This document shows, piece after piece, positions 1 to 54,488 of a DNA stretch of 54,488 bases. The first letter of the stretch is position 1; every line of letters begins with the position of its first letter. This DNA is from a bacterium. Lineage in GTDB: Bacteria > Babelota > Babeliae > Babelales > JAUWHS01. The translations under genes were made by a program, and so were the position numbers. The stretch spans positions 1-54,488 of the forward strand of contig JBDRFY010000080.1 of NCBI GenBank assembly GCA_043818275.1, read 5' to 3'. The notes beneath the pieces were generated by a model that was not told the DNA's origin, did not search any database, and saw only the letters and a list, made by a program, of their open reading frames with translations.

Positions 1-1404
1 ATCCAACGATGTTATAAAGTTGAATTTTTTGTGAGGAGTTGGGGCATAATAATCAGCGCCAATACCAAAAGTATTTTCATAAAGTCCGGCCCGCAAAACT
101 AAACGATCAAAACGTTTACCAAATTGAAAGCCAAAGAAAATATCATTTTTAGTCCTGGTAGTCGTTTCTAATCTATCCGGATTATTTATTAAAGCAATTT
201 TTGCAGCAGTTCTGTTGTCAGCTTCTACATCACCACCCTTAGATGGGCCAGCTAATTCTGGAGCTAAATAATCCTCAGGAATAAGCCTTGTTCCATCCTC
301 AGTCATTCGTTCAAAAATCGTATCCTGCCTTTTCATGCTGCCAAATTCATCAGTGCCAATTTGAAACATATAAAAATAATCATCATTAGGTCTAATTTTT
401 AAATCCACATAACCTTTGCCTAGCCACTCGCGAACTAAAGTTTCTGAACGCATATCAACGCTAATCGCCAAGGTTTGAGCTTTTCCGACATAATCCTTAA
501 ATCCCTTAATTGTTTGTTTAAGATCGTAATAAGTCTCATCTTCATTTATAAGTTTTCCAAGAACACCTTTTCCTGTATTAATTTTTTCCGCAACCTGTTC
601 AGCTTCTTTAAATGTTTCTTTTGCCTGAACTGAAGTTTCATCTAAACTCTGAAATGCTCCTCCAGCCTTTTCACTTGCATCTGAAAGCTTCGGCAGCGTA
701 TCATCTGCAAAAGCCAGAGTAATTTTATCAAAATCTTTTCTAAAACTTGGAACTGTTAAATCTAGGTGTCCCATAACTTTGCGCATATCAACAAGAGTCG
801 AATTTAAATTTTCTTCATTTTTCTTTAACGTACGATCAAGAACTTCAGAGAAATCTGCAATCCGATTTGATGCTTTTGCCACTCCATCAAGCGCCAGTTT
901 CATGTTTTGCTCTCCCTGTGGAGTTGCAAAAACACTTCTTAAAGATGTGGCTAAATCCTGAATACTTGTTGCAATTCCCTTGAATTGATCTAACAACTCT
1001 CCAACGCTTGCAGGAGATTTTCCAGGCATAGAAAGAGTGCTTCCTGGCATTAAAAGTCCGGTTGAGGGGTCACCCGGATAAATTTCCAATATTTTTGTAC
1101 CGATTAGTCCTTCCTGCGCAATTGTACCATAAGCATTTCTCGCTAATTTATTTTTTTTATTAATACGTATATTAACTTCAGCTTTACCACCCTCATGTAA
1201 AAGAACATTGTCAACCCAACCAACATCAACTCCCGCAATGCGGACAGGAGCTTTCACTTCAAGGCCACCTGTATCATCAAAATAAGTTTTATATTCATAA
1301 TATTGATGTTGATCCAATCGCAAAAGTTTAATGTTGATACTTAAATAAAGGAATACCACTATGGATCCCAAAATAAAGATTCCAACACGTGTTTCTGTTT
1401 TCAC
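1..1404 (-). CDS. mlaD: MCE/MlaD family protein with long helical region and beta-rich C-terminal part (3' end runs off the window)
   Basis: Not in the ORF track; translated by hand at both ends. GTG at 1404 behind AGGTGAG gives MKTETRVGIFILGSIVVFLYLS..YFDDTGGLEVKAPVRIAGVDVGWV, the MCE signature. The same frame reads ..GKRFDRLVLRAGLYENTFGIGADYY.. at the window edge. Confidence 0.85.
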   Translation of the reverse strand, partial: MKTETRVGIFILGSIVVFLYLSINIKLLRLDQHQYYEYKTYFDDTGGLEVKAPVRIAGVDVGWVDNVLLHEGGKAEVNIRINKKNKLARNAYGTIAQEGLIGTKILEIYPGDPSTGLLMPGSTLSMPGKSPASVGELLDQFKGIATSIQDLATSLRSVFATPQGEQNMKLALDGVAKASNRIADFSEVLDRTLKKNEENLNSTLVDMRKVMGHLDLTVPSFRKDFDKITLAFADDTLPKLSDASEKAGGAFQSLDETSVQAKETFKEAEQVAEKINTGKGVLGKLINEDETYYDLKQTIKGFKDYVGKAQTLAISVDMRSETLVREWLGKGYVDLKIRPNDDYFYMFQIGTDEFGSMKRQDTIFERMTEDGTRLIPEDYLAPELAGPSKGGDVEADNRTAAKIALINNPDRLETTTRTKNDIFFGFQFGKRFDRLVLRAGLYENTFGIGADYYAPTPHKKFNFITSLD

Positions 1405-1428
1405 TTAACTCACCTTTTTTATTTCAAA

Positions 1429-2559
1429 TTAAAGCCAATAAATTCTTATAACTTTAAATTGCTCCTTACTTGTTTCTTGCACAGCTTTTTCGTTGGCCGA
1501 AGTTTGTTGAGGAGGTTTTGTTTTATTTTCTTGTTTATTTTTACTCTCAGTTTTTTTCTCTAACTTTAAAATCGCCAGCAACTTACTTTGAACATCGCCA
1601 ACTATTCCACAAGATATCACAGAATATACTTTTGGACCAAATTCTTGTGACAAAATATTTTTTATATTATCTAAAAATTTAGGTTTTTTTTCATAAATTG
1701 GCAATAAAAAATCCCAACTTGCATCCCAATTTTTACCCAAATCCTTTTTAAATGCCTCAACAACTTTAGCAAAATTATCTTTTAATTTATCCGCATCATC
1801 AGCAAGTGGACGTCTAATATTTAACACCGCGCACATAGAATCAGATAAAAATAAAGGTTCAATTTTTTCACCTTCTGTCCAGATTGTAAAAAGATCCTGC
1901 AAAGAAATTTCTGTATTTTCTTGTGATCGTTTTTTCGGCATTGGATCTCTTGGCGGTTCATAAAAAATATTTAAAACATCTAAATCAGAAACGTTTAAAA
2001 TTTCAGTAATATCGTCAAATTTTCGATCTCTTTTTTTAAAAAATTCCGAAAGTTTATTATAAATTTGTCCAGCCGGAAGCTTACCTTTTATTTCAAGACC
2101 CTTTAATAAAAAATCATAATCTTTTTTAAACTCACCCTTTTTAAAATCAAATGCGTTATTAATATTTATTTTTCCATTTTCACTTGATATACAAATTTTA
2201 ACCTTACCATCAATACCATCAAAATCCTCTTTCAATTCAAAAGTCTGCCAACGATTTAAATTCGGTAAAATTTTTGCCAACCATCTTTTTGTGTTCTCAT
2301 TCGGATCAGCTTTTATTCCCTGCGTTGGAGCTGTTTGAACAGAAGATTTATCTACAGGCTGCTTTTCCGTTAATTGAGCAATTGCCAAATTTATACCACT
2401 TAAAGCTAAAACCTGCGCCTGCTCTTTCTGAATCATTGTTTTATCAAAAGTGGTTCCAACCAGAACAGATCGTACCAGTTGCTGAGTTAAAATAAGAATT
2501 ACGGAAAGAATTAATAAAGTAAAAATTAAAACGGTACCACTTTTTTTTGAATAAAACAT
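1429..2559 (-). CDS. gspK: Type II secretion minor pseudopilin GspK-like
   Basis: KSG|TVLIFTLLIL prepilin-like N-terminus; 'QAQVLALSGINLA' and 'ENGKININ' GspK motifs; last gene of the gspF-K run. Confidence 0.8.
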   Translation of the reverse strand: MFYSKKSGTVLIFTLLILSVILILTQQLVRSVLVGTTFDKTMIQKEQAQVLALSGINLAIAQLTEKQPVDKSSVQTAPTQGIKADPNENTKRWLAKILPNLNRWQTFELKEDFDGIDGKVKICISSENGKININNAFDFKKGEFKKDYDFLLKGLEIKGKLPAGQIYNKLSEFFKKRDRKFDDITEILNVSDLDVLNIFYEPPRDPMPKKRSQENTEISLQDLFTIWTEGEKIEPLFLSDSMCAVLNIRRPLADDADKLKDNFAKVVEAFKKDLGKNWDASWDFLLPIYEKKPKFLDNIKNILSQEFGPKVYSVISCGIVGDVQSKLLAILKLEKKTESKNKQENKTKPPQQTSANEKAVQETSKEQFKVIRIYWL

Positions 2560-2570
2560 TTTAACTATCC

Positions 2571-3584
2571 TCAGGTTACCTGTTGGGGTGGTTTTGGTAT
2601 AACGGGTGTCGCAGGAGGAACTCCTTTCTGACCTGGTTGTGTTAATTTCTGTTCTGGCTTTGCTCTTTGATCACCAGGTTTTTCTTCTGAAGGTTTTTGA
2701 GTTGGATAAGATGAAATTGGAATCAGGCATTCAAAACTACTTTCCTTTTCTAATTTTTCATCCCAAAAAGTTATAAAAACATCAACCATTTCCGGTACAA
2801 GATTTTCTGTTTCTTTTGTATTTCCCCAAATAAATAATCTTGTTTTTTCAACCTCTTCTTTTGCAAAAACAGATTTTTTTTTAGATAAATCCCGATCACC
2901 CTGAGCCTGTCGAAGGGCTTCACTTTGGTCTGCAATATATTCAACAAATAAATTTTTTACATTGTCCACAATCAAATAAGTTTTTATATCAGATTTTTTA
3001 TCCCGCTGAATAATTGAATCATCTTCTTTAAATTTAAAATTCTCCAAATCAGTTGTCTCTCTTCTTAGTAAATTATAAACAATTTTATCTTGACGACTTT
3101 TTTCTTTATCTTTGACTAACTCATACATGACTCTGACAAGCATAACTCTTTTCTCAGAATAAATTCGTAACGCATTAGTTGTTATAAAATTTAAAGATTT
3201 AAAAAGCTCTCTTCTTTTACCTTTTATCTTTTCTTCAAAATCAGGCAAAATTTCTCCGACAAAATAATTCTTTTGGTCTTCTTTTTCTTTATCCTTATCA
3301 GCTATAGGTTTAATTGTAGAAGCTTCTTTTTTGCCCTCTTCCGGTTTCCTTCGACTAAGCTCAGGATGAACGGGTGTGTTTAAAAATGGAATAAATGAAG
3401 AACTTAAATCCCGTTCTAATTGATTAAAAAATAAACAAATTTTTCTGTTTAAAACCATTAAATTTCGCGACCTATCAATCATATTTGAAACATTACGATA
3501 TCCCTGAAGCATCCCAAGGATAACAAAACTTGAAATAGAAAGAGCTATAAGTAATTCTAAAATTGTAAAACCTTGTTTTCTCAT
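2571..3584 (-). CDS. gspJ: Type II secretion pseudopilin GspJ-like, carrying two in-frame repeat insertions
   Basis: KQG|FTILELLIAL N-methylation motif, 'QLERDL' helix, position between gspI and gspK. Confidence 0.8.
   Translation of the reverse strand: MRKQGFTILELLIALSISSFVILGMLQGYRNVSNMIDRSRNLMVLNRKICLFFNQLERDLSSSFIPFLNTPVHPELSRRKPEEGKKEASTIKPIADKDKEKEDQKNYFVGEILPDFEEKIKGKRRELFKSLNFITTNALRIYSEKRVMLVRVMYELVKDKEKSRQDKIVYNLLRRETTDLENFKFKEDDSIIQRDKKSDIKTYLIVDNVKNLFVEYIADQSEALRQAQGDRDLSKKKSVFAKEEVEKTRLFIWGNTKETENLVPEMVDVFITFWDEKLEKESSFECLIPISSYPTQKPSEEKPGDQRAKPEQKLTQPGQKGVPPATPVIPKPPQQVT
2891..2918 (+). repeat. Repeat family A copy (CCCGATCACCCTGAGCCTGTCGAAGGGC) inside gspJ; encodes ALRQAQGDR
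   Basis: GC-rich island in an AT-rich gene; shares the CCTGAGC..GTCGAAGG core with 3347-3374, 26715-26739 and 40578-40634. Confidence 0.85.
3347..3374 (-). repeat. Repeat family A copy (minus strand CCCGTTCATCCTGAGCTTAGTCGAAGGA) inside gspJ; encodes PVHPELSRR
   Basis: Nearly identical to the intergenic copy at 26715-26739; opposite orientation to the 2891 copy. Confidence 0.85.
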
Positions 3585-3976
3585 TTCTTTTCTTCTTTTG
3601 GTCTTAAAACTAATTCAAACATTTTTAAGCTTCCGGGCCCAATATCCGTAGTCCATTGACCAGTTGATTCCAAAATTTGAATTTCATCCACATAATCATT
3701 TAATGATGATTTTTTTTCTATATTTTTAAGAACTGTTGTTATTTTTAAATTTAAATCTTCAAATTCTTTAATAATTGGTTTTTTAATTTTTGATAACTCA
3801 AAAAATTTCTCATACAATTCTTTTTTTATTAAAAATACACGACTAATAGATTCGCGACCTTTCAAAACTCTTAAAAAAGAACGAACCTGCAAGCTGCTCA
3901 AAATTGTCACCGAAACCGCAAGAATCGTAATCGCGATTAATGTTTCAAGTAAAGTAAAAGCTTCTTTTTTTTTCAT
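3581..3976 (-). CDS. gspI: Type II secretion pseudopilin GspI-like
   Basis: KEA|FTLLETLIAI prepilin motif, 131 aa, gene order. Confidence 0.75.
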   Translation of the reverse strand: MKKKEAFTLLETLIAITILAVSVTILSSLQVRSFLRVLKGRESISRVFLIKKELYEKFFELSKIKKPIIKEFEDLNLKITTVLKNIEKKSSLNDYVDEIQILESTGQWTTDIGPGSLKMFELVLRPKEEKK

Positions 3977-4527
3977 TTTTCTGGTTTTAAGAAACCTTCA
4001 TACATAACAAATTCCCCCTGAAATGGCATCATTTTAAAACTGACTTTAGATTCTTTTTCATCTTTTCTTCGAATCATGCGAATCATTACATCCTGAACCA
4101 AACCATCTGGAACAACATAGCAATAACCAACATTTTTGTTTTCTTCAAACATTTCTTTTCCGCCACTATAAAAAGCAACCATTTTTATTGATTCATCAAA
4201 TTCATATTTCGTATCAAAATAATAAGATCTAACCTGTTCATAAATTTTTTTCGTAGGATTTTCTTCGTCTATACCCTCTTCCTGAACAATTATAAAATCC
4301 GGTTCATTTTGATTTGATTTAAACAACAAACGATAAATTTTTTTATCAGATACAGCCTCCTGACGAGCAAAAAAAACCATGTTGTTAAGATCATCCAAAA
4401 CATTTTGCCATTCAGTCTGAGGCTTTCGCCAATATAATCTTGGAATAACAATGGTTGCCATAATTCCAACCAGAATTATAACAACCATCATTTCAATTAA
4501 GGTAAATGCTGGAATTTTTTTCATCAT
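3973..4527 (-). CDS. gspH: Type II secretion pseudopilin GspH-like
   Basis: IPA|FTLIEMMVVI..P motif, 'ARQEAV' helix, follows gspG. Confidence 0.75.
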   Translation of the reverse strand: MMKKIPAFTLIEMMVVIILVGIMATIVIPRLYWRKPQTEWQNVLDDLNNMVFFARQEAVSDKKIYRLLFKSNQNEPDFIIVQEEGIDEENPTKKIYEQVRSYYFDTKYEFDESIKMVAFYSGGKEMFEENKNVGYCYVVPDGLVQDVMIRMIRRKDEKESKVSFKMMPFQGEFVMYEGFLKPEK

Positions 4528-4952
4528 GCACCAGCGCTTAAAGGCTTATTTTCTCCTTCAGGCCCTTCAGAAATTATTTCAAAATATTTATATTTTTTAT
4601 ATCTTACAGGTGGAATATTATATTCAAATTCATTTCCCCATGCATCAAGAGGAACTGCTTCCTGAGCTTCAAGATAAGGACCATCCCATTTTTCATTTCC
4701 TTTTATATTTGGTCGTGTAATTAAAGCATCAAGACCACCATCTTTTTGTGTTGGAAAATGTAACATATCTTGTTTATAATCTACCAACGCTGTTTTTAAT
4801 GCTGCCAATGTTGATTTTGTGGCACTTACATTTCCTTTAGTAAATAAACCAATAGCACGAGGACCAACTAATGTTGCCAGAAGACCTATAATAAAAACAA
4901 CAACCAAAATTTCTATCATTGTAAATGCATCACGCTTTGCGCTCTTTATCAT
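4524..4952 (-). CDS. gspG: Type II secretion major pseudopilin GspG
   Basis: FTMIEILVVVFIIGLLATLVGP, 'FPT..GGLDALI.RP', 'WDGPYL', 'PLDAWGNEFEY'. Confidence 0.93.
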   Translation of the reverse strand: MIKSAKRDAFTMIEILVVVFIIGLLATLVGPRAIGLFTKGNVSATKSTLAALKTALVDYKQDMLHFPTQKDGGLDALITRPNIKGNEKWDGPYLEAQEAVPLDAWGNEFEYNIPPVRYKKYKYFEIISEGPEGENKPLSAGA

Positions 4953-4975
4953 AAAAAATCTCCTTCGCTAAAAAA

Positions 4976-6190
4976 TTAAATTCCTGAAATATCACCCATT
5001 TCCATGATAGGCATAAAAATAGAAACCAATAAAAAGCCAACAATAACTCCCATAACAATTGTCATAGCAGGTCCAATTTTTGAAGTTAAACGATCAATAT
5101 TTTCATTAAGTTCAACTTCGTAATCATTGCCAACGGTTAAAAGCATAACATCAAGTTTTCCAGATTGCTCCCCAGTGCTGATCATGTAACTGGCAATTGA
5201 TGGAAAAATTCCTGTTTGTTTTAAATACTTTGAAATTTTACCTTCCTTAATAATTTTATCCCGGGCCTCCTGTAATTTAAAACTTAAAACCTGGTTATCA
5301 ACAATATTACATACTATATCCAAAGCTTCAGATAAAATTACACCACTCTCCACCAGCATCCCCAAGGTTTTACAAAACTGAACCACGGCTCTGGTTCTGG
5401 CAAAATAAGAAACAACAGGAAGTCTTAAAAATATTGAATCCAATTTATATCTTCCTGCTTTTGTACTTCTCCAGTAAACAAAGAATACGATGACCGACAA
5501 AAATAAAACAGTTAAAATAATAAAATTTTCGCGGGTAAAATTAGATATAAAAATTAAAAATTCTGTTGGTGCCGGAAGCTCTTTTTTCATTTTTGAAAAC
5601 ATGCTTTCAATTCTTGGAACCAATACTGTTAACATTCCAATAAGAACCAACAAAGAAAAAGATAGCAGTAACAATGGATAAGCAATTGCTTTTTTTATTC
5701 GTTTTTCTGTCTCTTCTGTTTTTTCAAGATAAGAAGTTAAACGATCCAGTAAAATATCCAGTTTGCCACTAGCCTCTCCGGCCTTTACCAACTGAACATA
5801 AACTTTTGGAAATATTTTAGGATAATTGGCAAGCTGAGACGCAAAAGATTCCCCTGCTTTTACACCATCTTTAATATTAACCAAAACTCTTTTAAGCCGA
5901 CCTTCAAATTGATCAATCAATAATTCTAAAGCCTGCAATAACGGAACACCGGAGCGCAATAAAATTGATAATTGTTTTGTAAAATTAATTTTTGTTCTTA
6001 AATCTACTTGTTTTTCAAAAAAACTTTTCCATGAAAATCTCGTAGCTTCTACGGTTGCTTCAGTCAAACTTACAGGCATTAATCCCTGGCCTCTTAAAAT
6101 TTCTTTTGCTGTTTGTAATGAGGAAGCATCAATAGTTCCTTTGATTCTGCTTCCCCGCCGGCTAAAGGAATCATATTGATAAAGAGGCAT
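4976..6190 (-). CDS. gspF: Type II secretion inner membrane platform protein GspF/PilC
   Basis: 'FTKQLSILLRSGVPLLQAL', 'AGEASGKLD', 'GEQSGKLD.ML', about 400 aa, three TM segments. Confidence 0.95.
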   Translation of the reverse strand: MPLYQYDSFSRRGSRIKGTIDASSLQTAKEILRGQGLMPVSLTEATVEATRFSWKSFFEKQVDLRTKINFTKQLSILLRSGVPLLQALELLIDQFEGRLKRVLVNIKDGVKAGESFASQLANYPKIFPKVYVQLVKAGEASGKLDILLDRLTSYLEKTEETEKRIKKAIAYPLLLLSFSLLVLIGMLTVLVPRIESMFSKMKKELPAPTEFLIFISNFTRENFIILTVLFLSVIVFFVYWRSTKAGRYKLDSIFLRLPVVSYFARTRAVVQFCKTLGMLVESGVILSEALDIVCNIVDNQVLSFKLQEARDKIIKEGKISKYLKQTGIFPSIASYMISTGEQSGKLDVMLLTVGNDYEVELNENIDRLTSKIGPAMTIVMGVIVGFLLVSIFMPIMEMGDISGI

Positions 6191-6328
6191 AAAAACCTTT
6201 CTTTAGTCATAAGATTATAAATAAACTTGCAAAAAAAATTTATGTCGTGTTAACATTTTTTCGTTTAAACTATATTATTAATAATTCCAAATGTATAACT
6301 TTTGTAATTTATCAAAAAGGGGGAAAAG

Positions 6329-7438
6329 ATGAAAATAAAAAAAATTCTTACAACTTTAATACTTCTTTTATGTATCAACTCTTTAAATATCTCCAGCTTT
6401 GCCAAAACTTCCGCCAAAACATCAGATGATCAACAAACGCTTGAAAAATTTTTCAGGCAAACTCCTTTGCAGGTAAGTACTTATAGCATCAAATATTTCT
6501 TTAAAAATAGTTACTCAACTCTTTATGACCTGACACAATACAGAAGTGTAAAAAATACAAAAACAGTCTTATTCAATAAATCAATGTCTGAATATATCAG
6601 AACAATATTTAATCTTGATGAATATCCAGAATATATTTCTCAAAACGGTATTCCTATTATCGAATACCTGGAACTTTGCAATGAATTAAATATCGACACG
6701 GAAAGAGTCTATTCCGGATTACGCCTTTTTTATAATAAATTAAAAGGATGCGAATTAATTGATGATACTGTTGTTAATCAATTATTAAGCAAAACACCAA
6801 ATCTGCTTGCGCCATATTTTGATACAACAGAAAAGAAAGCTTCTCCATTTGTGTCATTAAGCTATAACATTGAACGTTTATTATATTCAAAATTTACTCA
6901 GGATATAGATTTATTCCAACAAGCTCCTGATATTTTTTTAACCGATTTATCAGATGCAATAAGCAGTCTGACTCAAAATACTTTTAACAAAATTGAAGAA
7001 AGTAAAAATGAAAAAGAAATATTGCAACGTTTAAGACAAACAACAATTAAAACATTTGAATTACTAATAAATAAAACAATTTGGGATTATCAACAATATG
7101 AAAGAATATGGTATTCAGTTTTATCAATCGCAAATGGCTGTGAAAATTTGGCCGCAAATCAAATTATTACACACATTGATGACCTGGATGAATTATTATG
7201 GTCTTTAATTGAAAGATTCTGTTTCTTTTTAGATTTTGCAGGAGCAGCTCTTCCCGTAAGCTTTTACGAAATTATCGAAAATGATCTTGAAAGCAAGGTT
7301 GTATTCTTTTTGGAAGAATCAGAATTAGACGAAGGAATAAAAACGAAGAAAGAACGGTTAATCAAAAGTTTAATCTCGGCAAAAGCAAAAGCCATTGCGG
7401 CTGAAAGAGGAATCCTTGCCGATTCAACAATTATTTAA
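6329..7438 (+). CDS. Hypothetical exported helical protein
   Basis: 369-aa ORF with GGGGGA RBS and Sec signal peptide (SFA|K); ends at a bidirectional terminator. Confidence 0.8.
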   Translation: MKIKKILTTLILLLCINSLNISSFAKTSAKTSDDQQTLEKFFRQTPLQVSTYSIKYFFKNSYSTLYDLTQYRSVKNTKTVLFNKSMSEYIRTIFNLDEYPEYISQNGIPIIEYLELCNELNIDTERVYSGLRLFYNKLKGCELIDDTVVNQLLSKTPNLLAPYFDTTEKKASPFVSLSYNIERLLYSKFTQDIDLFQQAPDIFLTDLSDAISSLTQNTFNKIEESKNEKEILQRLRQTTIKTFELLINKTIWDYQQYERIWYSVLSIANGCENLAANQIITHIDDLDELLWSLIERFCFFLDFAGAALPVSFYEIIENDLESKVVFFLEESELDEGIKTKKERLIKSLISAKAKAIAAERGILADSTII

Positions 7439-7440
7439 AT

Positions 7441-7470
7441 AAAAGATCCGCTCTTTCGGGCGGATCTTTT
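7441..7470. terminator. Bidirectional intrinsic terminator
   Basis: AAAAGATCCGCTC-TTTC-GGGCGGATCTTTT between convergent genes. Confidence 0.85.
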
Positions 7471-8789
7471 TATGTAACACAAGTTCCCAATTCTGTGAAT
7501 CTAAATTTCTGATCCTCAATAACTTTTCTCATACTTTGAACCATTTTAGCCGTTACCGGCTTGGATAATTGTTTTACAATAATCGATAAATTTTCATTAA
7601 ATTTATATGGGTTAACACCCCAGCCACCAAATGAATCTGGCAACGTTATAAAATGCAATTCATTAAAAGAAATTAACAGTTGCTGTTTATCTTTTATTTC
7701 AAAATCTTCCTGTTCAACAAAACGTCGTTGATACGTAACCATTCCTAGTTTTTGATTAGATTTACCATCCAATACATCCCATGTTGTTATGCTCTTTGCA
7801 ATATTTGCAACATAACCTGTTGATAGCCGGGCTTTAAAAACTTCTGTTTTTTCTTCGAATTTAGTTCTTTTCATTAAAATTTTTCTGTCAGAAAAATTAA
7901 ATTCTATTTCATCACCAATTCCACCATTATCATCGCCACCTTTCCAAATCCAATTCCATCCTTCTGAATAATATTTAGGCTGTGAGGGTAAAAGAGGATC
8001 AATAACTGTTATGTTATAAATTCCATTTTTAATCAATTGATAAATATCTACTCCTCCAGCAATATAAACAATTTCATAGCCTTTTTGCGCAACCTTTTTT
8101 AACTCATCAATGCTGCCTTGATGCCAATGTTTCCAACCCTGACTGGCAAGATAAAACCACATAACAGAATAAAGCATACGAACAATTGGGTGACTATCTT
8201 CATTGGATACCAATTCCTCAAACACAGGAAATGTTTTGGGCGAAAAACAAAAATCATAAAATCTGTTGGCGGTTGCAAATAAAAACTGATATTTTTTCAA
8301 ATAATCTTTATGATCAAATAATAATTCAAATAATTCTGTATATTTATTAATAATAAGGCTACTGCCAATTTCCTCTTCCTCAAAATTCATCATTGGCTCA
8401 ACAAAACCTAAATCTTTTAAATGAGCAACAAATCCCAAAACATCATTTTGCAATAATCCATAAAGTTCTCTTAAATATTTTTTAAAATTGGCATTACTTA
8501 TTTCTTTATCTTCGAAATCCAGTAAATTGAAAGTTTTATATTCCGGAAAAATATGGAAAAAACCGGATAATGTTTTTATTAAATTTGCATGCAAATAACA
8601 CTTGCTTTTAACGTTGGATAACAAATCACTATTTAAATACTTACCCATATCTTCAATATTTACATCTGAAAAAATTTGTTGAATTTGCGTCCATCTTCCA
8701 AAAACTTCTTTTTCTGCATCCTTTTTAACAGCGCAATTTATGGAAGAAAAAATAATACAAGAAACAAAAATAGTTTTTAAAATCCTCAT
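7470..8789 (-). CDS. Hypothetical exported protein (possible lipoprotein)
   Basis: 439-aa ORF with signal peptide ending SSINC; no family recognised. Confidence 0.75.
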   Translation of the reverse strand: MRILKTIFVSCIIFSSINCAVKKDAEKEVFGRWTQIQQIFSDVNIEDMGKYLNSDLLSNVKSKCYLHANLIKTLSGFFHIFPEYKTFNLLDFEDKEISNANFKKYLRELYGLLQNDVLGFVAHLKDLGFVEPMMNFEEEEIGSSLIINKYTELFELLFDHKDYLKKYQFLFATANRFYDFCFSPKTFPVFEELVSNEDSHPIVRMLYSVMWFYLASQGWKHWHQGSIDELKKVAQKGYEIVYIAGGVDIYQLIKNGIYNITVIDPLLPSQPKYYSEGWNWIWKGGDDNGGIGDEIEFNFSDRKILMKRTKFEEKTEVFKARLSTGYVANIAKSITTWDVLDGKSNQKLGMVTYQRRFVEQEDFEIKDKQQLLISFNELHFITLPDSFGGWGVNPYKFNENLSIIVKQLSKPVTAKMVQSMRKVIEDQKFRFTELGTCVT

Positions 8790-8807
8790 TACTACCTTTC
8801 AACTTTT

Positions 8808-10088
8808 TTAGAAAATGATAGAAACTTGTCCTCCAAATGTATATGGACAAATTACCTGACGACCTGTTATCGGAAGTTTTACAAATAAGCTGGCCTGAGG
8901 TTTAATTTTTGAATTTTTAAATTCCTCGAAAAAGTCATAATTTAATTGCAAAATAAAATTATGTGACGTCCATTCTTTTAAACTTTGAGCTGAATTTATA
9001 ACAGAATAAATAAAATCATCAGATCTAGCAGTCAACTTATCATCTTCATGTTTTATAAATTGATAAGATAAACGAGAAGATAACCCCTTATAAAAATGAA
9101 AGGTTTCTAAATACAAATTAAATTTCCAGGTCAGACCAAAATTTTTGGTCGCATCTCCCTTTTCCAATAAAAAATAATCTGTCTGATATTCGTGTGTTTT
9201 TAATCTTCTTACTCTCGATTCATCAAGAAGATATAAAATTTCTACCTCTAAGCCGGCTTTGACATGACTTACAAAAAATAAATCCAACCCTATTCCCAAA
9301 GGAATTCCCCATGCCCCATCATTTCCCAACGGCAAACTAAACGCTTTGTCTTCATTTTTTTCTTTACCTGTTGGCGCAGTAAGACCACCATGAATATTTA
9401 ATCTTACATTTTTTAAATATTCCTTATCCTGTTTGAAATCTTCATACCAATTTAAAATAAATGCCAAATCTCCCACACCACTTCCAGACCAATCTGAAAA
9501 ATAAAGATCACCATAAGTTTCTGCCAAATCATCCAATTGATTTGTTATGAATTGTTTTACATATAAATCCGCGGATAAAACATCCTTCGTTAAATCCACT
9601 CTTTTAACATTGTGAATTTTCATCCATTTGACAGGCGCGTAAACACAAAAATCAAATCGTCCGCCAATTGATTTAATTGGTAATTTCCATTGCCCCCACA
9701 ATGTTAAATCCGTTTCTTCAAAGTCACCTGTAAATTTAAAATGTCCACGAACTCCATCATCTGTAGCGGAACCAAAAACATATCCTAAATTATTTATAAT
9801 TTTCCATGGCTCTGTATCTTTTTCAAATCCGGCAAGCATTGCGATACTTGATTCAGTTTCATTCCAGAGATTTAAAATATTTGCCTTATCTTCATGTAAA
9901 TTTTTTCCCTTGCTGGTATTACCATATTCAATATTTACACCAAATTTCCAACTTTTATCTTTTATGTCTGTTGTTTTTAAATTAACATCATACGGACGAT
10001 AAAAATTTGTTGGCGCCATTGCAAAAGCTGGTATAGCTGTGAATACAAAACAAATTAAAAATATTTTTTTCACGTTAGATGCAAACAT
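8808..10088 (-). CDS. Probable outer-membrane beta-barrel protein
   Basis: Signal peptide (AFA|M), amphipathic strands, 'SGVGDL' and 'APTG' motifs typical of transporter-like barrels, C-terminal Phe (..GGQVSIIF). Confidence 0.7.
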   Translation of the reverse strand: MFASNVKKIFLICFVFTAIPAFAMAPTNFYRPYDVNLKTTDIKDKSWKFGVNIEYGNTSKGKNLHEDKANILNLWNETESSIAMLAGFEKDTEPWKIINNLGYVFGSATDDGVRGHFKFTGDFEETDLTLWGQWKLPIKSIGGRFDFCVYAPVKWMKIHNVKRVDLTKDVLSADLYVKQFITNQLDDLAETYGDLYFSDWSGSGVGDLAFILNWYEDFKQDKEYLKNVRLNIHGGLTAPTGKEKNEDKAFSLPLGNDGAWGIPLGIGLDLFFVSHVKAGLEVEILYLLDESRVRRLKTHEYQTDYFLLEKGDATKNFGLTWKFNLYLETFHFYKGLSSRLSYQFIKHEDDKLTARSDDFIYSVINSAQSLKEWTSHNFILQLNYDFFEEFKNSKIKPQASLFVKLPITGRQVICPYTFGGQVSIIF

Positions 10089-10106
10089 TTAAGATCCTTA
10101 CAAATT

Positions 10107-13070
10107 TTATTCTTGTACTCTAATTCCCCAATCACCAGGAACAACCCAGGCTCCCGTAGCAGTATTTCTAACCATAAGACCAACATTATATGCCAAATTT
10201 TCAGTTGTATCCAAATTGATAGTTTTTTCACTGGATCTAAAATTAGAAACATTTGAACTTATATTTATTTTTTTCAAAAAACCGATTCTGCCAAAATTCT
10301 TAGGCAACATATGAAAACCAAAAACACCATCAGTTATAAAATTACTTCGAAATTCTCCAATCTGATAAAAATAATGCCTGGCATCATCTTCTTTAATCAA
10401 AATTAAAGCATCATTTTCAACGTAAAAACGATAAACGGTTGCCAAATCAAGACTCATGTCTGCAGCCAAAACATATAAATTTCCAGTTGCTGTATCTCCC
10501 CCCCTTAAACGGGAAAGAAAACTTAAGCTTTGAATTGGACCTAAAGAAGTTAATCCTATTCCAGGAATACCAGAATTAATTTTAACCTCTTCCCAAATAA
10601 TTGGCGTACCTTTCAGATCTTCTGTTTTAAATAACCCATAAATTGTTGCAAGAAGTCCAAGATTGCCACAAATCATAAAATCTGAAATAAAAGTTCCCTG
10701 AATTGACGTTGGTAAATTTATTTTTGTACCAGTAACGAGTGGAGCTCCCGCCGCGCTAAAATTATTCGCATCCATTTCAATTTTATAAATTGATTCATCA
10801 GTAACAACATAAAGAAAATTATTATCTGGATCTGAAACCAACTTTCTAATATGGGAAAAATCGCCAATTTTCTTAAGTGTAAATCCAGGTAATATATTTT
10901 GAAATTGATAATCATTTAAGCCAATATTAGTATTCCAACCATCACCATTATTATCACTCAATACTGCAAGACCACCAAACCCACCGACAAAAATCCAACC
11001 ATAATTTCCAGCGGTTGAAATTCTTGAAACCTCCGAACAACAGATCGGTCCAATTTGATTTAAAACATCATCATCTTTTCGAATAATTGAAACATTTGGA
11101 TCAGCATAATTTGTTGTTGAATTAAATGTCGTACCATCAACTTTACCTGTTTCAAGTAAAACAACTTTTTTATATCCGGTTGCTATCATCATAGAAAACG
11201 CATTAAATCCCGGAGTCTTTTCATCAAAATTAAATATTTGATGCACACCGGCATACCCCTGAACAAATTCTTTTCCTAAAAAATCAACAAAGGAGCCAAG
11301 CATTTTATCTGAACTATCCCCCGTACCCCATTGAGTTACTTTTACCGTATTTTTATTTGCCACGTCTCCAGTTAAATACCAAAAATTTCCATTTCCGGAA
11401 TTTGAATTATTAGTATTAACAGTTTTATTATCAAGACCGGCGCCAAAAACTTTATCTGTACTTCCCATCACACGTTGCCAACCTGTCCAGGAAAAAATTT
11501 TTCCATCGTTATCAAATAACGCAGTACTTTTAAAAATACCAGCTTCCCGCTCACCAGTGTTTCTATCGCCAGAAAGACAAACAAAAACAGAATCACCAAC
11601 AACAAATAAATTCTCAACATCATTAATCGTTGGTAACAATGGCAAATAATCATTTCCAACCCAGGCTTTTGTAAAATCAGAATCAATATCAACATCCAAT
11701 AACTGATCTGCCGCATCTATAATTTTTGTAAAATCATCTTTTTGCGCCAGCTTTCCAATATTTTGCTCTTCACCTGATTTAACAATCGGCAAGGCATAAA
11801 CCTGATTTTTTGCGTCCCCTTCATCTAGATATTCTTTTCCACCATTTAAAATTAAATAAGAATAACCGGTGCTGGTATGCATAACTTTAACTTTATAACC
11901 TGAAGCATAATATTGATTATTATCATTCGCGTAAAAACCAACAACATTATTTCCTGTATCATTTTGTTTAAAATAATTTTCCACTAATCCCGAGACAGGT
12001 TGAAGAATTAATCCTCCGTTAGAACCAATCCTTCCGACTAAAACAGAAACAGCTCCGCCGGTATTTAAAATATTATCCTGAGTTGCGCCGGTTAACACAA
12101 CAAATAATCTTTGCAATTTTGAATCCCAATACATATCGCCAAAACCAGAAATTTTAGCATCTGTATTAATCGCAATCATTTCATCAGAACCCAAATTCAA
12201 TTCCAACGCTTTGTTTCCGTCCACAATTCCATTATCAGCGTTTAAAATGCTTAATCTTGTTTCCGGACTTCCCGCTATTGTCTGAACCCGCAATAACGCA
12301 AAGCCGGAATCTTGCGTACCAAAATCAGTTTCATCTTCAGGTGTCACTGCCGCAAAAACATTAGCATTACTCGCAGCAAGACCAACAACATTTGATGCTT
12401 TATTTGTTCCACTTGCATCATTAATATCTGTAATATTTTCATTTTGTTTATGCGTTAGCAGTAATCTTGCATCATTTTGCAACGCACAAATTTGAGGATC
12501 TTTATTATCACCAACATCTTGTCTATTAAAACTTAAAACAGGATTTAAAGATTCATCCAATGTTAATTGTTCAATTTTTTGACCATAAACCGGATTTTCA
12601 CTTTGTTTGTAGTTTTTATCTTTGCTGTTGTTATCAATCTCATTATTTACAACAACAAGTTCATAAGCTCGTGGTTGCAAATCAACATAATTTTTTTGAG
12701 AATCAGAATTAAATAGAACCGTTACCAATGTTAAAGCAAATTGTTTAAGAGAAGCATTATTCAATTTTTCATTACTTCCCAAATAAAATTGATCATCTCC
12801 ACCAAAAACATTTTTATTAAATGAAACAAGATTTAATTTCTCTTCAATTGATTTTTGGCCAGTAGATTTTAACATTTCTCTATCTTTGTTTGACACACCA
12901 ACTTCAGCGCTAAGAACATATTCATCTTGTTTTAAAACAGCGGCTCCAGATTCTTTATCAAGGCTGATCACAAGTTTGGCATCAAAGCTTTTGCTGATTG
13001 ATAAAAAAATGTTTGATGAAAATAAAAAAGATAAAAAGAATAACGGAATAATAAAATAATTTCTCTTCAT
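10107..13070 (-). CDS. Large exported beta-rich protein (possible beta-propeller or surface protein)
   Basis: About 987-aa ORF with signal peptide and Asn/Asp/Gly-rich beta-strand composition. ATG at 13070 preferred over TTG at 13076. Confidence 0.75.
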   Translation of the reverse strand: MKRNYFIIPLFFLSFLFSSNIFLSISKSFDAKLVISLDKESGAAVLKQDEYVLSAEVGVSNKDREMLKSTGQKSIEEKLNLVSFNKNVFGGDDQFYLGSNEKLNNASLKQFALTLVTVLFNSDSQKNYVDLQPRAYELVVVNNEIDNNSKDKNYKQSENPVYGQKIEQLTLDESLNPVLSFNRQDVGDNKDPQICALQNDARLLLTHKQNENITDINDASGTNKASNVVGLAASNANVFAAVTPEDETDFGTQDSGFALLRVQTIAGSPETRLSILNADNGIVDGNKALELNLGSDEMIAINTDAKISGFGDMYWDSKLQRLFVVLTGATQDNILNTGGAVSVLVGRIGSNGGLILQPVSGLVENYFKQNDTGNNVVGFYANDNNQYYASGYKVKVMHTSTGYSYLILNGGKEYLDEGDAKNQVYALPIVKSGEEQNIGKLAQKDDFTKIIDAADQLLDVDIDSDFTKAWVGNDYLPLLPTINDVENLFVVGDSVFVCLSGDRNTGEREAGIFKSTALFDNDGKIFSWTGWQRVMGSTDKVFGAGLDNKTVNTNNSNSGNGNFWYLTGDVANKNTVKVTQWGTGDSSDKMLGSFVDFLGKEFVQGYAGVHQIFNFDEKTPGFNAFSMMIATGYKKVVLLETGKVDGTTFNSTTNYADPNVSIIRKDDDVLNQIGPICCSEVSRISTAGNYGWIFVGGFGGLAVLSDNNGDGWNTNIGLNDYQFQNILPGFTLKKIGDFSHIRKLVSDPDNNFLYVVTDESIYKIEMDANNFSAAGAPLVTGTKINLPTSIQGTFISDFMICGNLGLLATIYGLFKTEDLKGTPIIWEEVKINSGIPGIGLTSLGPIQSLSFLSRLRGGDTATGNLYVLAADMSLDLATVYRFYVENDALILIKEDDARHYFYQIGEFRSNFITDGVFGFHMLPKNFGRIGFLKKINISSNVSNFRSSEKTINLDTTENLAYNVGLMVRNTATGAWVVPGDWGIRVQE

Positions 13071-13098
13071 ACTCAAAACCTTTTAAATTTTTAAATTA

Positions 13099-14661
13099 TT
13101 ACTTAGACAAGAAATATAACTTAAGCCCAAAAATCTTTCTACTAAAAAAGATAAAGATAAACGATAAAAACGCTAAAGTAAAAACTACAAACCAATACCC
13201 CCACTGCTGACTAAAAAATAAATACCAATAAGTACCTTCAAAATATTTTAAAAAAGAAAAATAACTTATAATAAAAAACGCACAGGCCAATAAAATCTGA
13301 ATTAAAAAACGACCTATAAAATTAAAAAAATTGGCGGAATAAAAAATAATACCATGCTTAGTCTTTAGAAAATGCAAACATAAAAAAGTTAACGCTATAG
13401 CTGAAACAACTGTTGAACCGGCAAGACCATAAATCCCCCAAAAATACATCCCAACAATATTTCCTATAAAGTTAATAATTGTTGAAGCCGCGAGAGCAAT
13501 TGTCGGCGTAAATGTATCTTTCAAAGAATAAAAAACATTAACGAAAATTTTATTCAGACTAAAAAAAACCAACCCTGTACAATAAATAATCAAAAGCCAT
13601 TTCGCTATAAAAATATTTTCCGGATTAATATTTTTTCCGAACATTAAAATTGAAAAAATTTTTTCCGCGCTAAATATTAAAAATAACATTGATGGAATAA
13701 CCAGAAAAGTTATAAATTTAGCACTTTCTAAAACATAAAATTTTAATCTTGATGGCGCGTATAAAGATATCCGGGAGAGCTGAGAAAGCAAAACGGTTGA
13801 AAAACTAATTGCAAGAACACCCAGCGGAATATTCATAAACCTTCCGGCATAATGAACAAGGGAAACAGAACCTTTGGGCAAATAAGAACTCAGAATCATA
13901 TCTAAATATAAATTAATCTCTACAATTCCAACCCCAAACAAACAAAAAATAAATTTTCTTAAAAGTTCCCAAAAATCCTGCTTTGCCGTTTCATTAATTC
14001 TGAAAAAATTAAAATTATAATTAAAATAAACAATCAAATGCGCCAGAAAAAATAAAACACTTCCAAATAATGCGCCAAAGCATAACCAATAAGCGCTCAA
14101 ATCAAACGATAGGCATAAAATAAGCGCTGTAACAAGAGAAATATTTAACAATACAGGAGCAAAAGCAGGAATAAAAAAATGATTAGCAGCCTGCAAAGCA
14201 GAAGCCAAAAGAGCTGAACTTGATATAAATAAAATCATGGGAAACATTATGCGCAAAAAAGGAACTGCGTAATTTATTTGTTCCGCAGAGAAACCTGGAG
14301 CAACAACCCTTAAAACTACATCCGGAAAGAAAAAAACAAATACACATAAAAGAAGAATAAATCCTTCAAAAAAAATAAAGGAAACCGTCATCAAACTATT
14401 TGCCTGATCCTGTTTACCTTCTTTCATCCTTTTGACAAATATTGGAACTGAAGCCGCAGAAAGAGCGCCTTCCGCTAAAAGCTTTCTTAAAAAAACTGGT
14501 ATTTTAAATGCCGCTAAAAAAGCATCTGATATCGCATTTACACCAAGAAACCTGCCAAATAAAACTTCTCTTACAATACCAAAAAGTCTACTTAAAAAGG
14601 TTGCGCTTCCAGCCTGAATTGTTTTTTTTAATATTGTTCGTTTGCCCATATTTGAATTCAT
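13099..14661 (-). CDS. murJ: Lipid II flippase MurJ (MviN)
   Basis: 'SRLFGIVRE', 'DAFLAAFKIP..LRKLLAEGALS...VP', many TM helices. Confidence 0.95.
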   Translation of the reverse strand: MNSNMGKRTILKKTIQAGSATFLSRLFGIVREVLFGRFLGVNAISDAFLAAFKIPVFLRKLLAEGALSAASVPIFVKRMKEGKQDQANSLMTVSFIFFEGFILLLCVFVFFFPDVVLRVVAPGFSAEQINYAVPFLRIMFPMILFISSSALLASALQAANHFFIPAFAPVLLNISLVTALILCLSFDLSAYWLCFGALFGSVLFFLAHLIVYFNYNFNFFRINETAKQDFWELLRKFIFCLFGVGIVEINLYLDMILSSYLPKGSVSLVHYAGRFMNIPLGVLAISFSTVLLSQLSRISLYAPSRLKFYVLESAKFITFLVIPSMLFLIFSAEKIFSILMFGKNINPENIFIAKWLLIIYCTGLVFFSLNKIFVNVFYSLKDTFTPTIALAASTIINFIGNIVGMYFWGIYGLAGSTVVSAIALTFLCLHFLKTKHGIIFYSANFFNFIGRFLIQILLACAFFIISYFSFLKYFEGTYWYLFFSQQWGYWFVVFTLAFLSFIFIFFSRKIFGLKLYFLSK

Positions 14662-14721
14662 ATAGATTCCTTTTTTTGCTATTTAAAAAATGAAAAAATA
14701 ATTGCAGTTATTTTAATAGAT

Positions 14722-15411
14722 TTATTTTGATTTAACAGCAAAAAGTTTCCCTTCATGCAAATTAAAAATAGAATCCATTTTTTCATAAACAGCTTTATCA
14801 TGCGAACAAAGAATGATACCCATACCAAAATCCTGCTTTAATTTTAATAAAAAATTGATAACAATTTGCGCATTATCTTCATCCAGATTACCGGTAGGTT
14901 CATCTGCTAATAAAAATTTAGGATTATTAAAAATTGATCTTAGAATAGAAACTCTTTGTTGCTCTCCACCAGATAATTGAGTTGGTAAACTTTCAGCTTT
15001 TTGAGTAAGCCCAACAAGCTTTAAAAGATCATAAGCTCTTTTTTGGCAAGTATCTTTATCCAAACCCTTAATCAAACCCATCAACATTATGTTTTGCAAA
15101 ACCGTTAACTCTTTAATTAAATAATGAAACTGAAAAATAAATCCTATTTTTTGATTTAAAAATAAATCTCTTTGTTTATCTTTTAATTTAAAAATTGATT
15201 TATCATCAAATAAAACATCACCAGAAGTTGGCTCATCCAGCCTTCCTAAAATGTGTAAAAATGTCGATTTTCCACTTCCGGAAACTCCATTGACCGCGTA
15301 ACTTTTTCCATGTTCAAATTCGGCATCTATACCTCTTAATACCTCCACCTTTTTATCACCCTGAATAAAATTTTTATGCAAATTTTTTACAACAAATTTC
15401 GATTCACTCAT
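14722..15411 (-). CDS. lolD: Lipoprotein-releasing ABC transporter ATPase, LolD-like
   Basis: GVSGSGKST, 'IGFIFQFHYL', LSGGEQQRV, 'ADEPTGNLD'. ATG at 15411 has a GGAG RBS (the ORF track starts at TTG 15423). Confidence 0.85.
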   Translation of the reverse strand: MSESKFVVKNLHKNFIQGDKKVEVLRGIDAEFEHGKSYAVNGVSGSGKSTFLHILGRLDEPTSGDVLFDDKSIFKLKDKQRDLFLNQKIGFIFQFHYLIKELTVLQNIMLMGLIKGLDKDTCQKRAYDLLKLVGLTQKAESLPTQLSGGEQQRVSILRSIFNNPKFLLADEPTGNLDEDNAQIVINFLLKLKQDFGMGIILCSHDKAVYEKMDSIFNLHEGKLFAVKSK

Positions 15412-15626
15412 TTTTTGCTCCAAATTTAAAAATTTTTAACCTACAATTTAACATTAGGACCCGAAGAATAAAAGCTTTAAAAATTGATACATTTTAGCTG
15501 ATTCACAAGAAAGTTGCTCTGAGACAATAAAATAATCTATCTTTTTAAATGAAAAGCGCAAACGCAAGATGATTTGAAAATTCGGGGCAAAAAAATTAGG
15601 GGCTTTAATGGGGGAGGGGATATATC

Positions 15627-17972
15627 ATGAAGGACAAAAAACAAAATTCATTACTTCAGGAAATTCCAAAAATCCTTCCGGTCATACCAACAATGGACGT
15701 TGTTGTATTTCCAAATATGGTTGTACCATTATTAATACTTGATGAAAAAATTGCAAAAGGCGTTCAGCAAGTAATGGAAACACATAAAAAAGTTTTATTA
15801 CTTGCAGCAAAAGAACAACCTGAAAATTATCAGGGACCAATCGGTGTCGAAGATCTTTACAGCACAGGTACCGTAGCTAATATAATGCGGGTTATGGATT
15901 TGCCTGATGGTGGAATTAAAGTTCTTACACAAGGAATAGCTAAAGCAAGAGTTGAAGAAATGTTACAAGATCAGGATGTCTTACGCGTAGAAATTACACC
16001 GGAAGAATTTAAACTAGCACCTCAAGATCAGGGTGAAATAGAAAAACAAATGAAAATGATTATCTCTATTATAGAAAAAATAAGCTCTTCTGGAAGAGAA
16101 TTTGGACCTGATTTTCATGTAATTCTTTCTCAAATTCAGGAACCTGAAAGATTTGCTGATTTTGTTCTTTCACATTTAAATTTAAAAGTTTCAGAAGCTC
16201 AGGATCTTTTAGAAAAAGAAACCATTTTAGATTTATTAAAAAAATTAAATACATATATAAATGAAGAACTGGAATTATCAACTGTTCAGGAAAAAATTCA
16301 AAGTGAAACACGTGATTCAATAAATAAATCTCAAAAAGAATATTATCTTCGCGAACAGCTTCGGGCAATTCAAAAAGAATTGGGTGACGAAGATGAATCA
16401 GAAGTTGAAAATTTAAAGAAAAAAGCAGTTGAACTTCCGTTAACAGATGAAGCACGTGAGGAAATTACAAGACAAGTCAGAAGACTGGAAAAAACAGCTC
16501 CTGATTCAATGGAAGCAACAGTACTGCGCAACCATATTGAATGGGTTTTAGCGTTACCATGGGGGAATATTACAAAAGATGACACAGATATTGAGCATGC
16601 AAAAAAAGTTTTAGATGAAGATCATTATGGTTTAAATGAAATAAAAGAAAGAATCCTGGACTTTTTATCAATAAGACATTTAAAAGAAGACAGTCATACA
16701 CCAATTTTATGTTTTTCCGGCCCTCCGGGAGTTGGAAAAACTTCATTGGGCAAATCAATTGCGAAATGCCTGGGAAGAAAATTTTTCAGATTATCTCTTG
16801 GAGGTGTTCACGATGAATCTGAAATAAGAGGACACAGAAGAACATATGTTGGCGCATTGCCAGGAAGATTTGTACAAGCTTTGCGCTCCGCCGGATCTAT
16901 GAATCCTTTAATTATGATAGATGAAATAGATAAAATCGGTTCTTCTCAAAGAGGGGATCCATCTGCAGCGTTGCTGGAAGTTTTAGATCCAGAACAAAAT
17001 GATAGTTTTTATGATAACTATTTAGGAATTCACCTTGATCTGTCAAAAACATTATTCATAACAACTGCAAATGATTTAAGTACAATCCCTGGACCATTAA
17101 GAGACAGAATGGAAATCATTCAACTTCCAGGTTATTTAATTGAAGAAAAAGTAGAAATTGCAAAACGACACCTTGTAAACAAAGCGATTTTAAACGCTGG
17201 TCTTGAAGAAAAAGGTTTTTCAATTGAAGATGAAATAATCGCTGATATGGTTGAAAAATATACACGCGAATCAGGTGTTCGTGAGCTTGAAAGATTTATA
17301 AGTAAACTGTGCTCAAAATATGCACGAGGGTTAGTAGAAGGAAATCCAAACCTTAAATTTACAAGAGAAAATTTAAGAGATTTTCTGGGACCAAGAAGAA
17401 TTGGTTTTGATGAAAATTTAAAAGGTAACAAAATCGGCGTAACAAACGGACTTGCATGGACACCTTACGGTGGCGAAGTTATGCAGGTTGAAGCAGTCTT
17501 AATGCCAGGAAACGGAAAATTAATTTTAACCGGTCAACTTGGTGATGTAATGAAAGAATCTGCACAAGCTGCGTTAACTTATATTAAATCACATGCAGAT
17601 AAATTAGGTGTTGATCAAAAAATGTTTACTGAAAAAGATTTACACATTCACCTACCAGCTGGAGCAATTCCAAAGGATGGACCTTCTGCCGGAATCACCC
17701 TGGTCTCTTCAATTTTATCTGTATTTATTAACAAGCCAATAAACGGTGAATACGCAATGACAGGAGAAGTTAATCTTCAGGGTGGAGTTATGCCTATCGG
17801 TGGACTTAAAGAAAAGATATTGGCAGCAAAACGTCGCGGTCTGACGCACATAATTTTGCCAAAATCAAATCAGGAAGATTTAATTGATGATCTTCATGTC
17901 ATTGAAGGTATAATTGTTCACTGGGTAGAAGATGTTGCAGAAGTTTTAGATCAAATTTTGGTAATAAAATAA
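15627..17972 (+). CDS. lon: ATP-dependent protease La
   Basis: GPPGVGKTS, 'RGHRRTYVGALPG', 'PKDGPSAG', 'IGGLKEK'. Confidence 0.98.
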   Translation: MKDKKQNSLLQEIPKILPVIPTMDVVVFPNMVVPLLILDEKIAKGVQQVMETHKKVLLLAAKEQPENYQGPIGVEDLYSTGTVANIMRVMDLPDGGIKVLTQGIAKARVEEMLQDQDVLRVEITPEEFKLAPQDQGEIEKQMKMIISIIEKISSSGREFGPDFHVILSQIQEPERFADFVLSHLNLKVSEAQDLLEKETILDLLKKLNTYINEELELSTVQEKIQSETRDSINKSQKEYYLREQLRAIQKELGDEDESEVENLKKKAVELPLTDEAREEITRQVRRLEKTAPDSMEATVLRNHIEWVLALPWGNITKDDTDIEHAKKVLDEDHYGLNEIKERILDFLSIRHLKEDSHTPILCFSGPPGVGKTSLGKSIAKCLGRKFFRLSLGGVHDESEIRGHRRTYVGALPGRFVQALRSAGSMNPLIMIDEIDKIGSSQRGDPSAALLEVLDPEQNDSFYDNYLGIHLDLSKTLFITTANDLSTIPGPLRDRMEIIQLPGYLIEEKVEIAKRHLVNKAILNAGLEEKGFSIEDEIIADMVEKYTRESGVRELERFISKLCSKYARGLVEGNPNLKFTRENLRDFLGPRRIGFDENLKGNKIGVTNGLAWTPYGGEVMQVEAVLMPGNGKLILTGQLGDVMKESAQAALTYIKSHADKLGVDQKMFTEKDLHIHLPAGAIPKDGPSAGITLVSSILSVFINKPINGEYAMTGEVNLQGGVMPIGGLKEKILAAKRRGLTHIILPKSNQEDLIDDLHVIEGIIVHWVEDVAEVLDQILVIK

Positions 17973-17998
17973 TTAATAATTAAATTTTTTAAAACTAT

Positions 17999-18019
17999 GG
18001 GCGCTATTTTTTAGCGCCC
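17999..18019. terminator. Hairpin between convergent genes, probable terminator
   Basis: GGGCGCTA-TTTTT-TAGCGCCC. Confidence 0.65.
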
Positions 18020-18023
18020 TAAT

Positions 18024-18566
18024 TTATTTAATCCATTTGTAAATAAAGAATCCGTTAACCAAATCTCCAATTAAAGCAAAAACTGATTCATATTGAGAAT
18101 CATCTTCATCAGAAGTTTTATAAAATATTTTTTCAACTTTATATGAATCATTAGATCGAGTTAAAAAATCTAAGATCTCTGATTTTTTACTCTCACTTGC
18201 TTGAACAAAAATATTTTCAATTTCAGTCTTAGCTGGATCAAATGTTTCTGTCCCTCTAAAAGAATTTAAATTTGACTCTACTTTAAATTTTTTATGACTC
18301 TCCTCTTCACCCTCATAAAAACAATTTACATAAAGATTCCAAAAAAAATTATCCTTATCCTCTTTTACGCATTCAACATAAACAATATTCTCCCAGCCCA
18401 CTTGAATTTTGCTTGAAATTGGTGAATTTGCGTAAAACATATAAAACATTTTATTGTTATCAATTGATTCTAAAATAAAAAAAGCCTCTTTTGTTGTTAC
18501 ATCACTTATAATAATTTTAGATTTTGGATCAAAACTTTCATTACAAATAATTTTCCATTGTGACAT
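18024..18566 (-). CDS. Hypothetical protein; the true start is probably ATG 18621, with its signal peptide cut off by a +1 frameshift in a T10 run
   Basis: 180-aa ORF. Upstream AGAGGA-ATG reads MKKIFSFFLFSFF and joins LFSFAMSQW if one T is removed from 18580-18589. Confidence 0.7.
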   Translation of the reverse strand: MSQWKIICNESFDPKSKIIISDVTTKEAFFILESIDNNKMFYMFYANSPISSKIQVGWENIVYVECVKEDKDNFFWNLYVNCFYEGEEESHKKFKVESNLNSFRGTETFDPAKTEIENIFVQASESKKSEILDFLTRSNDSYKVEKIFYKTSDEDDSQYESVFALIGDLVNGFFIYKWIK

Positions 18567-18751
18567 TGCAAAACTGAATAAAAAAAAAAGAAAAAAGAAA
18601 AAATGAAAATATTTTTTTCATAATTAAATCCTCTATTTTTTGAAAAAATTAAAGATAATATATATCAAAATATTTCATACTTGAACTTTTTGTTCCAAGT
18701 TGTTTAATTTATTAAATCTAAAAAAGAAATAATAAAAGGAGATTAATCAAA

Positions 18752-19870
18752 ATGAAAAAAGTTCTTACGATCGGCAGCGGAACTCAGGATATTTTCATTG
18801 ATCACAAAAGTCCAGAATTTATGACTTTGGCAAGCAAAGGAGGCACAATTCAATACGCTCTTTTTGAATCCGGAGAAAAAATAGAAGTTGAAAATATTGA
18901 TTATCACACCGGCGGAGGAAGTACAAATTCTTCTGTGTCATTTAAGCGTCTGGGATTCGATTCAACCTGTTTTTGCCAAATCGGCAGTGACACTTACGGT
19001 GAAAATATTTTAAATGATTTAAAAAAAGAAAAAGTAAATATAACAAATATCGTTAAAACAAAAACATATTCTTCCGGAGTTTCATTTATCATAAATTCTG
19101 CTCATGGGGAGCGAACAATTTTTGCTTACCGTGGAGCAAACGCGCATGTAAGTAAAAATCTGATTCCTTTTTCTGAAATAAAAAAACAGGATTTAATTTA
19201 TATAACATCTTTAAGCAATGATTCTGCAAAATTACTCCCTGACATCACTAAATTTGCAAAAGAAAACAAAATAACAGTTGCTATCAATCCCGGCATAAGT
19301 CAGCTAACAAAAGGAACTCTGATTTTAAAAAAATCATTAAAATATATCGACATTTTTATCATGAACAGTACTGAAGCAAAACAATTTATGACAGCATTGA
19401 TTGAAACTGATGAAAATTATAAAAAACTTCTTGAGAGCAGCAGAAAAACATTTAAGGAATGCAAAGAGCATGGTCCATGTTTAGTTGAAAATCCAATCTT
19501 ATACGAAAACACTTATTTCAGTATTTATAAATTTGTACGTGAAGTTTTAAAAATGGGCCCAAAAATTGTTGTTATCACAAATGGAGAAAACGGCGTTTAC
19601 GTTGGAGATAAAAAAGAAATTTTATTTCATCCAAGTATTAAAACAAAAGTGATTGATTCTGTAGGTGCTGGCGATTCTTTTGGTTCCTGTTTTGTTGCAA
19701 GCCTGCAGCTCGGTTACAAAATAGAAGAAGCATTAAAATTTGCAATGTTAAACAGCTCTTCGGTAATCAGCCAATTGGGTGCAAAAACCGGATTATTAAA
19801 ACTGGATCAAATAAAAAAAAGGACTGCAAAATTAAATCCTAAATTATTAAAACGATTTAAGTTAAGGTAA
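18752..19870 (+). CDS. PfkB family carbohydrate kinase
   Basis: 'GGGSTNSSV...RLG', 'GERTI', 'DSVGAGDSF'. Confidence 0.93.
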   Translation: MKKVLTIGSGTQDIFIDHKSPEFMTLASKGGTIQYALFESGEKIEVENIDYHTGGGSTNSSVSFKRLGFDSTCFCQIGSDTYGENILNDLKKEKVNITNIVKTKTYSSGVSFIINSAHGERTIFAYRGANAHVSKNLIPFSEIKKQDLIYITSLSNDSAKLLPDITKFAKENKITVAINPGISQLTKGTLILKKSLKYIDIFIMNSTEAKQFMTALIETDENYKKLLESSRKTFKECKEHGPCLVENPILYENTYFSIYKFVREVLKMGPKIVVITNGENGVYVGDKKEILFHPSIKTKVIDSVGAGDSFGSCFVASLQLGYKIEEALKFAMLNSSSVISQLGAKTGLLKLDQIKKRTAKLNPKLLKRFKLR

Positions 19871-19875
19871 AAAAT

Positions 19876-20811
19876 TTGGCGAAAAAAATTTATATACAAT
19901 TAAACAAGAAAAAACTATTGATAAGTAAAATTAAAAGATATGGAAATAAGTTTTTTCTAAAAAACCCACGAACCTTTAATATTCAAGCTTCGCAAGATAA
20001 TAAAATATTTAATCTCTCATCTATTTACACACAAATAAAAAATTATCTTAAAAAAAATAAACATAAAAAAACAAAAGCAATTATTTGTTCCCCTCAGGCA
20101 TCAAATGAAAAAAACCTACTTCAATTAACCCTTGTTTGCAGCAAAGCAAATCTTTTAATAGAAAAAATAACAGGTAAAAGTCAGTTAAAAAGAGAGAACT
20201 GTATGACCTTTTTTAATAAAAATGACCTTGATAATCAATTAGATTTTTTTAAAAAAATAAAACCGCCCAAAAAAAGTTTTCCATTCTTTTGGATTACCGG
20301 AACAACTTGCCTAATTTTAATTACGTTATTCACCCTAAACCAGTTGCAACAACTGGAAACTCGAAAACTTGAGTACTTAAATGACAAATTCAAAAAAATG
20401 AACACGCAAAATGAAAATTTGAAAATTTTACTGCAACAAAATCACTCTTTGCAGGCAAATAATAAAAAACTTAATGATCAAAAAAAATTGCTGCAAAAGG
20501 CTCAAAACAACCCCCAAAATATTTTATTATCCATCTCGCAAACAATTCCGGATATTTGCTGGCTTGAAAATCTTAAATTTGATTATTTATCAAAAGATAA
20601 AACCGGCAAAAACAAACAGCATCTCATTTTAATCCAGGGTAAAGCGGTTGAAAATAAAGATATTTTAAATTTAACAAAAAAATTATCTCTCAATCCTTTG
20701 TTTAATAACATCAAAATAGAAAGTATAAAAAAAGAAAAATTCGAAACTAATAGATTTCATTTAGAAAAGCCAAAGGTATATTCATTTAAAATTTCTGGAA
20801 TTATTATCTAA
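19876..20811 (+). CDS. PilN/GspL-like fimbrial assembly protein
   Basis: TM helix, coiled coil, then 'ISQTIPDICWLENL..IQGKA..L..NPLF..I.I' PilN-type domain; TTG start. Confidence 0.7.
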   Translation: MAKKIYIQLNKKKLLISKIKRYGNKFFLKNPRTFNIQASQDNKIFNLSSIYTQIKNYLKKNKHKKTKAIICSPQASNEKNLLQLTLVCSKANLLIEKITGKSQLKRENCMTFFNKNDLDNQLDFFKKIKPPKKSFPFFWITGTTCLILITLFTLNQLQQLETRKLEYLNDKFKKMNTQNENLKILLQQNHSLQANNKKLNDQKKLLQKAQNNPQNILLSISQTIPDICWLENLKFDYLSKDKTGKNKQHLILIQGKAVENKDILNLTKKLSLNPLFNNIKIESIKKEKFETNRFHLEKPKVYSFKISGIII

Positions 20812-20987
20812 AAAGCACCTCTGGACTTGCTAGAACACCTATTTCTTGCTAACATCATCCTTGTTTAGCTTTCAATTAATACCTCTTCTGGAGCAATTTT
20901 TTAAGCTAAAATACTATTTTTCTTGAAAGTTTTTTGGTGTTTTATTATTAACCCCTATAACGATATTGCGCACTTGGGTGCAAAGGA

Positions 20988-22853
20988 ATGAAATTGATGC
21001 AAAATCAAAACAAAGAAAAAAATACTATCCTGGATATGGATATATCTCCCATTTTAAATCAAAGTCTGGTCGAAGACGATTTACAAGTCAGTGATAATCA
21101 AAAACAAGAACTTGAATCTTTATACGATGATTTTTCAAGCAAATTTAAAACTGGCGGTCTTGTAACAGGAAAAATTATTGACAAAGATAATAGTGGCGTA
21201 TGGGTCAATATTGGTTACAAATCCGATGGATTTATTCCTAATTTTGAATTTTCAACATATGAATACAAAAAAATTGAACCCGCCCAGGAAATAGAGGTCG
21301 TTTTAGATAGGCTTGAAGATGAAAATGGGTGGGTTGTTTTATCATACCAAAAAGCTAAATCTTTAAAAGCCTGGGATAACATTTCTGAACTTGCTGAAAA
21401 AGATGAACCTGTTCGCGGAATGGTTACAAATAAGGTCAAAGGTGGTTTAAGTGTAGACGTTGGAATTCCTGCATTTTTACCAGGTTCTCAGGTAGATACA
21501 CAAAGAGTTGCTGATTTTGATCAATACGTTGGTCAGGAAGTTATTTGTAAAATTCTTAAAATTAATAAAAAACGTGGCAATGTCATAATTTCCAGAAGAA
21601 AATACCTTGAAGAACAAAGAGCCGAAGACAGAAAACAGGCGCTTGATACAATTAAGGCAGATGAAGTTCTTCAGGGAACAGTTAAAAACATTACAAGCTA
21701 TGGTGTCTTTGTTGATGTTGGCGGAATCGATGGATTACTCCACATAACCGATATGTCATGGGGAAGAATTGCTCATCCAAGTGAAATGGTAAGAATTGGA
21801 GACACTATCACAGTTAAGGTTATCTCTTTTGATAAACAACATGAAAAAATTTCTCTTGGCATTAAACAATTAACACCAAATCCATGGGAAAAAGTTGAAG
21901 ACAAATATCCGGTTGGTTCAAAAGTTAAAGGCCGTGTATCAAGTATTACCGACTATGGTTTATTCGTAGAAGTTGAAAAAGGTATCGAAGGACTAGTTCA
22001 TATCTCTGAGGTTTCCTGGACCGAGAGAATTACTAATTTACATAAACACTTCAAAGTAAATGATGAAGTTGAAGTTGCTGTTGTCGCAATTGATAAAGAA
22101 AACAGAAGAATGTCTTTGAGTATCAAACAACTTGAAGAAGATCCCTGGGAAATGGTCGCAAAACAATTTAACGTCGGCGATAAAATCAACGGCAAAATTA
22201 CAAACATTACCGATTTCGGATTATTTGTACAACTTCTTGATGGAGTTGATGGTCTTGTTCATATTTCAGATCTTTCATGGACAGAACATGTAACACATCC
22301 ATCAGACAAATACAAAAAAGGTGACGTTGTTGAAGCTGTTATTTTGGCCCTTGATCCTGACAACAGAAAAGTATCTTTAGGAATCAAACAACTTGAAAAG
22401 GATCCTTGGGAAAATATCGAGCAAGACTATCCCGTTGGAACAATGGTTGAAGGAATCGTTTCCAAAATTACTAATTTTGGCGCTTTCATAAAACTTGCAA
22501 CAGGAATTGAAGGACTTGTTCACATATCTGAAATTTCAGATAAGAATGTTGAAAAGATCGAAGATGTTTTAACAGTTGGCCAAACTGTAAAATTTAAAGT
22601 AATTAAAGTAAGTAAAAAAGATCGTAAGCTCGGATTAAGTTTAAAAACACAATCTGAAAAAACAAAAGCTTCTCAATCAACTGAAAAACCAAACGAATCC
22701 AGCGCTAAAGAACAAAAAGATAGTGAAAAAATAAGACATGCAAAAGAAGAAACATCTATAAAAAAAGAAAAACAACCGGCAAAAGAAAACAATATTAAAA
22801 ATTCATTGCAGGAAGCTTTAGAGGCTCACTTCAAGAAACAAAATAAAGAATAA
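20988..22853 (+). CDS. rpsA: 30S ribosomal protein S1
   Basis: Six S1 repeats ('DGLLHITDMSW', 'EGLVHISE', 'SLGIKQL..PW'). Confidence 0.98.
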   Translation: MKLMQNQNKEKNTILDMDISPILNQSLVEDDLQVSDNQKQELESLYDDFSSKFKTGGLVTGKIIDKDNSGVWVNIGYKSDGFIPNFEFSTYEYKKIEPAQEIEVVLDRLEDENGWVVLSYQKAKSLKAWDNISELAEKDEPVRGMVTNKVKGGLSVDVGIPAFLPGSQVDTQRVADFDQYVGQEVICKILKINKKRGNVIISRRKYLEEQRAEDRKQALDTIKADEVLQGTVKNITSYGVFVDVGGIDGLLHITDMSWGRIAHPSEMVRIGDTITVKVISFDKQHEKISLGIKQLTPNPWEKVEDKYPVGSKVKGRVSSITDYGLFVEVEKGIEGLVHISEVSWTERITNLHKHFKVNDEVEVAVVAIDKENRRMSLSIKQLEEDPWEMVAKQFNVGDKINGKITNITDFGLFVQLLDGVDGLVHISDLSWTEHVTHPSDKYKKGDVVEAVILALDPDNRKVSLGIKQLEKDPWENIEQDYPVGTMVEGIVSKITNFGAFIKLATGIEGLVHISEISDKNVEKIEDVLTVGQTVKFKVIKVSKKDRKLGLSLKTQSEKTKASQSTEKPNESSAKEQKDSEKIRHAKEETSIKKEKQPAKENNIKNSLQEALEAHFKKQNKE

Positions 22854-22877
22854 TTCTTCTAACGTTAAAGTACGTAA

Positions 22878-22910
22878 AAAATGGGGAACGCTTAAAGCGT
22901 TCCCCATTTT
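22878..22910 (+). terminator. Intrinsic terminator after rpsA
   Basis: AAAATGGGGAACGCT-TAA-AGCGTTCCCCATTTT. Confidence 0.85.
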
Positions 22911-22934
22911 AATTAAAATAAATGAAAGGTAAAG

Positions 22935-23345
22935 ATGGAAAGAACTTTAGCAATTATAAAACCAGACGCCGTTAACGCGAAGGCTACCGGCAAAATCATA
23001 AATAGGATAGAACAAGAAGGTTTTAACATTATTGCAATGAAAAAATTACAATTAACAAAAGATAAAGCCGAAGGTTTTTATGCCGTTCACAAAGGAAAAC
23101 CTTTTTTAGCTGAATTAGTAGATTTCATGATTTCAGGTCCTGTTGTTGTCATGGTTCTTGAAAAAGAAAATGCTATTAAATCCTGGCGCGATTTAATGGG
23201 ACCAACTGATCCGGCAAAAGCAACAGATCCTAATTGTTTAAGAAAGTTATATGGAACAAATATCGGATTTAACGCAACTCATGGTTCTGATTCACCAGAA
23301 ACTGCTGCAACTGAAATTAAATTTTTCTTTCCTGAATTATTTTAA
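22935..23345 (+). CDS. ndk: Nucleoside diphosphate kinase
   Basis: MERTLAIIKPDAV, 'FMISGPVV', 'NATHGSDS'. Confidence 0.98.
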   Translation: MERTLAIIKPDAVNAKATGKIINRIEQEGFNIIAMKKLQLTKDKAEGFYAVHKGKPFLAELVDFMISGPVVVMVLEKENAIKSWRDLMGPTDPAKATDPNCLRKLYGTNIGFNATHGSDSPETAATEIKFFFPELF

Positions 23346-23380
23346 TTAAATAAGGGCCGCGATTCGCGGCCCTTATTTAA
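23346..23380. terminator. Bidirectional terminator
   Basis: TTAAATAAGGGCCGCGA-T-TCGCGGCCCTTATTTAA between ndk and a convergent gene. Confidence 0.85.
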
Positions 23381-23383
23381 TTC

Positions 23384-24043
23384 TTAAATTTCCTCATCCG
23401 GTTGTATCAAAAACAAATTTAACCATTTAAAAAATAATGAAATATATTTTTTCATTTGCTCGTGCTTTTTCTGCAATTGATCAAATTTGCTTGAAAATTC
23501 AATACTATTTAAAAACGGATAATCAATAAACTCTGTATCTATAGATTCAATAACAATAACCTCTTCGGATTGCTTTACTTTTTTACAAATTTTTTCATAT
23601 TTTTTCACAATATTATTTAAAGAATATGTAAAAAAAGAATTTAACGTATTTATTGTTTCATTAAAAAGAATTAATTGGTCTTCAGTTGTAATATTTAGAT
23701 TCTTTTCTCCTATTTCCCTTGAGTTGTTTATTATTGTTTCAATTTTGTTGTTCATATTCTTAATTTTAGATGAGACATTATTTTTTGAACTGGAATTCAT
23801 TTGACAAGAAGTAACCAATCGCAATAATTTATTTTTAAATTCCTGATAACTAAAAATCTCTTCATTATTACTAAAATTAAATTCTTTTCTATCTCCATCA
23901 TCTATTTTAATCCTGACAACTGCATTAACGGATTCTTCTTCACTGTGAGATTTTCCCTTCTTTCGAAATCTACTCATACCGCATGCATCATCAAAAATCA
24001 CAAAAAATATTAATGTAATTAAAAACGATCTTAAAAATTTCAT
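23384..24043 (-). CDS. Hypothetical exported helical protein, paralog array member 3
   Basis: Signal peptide, basic patch RFRKKGK, helical segments aligning with the 24068 protein. Confidence 0.75.
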   Translation of the reverse strand: MKFLRSFLITLIFFVIFDDACGMSRFRKKGKSHSEEESVNAVVRIKIDDGDRKEFNFSNNEEIFSYQEFKNKLLRLVTSCQMNSSSKNNVSSKIKNMNNKIETIINNSREIGEKNLNITTEDQLILFNETINTLNSFFTYSLNNIVKKYEKICKKVKQSEEVIVIESIDTEFIDYPFLNSIEFSSKFDQLQKKHEQMKKYISLFFKWLNLFLIQPDEEI

Positions 24044-24067
24044 CTCCCTTCCCCCATAAATGATTTA

Positions 24068-24709
24068 TTAATACTCAGGTGAAATCAAATCGACATAACC
24101 CTCAAGCCTTTCAAGCCTTCGCTCAATATATTCTTTCATTAATTCATTTTGAGTTAACAACAATTTATAATATGCTAAAAAAGCATTGTAATAATAGTCA
24201 CGAAGCAAGCTATCTTTTATCCCATTTTCAATTAATTTATATAAGTTTTGATAAATTATTTCTTTTTCTTTTAAAAAATTTTCAAATTCGATATTCAATT
24301 TTTCAACTATGCAATTAAATTGCGTTACATTATCGTTATTCAAATCCCTTTTAAATTCGCTTAAATTAATTTTTGAGGCTTTCATAAACAAAAAATGAAT
24401 CGCGACTACTTCTTCTTTTGCAAAGACAAAAACACTTTTCTGAAATCTTTGATCTGAACACCTTTCATTAATTTTTGTTAAAAAATTATTTCTGACTTCT
24501 TTTTCCAATAATCCTTCTTTAAAAACCAGGAAAATTCTACTTACATCCTCATCACTAGAAACAGAGGAAGGACAAAAACCACTATTACTTCCTGCTGAAG
24601 AAGAGCTGCCAGTTGTACTTTTCCTTTTTTTACCAAAAATACAACCGGCATCGTTAAAAACAAAAAAAGAAATGATTAAAAAACCAAATAAATATTTGAA
24701 TCTTTTCAT
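24068..24709 (-). CDS. Hypothetical exported helical protein, paralog array member 2
   Basis: Signal peptide, GKKRK patch, Ser-rich linker; shares RN.F...I..C.D..F...V..F...E with the 24728 protein. Confidence 0.75.
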   Translation of the reverse strand: MKRFKYLFGFLIISFFVFNDAGCIFGKKRKSTTGSSSSAGSNSGFCPSSVSSDEDVSRIFLVFKEGLLEKEVRNNFLTKINERCSDQRFQKSVFVFAKEEVVAIHFLFMKASKINLSEFKRDLNNDNVTQFNCIVEKLNIEFENFLKEKEIIYQNLYKLIENGIKDSLLRDYYYNAFLAYYKLLLTQNELMKEYIERRLERLEGYVDLISPEY

Positions 24710-24727
24710 AGCCTCATACCCAACTAA

Positions 24728-25378
24728 CTAAATTTTCATTAATTTTGATAAATGATTTTTATTATATACGATACATAACATGAAACCGAACAATTCGAAA
24801 AATTGATAAAAGTAATTCCAGATTGCAATCATGCTTACCTGTTTTTCTCTCAAAAGTTCATATTTGGTTAAAATTAGGGCATGCAATAAATCACTTTGCT
24901 CTTTAAAATATTGGATAACCAAATCATTCAACTCTTCATATCTAACTTTTTTTTCGTTGAAAAATATTTCAAATCCAGTATTTAATCCATTAACATATGC
25001 ATTTAATTCATTTAGCTTATTCAAATCTGTAACGGTATTAATTTTGCTATTAACAATTGGTATTTCGTTTGACAAATCCTCGAAAAAATTAATTTCTTGT
25101 TCATAAAAATTTCGTACATCTTCTTTAAAGTTTTCATCACAACAACATTGTTCAATACATTTAAAAAACTTATTTCTTTTTTGTAAAAAATTAAAATATT
25201 GTTCTTCCATAAAAACAAATTTTCGCTCAATATTGACTAAAACCAAACTATTTGGGGAGCCTTTTGTGTTTACTAATTTACTTTTAAAAAATCTTAAAAC
25301 ATCCAAAGGTCCCTTTGAAGATAAATTACAAAATAACAGTGAAAAAATTAGTAGAGACGAAATTTTTTTAAATCCCAT
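24728..25378 (-). CDS. Hypothetical exported helical protein, paralog array member 1
   Basis: GGAGG RBS, signal peptide, similarity to the 24068 protein. Confidence 0.75.
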   Translation of the reverse strand: MGFKKISSLLIFSLLFCNLSSKGPLDVLRFFKSKLVNTKGSPNSLVLVNIERKFVFMEEQYFNFLQKRNKFFKCIEQCCCDENFKEDVRNFYEQEINFFEDLSNEIPIVNSKINTVTDLNKLNELNAYVNGLNTGFEIFFNEKKVRYEELNDLVIQYFKEQSDLLHALILTKYELLREKQVSMIAIWNYFYQFFELFGFMLCIVYNKNHLSKLMKI

Positions 25379-25480
25379 CGCCCCGCCTCCCTTAATTTAA
25401 AAACATTCTTCTTTATTATTTTACAAAATTCTTATATCCAAACACCAGACAATGGTATTTTAAATTTCAAAGGAGAAAAA

Positions 25481-26326
25481 ATGGGTAAAAAAAGCCTAAA
25501 AATATTATTTTTTCTATCATTTTTAACGAACTTAAACATTTTAGGCGTCATAATTTTAGTTCACGGTTCTTTTGCTTCAAATTCGCAATGGTACAGCCCA
25601 CGGGGAAACTTTTTCCAGGAACTTGAAACTCAGGCAAAACAATTTGATCAAAAAGTAATTCCTTTCTCCTGGTCGGGGCAGCCAAATAATGTTGATATTA
25701 TTCATGGAGCTGAAAGTTTAGCCAAGGTTATTGAAAGTTATCCGGAAAATGAACAAATTATTTTAATTGGACACAGTCACGGTGGAAATGTAATAAATTA
25801 TGCAAGCACACTTTTGTACGATCCGTTTGAAGATATTATGCAAAATCAGACAACTGAACAAATTTACACAAACGTTTTCAGTTTATTAAATCAAATCGAA
25901 TTGCAATATGATTTAACAAAAACATTTTCCTCAATCAAAACAATTAAAAATAATTCAATCGAAGCAGTTTATCTTCTTGGAACCCCTGTTGATACAACTA
26001 GCTTTGCGCCAAACATGCGTGTAATTAAAAATTTATATAGTTTTTATTCCGATGGGGATAATATTCAGACCGTTTTAGGAGCTTATCAACAAAAATATTC
26101 TGGGATTGAACACGTAACAAATCTAAAAATAACAATGAAAAATGTAACTTTATTTTCAAATAACCCAGGACACGTACAAATGCATGACCCGGTTATCTCG
26201 AAATGGATTTTGCATATTCCTGATAATTTGAAAAAAAATAAAGTTGGTAATTTTGAAAATTTTGAACCGGAAAAAAATGCGACTATTTTTTTTGATGGTG
26301 ATAATTTTCCAGAATATAAAATTTAA
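25481..26326 (+). CDS. Exported alpha/beta hydrolase (lipase/esterase-like)
   Basis: 'ILVHG' oxyanion motif, GHSHGG nucleophile elbow, 'LGTP', AGGAG RBS. Confidence 0.85.
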   Translation: MGKKSLKILFFLSFLTNLNILGVIILVHGSFASNSQWYSPRGNFFQELETQAKQFDQKVIPFSWSGQPNNVDIIHGAESLAKVIESYPENEQIILIGHSHGGNVINYASTLLYDPFEDIMQNQTTEQIYTNVFSLLNQIELQYDLTKTFSSIKTIKNNSIEAVYLLGTPVDTTSFAPNMRVIKNLYSFYSDGDNIQTVLGAYQQKYSGIEHVTNLKITMKNVTLFSNNPGHVQMHDPVISKWILHIPDNLKKNKVGNFENFEPEKNATIFFDGDNFPEYKI

Positions 26327-26971
26327 TATTTTTTCATTACTTATCTTTTTACAATGCAATGACCCAAATATTTTTTTTCTTTCTTGGCTTTTTAAAAAGG
26401 GAGGGGTATTGTGCTGATACCCCTCCCTTTTTAAATCCCTCCCGCAGCTTTTAATACTTGTTCTATTTAAGTCAATTATTTAAGTTTGCACCGCGGCCCT
26501 TCTGACAAATGCATTGCCGGGTCTATAATTTCAAATTAAGTTTTCAATGAAAGCAGTTTTGAAATTATGTCCGGACAACACATTTAACCGGGCAACTTGA
26601 TTTTCAACAGTCAAATTATTTTTGAATGTATCTTAAGAATGTTTTTTTGTTTTGGATTTGCAATGCAGCGCAAAAATTTCTTCTAACTGTTGTATTCCTT
26701 AATGCACGAATTAATCCTTCGACAGGCTCAGGATGAACGAATATTTGAGCCTGCCCCGAGCTAGTCGAGGGGGCAAGGGATTATTGAGTGTCGCGAAAGA
26801 GGCTAAATACAATAAACTATGCTTTTATAAAATATTAAAAGCTGCTGGGGGGTTTCCAAAAGGGGGGAATATCAGCTTTCATATTCCCCCCTTTTGAATA
26901 GCCAAAAAATATTAAGGGAATTTGAGTTTAATCTTGTAAGAAAATAAGTAATGAAGAAAATTTATTAAATT
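26320..26971. mobile_element. MITE-like composite palindromic element with ~135-bp imperfect inverted arms
   Basis: 26320-26456 aligns with the reverse complement of 26833-26971 (TTCATTACTTAT, TTGGCT, G/C hairpin, GCAGCTTTTAATA); no transposase. Confidence 0.6.
26715..26772. repeat. Inverted pair of repeat family A copies (26715-26739 and degenerate 26749-26772)
   Basis: TCCTTCGACAGGCTCAGGATGAACG followed by GCCTGCCCCGAGCTAGTCGAGGGG. Confidence 0.8.
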
Positions 26972-27006
26972 AAAGAAAAAATTTATTAACGAATTCGCGT
27001 TAAAAT

Positions 27007-27807
27007 TTAACTCATCTCTGGCATTTTATTCGATTTAACCCAAGCGTCTAAATCAATAAAATATTTTAGCAACTCTTCAAGCTGAGATAAACGTATAGAA
27101 TTTGGACCATCACACAAAGCTTTCTCAGGTTCATCATGAACCTCCATAAAAATTCCTGCTATCCCTTGCACGATTGCTGCTGTTGCCAAATTTGGCACAA
27201 AACCCCTATCTCCTCCAGAAGAACAACCAAGACCCGAAGGACGTTGAACGGAGTGGGTAGCATCAAAGACTACTGGCTTGCCAAAACGTTTCATAATTGG
27301 AAAATTTCGATAGTCTACGACATAATTATTATAACCGAAGGTGTAACCTCTCTCGCATAACCAAATTTTTGAATTTCCGGTGGATTCTATTTTTTTAATT
27401 AAATGTTCCATTCCTTCAGCCGCAACAAACTGTCCTTTTTTTAAATTTATTTGTTTGCCGGTTTTACCCGCCGCAATTAATAAATCTGTTTGCCTGCATA
27501 AAAAAGCGGGTATTTGTAAAACGTCTGCAACCTGGGCAACTTCTTTTGCCTGAGATGGTTCATGAATATCTGTGACAACCGGAATTTCAAAAGTATTTCT
27601 CACTTTTTCAAGAATTTTTAAACCCTGCTCAAAACCAACTCCCCTGAAGTTTTGAATCGCGGACCTGTTTGCTTTGTCAAAAGAAGATTTGAATATAAAG
27701 TTGAACTTTAATTTTTCGGATAAAAATTTTAAAGCTTCGGCCATTTTTAAATTATGTGATTCACTTTCGATCACACATGGGCCAAGAATAAAAAAAAAGA
27801 GGATCAC
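27007..27807 (-). CDS. kdsA: 3-deoxy-8-phosphooctulonate (Kdo8P) synthase; start ambiguous (GTG 27807, or ATG 27847 plus a frameshift)
   Basis: 'GPCVIES', 'KSSFDKANRS', 'QIPAFLCRQTDL', 'DATHSVQRP', 'CDGPN'. Confidence 0.95.
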   Translation of the reverse strand: MILFFFILGPCVIESESHNLKMAEALKFLSEKLKFNFIFKSSFDKANRSAIQNFRGVGFEQGLKILEKVRNTFEIPVVTDIHEPSQAKEVAQVADVLQIPAFLCRQTDLLIAAGKTGKQINLKKGQFVAAEGMEHLIKKIESTGNSKIWLCERGYTFGYNNYVVDYRNFPIMKRFGKPVVFDATHSVQRPSGLGCSSGGDRGFVPNLATAAIVQGIAGIFMEVHDEPEKALCDGPNSIRLSQLEELLKYFIDLDAWVKSNKMPEMS

Positions 27808-27824
27808 TGTTTCCTGTGATCCCC
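27790..27824 (-). terminator. Intrinsic-terminator-like hairpin plus U9 overlapping the kdsA start
   Basis: Minus strand GGGGATCAC-AGGAAACA-GTGATCCTC-TTTTTTTTT. Confidence 0.55.
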
Positions 27825-27849
27825 GTTAAAAATTTAAATTTTTGCATAA

Positions 27850-28353
27850 TTACTCTGATTCCTCTTCACTTCCATCCCCAAGATTATATTTTTTACAAGC
27901 TTCATCCAGAATTCCATTAACAAAACGAAATGCATCTTTTTCTGCAAAAGCCTTGGTTAGTTCTATCGCCTCATTAATGACAATTGATGATATTGCATCC
28001 GGTTGCATTAATTCCCATAAAGCCATACGCAAAATCAGACGGGTACAAACTCCAAGCCGCTCAATTTTCCAGTTTTTAAGCAAAGGCTTAATTTTTTGAT
28101 CAAGTTCTTCACGCGAATCAATTACACCTTTTGCCATTTGAACAGCATATGAACCAGGTTCAATTTCAACTTCAAAACCAGATTGAAAATCCTGAATTAT
28201 TTCTTCAAGCGAAATTTGGTAATCAAAACGATCCATCGCATAAATTAAGTGAAAAGCAAGAGATCTGAAATCTCTTCTTGAAGTTGGTCTGGAAAAATTT
28301 TCCAGATTTTTATCTTCTTTTAAATCTGATTCTTCTGCAAAATTGTTTTTCAT
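27850..28353 (-). CDS. nusB: Transcription antitermination factor NusB
   Basis: 'NWKIERL', 'ILRMALWEL', 'INEAIELTKAF', 'FVNGILD'. Confidence 0.95.
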   Translation of the reverse strand: MKNNFAEESDLKEDKNLENFSRPTSRRDFRSLAFHLIYAMDRFDYQISLEEIIQDFQSGFEVEIEPGSYAVQMAKGVIDSREELDQKIKPLLKNWKIERLGVCTRLILRMALWELMQPDAISSIVINEAIELTKAFAEKDAFRFVNGILDEACKKYNLGDGSEEESE

Positions 28354-28384
28354 ATTATGTCAACGGCCCTACCCTAAAAGAAAT

Positions 28385-28942
28385 TTAAACTCTTTCTATG
28401 TATTTATCATCTCTGGTGTCGATTTTAATTTTGTCTCCTTCATTTAAAAAAAGAGGAACTTGTATTACTAAACCGGTTTCCAACGTTGCTGGTTTACTTC
28501 CACCTTGCGCGGTATCACCCTTAACACCCGGAATAGTTTGAGTAATTTCAAGCGCCATAAATAAAGGAGGCTCAATGATAATAGGATTTCCTTTAAAAAA
28601 CAAGACTGTATAAATTTCACTTTCCTTAAGATACTTTTTTACACTTTCAACGTGATGTTCATTAAAAGAAACCTGTTCATAATCATTCTGATCCATAAAA
28701 TGATAATGATCGTCCGCATATAAAAATTGCATTTGTTTTTGTTCAAGATCTGGTTCTTCAAACTTTTCACCCGAACGAAATGTTTCTTCAAAGATTCTGC
28801 CTGTAATTAAATTTTTAAGTTTGGTACGAACAAATGCGCCACCTTTTCCAGGTTTTACATGCTGAAATTCAACAACAAGCCAAGGTTCATTTTTCCATAA
28901 AATTTTGGTTGCCGCGCGTTTAAAATCAGAAGTTGAAATCAC
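28385..28942 (-). CDS. efp: Elongation factor P
   Basis: 'QHVKPGKGGAFVRTKLKNL', 'KPATLETG..IQVPLF', 'DTR'; GTG start. Confidence 0.98.
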   Translation of the reverse strand: MISTSDFKRAATKILWKNEPWLVVEFQHVKPGKGGAFVRTKLKNLITGRIFEETFRSGEKFEEPDLEQKQMQFLYADDHYHFMDQNDYEQVSFNEHHVESVKKYLKESEIYTVLFFKGNPIIIEPPLFMALEITQTIPGVKGDTAQGGSKPATLETGLVIQVPLFLNEGDKIKIDTRDDKYIERV

Positions 28943-29042
28943 TTTTTACCTCTTTAAATTTGAACAAACATATTCTAACAAGATTAAATGTAGCGCACAA
29001 TGGCTCAAAAGCCATTTATAGCGCAAAATTCTTCGAAGCCAA

Positions 29043-29072
29043 CCCTACTTCGCTAAAACTTCGAAGGGCTAC
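29043..29072 (-). repeat. Intergenic, diverged copy of the 30-nt hairpin element B
   Basis: Minus strand GTAGCCCTTCGAAGTTTTAGCGAAGTAGGG has the same stem/GAAG..TT.GCGAA/stem layout as 38988-39017. Confidence 0.55.
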
Positions 29073-29174
29073 ATCGCCATTCATCCCTCAAATAAAACTA
29101 TTTAGTGTATTTGGCGAAGTAGAATGAAGAGTTTTAAGCATAAAAAAAGTGTAAAAAAAAGCAATCGGTAGAAT

Positions 29175-29206
29175 AAAAAAAGGCGCAACTTTAAAAAGTT
29201 ACGCCT
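29175..29206 (-). terminator. Intrinsic terminator of the small-protein operon
   Basis: Minus strand AGGCGTAACTT-TTTA-AAGTTGCGCCT-TTTTTT. Confidence 0.8.
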
Positions 29207-29228
29207 CACTCAATAATGTGTGATAACC

Positions 29229-29726
29229 CTACTTCTCCTGCTCCTTTAACAAATCTTTTAATTCTTTTGATGTTCTTTCTAATTCATCAAGCTTCTTCTG
29301 TAAATCTTCCGGGACTTCTTCTGATTTTTTCTTCGCTTTCTTTAATTGTTTTTTATAATTTTTTATTTCTTTTTCCAGAGATTCAATTTGTTTTTTCAAT
29401 TCACGCTCTTTATCCTTATCTGATTTTTCTATAACAACAACATCCGGTTCAGTACCAACTTCAACTCCTAAGCCCCAAAAAAACGGCCACGAACCATAAT
29501 AAGAATCATAATATGGATAACCATAATATCCACAACGCGGCCTATGATATCTCCCATGACCATGATAATGACTTCCATGTGAAACAGGATGCCTTGATGG
29601 ACCTCGGCGCCCAGATACACCACGATGATGTCTCACGCCCCCACCACGTCCACCGCCACGCGCCAAAGCAGTATCAGTTAAAAATAAAGATAAAAAAAAC
29701 AAACTAAATAATATTTTTTTTAACAT
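29229..29726 (-). CDS. Small exported Gly/Arg/His/Tyr-rich protein with C-terminal coiled coil
   Basis: MLKKILFS.. signal peptide (ALA|RGGG). ATG at 29726 preferred over TTG 29741 by analogy with neighbours. Confidence 0.75.
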   Translation of the reverse strand: MLKKILFSLFFLSLFLTDTALARGGGRGGGVRHHRGVSGRRGPSRHPVSHGSHYHGHGRYHRPRCGYYGYPYYDSYYGSWPFFWGLGVEVGTEPDVVVIEKSDKDKERELKKQIESLEKEIKNYKKQLKKAKKKSEEVPEDLQKKLDELERTSKELKDLLKEQEK

Positions 29727-29743
29727 TTTTTTATCTTTCAATA

Positions 29744-30076
29744 TTATCCCAAATAACTTCTGTCAATATCAGATTCTCTGTCTTCCTCTTCTATTGATTC
29801 TTCTAATAAATCTTTACGAGTTTCTTCTTTTCTACCTTTTCCACGTTTTGTCCCTTTTGCCCTTCTTTCTTTTTTCTCACCACTTTTCATCCGTTTCTCG
29901 CCTTTTTTCTTATCACGCCGACCTTTTTTCATCTTCTTTTTAGACTGCTTCTCTTCTTTTTTTTGTTCTCCACTTTCTTGATTCTTTAGTTTTTCACCTT
30001 CTTGCCAACCCCAAAAGGCTTTACATGGCAAAATCAGAGAAACTAAAAAGAATGAAAAAAATATTTTTTTAAGCAT
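29744..30076 (-). CDS. Small exported Lys/Arg-rich protein with acidic tail
   Basis: MLKKIFFS.. signal peptide, GAAGGGA RBS. Confidence 0.7.
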   Translation of the reverse strand: MLKKIFFSFFLVSLILPCKAFWGWQEGEKLKNQESGEQKKEEKQSKKKMKKGRRDKKKGEKRMKSGEKKERRAKGTKRGKGRKEETRKDLLEESIEEEDRESDIDRSYLG

Positions 30077-30108
30077 AAAAATTCCCTTCTATAAAAATTT
30101 GGTTTTTT

Positions 30109-30423
30109 TTATTTTTCTAATTTTAAATTTTCTATTTCTTCTTTTAACCTCAATCGCTCTTCTTCCAAAACTCTTAACCTATTTTCTAACTCAACTTCTC
30201 TTCTAATTCGAGCTTCCATATCTGATTGACTTTCTCCTCTTGCCTGAGGCTCTTGAACAACAACAACTTTATCTCTGGGCTGCATAGCAGCAGACATCAA
30301 ACCGCCAGCAAGCATACCTCCAGCCAATCCGCCGGCAAAACTGGATCCTCCATGTCTTGCAAAAATCAAATTTGGTGAAGCAAAAGACATGAAAAGAAGT
30401 GTTAATAATATTTTTTTAAGCAT
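30109..30423 (-). CDS. Small exported glycine-zipper and coiled-coil protein
   Basis: Signal peptide (IFA|RH), GGLAGGMLAGG zipper, AAGGA RBS. Confidence 0.75.
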   Translation of the reverse strand: MLKKILLTLLFMSFASPNLIFARHGGSSFAGGLAGGMLAGGLMSAAMQPRDKVVVVQEPQARGESQSDMEARIRREVELENRLRVLEEERLRLKEEIENLKLEK

Positions 30424-30447
30424 TTTCTATCCTTTTTACTTTTCAAA

Positions 30448-30819
30448 TTATCTTCTTTTCCTAAAAAGAAAAATAGCTAAAACCCCGATTATCAGTAATA
30501 AAAAAATCAATGAAAAAAACATAATCATTCTTGTAGATTCACTTTGACTGGAAAAAGCAATTTCCTGGCGAAGTTGTTGTTCATGCCTTAAAGCCGCAGC
30601 CTGATCCTGAGCTCTTAAAGCCTCAGTTTCAGCACGACTGGAAGAACTATCAGAACTTTTACTTGTCGCAGCGCTTCCAACCAAACTTCCAACCATACTT
30701 CCCGCAAGCGCTCCACCAAAAGCAGCTCCGCCGCCGCCATGACCATGATGTCCACGCCTTGCAAAAACTGGACTACTTACAAAAAGAAGTATTAAAAAAA
30801 CACCTAAAATCTTTTTCAT
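30448..30819 (-). CDS. Small exported glycine-zipper protein with C-terminal TM anchor
   Basis: Signal peptide (VFA|RR), GGALAGSMVGSLVG zipper, C-terminal TM followed by RKRR, GGAGG RBS. Confidence 0.75.
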   Translation of the reverse strand: MKKILGVFLILLFVSSPVFARRGHHGHGGGGAAFGGALAGSMVGSLVGSAATSKSSDSSSSRAETEALRAQDQAAALRHEQQLRQEIAFSSQSESTRMIMFFSLIFLLLIIGVLAIFLFRKRR

Positions 30820-31002
30820 CTTTCTTCCTCCCCTAAATTTAACTTAAATATTTTTATTGCACTGTCAGTTGCAAAATATTATTCTTCACCTTTTAGATTA
30901 GAAGAAAACATTACACATTGTAAATAATTTAATACAATAAAAAGCTTAAAGTTTTTCACATAGACATAAAAACAGTAAAAAAACATAAAAAGGAGCAAAA
31001 AA

Positions 31003-32244
31003 ATGGGTTCCAAGATATTTGAATTAATTAAAAAAGAAAAAGAAAGAGAAGAAAAAACAATAAACCTTATCGCTTCAGAAAATTATGCCCCTAAACCGGT
31101 TCTTGAAGCAACAGGTTCGGTGTTAACCAACAAATATGCCGAAGGTTATCCAAATAAACGATATTATGGTGGTTGCGCTGTTGTTGATGAAGTAGAAGAT
31201 TACGCCCGTGAAACAGGCAAAAAACTATTTGAGGCAGATCATATAAATGTACAACCCCATTCAGGTTCAAATGCAAATTTAGCAGTTTATTTAAGCAGCC
31301 TTGAAACAGGAGATACTGTTTTGGGGATGTCCTTGGCATCTGGAGGACATTTGACACACGGCCATAAAATCAATTTTTCCGGTAAAATCTTTAATTTTAT
31401 TCCCTACGGAGTCAGTCCAGAAAATGAAGAACTGGATTATAATGAAATAGAAATTTTGGCAAATCAGCATAAACCAAAAATGATCGTTGCCGGTGCATCC
31501 GCTTATTCCCGATTTATAAACTTTGAAAAATTAAACCAAATAGCGAAAAACAATAAAGCGTTACTTTTAATTGACATGGCTCACATCGCTGGCCTTGTTG
31601 CGGCCAAAATACACCCTTCCCCTATTCCTTTTGCAGATTTTGTAAGCAGCACAACTCATAAAACTTTACGCGGACCACGCGGCGGTTTAATTTGCTGTAA
31701 AGCTGAACACGCTCAAAATTTAGACAAAGCCGTAATGCCCGGAACACAAGGTGGACCGTTAATGCATGTTATTGCCGCAAAAGCTGTTGCTTTTGAACTA
31801 GGTCTTTTACCTGAATTTAAAACATATCAGGAACAGGTTGTAAAAAACGCGAAAGCGATGGCAAAAGAATTTATAAAACTTGATTACAGAATAGTTTCAG
31901 GCGGCACTGATAATCATTTATTTTTAGTCGATTTAAAAAGCAAATTTAAAGATACAGCCACAGAAACAATAACAGGAAAAATTGTTGAGCAAACATTAGA
32001 AAAATGCAACATCAATTTAAACAGAAACTTAATTCCTTTTGATAAAGAATCTCCATTAAAAACCAGCGGGATAAGAATCGGAACACCTGCGGTTACAACT
32101 CGCGGATTTAAAGAAGATGATGTTATAAAAGTTGTTCATTTTATCGATGAAGCAATTCATAGAAAAGATGATGAAACATTTTTGAATAATTTAAAAACTG
32201 AAGTAGAATCTATGTGTAAAAAATTTCCAATTTATTCAGAATGA
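31003..32244 (+). CDS. glyA: Serine hydroxymethyltransferase
   Basis: 'LIASEN', '[13 protein letters not shown]', '[12 protein letters not shown]'. Confidence 0.98.
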
Positions 32245-32301
32245 TTAACTTTACTTATTTAGAAATAATTTTTATTGTAATCAAATGATGTTTTAAATAA
32301 A

Positions 32302-32581
32302 TATAAATAGAGATCAAGTTGCTACCTTTGAAATTTATCATAAATAAACCCTGATAAGGGTTTTAGATAATAGCCTCGGGTTTTAACCCGTGGTATTGAT
32401 AAAAAATATATTGCCACCCCATTTTTTGGCGGTGGCAGAAATTAAAAAAATTCTATCACCACCATAAAATGGGGTGAATTTATATGTTTAATTATAACCA
32501 CGGGTTAAAACCCGAGGCTATTAACTGTAGCCCCTTTGGGGCAAAAATTTATAGGTAGCAACTTGGGTATAAATAGAGATC
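32302..32581. mobile_element. MITE/REPIN-like nested palindrome flanked by a 14-bp direct repeat
   Basis: Inverted repeats at 32315-32327/32553-32565, 32368-32394/32497-32523 (27 bp perfect) and 32415-32440/32451-32476; TATAAATAGAGATC at 32302-32315 and 32568-32581. Confidence 0.75.
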
Positions 32582-32602
32582 CTGAACTTGATTCAGGATC
32601 TC
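32576..32602. repeat. 27-nt palindrome GAGATCCTGAA-CTTGA-TTCAGGATCTC
   Basis: Perfect 11-bp stem just upstream of msbA. Confidence 0.75.
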
Positions 32603-32633
32603 AAAATTAAATAAATTTTTCAGATTAAAGCCC

Positions 32634-34325
32634 ATGACAACATTTCAAAAAATACTCACCTACACAAAAAAATACTGGAAACGACTTTCATTATCCATCG
32701 CAACAGCAACATTGTACGGACTTTTTTCTGCAGCGCCAACTTATGTTATAAGAGACGCGGTAGATAAAATTTTTGGTAATAAATCAACCAATTTAATAAT
32801 TCCATTTATTCTTCTTTTTATTCTTCTTTTCACCTTAAAAGGTGTTTTCATGTACATGTCCCACTATTTCATGAATTGGGTTGGAAACAAGGTTGTAAAT
32901 GATATTCGTGATGATTTATTTAAAAAAATAATTCATTTTCCCATGTCTTTTTTTAAAGAAGAAAAAACAACAGGTGAGCTCATGTCTCATTTTTTAAATG
33001 ATATTCAAATGATTCAGCAAGCAAGTTCAAGCGCTATTAAGAATGGCGCGCGAAGTTTTTTTGAAGCAATATTTTTAATAGGTGTAGCTTTTACACAAAA
33101 TTTTAAACTTGCTTTTTTAATGATGCTGATCGGTCCACTTATTGGAATTACAATAAAAAAAGTTGGACGAGCTGTAAAAAAAGCATCAACAAACATTCAA
33201 AATAAAATGGGTAGTGTAAGTTCCGCTTTTCAGGAAACATTTGTGGGAATTAAAGAAATTAAAGCATTTAACGCTGAAAAAACAGAAAGTAAAAGAATCG
33301 CAAATTTATTAACCGAATATTTTGTCTCCACAATGAAAAATGTAAAAATCGAAGCGCTTGCTCCAGCATTTGTCGAGTCCATAGCGATGTTTGGCAGCAG
33401 TTTTGTTTTCTATATCGCTGCAATTCAAATCATGAATGGAACAATAACACCTGGACAATTAACCTCTTTTTTCGCTGCCCTTTTATTAAGTTATCAACCA
33501 TTAAAAAGATTAATTAGCGTTTACACAGAAATCCAATATGGCCTTGCGGCGGGAGACAGAATTTTCATTTTAATGGAAAAGGTTTATCCCGCGACTCAAA
33601 ATAGAAATTTAATTTTAAATGAATTTAATAATTCAATTGAAATTAAAAACCTTTCATTTCGATATAACGACAAAACTCAGGTGTTGCAAAACTTAAATTT
33701 ACAAATAAAAAAAGGGGAAACAGTTGGATTAATCGGATCATCTGGAAGTGGGAAAAGCACCTTTTGCGATTTAATTCTGGCATTTTTAAATCCAACAAAT
33801 GGTCAAATAATAATTGACGGAAAAGATATAACAAATATCACCTATGAAAGCCTGAGAAATCAGATTGGATATGTTGGCCAACACACATTTCTTTTTAATG
33901 ACACAATAAACGCAAACGTTTCATATTCAAAACAAAACGCGACTCAACAAGAAATTATAAACGCCTGCAAAGCCGCGCACGCGCATGAATTCATTGAACA
34001 ATTACCAAACGGTTACGAAACAATTGTTGGCGAAAACGGAACACTGCTTTCCGGTGGACAAAAACAACGATTAACAATTGCCAGAGCATTATTAAAAAAC
34101 CCTGAAATTTTAATTTTTGACGAAGCAACCTCTTCGTTAGACCAAAAATCAGAAAATATGATTAAACTTGCTCTTGATGAAATATGCAAACATAAAACGG
34201 TAATTATCATTTCACATCGGCTTTATTTCATAGAAAAAATGAACAGAATTTTAAAAATTCAGAATAAAAATATTATTGAAATAACAAAACAGGATTTGGC
34301 AAAACAAATTGAACAACAAATCTAA
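32634..34325 (+). CDS. msbA: MsbA-like ABC exporter (fused TMD and NBD)
   Basis: TM domain plus GSSGSGKST, LSGGQKQR, 'DEATSSLD'; near kdsA and the glycan locus. Confidence 0.8.
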   Translation: MTTFQKILTYTKKYWKRLSLSIATATLYGLFSAAPTYVIRDAVDKIFGNKSTNLIIPFILLFILLFTLKGVFMYMSHYFMNWVGNKVVNDIRDDLFKKIIHFPMSFFKEEKTTGELMSHFLNDIQMIQQASSSAIKNGARSFFEAIFLIGVAFTQNFKLAFLMMLIGPLIGITIKKVGRAVKKASTNIQNKMGSVSSAFQETFVGIKEIKAFNAEKTESKRIANLLTEYFVSTMKNVKIEALAPAFVESIAMFGSSFVFYIAAIQIMNGTITPGQLTSFFAALLLSYQPLKRLISVYTEIQYGLAAGDRIFILMEKVYPATQNRNLILNEFNNSIEIKNLSFRYNDKTQVLQNLNLQIKKGETVGLIGSSGSGKSTFCDLILAFLNPTNGQIIIDGKDITNITYESLRNQIGYVGQHTFLFNDTINANVSYSKQNATQQEIINACKAAHAHEFIEQLPNGYETIVGENGTLLSGGQKQRLTIARALLKNPEILIFDEATSSLDQKSENMIKLALDEICKHKTVIIISHRLYFIEKMNRILKIQNKNIIEITKQDLAKQIEQQI

Positions 34326-34441
34326 AACTAAAATATATTAATTAAAAAATTTTTATCATAAAAACAAATTGATTTTAATTTAAAAAGTGATAAAAAATAA
34401 ATCGTTAAACAATATAAACCTTTAAATATTCAAGGCTAAAA

Positions 34442-35449
34442 ATGACAACTAAAGCGCCGCTTAAGGTATCGTCAAAAAGCACCAAAAACGAAATTTTAGA
34501 AGCATACAACGAAGCTCTTTCACAATTAAGCGAACCAAAAGAAATTGACCCTGTTGAGATAAATAAAATGGAAAAACAAAAAAATATTGTTCTGGAAGCA
34601 TCTAAAAATTCACCTGAAACAATCGTCTCATATCTCGCGAGATTAAAAATTTCTCTAATAAAACAAATAGATATTTTAAGCGAAAATTTAACAACAGAAT
34701 TTAAAAAGCTTGAAGATATAAAACAAGCGATAGACATTGAGAAAAACCATCTGGATGAACTATACAAAATTAAAGAAACCGCGCAATCTTTGTCGGCTTT
34801 AATACTGGCGCGCAAAGAAAAACAAGAAAAGTTTGACCAGGAAGTAAATGATTCAAAAAAATCATGGGAAAAAGAACAAGAAAATATAATACAGGAATAT
34901 AAAGAACAAAAAGAATCTCTCGATAAAAAACAAAAACGTGAAAAAGAAGAATATGAATACAATTTAGAATTATCCCGGCGCAAAGAGGAAAATGAATATC
35001 AGGAAAAAAGAAAACTGATTGAAAAAGAATTGGAAGAAAAAAAATCAAAACTGGATGAAAAAGAAAAAGAATTAAAATCCAGAGAAGAAGAAACAATAAG
35101 ATTAAAAACAAAAGTTGACGAATTTCCTCAAGAACTTGAAAAAACTATTTCGAAAGCAAAAAAAGAAGTAACAGAAGAATTAACAAACAAATATAAATTT
35201 GAAATGGAATTAAAAGAGAAAGAAATAACCGGAGATAAAAAGCTTTACAGCCAGATAATTAAATCATTTGAGGAAAAAATAAAAGAACAAGAGAAACTCA
35301 TAGATCAATTAACTCAAAAAGCGGATACTGCATCTAATCAAGTTCAAACAATGGCATGCAAAGCACTTGAAACATCTTCTCAAAGGCTTGTCAATACCTA
35401 TTCAGCCAGTCAATCTTACGAAAATAAAAACAAAGAATCACAAAAATAA
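34442..35449 (+). CDS. Long coiled-coil protein of unknown function
   Basis: 335 aa, Glu/Lys-rich heptads, 'KSTKNEILEAY', 'REKEEYEY'. Confidence 0.8.
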   Translation: MTTKAPLKVSSKSTKNEILEAYNEALSQLSEPKEIDPVEINKMEKQKNIVLEASKNSPETIVSYLARLKISLIKQIDILSENLTTEFKKLEDIKQAIDIEKNHLDELYKIKETAQSLSALILARKEKQEKFDQEVNDSKKSWEKEQENIIQEYKEQKESLDKKQKREKEEYEYNLELSRRKEENEYQEKRKLIEKELEEKKSKLDEKEKELKSREEETIRLKTKVDEFPQELEKTISKAKKEVTEELTNKYKFEMELKEKEITGDKKLYSQIIKSFEEKIKEQEKLIDQLTQKADTASNQVQTMACKALETSSQRLVNTYSASQSYENKNKESQK

Positions 35450-35457
35450 ATCAATAA

Positions 35458-35484
35458 AGGACCTGAATAAAACATTCAGGTCCT
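35458..35484. terminator. Hairpin between convergent genes
   Basis: AGGACCTGAAT-AAAAC-ATTCAGGTCCT, overlapping the GT2 stop codon. Confidence 0.65.
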
Positions 35485-36354
35485 CATAAAAAAATGCTTC
35501 ACAAATTTTTTACTTTCCTGAACAAATTTAAAACCAATTACATCCAAATGCATAAACTGCACGTATTTATATTTTGTGGCAGTTTTGGTTTTATCATAAA
35601 ACTCTTTTTCAATAATTTTCCCACCTAAATTATGCTCATCGGTCCAAAAAATGCCTTCCCATTTTTTTAAAAAAGCTGGACCATCAACTGAAGACAAACT
35701 TTCATTTGTTTTACGAACTTTTAAATTCGCGTGTTGATAATGTTCAATATAAGAATTCTCTGAAGCAACACATTTATATCCCGCGTGCGCAAACTTTAAA
35801 CCTAAATCACAATCTCCGTTATAAAATTGAAAATTTTCTTCATCGATGAAACCAATTTCTTGCAACGCTTTATTTAAAAACAAACCATGATTTACATACA
35901 AAGTATTTCCTAAAGTTGTCATGACAAAATATTTTTTGTGCATTGGCCAGTTACGCCAATAAAAAGCAACCAAACCAATTTTTTCACCATTTGCTAATTT
36001 TTCATCAAATAATTTTATTCCATTTTTAATTGCATTTGGCACAACCAGACAATCATCGCTAATCATGCAAATATATTTTCCCTGCCCACTTTTAAACCCC
36101 AAATTCATAAAATATCCCCACGATCTGCGCTCAATTTTTTTACCACCCCATTCGCCTCGATTATGCTGCACAATTGTTAAAACATCTTTTTGTTTTAACA
36201 ACCAAGGTAAAGTTTTATCAGTTGATCCACCATCAACAACAATAATTTCATGTTTAATATCTTTTAATTCTTGACGAATGCTATCAATTGTTAATTTTAA
36301 AAAATTAATTCTGTTGTATGTTCCCAAAACAACTGAAACTATTGGATTTTTCAT
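35476..36354 (-). CDS. Glycosyltransferase family 2
   Basis: 'VSVVLGTYNR', 'VVDGGSTD', 'SDD'. Confidence 0.92.
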   Translation of the reverse strand: MKNPIVSVVLGTYNRINFLKLTIDSIRQELKDIKHEIIVVDGGSTDKTLPWLLKQKDVLTIVQHNRGEWGGKKIERRSWGYFMNLGFKSGQGKYICMISDDCLVVPNAIKNGIKLFDEKLANGEKIGLVAFYWRNWPMHKKYFVMTTLGNTLYVNHGLFLNKALQEIGFIDEENFQFYNGDCDLGLKFAHAGYKCVASENSYIEHYQHANLKVRKTNESLSSVDGPAFLKKWEGIFWTDEHNLGGKIIEKEFYDKTKTATKYKYVQFMHLDVIGFKFVQESKKFVKHFFMRT

Positions 36355-37172
36355 ATTTGATCACTCTTTTTTTCAAACCGAACCAAAACATTAAATTCTG
36401 TTCCAAAAAAATTCTTCTCTTTTTTCATTACTAATTTATCAAGATTATCAAGAATACCAGCTATCACAGGTAAAAAATATTTTTGATATGCCGAACGAAA
36501 TTCATAACCCAAATTATCCCGTTTCACATATCTTTTAATTGGATAATTTATCCAGCGAATTAAAGGCTTAAAATTATTCCAAATCAAATTATGAATCTTA
36601 TGAGGGAAAAGAAGATTAGTAATTTTTAATTCCGAAGCTACATTTTTTTCTAAGTCCAAAAACCGTTTTTTATTATAACTGCGATAATGTCCTAATTTCT
36701 CCCATTCACTTTTCAAAGCTGTTCCATCAATTCTGCCTGGTACGAAAAAAATCGCTTCTCCTCCGAGCTTTAAAATTCTTAAACATTCTTTAATAACAGC
36801 TTCATCATCTTTTATATGTTCCAAGGTATGAGAAGAAACAATCACATCAAACAAATTCGAATCAAACGGTAATTTTTCGGCATTTGCGATTTTAAACTCA
36901 GCTTTAAAATTTAATTTTTTAGCCAACTCAATGTTCTGATCTACAGACTTTTTCGAAATATCCACACCAAAACAGTTAAATTGTGGCAAATCAAAAAAAA
37001 CCGGATACAAACCTGTTCCAATTTCCAATAAATTACCAACTTTGTTTTTTATTAGACTTTTAATCGCCCCCCGTGTACAAAAGGCCCCAACATCATACTT
37101 GTACAATAAATAATTTTCTCCTTCAAAATATTTATTATAAAAACTTTCTGATTTATCTGAATTTATATTCAT
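36351..37172 (-). CDS. Class I SAM-dependent methyltransferase
   Basis: 'LLEIGTG', 'AEKLPF.SN.FDVI.SSHTLEHI'. ATG at 37172, just after the upstream stop, preferred over 37214. Confidence 0.88.
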   Translation of the reverse strand: MNINSDKSESFYNKYFEGENYLLYKYDVGAFCTRGAIKSLIKNKVGNLLEIGTGLYPVFFDLPQFNCFGVDISKKSVDQNIELAKKLNFKAEFKIANAEKLPFDSNLFDVIVSSHTLEHIKDDEAVIKECLRILKLGGEAIFFVPGRIDGTALKSEWEKLGHYRSYNKKRFLDLEKNVASELKITNLLFPHKIHNLIWNNFKPLIRWINYPIKRYVKRDNLGYEFRSAYQKYFLPVIAGILDNLDKLVMKKEKNFFGTEFNVLVRFEKKSDQI

Positions 37173-37177
37173 AAAAA

Positions 37178-37873
37178 TTATTTCCCTGTAAAAATAAATT
37201 TTATTATAGACCAATAAATTTTAATTGAATCCTTAATTGGATTAAAATGTGAAGCCGTGTTTCCATGAAGATAAATAGTTGATATTGGCTCCTGTTCTAT
37301 TTTTATTCCCAATTTTTTAGCATTAAGCAAAACATTAATCTCATATTCGTAGCCTTCACCTCTTATTTTCACCAATTTAGATAAATATTGAATTGGTATT
37401 CCACGCAATCCTGTTTGAGTATCCTGTAACCACTGTCCGGTAATTAAATAAAAAAAATATTTTGTCACAAAATTGCCTAATTTACTTCTAAAAGGAACTT
37501 CTTTATCAAATTTCCTAACACCTAAAATCAATTCCTCTCTTTTTTCTTTTAATCTTTTTACTACTTTTAAAATATCTAAAAATGTATGTTGTCCATCATC
37601 ATCCGCCGTTACAACTCCAAAAACATCCACAACATTATTTAAACAATAATTAAATCCTGTTTTTAATGCACGGCCTTTACCTAAATTTCTGTCATGATGC
37701 AAAACAATAATATTTAAATTTTTTAACTGATCAAAAACATTTTGATACTCAACTCCACTACCATCATCAACAACAACAATTTTTAAATTCTTTTGAATTA
37801 AATTTTTAGTAAATGAAATTAAATTTTCACCTGGTTTATATGCCGGAATTATAACAATAACATCGTTATGCAT
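37178..37873 (-). CDS. GT2 polyprenol-phosphate glycosyltransferase-like (DPM1/GtrB-like)
   Basis: 'IIPAYKP', 'VVDDGS', 'NLGKGRALKTG', 'DDDGQH', 'DTQTGLRG'. Confidence 0.9.
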   Translation of the reverse strand: MHNDVIVIIPAYKPGENLISFTKNLIQKNLKIVVVDDGSGVEYQNVFDQLKNLNIIVLHHDRNLGKGRALKTGFNYCLNNVVDVFGVVTADDDGQHTFLDILKVVKRLKEKREELILGVRKFDKEVPFRSKLGNFVTKYFFYLITGQWLQDTQTGLRGIPIQYLSKLVKIRGEGYEYEINVLLNAKKLGIKIEQEPISTIYLHGNTASHFNPIKDSIKIYWSIIKFIFTGK

Positions 37874-39965
37874 TCTTTTTTCTCTCTAATTTCTCTACAA
37901 AAAAATAATCCGCGTCATTAAAAATTAATTTAAACTTATCCTTTTTAATTCTATGCAAAATATCATTTTTAATTTCATCAATTGAATCATTTGAAATTAA
38001 AAGATAACCAATCTGCGGATCATTTATTCCAATCTTGTAATCAATTAAAAAATCATCCCGCCTGTCAACGTTGCACCGAATCTCTCCTTTCTCAAGAGAA
38101 AACCGTCTCAAACAATGCGGAATATTTTTTAAAGGTTCAATTTTATCTAAAATATAAGTTGTTAATAATTTTTTATCCGGTGTTATTAAATTTTTATATT
38201 CAAGCAGCAACCTGTTTAATTTTTCGTTATCCTTTTTCAATTGAAAATCCTGTTGTTGCAAACGCAAATAATTCAAAGGATATTTAAAATTAATAAAAAT
38301 AATAAAGGCAATAACCGGCAAAGCTATAACTGAAATCTTCACATATTTAAAAAGCGCAAAAAACTTTAAAAAATAATCTTTTTTAAAATACAAAAATCGT
38401 TCAAATCCAATACCTAAACAAAGACCATAAATTGGAATTGCTACAGAATAATTTCGAAAATCATAACAAAGAAAAAAGCTCCAAATTAAAGAATATGGAA
38501 TTAAAAAAAATAAAAATAAATATCTCCAGTTTCTATCGAACAAAGAAGATAAAAGTAACGCTAAATAAAGCAATCCAGCCAAAACACCAACAATAAAATG
38601 AACAAGTTTATTATGAATAACATTAATGAAAAAAACATTGTAACTTAAAAAAGTTTTAATTGCGTATAATAATCTAGGTAATAAATGCTCTCTTTCATAC
38701 AAAGCAGCCTGCTCGACAACCGCATTAACCTCTGATCCCTGAAATTTATGCGCATATAAATAAAACGGCAAAACCAAAGCTAAAAAGCTGACTAAATAAA
38801 AAACAATTAACGGCTGTAAATATTCCTTTGTAAAAATATCTTTACGCTTTTTAAAAATTAAAAAATAGAAAAGAATTGGATAGATTAAAAAAACATACAA
38901 ACCAGCCTGTTTAATCAAGCAAGAACCAAAAACAAAAATTATTCCGAAAAACAAGTATTGTTTTATATTCCCACCCCGTTCGTCCTGCGTGTCCATCGAA
39001 GCCTTGGCGAAGATTGAAGGAGCCCGGCAAAGTGCCGCCATGTGGCGGTGCGACGACGGGCGTCTCGAAGGATCATCAACAAAATCACCCGCCAACAACA
39101 AACAATAAATTGATAAAAATGACATAAAAGCAACTGGAACATCAACTAATCCACTAGTCATGCCCCAACCAATCGCGTTTTTTAAATAAAGAGTCGTAGT
39201 AATTACCCCTAAAAAATAGCCAATAGATTTTTTTCTCAATCCCAAATCAAACATTAAAAGCAAAAGAAACAAAGAAAAAAGAGGCATTATCGTTTTTGGA
39301 AAATATTGAATTGGTTCTCCAATAAATTTATAAAAAATTGACCAATTCGCAGGAATTAATTGTGGGTAATGAAGAGTTGAAACCGGAAAATAATTATTAA
39401 AAAAATCAAGAGCCCATTTGTTCCATGAAACAATTGAATCATGATCAGTAAAAACATTAAAACTTGTAAAATTAGAAACAAAAAGAACAAAAACCCAATA
39501 AATACAAATTAGAGAAGAAAAAAATGTTACAAAATTTAAAATCCAGGAATTTTTGCCTGATAAATTATAGGTCGAATCAAAAATAAAACTTGAAACCTGT
39601 TTTCTAACTTTTTTAAAATTTTTATTTAAAGCATCTAATAAATTTTGATTAAAAAATAAATATGTATTTTTACCTTGAAGATAAATAAAGAGTAAAATCT
39701 CCAAAAAAAACATAGAAAACATTACAGATCGTGTATAAAAAGAAAAAAGAGCCAACGCAGAAACAAACAAATAATTAATTATCAAACTAAGAGCGAAAGA
39801 GAATATTATAATTTGTAAAAAATTTAAATTATCAACCCTATTTTTGATCCCACTAAATTTTTTCGCAAAACCAGATGTATCAAGAACACGATTAAATATT
39901 TTTAAAAATAAGAATCCAGGTAAAAAAACAACCTGAATAAACGCTGCCAAGCCAAGCAGAATCAT
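37866..39965 (-). CDS. Multi-pass membrane protein, probable GT-C fold glycosyltransferase, with an in-frame repeat insertion
   Basis: Many TM helices, 'D....W', 'YPQL.P', 'IKQAG'; adjacent to a polyprenol-P GT2 (donor/acceptor pair logic). Confidence 0.7.
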   Translation of the reverse strand: MILLGLAAFIQVVFLPGFLFLKIFNRVLDTSGFAKKFSGIKNRVDNLNFLQIIIFSFALSLIINYLFVSALALFSFYTRSVMFSMFFLEILLFIYLQGKNTYLFFNQNLLDALNKNFKKVRKQVSSFIFDSTYNLSGKNSWILNFVTFFSSLICIYWVFVLFVSNFTSFNVFTDHDSIVSWNKWALDFFNNYFPVSTLHYPQLIPANWSIFYKFIGEPIQYFPKTIMPLFSLFLLLLMFDLGLRKKSIGYFLGVITTTLYLKNAIGWGMTSGLVDVPVAFMSFLSIYCLLLAGDFVDDPSRRPSSHRHMAALCRAPSIFAKASMDTQDERGGNIKQYLFFGIIFVFGSCLIKQAGLYVFLIYPILFYFLIFKKRKDIFTKEYLQPLIVFYLVSFLALVLPFYLYAHKFQGSEVNAVVEQAALYEREHLLPRLLYAIKTFLSYNVFFINVIHNKLVHFIVGVLAGLLYLALLLSSLFDRNWRYLFLFFLIPYSLIWSFFLCYDFRNYSVAIPIYGLCLGIGFERFLYFKKDYFLKFFALFKYVKISVIALPVIAFIIFINFKYPLNYLRLQQQDFQLKKDNEKLNRLLLEYKNLITPDKKLLTTYILDKIEPLKNIPHCLRRFSLEKGEIRCNVDRRDDFLIDYKIGINDPQIGYLLISNDSIDEIKNDILHRIKKDKFKLIFNDADYFFVEKLERKKNA
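38974..39072 (+). repeat. Nested repeat: family A-related host, 30-nt element B (38988-39017) and an inner GCCGCCATGTGGCGGT hairpin; in frame in the membrane gene
   Basis: CCGTTCGTCCTG|CGTGTCCATCGAAGCCTTGGCGAAGATTGA|AGGAGCCCGGC..CGGGCGTCTCGAAGGA. Confidence 0.85.
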
Positions 39966-39983
39966 CTCTCTCCTTTTTATGCG

Positions 39984-41177
39984 CTAAGGATGAATATATT
40001 TTTCTTCATTACTCCAACAACGCCTAATTGGTCCAAATTCATCAATAATCTTTATAATTTGATAAACATAATCGTTAGTCGTTCTATCTTGCGAAATTTT
40101 AAAACCTTTTTCAATTAAATTATTTCTTAAATTTTCATTCTCAAATAATTCCTTTATTTGTTCAGCTAATTCAGTTTCATTTTTAGGATCAAAAAATAAT
40201 GCCGCGTCTTTTAATTGTAATTTCATACCAAAAACATCTGCTGCTATCACCGGACATTTTAAAGAAAACGCTTCAAGTGGTGGAATATTATTCGGTCCAA
40301 AAAATGATGGGAAAACTAACGCAAAAGCATTTTGATATAAACTAATTAATTCTTCAATTTCAACAAACCCCAAAAAATGGATTTGCTTTTCTAACCCTAA
40401 TTCTTTTGATTTTTGTTTTATAAAATTCAGGTTTCCTTTATCTGAACCGGTAAAAACAATATCAAAATTAAGATTGTATTTTTCTTTTAAAATTTTTACT
40501 GCCAATAAAATTAAAATATGATTTTTGTGTGGCCAAAATTGGGCGGGATAGAAAAGATATTCGTTTTTGATATTGCACCCTTCGACTTCGCTCCAGCCGT
40601 CGCCAAGGCTATGGCCGACAGGCAGGGCGAGCGGAGAATTGGGTTTATAATCAGGCGTTGGAAATTCAATTGTTTTAATTCGAAAATCCGGAATACCATA
40701 AAAAAGTTTTATTTCTTCTTTGCCTGCATCATTTCCAGTTACAACATAAGAAGCGCGTGGAATTATATTTTTATAATAATTTTCACGATTTTCGAACAAC
40801 GCACCTGTAACACTAACTTCAGGAAAATATGGTTGCAACCTGTGTTGCAAATCCCAAACCGTATAAATAAATGGAACATCTACAAATTGATACGCAGGAG
40901 TCAAAAACCACATTAATTCAATTTTATATCTGTTTGCTGCTTCATTTAAAAAACTTGTTTGGACTTTTTTTATTTTTAACCGATTAAAAATTTTTTGAAA
41001 AAAACTTTTTTGAAACAACAATAATTGTTTGAATTCTTTTTTTAATTTTTCGTCATAAAAAATAATGAATTCATGCGAACTTTTAACATTTTTTAAACAA
41101 CCAAGAATTGATTGTTCAAATGTATAACCCCCGCCAGATTCTGGAGAATTTTGACCTATGTAAACACCAACGCGCAT
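39984..41177 (-). CDS. Glycosyltransferase family 4 (group 1) with an in-frame repeat insertion
   Basis: 'TVWDLQHR', 'YPAQFWPHKNH', 'ALVFPSFFGP.NIPPLEAF'. Confidence 0.92.
   Translation of the reverse strand: MRVGVYIGQNSPESGGGYTFEQSILGCLKNVKSSHEFIIFYDEKLKKEFKQLLLFQKSFFQKIFNRLKIKKVQTSFLNEAANRYKIELMWFLTPAYQFVDVPFIYTVWDLQHRLQPYFPEVSVTGALFENRENYYKNIIPRASYVVTGNDAGKEEIKLFYGIPDFRIKTIEFPTPDYKPNSPLALPVGHSLGDGWSEVEGCNIKNEYLFYPAQFWPHKNHILILLAVKILKEKYNLNFDIVFTGSDKGNLNFIKQKSKELGLEKQIHFLGFVEIEELISLYQNAFALVFPSFFGPNNIPPLEAFSLKCPVIAADVFGMKLQLKDAALFFDPKNETELAEQIKELFENENLRNNLIEKGFKISQDRTTNDYVYQIIKIIDEFGPIRRCWSNEEKYIHP
40578..40634 (-). repeat. Nested repeat: 27-nt family A host plus 30-nt element B (40593-40622), 57 nt in frame
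   Basis: Minus strand CCGCTCGCCCTG|CCTGTCGGCCATAGCCTTGGCGACGGCTGG|AGCGAAGTCGAAGGG encodes PLALPVGHSLGDGWSEVEG. Confidence 0.88.
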
Positions 41178-41187
41178 TAAAAACTTT

Positions 41188-42199
41188 CGTTATGATAAAA
41201 ACAAAAAATCACTCTATCAAAATTCAACAACATCTTCAATTTGACAAGTTAAAAAATCTATTTAAAATCGTGCGTACTTAAAAATATAAATTTATTAATT
41301 TAAAGGGTTTCAAAATGCAAAAGTTTTTAAAATTATTTCTCTTATTCCTTTCTATTTCTATTTATTCAAACCAGACTAAAGCAATTACCGACGAAGAAAA
41401 ACAAATTATAGAAGAAATAAATCAATACGAAAAGTTCGTCTCGGCCCAATTTTCGTACGATAGAAATGGAAATGAACAATTTTCGAGCAATGCGCACAAA
41501 TTTGATTTAAAAAAAAATGATTCAACGAAAACAATAAAGATAGTAAAACTTGACTCCAACACAATAAAATTAACATATGTTACGAATTTTTTTGATTGTA
41601 AAAAAACACTCCTTTACAAAACAGTCGAATATTATAACGGAGAAAAAATAGAAGTCTTGACTGTATCTTTTGATACTCAACAAAACCCTTTCCAACCACA
41701 AAAATTTACAATTACTTTTGATCAAATAAATTTGATCGCAAACGCAACCCCAGAAGAATTAAATGATGCCGCGCAAAATGTTTTTAATTTTAAAAATCAC
41801 ATTGGTAAATTCAATAAATCATCTATCAATGAATTGTCTGATCCAGAAAAGGCTTTATTTGCTTATCAAGAAATTTTTTGGCTTGTAGATGAAACCAATC
41901 CAAAAAAAACCGACGAAGCTCAAGATTTTTATAATATTGGCCCTAATTTATCAAGTAAAGATTATTCAACACTCGAAGCTCCACATCATTTTCTTCTTGA
42001 TATTTTGTGCCATACGACTCAAATTTGTTATTCCATCCTGGATCCTGAAATAAAAACACAAATTTTAATATTTATTAATTCTCAAAAAAATTATGTCAGT
42101 CAACAAAAAACACTTTATGATTTGGATAAATGGCAATTCGATAATTATACACCATCAGGAACAAACTTTGGATTTGATGGTTTAAAATGGCGTTATGAT
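41188..42199 (+). mobile_element. Putative 1003-bp single-gene insertion flanked by the 9-bp direct repeat CGTTATGAT
   Basis: Repeat at 41188-41196 and 42191-42199; excision restores a short junction between two co-oriented glycan genes. Confidence 0.5.
41241..41268 (+). promoter_or_regulatory. Sigma70-type promoter for the 41315 gene
   Basis: TTGACA-16 nt-TAAAAT. Confidence 0.55.
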
Positions 42200-42220
42200 G
42201 TAATTATTTCTGACCTATAA
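41315..42220 (+). CDS. Hypothetical exported protein, antisense to the glycan operon
   Basis: 301-aa ORF with signal peptide (TKA|I); 3' end overlaps the convergent gene. Confidence 0.75.
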   Translation: MQKFLKLFLLFLSISIYSNQTKAITDEEKQIIEEINQYEKFVSAQFSYDRNGNEQFSSNAHKFDLKKNDSTKTIKIVKLDSNTIKLTYVTNFFDCKKTLLYKTVEYYNGEKIEVLTVSFDTQQNPFQPQKFTITFDQINLIANATPEELNDAAQNVFNFKNHIGKFNKSSINELSDPEKALFAYQEIFWLVDETNPKKTDEAQDFYNIGPNLSSKDYSTLEAPHHFLLDILCHTTQICYSILDPEIKTQILIFINSQKNYVSQQKTLYDLDKWQFDNYTPSGTNFGFDGLKWRYDVIISDL

Positions 42221-42968
42221 AAGTTACGCCCCAGGAATCAAACCCTGGGGTTTTTGCTGTCATCCATTCTTCAAAACAGACTAATTTAAAATTATTATCA
42301 CTAAATAATTTTTCAATTTCAGGTTTAAAAAGATAACGCATTTTGTGCGTTTCTAAAATTTCATCTGTAATTTTTGTTTTTTTATCTGTGATTAAAACTT
42401 TGTAATTAACATCAACACAATTTTCATTTTCAAATATTTCGGGATTTGCAACACGCAAAACTTTATGTGTTTCAGTCTCAATTTCTTTAGCACGAACTTC
42501 AGGTAAATTAGTTAATACTGCAGGTCCATACCAACTATCAAAAATTAATAATCCACCGGGGTTTAAATGCTTAACAGCTGTTAAAAAAAACTTTTGTAGA
42601 TCTTCATTTGTTATTTGATAATTAATTACATGAAAAAGAGAAGTAACAACATCAAATTTTTTATTTAATTCAACGCTTCTTGCATCACCTACACTAAATT
42701 TAACTTTATCTTTAAAATCGGGATAAAGAACAAACTGCTTTTCTGCCAACTGAATCATTTCAGAACTTAAATCAACTCCGTGAACATCAAAACCGGCCTT
42801 AGCGAATTTAAAATCATGTTGTCCTGTTCCGGATCCTAAATCTAAAATACTTTTAGAATTTGTATTAAATTTTTTAATTAAACCAACAACGTAATCAACT
42901 TCAGCCTGATAATCTTTATTTTTATAAAACAGATCATAATAAAAAGAATATTTATTAAAAACGCTCAT
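42204..42968 (-). CDS. Class I SAM-dependent methyltransferase (sugar N/O-methyltransferase-like)
   Basis: 'YYDLFY..KDY..E', 'LDLGSGTG.H', 'HLNPGG..IFD.WYGP'; overlaps the DegT gene. Confidence 0.9.
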   Translation of the reverse strand: MSVFNKYSFYYDLFYKNKDYQAEVDYVVGLIKKFNTNSKSILDLGSGTGQHDFKFAKAGFDVHGVDLSSEMIQLAEKQFVLYPDFKDKVKFSVGDARSVELNKKFDVVTSLFHVINYQITNEDLQKFFLTAVKHLNPGGLLIFDSWYGPAVLTNLPEVRAKEIETETHKVLRVANPEIFENENCVDVNYKVLITDKKTKITDEILETHKMRYLFKPEIEKLFSDNNFKLVCFEEWMTAKTPGFDSWGVTFIGQK

Positions 42969-44083
42969 CGAAAAACTTCCTTTACTTTTTTTGCCACAAC
43001 TTCCATTTGCTCATCAGTCAACCCCAAACCACTAGGAATATAAAAACCACGGCTTGCCAACTTTTCAGCGACCGGATAAGTTTCATTTTTAAATAAACCC
43101 ATTCTTTGAAAAACTGGTTGTTCGTGCATAGGCCAAAAAAATGGCCTTGTTCCAATCCCCTTTTCCGCCAATTTTTGCATTGCAATTTTTGCATCAAAAT
43201 CAACGGTGTCGTTCAAAACAAGGCCATACACCCAATAAATATTTTCTGCGTATTCTGTAGATTTCAAAGGAAATTGTAAAGTTTTAAGATTTTTAAATTC
43301 CTGATTATAAAAATTTCCGATCTCTCTTCTTCTTTTAACATGTTCATCAAGTTTTTCAAGTTGCGCCAAACCGACTGCCGCCTGCAAATTTGTAAGTCTG
43401 AAATTAAAACCAAGGTCATCGTGAACAAATCTTCTTTCCGGTTTAAAACACAAATTACGCAACGATCTGCAACGTTGAGCTAACTCTTCATCATCGGTAA
43501 CAATCATGCCGCCTTCACCCGTTGTTATGTGTTTATTTGGATAAAAACTAAAAGTAGAAATGTCACCAAAACTTCCACACGGTTTATTTTTATAAGTTTG
43601 CCCATGCATTTCTGCAGCGTCTTCAATTATTTTTAAATTATATTTTTTAGCTAATTCCAAAATCGGATCCATATCCACTGGTAAACCATAAATATGCACA
43701 ACCATTATCGCTTTGGTCTTTTGCGTAATTAATTTTTCGATATCTAAAACATTTACATTCCACGTCACCGGATCACTATCAACTAACACCGGCTTTAAAC
43801 CTGCGCGAATAATCGCGGACGCGCAAGAAATAATTGTAAATGTTGGCATAATAACTTCAGAATCTTTTGGCAAATTTAAAGCCAACATCGCCGCATCAAG
43901 AGCAACTGAACCATTGCAAACTGCTATTCCAAATTTTCTTCCAACTTTTTTCGCGAATTCCGTTTCAAATCTTTCCACAAATGGCCCGTCAGATGAAATC
44001 CAACAGGTATCAATGCATTCATTTAAATATTTTTTTTCATTGCCATTGAGTAATGGCGTGTTGACTGGTATAAAATTAGACAT
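42965..44083 (-). CDS. DegT/DnrJ/EryC1/StrS aminotransferase (perosamine synthetase-like)
   Basis: 'VHIYGLP.DM', 'IIEDAAE.HG', 'FSFYPNKHITTGEGGM'. Confidence 0.93.
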   Translation of the reverse strand: MSNFIPVNTPLLNGNEKKYLNECIDTCWISSDGPFVERFETEFAKKVGRKFGIAVCNGSVALDAAMLALNLPKDSEVIMPTFTIISCASAIIRAGLKPVLVDSDPVTWNVNVLDIEKLITQKTKAIMVVHIYGLPVDMDPILELAKKYNLKIIEDAAEMHGQTYKNKPCGSFGDISTFSFYPNKHITTGEGGMIVTDDEELAQRCRSLRNLCFKPERRFVHDDLGFNFRLTNLQAAVGLAQLEKLDEHVKRRREIGNFYNQEFKNLKTLQFPLKSTEYAENIYWVYGLVLNDTVDFDAKIAMQKLAEKGIGTRPFFWPMHEQPVFQRMGLFKNETYPVAEKLASRGFYIPSGLGLTDEQMEVVAKKVKEVFR

Positions 44084-44087
44084 TTAA

Positions 44088-44984
44088 TTAAACCTCTTGC
44101 CATGGCAAATCTTTCACTTCTGGCAACCTTCTCTTCATAGCATCTATAGCTTGAGGATGCTTCAGACAATCCTCTGGATTTAAAATAGGTAAAACTCCAG
44201 CTACAATATCTTTTTTTACGAAAAATAAATTGAACCCATATTTATTAGACGCGACAAGCACATATCCTTTTTCTTCCGCAAGTTTAACAAAGGCCTTAAT
44301 TGAAGCTCCCATATAATCAGGATGAATCTTAAATCGGTCAAAATCTGGTGAATACGGAACAGTAACAGCCTTGTCCACTCCCCAAACATTAAGCGCTTCT
44401 ACCACTACAACTCTTGGTGAAATATTAGTTAAATTTTTCCATATCCAATAATCAACCCCATCCATATCCAGAGACAAAAAATCAACCTCTCCTGATATTC
44501 CATTTTCAAGTAAAAGATCATTAACATTTTCCACCGTAACCCATTTGTGTATTATTTTTGGAGGATAAATAATGCTATCAGGATGGGAAGAGAAAAACTT
44601 TTTTGAATCCAAAGCTTCTTGTTGAGATCCACAAACAAAAAAACCCCACCATCCAAAATTACATATTAAATTTGCGGTATTCGATCCATAAGGTGAAGCA
44701 AAAGCTATATCAACACAAATTTTATTAGTTGTGCCAATAATAGAAAATAAAAATAACAGAATTCCATCTTCATCACTTTGAGAAAAAACTCTAAAACCTG
44801 TTTCTTGAGTTGACGGTAATTTTTTTTTCTCAGTAATTAGCTGTTTGTAATATAGGCTTAATCTTACTTGTTCAGCCTGACTTGGCATCAATTTTTTTTC
44901 TATATTATCCAATTTTCTTTCCATGTTTTCTATTCGCTCAATACCAAAAAACTTATTTCTTAGATATTTAAAAATTTTCTTCAT
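44088..44984 (-). CDS. FkbM-like methyltransferase-fold protein
   Basis: 'FSQSDEDGIL', 'VDFLSLDMDGVDYWIW', 'PRVVVVE', 'GAS..A...LA..KGY'. Confidence 0.7.
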   Translation of the reverse strand: MKKIFKYLRNKFFGIERIENMERKLDNIEKKLMPSQAEQVRLSLYYKQLITEKKKLPSTQETGFRVFSQSDEDGILLFLFSIIGTTNKICVDIAFASPYGSNTANLICNFGWWGFFVCGSQQEALDSKKFFSSHPDSIIYPPKIIHKWVTVENVNDLLLENGISGEVDFLSLDMDGVDYWIWKNLTNISPRVVVVEALNVWGVDKAVTVPYSPDFDRFKIHPDYMGASIKAFVKLAEEKGYVLVASNKYGFNLFFVKKDIVAGVLPILNPEDCLKHPQAIDAMKRRLPEVKDLPWQEV

Positions 44985-45416
44985 TCACTTCCTTATGTTG
45001 ATAAATTTTTTCTCCACAGCCTCAAAACGAGTCTTATCTTTATCCGCGTAAAAAGGCCCCTGCTTTACCTCAAACATTTCTAAATCTTGCAAAGCCTCAA
45101 ACCCATGACCACCAGAAACAAGCAAAATTACATCTCCCGCGTTTAAAATTCTGCTTTCAAGATAATTTTGTTTGTCATCATAAAAATCAACTCTTAATTT
45201 TCCTTTTTTTATAAACAAAACCTCTTTTGTAAAATTAATAACTCTTGAAATTTTATTATGAAAATGCGGCTGAATAATGTTGCCTTTTTCATGACTCATA
45301 AACGCAAGTTGCTGAGAAAAATCATTTGGCGTAAAAAAAGAAACTCCTAGTTTTTGATAATCATTTCGAACAATTATGGCTATAACTTTTTCATTATTTT
45401 TTATTTCTTCAAACAT
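44985..45416 (-). CDS. Cupin-fold protein (sugar isomerase-like)
   Basis: 'PHFH..EVL', 'GGHGFE', 'EVKQGPF'. Confidence 0.75.
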   Translation of the reverse strand: MFEEIKNNEKVIAIIVRNDYQKLGVSFFTPNDFSQQLAFMSHEKGNIIQPHFHNKISRVINFTKEVLFIKKGKLRVDFYDDKQNYLESRILNAGDVILLVSGGHGFEALQDLEMFEVKQGPFYADKDKTRFEAVEKKFINIRK

Positions 45417-45432
45417 CTTTTCCTATTTTTAT

Positions 45433-46531
45433 TTACTCTCTTCCTTCATTCTTTTCCACGTTTTCTAATTCATCCCGTTTTTCCAGTTCAGCTTCTATTT
45501 CTTCTATTGTTGGCAAGCTTCCCTTTAGATTCTTTGGTAAAGATGCTACCAGTTTTGTTTCATATTCTGCGACACCCATAGGTTTATTAATGTCACGCAA
45601 GGCATATTCTGCTTTAAATTTATCTTTGGTTTTGCATAGCAACAAACCGATAGTTGGTTTATCATCTTTACCTCTTAGTAAATCATCTACTGCAGAAAGA
45701 TAAAAATTTAATTTACCAACATACTCAGGTTTAAATTCTGTCGTTTTGAGTTCTATAACAACAAAGCACTTGAGCCTTATGTGATAAAATAACAAGTCAA
45801 GATAATAATCTGACTCACTTATTTCTAAATGATATTGTCTTCCAATAAAAGCAAATCCTTCTCCTAACTCCAGCAAAAATTTTTGTATATGAGATACGAA
45901 ACCTTCCTCAAGATCTTTTTCGACATAACCTTCCCGCATCGTCAAAAAATCAAAAATATATGGATCTTTTAATGTTTTATGCGCCATTTCAGAATGCGGG
46001 GAAGGAAGAGTTGTTTTAAAATTGGTAATGGCCGCGCCTTCTCTATCATATAACTTTGTTTTAATGTAATCTTCCAACATTTTGCGACTCCACCCTAATT
46101 CAAGAGATTTTTCGGCATACCACAATCTTTCTTTTTCAGATTTTAACCGCTCTAAAAGAATTGTATTATGTCCCCATGGAATTTTAAAAATAGGTAGCAA
46201 ATCAATTTTTCCCACAGCTTGTGGGATTTTTTCATAAGCCCTGTAAAAAGCGCTCATTCTAAAAACATTGGTTCTGGAAAAACCACCCATTCCTGGAAAA
46301 GAATTTTGTAAATCTTTTGCCAATTGTTCTAAAAAACCAGACCCCCCAATCATAGTTTTTCTGCTTTTCAACGATAGTTTTACCTATTGACCAATAAAGT
46401 TTAATTAATTCTTCGTTTACAGAAAACGCTGCTTTTACCTGAGCAACTTTTATTCGTTTTTTTATGTTTGATAATATTTGCGCGTATTCTTTTGTTAAAA
46501 TGCCTGATATATCATTTTTCTTTTTTGGCAT
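45433..46531 (-). pseudogene. yhcG: YhcG/DUF1016 PD-(D/E)XK nuclease, split by a +1 frameshift in a G6 run (46342-46347)
   Basis: N-part 'VNEEL..LYW.IG..I..Q..WG' (46259-46531) joins C-part 'LAKDL..GFS..N..M', 'KDPY.FDFL', 'FLLELG.GFAF.GRQ', 'VVIELK' (45433-46371) if one G is removed. Confidence 0.85.
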
Positions 46532-46558
46532 ATCCGCTCCAAATCTTTTTGTATAAAT

Positions 46559-47518
46559 TCACTTTCTTCTATGTTCAAACACCCCACTCTGCCACCAAAC
46601 TTTTTCATTCAAAACTGAACTCAAATCCCTGTTACCAAAAAAATAATTATACACAAATAATCTGGAAGAATAAAAAGGCACAAAATTATAAACTCTGTTA
46701 ATCAAAGAATTTTGCAAGCTTTTTTCATTTGCATCCAGACTCAATTTTTTATTAAAAACTTTTAAAAACTTTTTTCGGATAATAAAACGGGAAAGATAAA
46801 ACTTAAAACTTGTCTGCATATGCCAAAACAAAACTTTTTTATCGTTAAAATAATCAACGCCATTAATTCTTTTATACTCAAATATTTGTTTATCATTATT
46901 TCTTTTCGGCCATAAAGGATTGGAAAACGCAACATAATCTTTTAACTCATCTGAATAATCATCCTGAATCAACAAATTATTTTGAATTAAATAATTTATA
47001 AAATCCTGATCGTTAACGAATTTTTCAAAAATATTATCTTTAAAATTGTTTAAATTCCATTCATATAAGTCAAACCATGTTGGATAATTTACAACAGTAA
47101 AAGCAGGACTTTCATCCAACACAAAAGTTTTACCCTCAACTTTATTTTTTATAATTTCCGGGTTCTCATTAAAAATAATGTCACCATCGTAATGAATGAT
47201 TTTTTCTCCTGGAAAATAATTTTTTATGACAAGCCAGCGCAGAAAGCACTTTTTATCATAATCACTGTATTGATTTAAAAAAGAATATTTAGAATTTAGC
47301 TCAGAAAAAATTGATGAAACATCGTGCAATACATAGCCGACAGATTTTAAATCGTTTTTATATTTTAAACTGTAGTTTTTAAAACCGGATAAAAAAAGAA
47401 GATCTATTTTTGTATCAAAACCCAATTGCTGATTTCGTTTACCGACAAATAAAAGAGGAATTTGTGATTCATATATTTTTTCATTTGTATCATAAAATAC
47501 AACAATTACATTTCTCAC
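46559..47518 (-). CDS. Hypothetical protein, possible GT-A fold glycosyltransferase
   Basis: 'CFLRW', DxD-like 'HYDGDI', 'NDQ', 'WHMQ'; glycan locus context; GTG start. Confidence 0.6.
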   Translation of the reverse strand: MRNVIVVFYDTNEKIYESQIPLLFVGKRNQQLGFDTKIDLLFLSGFKNYSLKYKNDLKSVGYVLHDVSSIFSELNSKYSFLNQYSDYDKKCFLRWLVIKNYFPGEKIIHYDGDIIFNENPEIIKNKVEGKTFVLDESPAFTVVNYPTWFDLYEWNLNNFKDNIFEKFVNDQDFINYLIQNNLLIQDDYSDELKDYVAFSNPLWPKRNNDKQIFEYKRINGVDYFNDKKVLFWHMQTSFKFYLSRFIIRKKFLKVFNKKLSLDANEKSLQNSLINRVYNFVPFYSSRLFVYNYFFGNRDLSSVLNEKVWWQSGVFEHRRK

Positions 47519-47519
47519 G

Positions 47520-48752
47520 TTATCCCTGCAATGATTGCAAAATCTTAAGCCCTTCAGTTTGAAGATTTTTTAAATCATAATTTTTTTCAACAAGCCTATA
47601 AGCATTTTTTGCTATCCAATTTGAATAATTTTTATCATTTAACAAACGTAAAATCGACCTTGCAAAGTCCGCAGGTTTATCCGCAATTAAAATATCAACA
47701 CCGGCCTCAACATTTAATCCTTCAGCACCTAAAGCTGTCGAAACAATCGGAACAACACAAGCAGCAGCTTCTAAAATTTTAAACCTGGTACCAGATTCAA
47801 ACCACAAAGGAACTAAAACAACATCGCTATTTTTTAAATAAGGCAAAACTGAATTAACCATCCCTGTTATTGTTATACTTTCATCTTTAACATCCGAGAG
47901 AGTTTCTTTTGAACCTCTTCCAACAATATAGAAATGAATATCCGGTTTATATTTTTTAACTATGGGAAAAATTTCATCAATTACCCATCGCGCAGCCTGT
48001 TCCATCGGACTATTTTTTCCAAACGAACCGGCTAAATAAATACATGGTTTTTTAAAACCTTCTGGAGGTTTTATTTCTTTTTTATAATTATCAAGATCAA
48101 TTACATTGGAAAAAATTTGAACTTTATTTTTTTGCGTCGTTAATTTTTTGTAATATTCAGAATCAACGGTTGAAACGGCTGTTGTTATTTCACAAATGTT
48201 TGTAAATTGTTCTTCCTCAAATCGTTTTCTTGCGCCTTCAAGTTCAATTTTTTTCCGCCTTTGTTCTGATTGTACATAAGGCAACTCACGCAAAATAAAA
48301 CGCGACCATACGCTATCTGTATCGCAAACTGTTTTAATTTTATGATCGAGTTTTTTAACAGCATTAATCAAATCATAAGAAATATTTCCATAACCAAACC
48401 AAATAACATTAATAGAATTTTTTCGGGCATATTTTAAAAGAAATTTTGCATCCTGTTTAAGTAAATCAGGTTTTAAACCAAATAAATTCAATAATTTATA
48501 CGTTTTTCTTTTTACTTTATAAAACCAGTCTGTAGAAAAAAAATAATATGTTGAAGGCAAATACAAAAAATTTTTACTCAAACTTTTATAAAAATCTTTA
48601 GCATCCTTGCCACCCAAATTACATTCAGCAACACCAGAAATGATATGTAACTCGCTAATGTTACTCAAAACCTTAATGCTATTTTCAATTCTTAACGCAG
48701 GGCCTCCAATTGCTGGATGCTCCAAAACAGGAGAAGTAAAAAGAATTTTCAT
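47520..48752 (-). CDS. Glycosyltransferase family 4
   Basis: 'GGPALR', 'VPLWFESGTRFKILEAAA..PIVST..GAEGL'. Confidence 0.92.
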   Translation of the reverse strand: MKILFTSPVLEHPAIGGPALRIENSIKVLSNISELHIISGVAECNLGGKDAKDFYKSLSKNFLYLPSTYYFFSTDWFYKVKRKTYKLLNLFGLKPDLLKQDAKFLLKYARKNSINVIWFGYGNISYDLINAVKKLDHKIKTVCDTDSVWSRFILRELPYVQSEQRRKKIELEGARKRFEEEQFTNICEITTAVSTVDSEYYKKLTTQKNKVQIFSNVIDLDNYKKEIKPPEGFKKPCIYLAGSFGKNSPMEQAARWVIDEIFPIVKKYKPDIHFYIVGRGSKETLSDVKDESITITGMVNSVLPYLKNSDVVLVPLWFESGTRFKILEAAACVVPIVSTALGAEGLNVEAGVDILIADKPADFARSILRLLNDKNYSNWIAKNAYRLVEKNYDLKNLQTEGLKILQSLQG

Positions 48753-49392
48753 ATCAAACCTTTATTTTACAACTAAAACAGCTAATATTATTTAATTCGT
48801 CTTTTATTTCAGCCCTTTTTTCTTTAAATTGTGTCATTATTTTGAATAACTTTTCAATTTTAAAATCTTCAGGAGAAAAATTTTTAGTTAAATAAATAAC
48901 ATCAATCATAGAAAAATAATTTACAATACACGATAAGTCTTTAAATTTTTTATTAATTTCATTATGTTTTAATCTTTCTGCTATATCTTTTGCATTGTCA
49001 AACTCTTTAATATTAGCTACTAAAGCCAAATCTTTAATTATCTTATAATACGCTTCTTTATTTACATTTTGATCATCTAAAAAAGCCAAATCAATAATAA
49101 CTAAACTTAATTGATGTAAAAATTTTTCTTTAAAGATATTTAAACTCTTCAATGATTCTTCCGCAATATTACTAAATCTTTCTGCAGCCTTTTCTTTTTT
49201 CCATTTATTAAATCCCAAAACACCTAAAATTACCAAGCCTATGGTTCCAACACCACTTAAAAAATTACCGCAATTAGCTCCTTCACCGGAACAAGAAGAT
49301 TTAAATAGATAAATGATACACCAAAATAAACTAATTATTATTTTGATATTTGTATCTAAAATTAAGAGTAAACTCATATCAAACCTTTATTT
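48749..49392 (-). mobile_element. 625-bp single-gene insertion flanked by a perfect 19-bp direct repeat covering an RBS and start codon
   Basis: TCATATCAAACCTTTATTT at 48749-48767 and 49374-49392 (minus strand AAATAAAGGTTTGATATGA). Confidence 0.7.
48754..49377 (-). CDS. Hypothetical membrane protein (two N-terminal hydrophobic segments plus helical domain)
   Basis: 207-aa ORF; 'GVGTIGLVILGVLGFNKWKKE' TM followed by a WK motif. Confidence 0.7.
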   Translation of the reverse strand: MSLLLILDTNIKIIISLFWCIIYLFKSSCSGEGANCGNFLSGVGTIGLVILGVLGFNKWKKEKAAERFSNIAEESLKSLNIFKEKFLHQLSLVIIDLAFLDDQNVNKEAYYKIIKDLALVANIKEFDNAKDIAERLKHNEINKKFKDLSCIVNYFSMIDVIYLTKNFSPEDFKIEKLFKIMTQFKEKRAEIKDELNNISCFSCKIKV

Positions 49393-49610
49393 CTTTAAAA
49401 TTAAATTTTTTATAAAATAAAGTTTACATCTAATAAATATTATGACCAAACAAGATTTCACAAAACAATTTGTTAGTCTTTTTTGAAAAAAGATGGAGAA
49501 TTATCTTATTTAATGACAATTTCCACAAAAAAATTTAATTTCGCAATAAGATTGTGGTTGCCATATTTTTTTAGATAAAAACGAACAACTTTTTATTTAG
49601 AGGGGAAATT

Positions 49611-50444
49611 ATGACAAAACCTATCATCTCAGTTATCTTAGGTAGTTACAATCGCTTGCCATTTCTTAAGCTTACCATTGAAAGTGTTCGTAAAGAATTA
49701 ATAAACATAGAATATGAAACCATAATAATCGACGGCGGATCAAATGACGGAACTTTAAATTGGCTACAAAATCAAAGGGATATTATAACTATAATCCAAT
49801 ACAACAGAGGCACATGGAATAGTAAAAAAATCATCACTAAATCATGGGGTTACTTTATGAACCTAGGTTTTAAATGTGCACATGGTAAATATATCTGCAT
49901 GCTAAGTGATGATTGTTTAATAGTCCCAAATGCCATTACAAATAGCATTCAACTTTTTGAAAAAAAATTAGAAGAAAAAGAAAAAATAGGAGCAATCGCC
50001 TTTTATTGGAGAGATTGGCCTGTTGATAATAAATATCATATTGGAATACCATTAGAAAATAAAATTTATGTCAATCATGGATTATATTTAAAACGAGCAT
50101 TGGAAGAAGTAAATTATATTGATGAAGAAACCTTTGTATTTTATGCAGCTGATATAGATTTATGCTTAAAAATGTCACAAAAAAATTATAATGTTATAGC
50201 ATCTGAAAATTCATATATAGAGCATTATCCTCATGCAAATTTAAAAGTACGCAAACTAAATGCAAAAAATGATTTACCTGATCTAAAAAAATTAAAAATT
50301 AAATGGGAAAAAATCTTTCCAGAAATTAATTACTATGATTTAGCAACAATAAAAGAGAAAGATTATGACGACCCATTTTTAACGGCACAAAAATTTCAAC
50401 AACTTCATCTCCAAATACAAAAGAATAATGTTCTTTTTTTTTAA
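49611..50444 (+). CDS. Glycosyltransferase family 2, paralog of 35476-36354; C-terminus may be truncated by a T9 frameshift (would extend to 50535)
   Basis: 'ISVILGSYNR', 'IDGGS.DGT', 'SWGYFMNLGFK', 'SDDCL'. Confidence 0.9.
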   Translation: MTKPIISVILGSYNRLPFLKLTIESVRKELINIEYETIIIDGGSNDGTLNWLQNQRDIITIIQYNRGTWNSKKIITKSWGYFMNLGFKCAHGKYICMLSDDCLIVPNAITNSIQLFEKKLEEKEKIGAIAFYWRDWPVDNKYHIGIPLENKIYVNHGLYLKRALEEVNYIDEETFVFYAADIDLCLKMSQKNYNVIASENSYIEHYPHANLKVRKLNAKNDLPDLKKLKIKWEKIFPEINYYDLATIKEKDYDDPFLTAQKFQQLHLQIQKNNVLFF

Positions 50445-50524
50445 AATAGAGCATTTGCAAAAACAAACATTTAATTTAATTAAAAATAAATATTTCTTTT
50501 TACGTCAAAAAATAAAACAATTTA

Positions 50525-51253
50525 TCAAGCCTTAAATTCAAATATTAAGTTATATTTAGTTTTTGCTATTAATTCATAACCCCTTAGGATTAAATATTTA
50601 TATGCTTCATTCGACAAAATATCGTCGTATTTTAAATTACCGGGACATTCAACGATTATAACCCTTGGTTTATACTTTTCCCAATCATTTGATTTAAGTA
50701 CCTGTAAATCCAATCCCTCAACATCTATAGAGAAAAAATCTATTTTTTTATTTAAAGGAACATGTTTATCTAAAATTTCAGCTAATGAATAAGTTCTTAT
50801 TTTTTTTGTAAATTGCAATTTCAAATAATCATATTCTTTATTTTTTTCCCGAAACTCCTTTTCTTCTTTCGAAAAGGTATTGTACTCTGACTTATTATAA
50901 CCATAATAAGTTAAATCTCCTTGAGTATCAGAAATCGCTATCTCTAAATTTATATCTTCTGCTCTAACTTTTTTAAAAAGCTTCATACTTCCTGGCATAG
51001 CATCAATATTAATACCACGCCATCCTTTTTTATAAAAAAAATAAGTATTAGAAATCCATTTAGGATGATGAGCCCCAACATCTACAAAAAAGCCATTTAT
51101 TCCACCACCAAATAAAAAATCTAAAAAAAGATCTTCTCCCTCCATAGAGTAGGATTTTCTTGCATACTTATTTATAAAAACATTAGAAGCTTTTCTATAT
51201 GGAGCAACCAAACACTTCCTTGCGAAATATCTAAAAAAATTCATTTTAAACAC
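50525..51253 (-). CDS. FkbM family methyltransferase
   Basis: 'SYS.EGED', 'FVDVGAHHP..SNT', 'GWRGINIDA', 'SIDVEG.DLQVL.SNDW'. Confidence 0.9.
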   Translation of the reverse strand: MFKMNFFRYFARKCLVAPYRKASNVFINKYARKSYSMEGEDLFLDFLFGGGINGFFVDVGAHHPKWISNTYFFYKKGWRGINIDAMPGSMKLFKKVRAEDINLEIAISDTQGDLTYYGYNKSEYNTFSKEEKEFREKNKEYDYLKLQFTKKIRTYSLAEILDKHVPLNKKIDFFSIDVEGLDLQVLKSNDWEKYKPRVIIVECPGNLKYDDILSNEAYKYLILRGYELIAKTKYNLIFEFKA

Positions 51254-51254
51254 C

Positions 51255-52655
51255 CTATCTAAAAATTTTATCTATTAAAGAAAACATTTTTAATATTGTA
51301 CGATCTTTTATTGTTAAAGCATTAAGCAATTTTCCGCCAAAACACCCTTCTTGAATATTAAACTTTTTGTAAGGAAGAGATCTAAACATTTGCCAAAATG
51401 CATATTTTAATGCTCCAAGCGATGGTTTGGGTTTTACATCAGAATCTACAAGTTGAATTACTTCTTTATGATTCTTAGGAACATAACAACAATCCAAGCT
51501 TTCATAAAAAGCACGTCCAACCAAAATAGATGGTATATTCCAAAAACTTGCTTCTACTCCTGTTGTAGATCCAAAAGTTACAACTTTATTACAACGCTTC
51601 ATTAATTCATAAGTATCTACAATACTCTCTGGCCAAATAATTTCTAAATTATCATATGATAATGTATTCAATTCTTTAATTTGCGAGTTATCAATTCCCC
51701 ATAAATGTGGATGCACTCTTAAATAAAATTTAATATCTGTCCTTTGACTAAAAGATTGTAAAATTTGCATCAAACCATCCATCTCATCTTTGTAAATAAA
51801 ATTTTGCATTTCAGATATAGCTGCATATTCATAAATAGAAGAATTAAAAATCACTATATTTTTTTGGGAAGGATCAAATCTTTTAGGCAACCAACCTTTT
51901 ATCTGTTTATTGGTAAAAGAAATGTGGCCCTGAATACCATCCCTACGCAAATAAAACCAGTTTTTTGCAATTTCAGCTCTATTGCAATAATCAAGTAACC
52001 AAGCCCTTTCAATTTCATTATTTACATAATCAACACTGTGAGCCCAGTTATTTTTAAAAAGACTATATGTATAAAAAGTACTACCCATTTCATATGTGAT
52101 AAAAGGAATATTTAACTGCTGACAACACCTAAGCGCAGGTCGACTATCAGAAAGTCTCCCATTAAAAATATAAACTAAATCTATTTTCAAATTCTCAATA
52201 GCTTGAGTAACTGATTTATATACCCAAATAGAAGAGTTTAACATTTCTGAAATTAAACCTTTATAAGCAATTGTATCAATTTGATGATCTTTAAATGCCG
52301 AAATTATAGATGAAGCTACAGCAGAACCAAAATCTACACCAAATATTTCAAATTTTTTTAATTGCTCTAAATTTTCAAAAAAATTTGGAAACTCATAACA
52401 AGTATATTTTTGTAATTTAATAATCTTATCTCTAGGAAAATTTATAATACTCATTGCTTTATCAAAGCGAATTTGATTTATTTTTTTATTTTTCAATGAT
52501 CCAGAAGTATCGAAAAATGATTTGTCTATTAAACCGTAATCTGTCATTACATAAACATCATCACCTGAATCCAAATGCTTTGATATTAATTCTAATTCTG
52601 TCCCCAAAAAGATATCATGCTTAATTTGACTGAATAATAAAAAAAGAATCTTCAT
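51255..52655 (-). CDS. Capsule polysaccharide biosynthesis protein (KpsS/KpsC-like GT-B)
   Basis: 'FNGR', 'LRVHP' (HP motif), 'TFGSTTGVEA', 'GRAFY'. Confidence 0.6.
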   Translation of the reverse strand: MKILFLLFSQIKHDIFLGTELELISKHLDSGDDVYVMTDYGLIDKSFFDTSGSLKNKKINQIRFDKAMSIINFPRDKIIKLQKYTCYEFPNFFENLEQLKKFEIFGVDFGSAVASSIISAFKDHQIDTIAYKGLISEMLNSSIWVYKSVTQAIENLKIDLVYIFNGRLSDSRPALRCCQQLNIPFITYEMGSTFYTYSLFKNNWAHSVDYVNNEIERAWLLDYCNRAEIAKNWFYLRRDGIQGHISFTNKQIKGWLPKRFDPSQKNIVIFNSSIYEYAAISEMQNFIYKDEMDGLMQILQSFSQRTDIKFYLRVHPHLWGIDNSQIKELNTLSYDNLEIIWPESIVDTYELMKRCNKVVTFGSTTGVEASFWNIPSILVGRAFYESLDCCYVPKNHKEVIQLVDSDVKPKPSLGALKYAFWQMFRSLPYKKFNIQEGCFGGKLLNALTIKDRTILKMFSLIDKIFR

Positions 52656-52754
52656 GAGTACTCAACCTTATATTTTTTTCCAAAAGTATAATCTATAATA
52701 GATTAAATTTAATAAAAAATTAATGGAAAATTTTAGAACAAAAAGGAATAACTT

Positions 52755-53312
52755 ATGACTGAAGAAAACAAACTAAATTCCGCTGATGCAATTGCAGAAG
52801 AAATCTTTTTTATCCTAAGCAGTATAAGCTCACTAAAAGAATTAATAGAACAAAGCAATTCTAAATTTGAAATATATAAAGAATATTCTGATTTCTTTTA
52901 TTCTTACTATGTAAATACATATAATGAAATATATCATTCTATAAGCAAGTTAACTGATAATCGAAAGGATGTCATAAGTCTTATTAAACTACTTGAAAAG
53001 AAACAACCCGAAGATAAAGAAATTTCTAATCTTTTACAAAAAATAAAAAAACATCCAATAACTGAAAAAATAAAAAATAAAAGAAATAACTTGTTGGCTC
53101 ACAAAAATAAATCATTGGCTTTAGATAAAGTTGAATTGAATAATTTTTATGAGAAAAACAAAACAAATTTAAATGAAATAAAAGAATTAACTTTAATTCT
53201 TAAAAGGGGCTTAGATATATATTTAGAAGGAACAACAATCTTTTACAATTCTAAGGAAGCAACTCAAATAAAAAAAATTTTTGAAAAATTATCTATCAAT
53301 TCAAAGATTTAA
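52755..53312 (+). CDS. HEPN-domain protein (AbiU2-like)
   Basis: All-helical 185 aa with 'SKLTD', 'ISL..LL' and the R-X5-H motif 'RNNLLAH'. Confidence 0.65.
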   Translation: MTEENKLNSADAIAEEIFFILSSISSLKELIEQSNSKFEIYKEYSDFFYSYYVNTYNEIYHSISKLTDNRKDVISLIKLLEKKQPEDKEISNLLQKIKKHPITEKIKNKRNNLLAHKNKSLALDKVELNNFYEKNKTNLNEIKELTLILKRGLDIYLEGTTIFYNSKEATQIKKIFEKLSINSKI

Positions 53313-53313
53313 A

Positions 53314-54195
53314 ATGAAACTAGCCATTGGAACTGTTCAATTTGGTATACAATACGGAATCAACAAAAATAAAAAAACATCTTTAACTGAGATATCAAAA
53401 ATATTAGATACAGCAAAAAGAAATAATATAAACTTTTTGGATTCAGCACCCCTTTATGGAGATAGTGAAAAAAGAATAGGTTCAAAAACTTTATTAGAAA
53501 ATGATTTTAAAATTGTTACAAAAACACCACATTTTAATAAAACAGGAATAACTGAAAAAGAATTAAATCTTCTTGAAACAACATTTAAAAAATCTTTAAA
53601 AAATTTAAACAAAAAAAATATATATGGCCTTTTGATACACAATGCCGAAGATCTTTTTTCTAAAAATGGTTCGCTATTAATTTCAACTCTAAATAAATTT
53701 AAAGAAAAAAAACTCATAGAAAAAATAGGGGTTTCAGTTTATACCCCAGAACAAATTAAAAAAATAATAGAAAATTTTGAAATCGATATTATCCAATTAC
53801 CTATAAATATTTTAGATCAAAGATTGATACAGAATGGTTACTTACAAAAGCTAAAAGAAAAAAATATAGAAATTCATGCCAGATCAATTTTTTTACAAGG
53901 TCTATTAATAAAAGAACCAGAAATACTCCCGAATTTCTTTAATTCTATAAAACCGTTATTAAAAAAATTTCATCAAAATTTAAATGAACTAAATATTTCT
54001 CCAATAGAAGCTTCTCTTAATTTTGCAAAGAATATAAAAGAAATAGATAAAATTTTAATTGGAGTTAATAATAACAAACAACTTTTGGAAAATATAAACG
54101 CATACAATAAGAACATTAAACCTATATATTTTAAACAATTTGAATGTACTGATGAGAACATAATTAACCCAACAAAATGGAAATTTAATGATTAA
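53314..54195 (+). CDS. Aldo/keto reductase (polysaccharide-locus type)
   Basis: MKLAIGTVQFG..YG, 'DSAPLYG.SE', 'IGVSVY', 'HARSIFLQGL'. ATG at 53314 preferred over TTG 53281. Confidence 0.92.
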   Translation: MKLAIGTVQFGIQYGINKNKKTSLTEISKILDTAKRNNINFLDSAPLYGDSEKRIGSKTLLENDFKIVTKTPHFNKTGITEKELNLLETTFKKSLKNLNKKNIYGLLIHNAEDLFSKNGSLLISTLNKFKEKKLIEKIGVSVYTPEQIKKIIENFEIDIIQLPINILDQRLIQNGYLQKLKEKNIEIHARSIFLQGLLIKEPEILPNFFNSIKPLLKKFHQNLNELNISPIEASLNFAKNIKEIDKILIGVNNNKQLLENINAYNKNIKPIYFKQFECTDENIINPTKWKFND

Positions 54196-54488
54196 ACTTG
54201 GAATCATTGGAATGAGTAAAGGAAATGGACATCCATATTCATGGTCTGCAATTTTCAATGGTTATAATAAAAAACTTATGATTAATTGTCCTTTTCCTGT
54301 TATTCCTCAATATCTTTCTAAACAGACTTTTCCAAAAGATTCAATTAAAAATGCAAAAGTAACTCACATCTGGACACAAAATAAAAAATTATCCGAACAT
54401 ATAGCCAAATCCAGCAACATCGAAAACATTGTTAATAAAAAAAAAGATTTGATTGGTAAAGTAGACGCAATACTTCTGGCAAGAGACG
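54188..54488 (+). CDS. Gfo/Idh/MocA-like oxidoreductase, partial (runs off the window)
   Basis: Hand translation: MIKLGIIGMSKGNGHPYSWSAIFNGY..VTHIWTQ..LIGKVDAILLARD, open to the window end. Confidence 0.75.
   Translation, partial: MIKLGIIGMSKGNGHPYSWSAIFNGYNKKLMINCPFPVIPQYLSKQTFPKDSIKNAKVTHIWTQNKKLSEHIAKSSNIENIVNKKKDLIGKVDAILLARD

Follow-up and report, generated by a model that had tools for sequence, protein, structure and literature searches.

The Ssn nucleases (SsnA, cd10448) are single-domain GIY-YIG proteins encoded by genes of less than 100 aa that are physically linked to a tagged, oriented repeat, the ~30-nt NTS/SRM hairpin (PMC11893778). These nuclease recognition marks were shown to modulate recombination, and mutants of SsnA at Y6, Y17, and E64 have been described (PMC11893778). 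SsnA showed cleavage only and no movement, and a mobile-element origin was raised for the NTS/SRM repeats (Chenal et al., 2025; PMC11893778); tRNA is not mentioned in the main text of that paper. The CGTC- and GTAG-tagged REPs are stem-loops of 20–40 nt that form dimers, take part in palindrome nesting and have intragenic copies, and the CGTC repeats have had no mobiliser to date (Di Nocera et al., 2013; PMC3733652). The Rickettsia palindromic elements (RPE), as described in PMC3733652, are palindromes translated in frame in housekeeping genes of a small-genome bacterium.

The locus studied here lies in a window of 54,488 nt (the whole stretch of DNA that was analysed, in which all positions are given), where a 30-nt hairpin was found inserted in two copies of another repeat, repeat A. 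Copy 1 is located at 38988–39017 (+) and has the tag CGTG, which is of the CNTG type; copy 2 is located at 40593–40622 (−) and has the tag CCTG. As an earlier note on this DNA had claimed, each insert is 30 nt long, the pair is identical at 20 of 30 positions, and both, oriented alike with respect to their hosts, are flanked by CCTG and AG without duplication. The window contains exactly two occurrences of their 11-nt core. Copy 1 comprises the CNTG tag, a 6-bp outer stem, a GAA/GAA internal loop and an inner hairpin, GC-CTTG-GC. The first host consists of a 5′ arm ending in CCTG (38974–38987, +) and a 3′ part of the AGGAG ... CGTCTCGAAGGA subtype (39018–39072, +), and the second of a 5′ arm that also ends in CCTG (40623–40634, −) and a 3′ part (40578–40592, −). 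The 3′ halves of the two hosts differ, as had been noted; the differing half of the first is a second member of the hairpin family that had been overlooked, a 38-nt long-loop hairpin captured in the host's loop (39023–39060, +).

The three empty hosts reported before were confirmed, at 2903^2904 (repeat at 2891–2917, +) and 3362^3361 (3347–3374, −), which both read CCTG^AG and lie within the ORF at 2571–3584, and at 26729^26728 in an intergenic repeat (26715–26742, −). A fourth, of the variant CCCG^AG at 26758^26759 (26747–26773, +), was paired with the latter; the ends of all four repeats are approximate. An untagged 26-nt hairpin of the 30-mer family was located inside another composite repeat (29043–29068, −). 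The repeat search listed the two inserts only as one inverted repeat (I7), and Rfam gave no match on the window at the gathering score. The contigs of four DNA sequencing runs, whose coverage was fragmentary, contained no joint spanning either insert.

Both composites were in frame within ORFs, which had been missed previously. Composite 1 is carried by the gene of a 699-aa hydrophobic protein with no Pfam match (37866–39965, −) and is read from the opposite strand; at this site, the ortholog from the same genus was shorter by about 111 nt. Composite 2 is carried by a GT1 glycosyltransferase gene (PF00534; 39984–41177, −), and two orthologs (55–56% identity) had a 14-residue gap there, while no GT1 ortholog was found in the same-genus genome. 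An ortholog of P0002 was present in one of five genomes tried. Half of the outcome that the earlier note had named as refuting its reading was observed: no orthologous pair with the host present and the 30-mer absent was found, and at each of the two window loci the orthologs were free of the composite as a whole.

The 30-mer, a CNTG tag followed by a 26-nt hairpin, belongs to a tiny hairpin family that is widespread and also occurs at tRNA ends and inside housekeeping genes. The genome of the window contained 77 tagged copies. Genome-wide, 41 core matches had a 6/6 stem, compared with 0, 1, and 0 in three shuffles, which is far beyond chance. A strict 26-nt pattern matched 81 of the 121 genomes of the order and had no match in the other 40, and the reversed control gave 0; the family spans many phyla and viral contigs. 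The view of a small, structure-conserved element without target duplication was borne out, whereas a fixed length of 30 nt was not, since tagged copies ranged from 29 to 66 nt. The CNTG tag preceded 46 of the 69 26-nt hairpins of this genome. Pairing was strand-asymmetric: on the tagged strand, G-T outnumbered A-C by 32:7 (25:7 without the pairing filter). Nearest-neighbour DNA folding, with models that have no tandem G-A or miniloop terms, gave no preference for the tagged strand among linear forms. No description of the hairpin family or of its nuclease clade was found in the literature searched, which was largely open-access.

The targets were of many kinds. The 77 tagged copies comprised 25 in repeat A by the script class (27 by a wider rule), 16 rows at tRNA/tmRNA ends, seven in a second repeat, six in a RAYT-flanking palindrome, four in the element itself, four in another palindrome and 15 others; lone copies sat in dnaK, uvrC, glmS, and alaS. 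The proposal of a dedicated target repeat did not hold, as 50 of the 77 copies in this genome lay elsewhere and so did 221 of the 225 outside sites, only four of which used repeat A. The recurrence at exactly the CCTG^AG bond was upheld: the 27 filled hosts of this genome, with 23 distinct inserts and several host subtypes, were all interrupted at one bond, beside 52 + 16 short empty hosts, and seven further genomes also had the nested form, of which one belongs to the same family and six to different ones. The target motif was weak and CCGG^WG-like, with a preference for C, C, G, G before the cut and A/T, G after it, and it frequently lay in a hairpin. The pattern [CG][GT][AG]^ was seen in 89 of the 225 outside sites vs. 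a background of 11%, and 35% of the rejoined flanks had at least 8 spanning pairs, vs. 19% when permuted. The base 5′ of the insertion was tied to the last base of the element (A/A in 44/50 vs. 48/127 for G).

Target-site duplication was rejected, as the 225 sites showed no excess at 2, 4, or 5 nt; direct repeats of 3 nt (8 vs. 3.9), 6 nt (2) and 7 nt (5) were read as heptamer tandem repeats. Copying of the right arm from the target was also rejected, because the last base alone agreed beyond permutation (123 vs. 86 of 225) and positions 4–7 did not.

The nested form could also be explained by one or a few ancient insertions that gave a fixed composite of repeat A and the 30-mer, which was then spread by a second, clade-1 GIY-YIG nuclease while its inserts were diversified by gene conversion with free hairpins. 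This is consistent with the absence of the entire composite from the orthologs of both window loci, with four insert sequences found twice among the 27 filled hosts, with the many inserts that mix left-arm and right-arm types, as a crossover in the core would give, and with a nested form that is abundant in only two genomes out of 121, where it had 12 and 7 strict matches. However, the filled hosts represented several subtypes with differing 3′ halves, most of which are also known empty, and the same bond was used in six other families and at four of the 225 outside sites. The 30-mer with the same ends also occurred at unrelated targets and alone in genes, and we regard the fixed composite as rather unlikely.

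The element had been thought to preserve the reading frame by itself, which was not borne out, because forms whose length is not a multiple of three exist (23/77). All 19 copies in ORFs were multiples of three and none of the 23 others lay inside an ORF, indicating that frame preservation results from selection. The lone copy in DnaK amounted to exactly 10 additional aa compared with all four aligned orthologs; in the same-genus genome, the dnaK match stopped short of the insert site. Compared with that genome, the net change was +3 aa in UvrC, 0 aa in AlaRS, and +13 aa in GlmS, and lone copies were not always clean insertions.

The hairpin was located directly at the CCA end in 21 of 44 ARAGORN tRNA calls and in the tmRNA, and its stems were fully compensatory. 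On eight loci, Rfam found only tRNA above the gathering score, and it found no match on two stretches with a hairpin behind a CCA-like end. Such copies would suit hairpins that are domesticated signals, either nuclease recognition marks or tRNA trailers, spread by host recombination and slippage without a transposition step. SsnA likewise has its role in transformation, and that it moves is no more than a hypothesis (PMC11893778); the junctions in uvrC and alaS are of the replacement type, which points more to repair than to clean strand transfer. On the other hand, the ends were sharp and identical across hundreds of sites with no relation to each other, viral contigs among them, and hairpins occurred on either strand of genes. 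The hairpin was missing from many tRNAs, and 40 genomes had no strict match; where a tRNA 3′ end carries the hairpin, it is the antisense strand that bears the tag. Domestication without transposition appears improbable.

The earlier note had seen a resemblance to HUH/Y1 chemistry in the insertions, which would have a Y1 transposase (IS200/IS605 or RAYT) moving the 30-mer to a fixed motif. The lack of target duplication and the single-strand hairpin anatomy agree with this, the genome had six Y1 matches, and the tie between the 5′ base and the last base resembles guide-target pairing. However, the six Y1 loci, when read, had other, unrelated palindromes as their repeats, and the 30-mer was not their own REP. 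Nearby, the hairpin occurred only as an insert missing from a paralog; a 56-nt two-hairpin insert separated two paralogous Y1 upstream regions. Y1 was not found in 14 genomes with at least five hairpin copies. Among the 121 genomes, element and Y1 were both present in 32, the gene only in 11, the element only in 49 and neither in 29 (OR 1.7, p 0.23; PF01797, which pools IS200 and RAYT), leaving 49 of 81 element-positive genomes without a Y1 match. Movement by Y1 seems very unlikely.

The hairpin was linked both physically and at the genome level to one clade of GIY-YIG genes (clade 2), and repeat A was linked to a second (clade 1). Among 110 clade-2 loci, the hairpin lay upstream in 90 and downstream in four, repeat A was found at one, and a same-strand tRNA was upstream of 84 genes. 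Among 30 clade-1 loci, repeat A was found at 26 and the hairpin upstream at six, and no gene had a tRNA nearby. In the 121 genomes, element and clade-2 gene were both present in 64, the gene only in 9, the element only in 17 and neither in 31 (OR 13), compared with an OR of 4.8 for clade 1; the p-values of such co-occurrence are overstated because related genomes are not independent. The 17 of 81 element-positive genomes without a clade-2 match count against mobilisation by this nuclease. All eight genomes with the nested form had a clade-2 match (one weak), and three of the eight had no Y1. The clade-2 protein has 80–81 aa, exceeds the PF01541 cut-off and has the conserved Tyr/Arg/His/Glu; Y5, Y17, R27, H31, and E63 were invariant in all four clade-2 proteins of this genome. 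Its best PDB matches were Slx1 and 1ZG2, and no NCBIfam family was over the cut-off. DUF559 gave one match, within a 675-aa frame. It also counts against this that the clade-2 gene has hairpins on a single side and so is not bracketed by them in the manner of transposon ends. A MITE was rejected, as the ends are asymmetric, only one of them having the tag, and no target duplication exists. It is likely that the 80-residue GIY-YIG nuclease, rather than a known transposase, moves the hairpins.

Here, the explanation that we favour, and hold to be moderately probable, is that a gene-less, REP-like hairpin with longer-loop variants, present at the G^A bond of many repeat A copies, is mobilised in trans as single-stranded DNA by the clade-2 GIY-YIG nuclease, whose own gene has this hairpin upstream. 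The small stand-alone nuclease would bind the hairpin on the tagged strand and might cut 4 nt 5′ of the stem, by analogy with SsnA, which cuts a few bases 5′ of its own hairpin. The released piece would be joined, probably by host repair enzymes, at hairpin-exposed sites that resemble its own right end. The apparent site specificity would then arise because repeat A offers one weak-motif bond, CCTG^AG. Once filled, the composites would probably be spread as units by the clade-1 nuclease as well. To our knowledge, no GIY-YIG enzyme catalyses strand transfer.

A more speculative form of this proposal, to which we give little weight, is that the mobile form of the 30-mer is a dumbbell of single-stranded DNA, covalently closed, which is excised and reinserted with the help of the 80-residue nuclease. 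The last base would be joined to the first, so that the stem is closed, the CNTG tag forms a tetraloop and CTTG or TTTA lies at the other end; CTTG, CCTG, TTTA, CATG, and CGTG have been reported as type II DNA tetraloops (PMC9975016). The loop-closing C and G were kept by free copies (46/69, and 35/49 of the unconstrained), the C was absent in 20 of 22 gene-side copies, the target is similar to the right end of the element, and a head-to-tail junction was present in 39 of 201 genomes, all of which favour the dumbbell. However, in most head-to-tail junctions the upstream copy was only half present, such junctions are also explained by repeated insertion at the right end of an older copy, and DNA folding gave the circular forms little or no stability. 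If true, the dumbbell would make the 30-mer the smallest mobile element proposed, and a closed intermediate would be a transposition route without known precedent at such a size.

Outside the GTAG class, no mobiliser has been available for short tagged palindromes. This study adds two further GIY-YIG clades, each with its own hairpin; the clade-2-linked hairpin has sharp ends and a readable target preference, and it is nested in the other hairpin at a defined bond. The element boundaries, the target rule and the hypothesis of a closed 30-nt DNA dumbbell are new. The question whether small GIY-YIG proteins move their repeats becomes testable at the bench, where a protein of 80 aa and an oligonucleotide of 30 nt would be used, and single-stranded DNA nucleases of new specificity could be added. 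In uncultured bacteria, the family also explains one common origin of the 10-residue insertions seen in housekeeping proteins.

Compared with known systems, the stand-alone GIY-YIG proteins of UPF0213 (PDB 1ZG2 and 1YWL) are the closest solved structures to the clade-1 nuclease (E 1e-17), and no description of inverted repeats flanking them was found in the literature searched. Like the RPE, the 30-mer was found in frame in conserved genes and was absent from the orthologs (the 19 ORF copies, DnaK and both window genes). It is much shorter than the RPE (10 aa), is found in many phyla and viral contigs and has a candidate mobiliser, the RPE being compared by description. The 30-mer shares the tagged stem-loop, dimers, palindrome nesting and intragenic copies with the CGTC- and GTAG-tagged REPs, and repeat A resembles a CGTC-type REP. 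The tag of the 30-mer is neither GTAG (1/69) nor CGTC, and there is no link to RAYT; its units also occur singly, whereas the abstract of PMC3337134 takes the doublet as the mobile unit of REPINs.

The Ssn system is similar in its single-domain gene and oriented, tagged hairpin, and in both systems the repeats are genome-dispersed and strand-specific. Clade 2 differs from it in GIY-YIG clade, tag (CNTG vs. CGTC), internal GAA/GAA loop and hairpin position, which is upstream only and behind tRNA genes, whereas the Ssn gene is flanked by its repeat on both sides. Frequent in-frame insertion in genes and precise nesting in other repeats also distinguish the 30-mer. Two GIY-YIG proteins beside NTS motifs, from 80 viral loci, served as proxy for SsnA. 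Against these, three of the four clade-2 proteins had best E values of 6e-7 to 4e-5, compared with the E < 1e-10 used in the Ssn paper, and the fourth had no match; clade 2 formed its own branch (support 100/100) apart from the two NTS-adjacent proteins. The hairpin and its nuclease work like the Ssn/NTS system but, by this proxy, stand outside it.

The two 30-nt inserts, at 38988–39017 (+) and 40593–40622 (−), were read directly from the sequence, and each separated the CCTG from the AG of a GC-rich repeat (repeat A). The reading agreed with the earlier note in their identity of 20/30 and in the absence of target duplication at both sites. The empty hosts were located at 2903, 3362 and 26729, and an additional one was found at 26758. 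Both composites (host plus insert) were carried in frame by ORFs, which encoded a 699-aa hydrophobic protein, with no match in a Pfam search, and a GT1 glycosyltransferase. For the GT1 gene, two orthologs within the order (55–56% identity) showed a 14-residue gap at the insert; for the 699-aa gene, an ortholog in the same genus was without ~111 nt at the composite site. At both loci the orthologs were missing the entire composite, and not the 30-mer alone. The ORF at 2571–3584 contained two in-frame repeat copies, and a single ORF at 3805–5784 of contig C21 contained three.

The genome holding the window (contig C80) is 1.33 Mb in size with 31% GC, and the best named database hits suggest an assignment to Dependentiae/Babeliales. 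Across it, 69 of 316 core matches had 5 or 6 of the 6 stem pairs, compared with 9, 5 and 3 in shuffles. A flexible search yielded 139 hairpin rows, including a number of long-loop matches that arose by chance, and in 77 a CNTG tag abutted the stem on its 5′ side. Along the tagged strand, the tag is followed by a 6-bp stem, an internal loop of GAA/GAA type, and an inner stem or longer inner hairpin; the inner-stem loop was TTTA in 35 and CTTG in 19 of 62 hairpins. Stem sequences varied with compensation. The ratio of G-T to A-C pairs on the tagged strand was 26:1 in a set selected for pairing, which biases the figure; unfiltered outside sets gave 32:7 and 25:7 among the matches listed. The length was not fixed at 30 nt, since tagged copies spanned 29–66 nt. 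Within ORFs, each of the 19 copies was a multiple of three in length, and the 23 copies of other lengths all lay outside ORFs (p = 4e-4, with copies non-independent). Therefore, frame preservation is a filter, and not a property of the element as first supposed.

Repeat A or related CGTC-type hosts accounted for 25 of the 77 tagged copies, and tRNA or tmRNA ends for 16 rows, one locus being counted as two. The others were found in a second repeat (7), a palindrome flanking Y1 (PF01797) genes (6), the hairpin itself (4), another palindrome (4) and elsewhere (15). Under a slightly wider rule there were 27 filled hosts, all interrupted at the same G^A bond by 23 different inserts; the genome also held 52 short and 16 CGTC-type empty hosts. 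It is unlikely that the unit is a fixed composite of repeat A and the 30-mer, diversified by conversion. A near-identical composite of ~170 nt, in which several hairpins are nested, was observed in at least six copies (near the ends of contigs C12, C41, C57, C72 and C86, and at L009 240–410), and copies in inverted orientation bounded a 5.4-kb segment, the first gene of which we take to be Fic-like. The window itself contained, at 32358–32533, a long inverted repeat of the palindromes that elsewhere flank RAYT-type Y1 genes; this was the empty version of a site holding the hairpin in six other copies, the filled form having one extra base.

A hairpin was located at the CCA end of 21 of 44 ARAGORN tRNA calls plus tmRNA (row count), its tagged strand being antisense to the tRNA; in three tRNA-Ser genes a hairpin stood at the 5′ end. 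Hairpins also stood behind CCA-like ends at L310 240–300 and L309 350–420, where ARAGORN and Rfam found no tRNA or other RNA; these may mark an RNA not yet recognised or what is left of a tRNA. Lone copies occurred inside uvrC, supported by its GIY-YIG match, and inside genes that we take, by protein recognition, to be dnaK, glmS and alaS. DnaK had a net gain of 10 aa against four of four orthologs. The net changes against a same-genus genome were +3 aa in UvrC, +13 aa in GlmS and 0 in AlaRS, which indicated that insertion junctions are not always clean. That the hairpins are domesticated signals spread by recombination seems decidedly improbable.

Within the order, the strict nested pattern was present in 8 of 121 genomes, which belonged to seven families, that of the window among them, and the control gave zero matches; a recognisable repeat A host was present in 13 of the 14 outside nested copies read. 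Beyond the order, at least 119 metagenome stretches and 115 viral ones matched the exact 30-mer pattern. Among the matches listed, 225 distinct sites had enough flank, and repeat A at CCTG^AG was the target in only 4 of them, which spoke against a dedicated target repeat; no general target duplication was detected across these sites. Their flanks favoured C,C,G,G before the cut and A/T,G after it, and the rejoined flanks formed a spanning hairpin of at least 8 pairs in 35% against 19% when permuted. When the base before the cut was A, the element ended in A in 44 of 50 of the listed matches, and when it was G, in 48 of 127. The end-base match and the flank preference suggested that the target resembles the element's own right end; the outside patterns preset the tag C, T, G and the YTTR loop and are uninformative there. 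Six outside copies (L342, L387, L389, L391, L399 and L449) lay within heptamer tandem repeats, mimicking a 7-nt target duplication.

The genome encoded seven PF01541, six PF01797 and one DUF559 matches. Four GIY-YIG genes of 80–81 aa (clade 2) lay behind tRNA genes with a hairpin upstream, and two of 91–97 aa (clade 1) were bracketed by inverted repeat A. Among 110 clade-2 loci, of which 30 belonged to the order and 80 were spread over many phyla, the hairpin was upstream in 90 and downstream in 4, a same-strand tRNA was upstream in 84, and repeat A was present in 1. Among 30 clade-1 loci, repeat A was found on at least one side in 26 and on both in 16, under a looser rule written after these flanks had been viewed (11 upstream and 13 downstream under the stricter first rule); 6 loci had the hairpin upstream, and none had a tRNA nearby. 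The strict 26-nt pattern was positive in 81 of the 121 genomes: 64 had both pattern and clade 2, 17 the element only, 9 the gene only and 31 neither. The odds ratios were 13 for clade 2 and 4.8 for clade 1, from related, non-independent and incomplete genomes. GIY-YIG genes, one of the families proposed for testing, were linked to the element in both co-occurrence and adjacency. No co-occurrence was seen with Y1 (odds ratio 1.7, p = 0.23), and Y1 genes of this genome had their own, separate palindromes; it is very unlikely that Y1 moves the element. The paralogous upstream regions of two Y1 genes (L007 on C59, L008 on C60) were distinguished by a 56-nt insert, which consisted of two hairpins back to back and lay in the loop of a small palindrome.

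Structure matches linked clade 2 weakly to Slx1 and UPF0213, and clade 1 to UPF0213. Clade 2 formed a separate branch (support 100/100) in a tree of 65 proteins over only 85 columns, comprising 36 of the 110 clade-2 loci, 27 of the 30 clade-1 loci and 2 NTS-adjacent proteins. At L028, L043, L057, L058 and L106, part of the upstream hairpin module recurred as a direct repeat downstream of the clade-2 gene, a hint of the way in which the gene may move. Repeat A beside clade-1 genes (L136–L165) had an exchangeable loop, often holding an untagged 26-nt hairpin or other small palindromes.

The anatomy, targets and linkages are observed, and the explanation we favour, as a probable one, is that the clade-2 protein mobilises the hairpin in trans. 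SsnA binds only one of the two strands of its hairpin, cleaving a few bases upstream (PMC11893778). By analogy, the clade-2 protein would recognise the hairpin as single-stranded DNA and cut 4 nt 5′ of the stem. The freed unit would be joined at sites like its right end, in exposed hairpins, probably by host repair enzymes, which would account for deletions at some junctions. By inspection, the bond in repeat A, the only such bond there, is followed by AGC, as is the self-insertion site. This suggested that the nesting reflects a weak motif in a structured target and not a dedicated partnership. After filling, a composite probably also moves together with repeat A.

The 30-mer might also exist as a closed single-stranded DNA dumbbell, in which joining the last base to the first would turn the tag into a tetraloop that caps the stem, but we regard this as doubtful. 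CTTG, CCTG and TTTA are reported to form type II DNA tetraloops, as are CATG and CGTG in minidumbbells (PMC9975016). In unconstrained counts, CNTG directly preceded 46 of 69 26-nt hairpins in the own genome. In other genomes it preceded 35 of 49 non-gene-side hairpins, and the first C was absent in 20 of 22 gene-side hairpins. A head-to-tail junction was found in 39 of 201 related genomes (3 for the reversed control). A full unit lay upstream in 6 of 32 junction contexts read, including two near-identical 34-nt tandems, and most of the remainder lay at tRNA ends and had just the right half of a second copy. Repeated insertion at the end of an older copy would also explain these junctions, and folding models of the circularised 30-mer predicted no stabilisation of the circle. 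At many tRNA ends (L593–L622), a second, incomplete hairpin copy of half length followed the tag, often ending in the inner loop.

A literature search found no description of this hairpin family. The SRM motif in the supplements of PMC11893778 may cover repeat A, and the Ssn/NTS pair appears similar in its way of working; the hairpin system nevertheless departed from that pair in the proxy homology, two-sided flanking and tag tests. The in-frame copies recall RPEs, and the build recalls REPs (PMC3733652), without a RAYT link. The hairpin element family is real.
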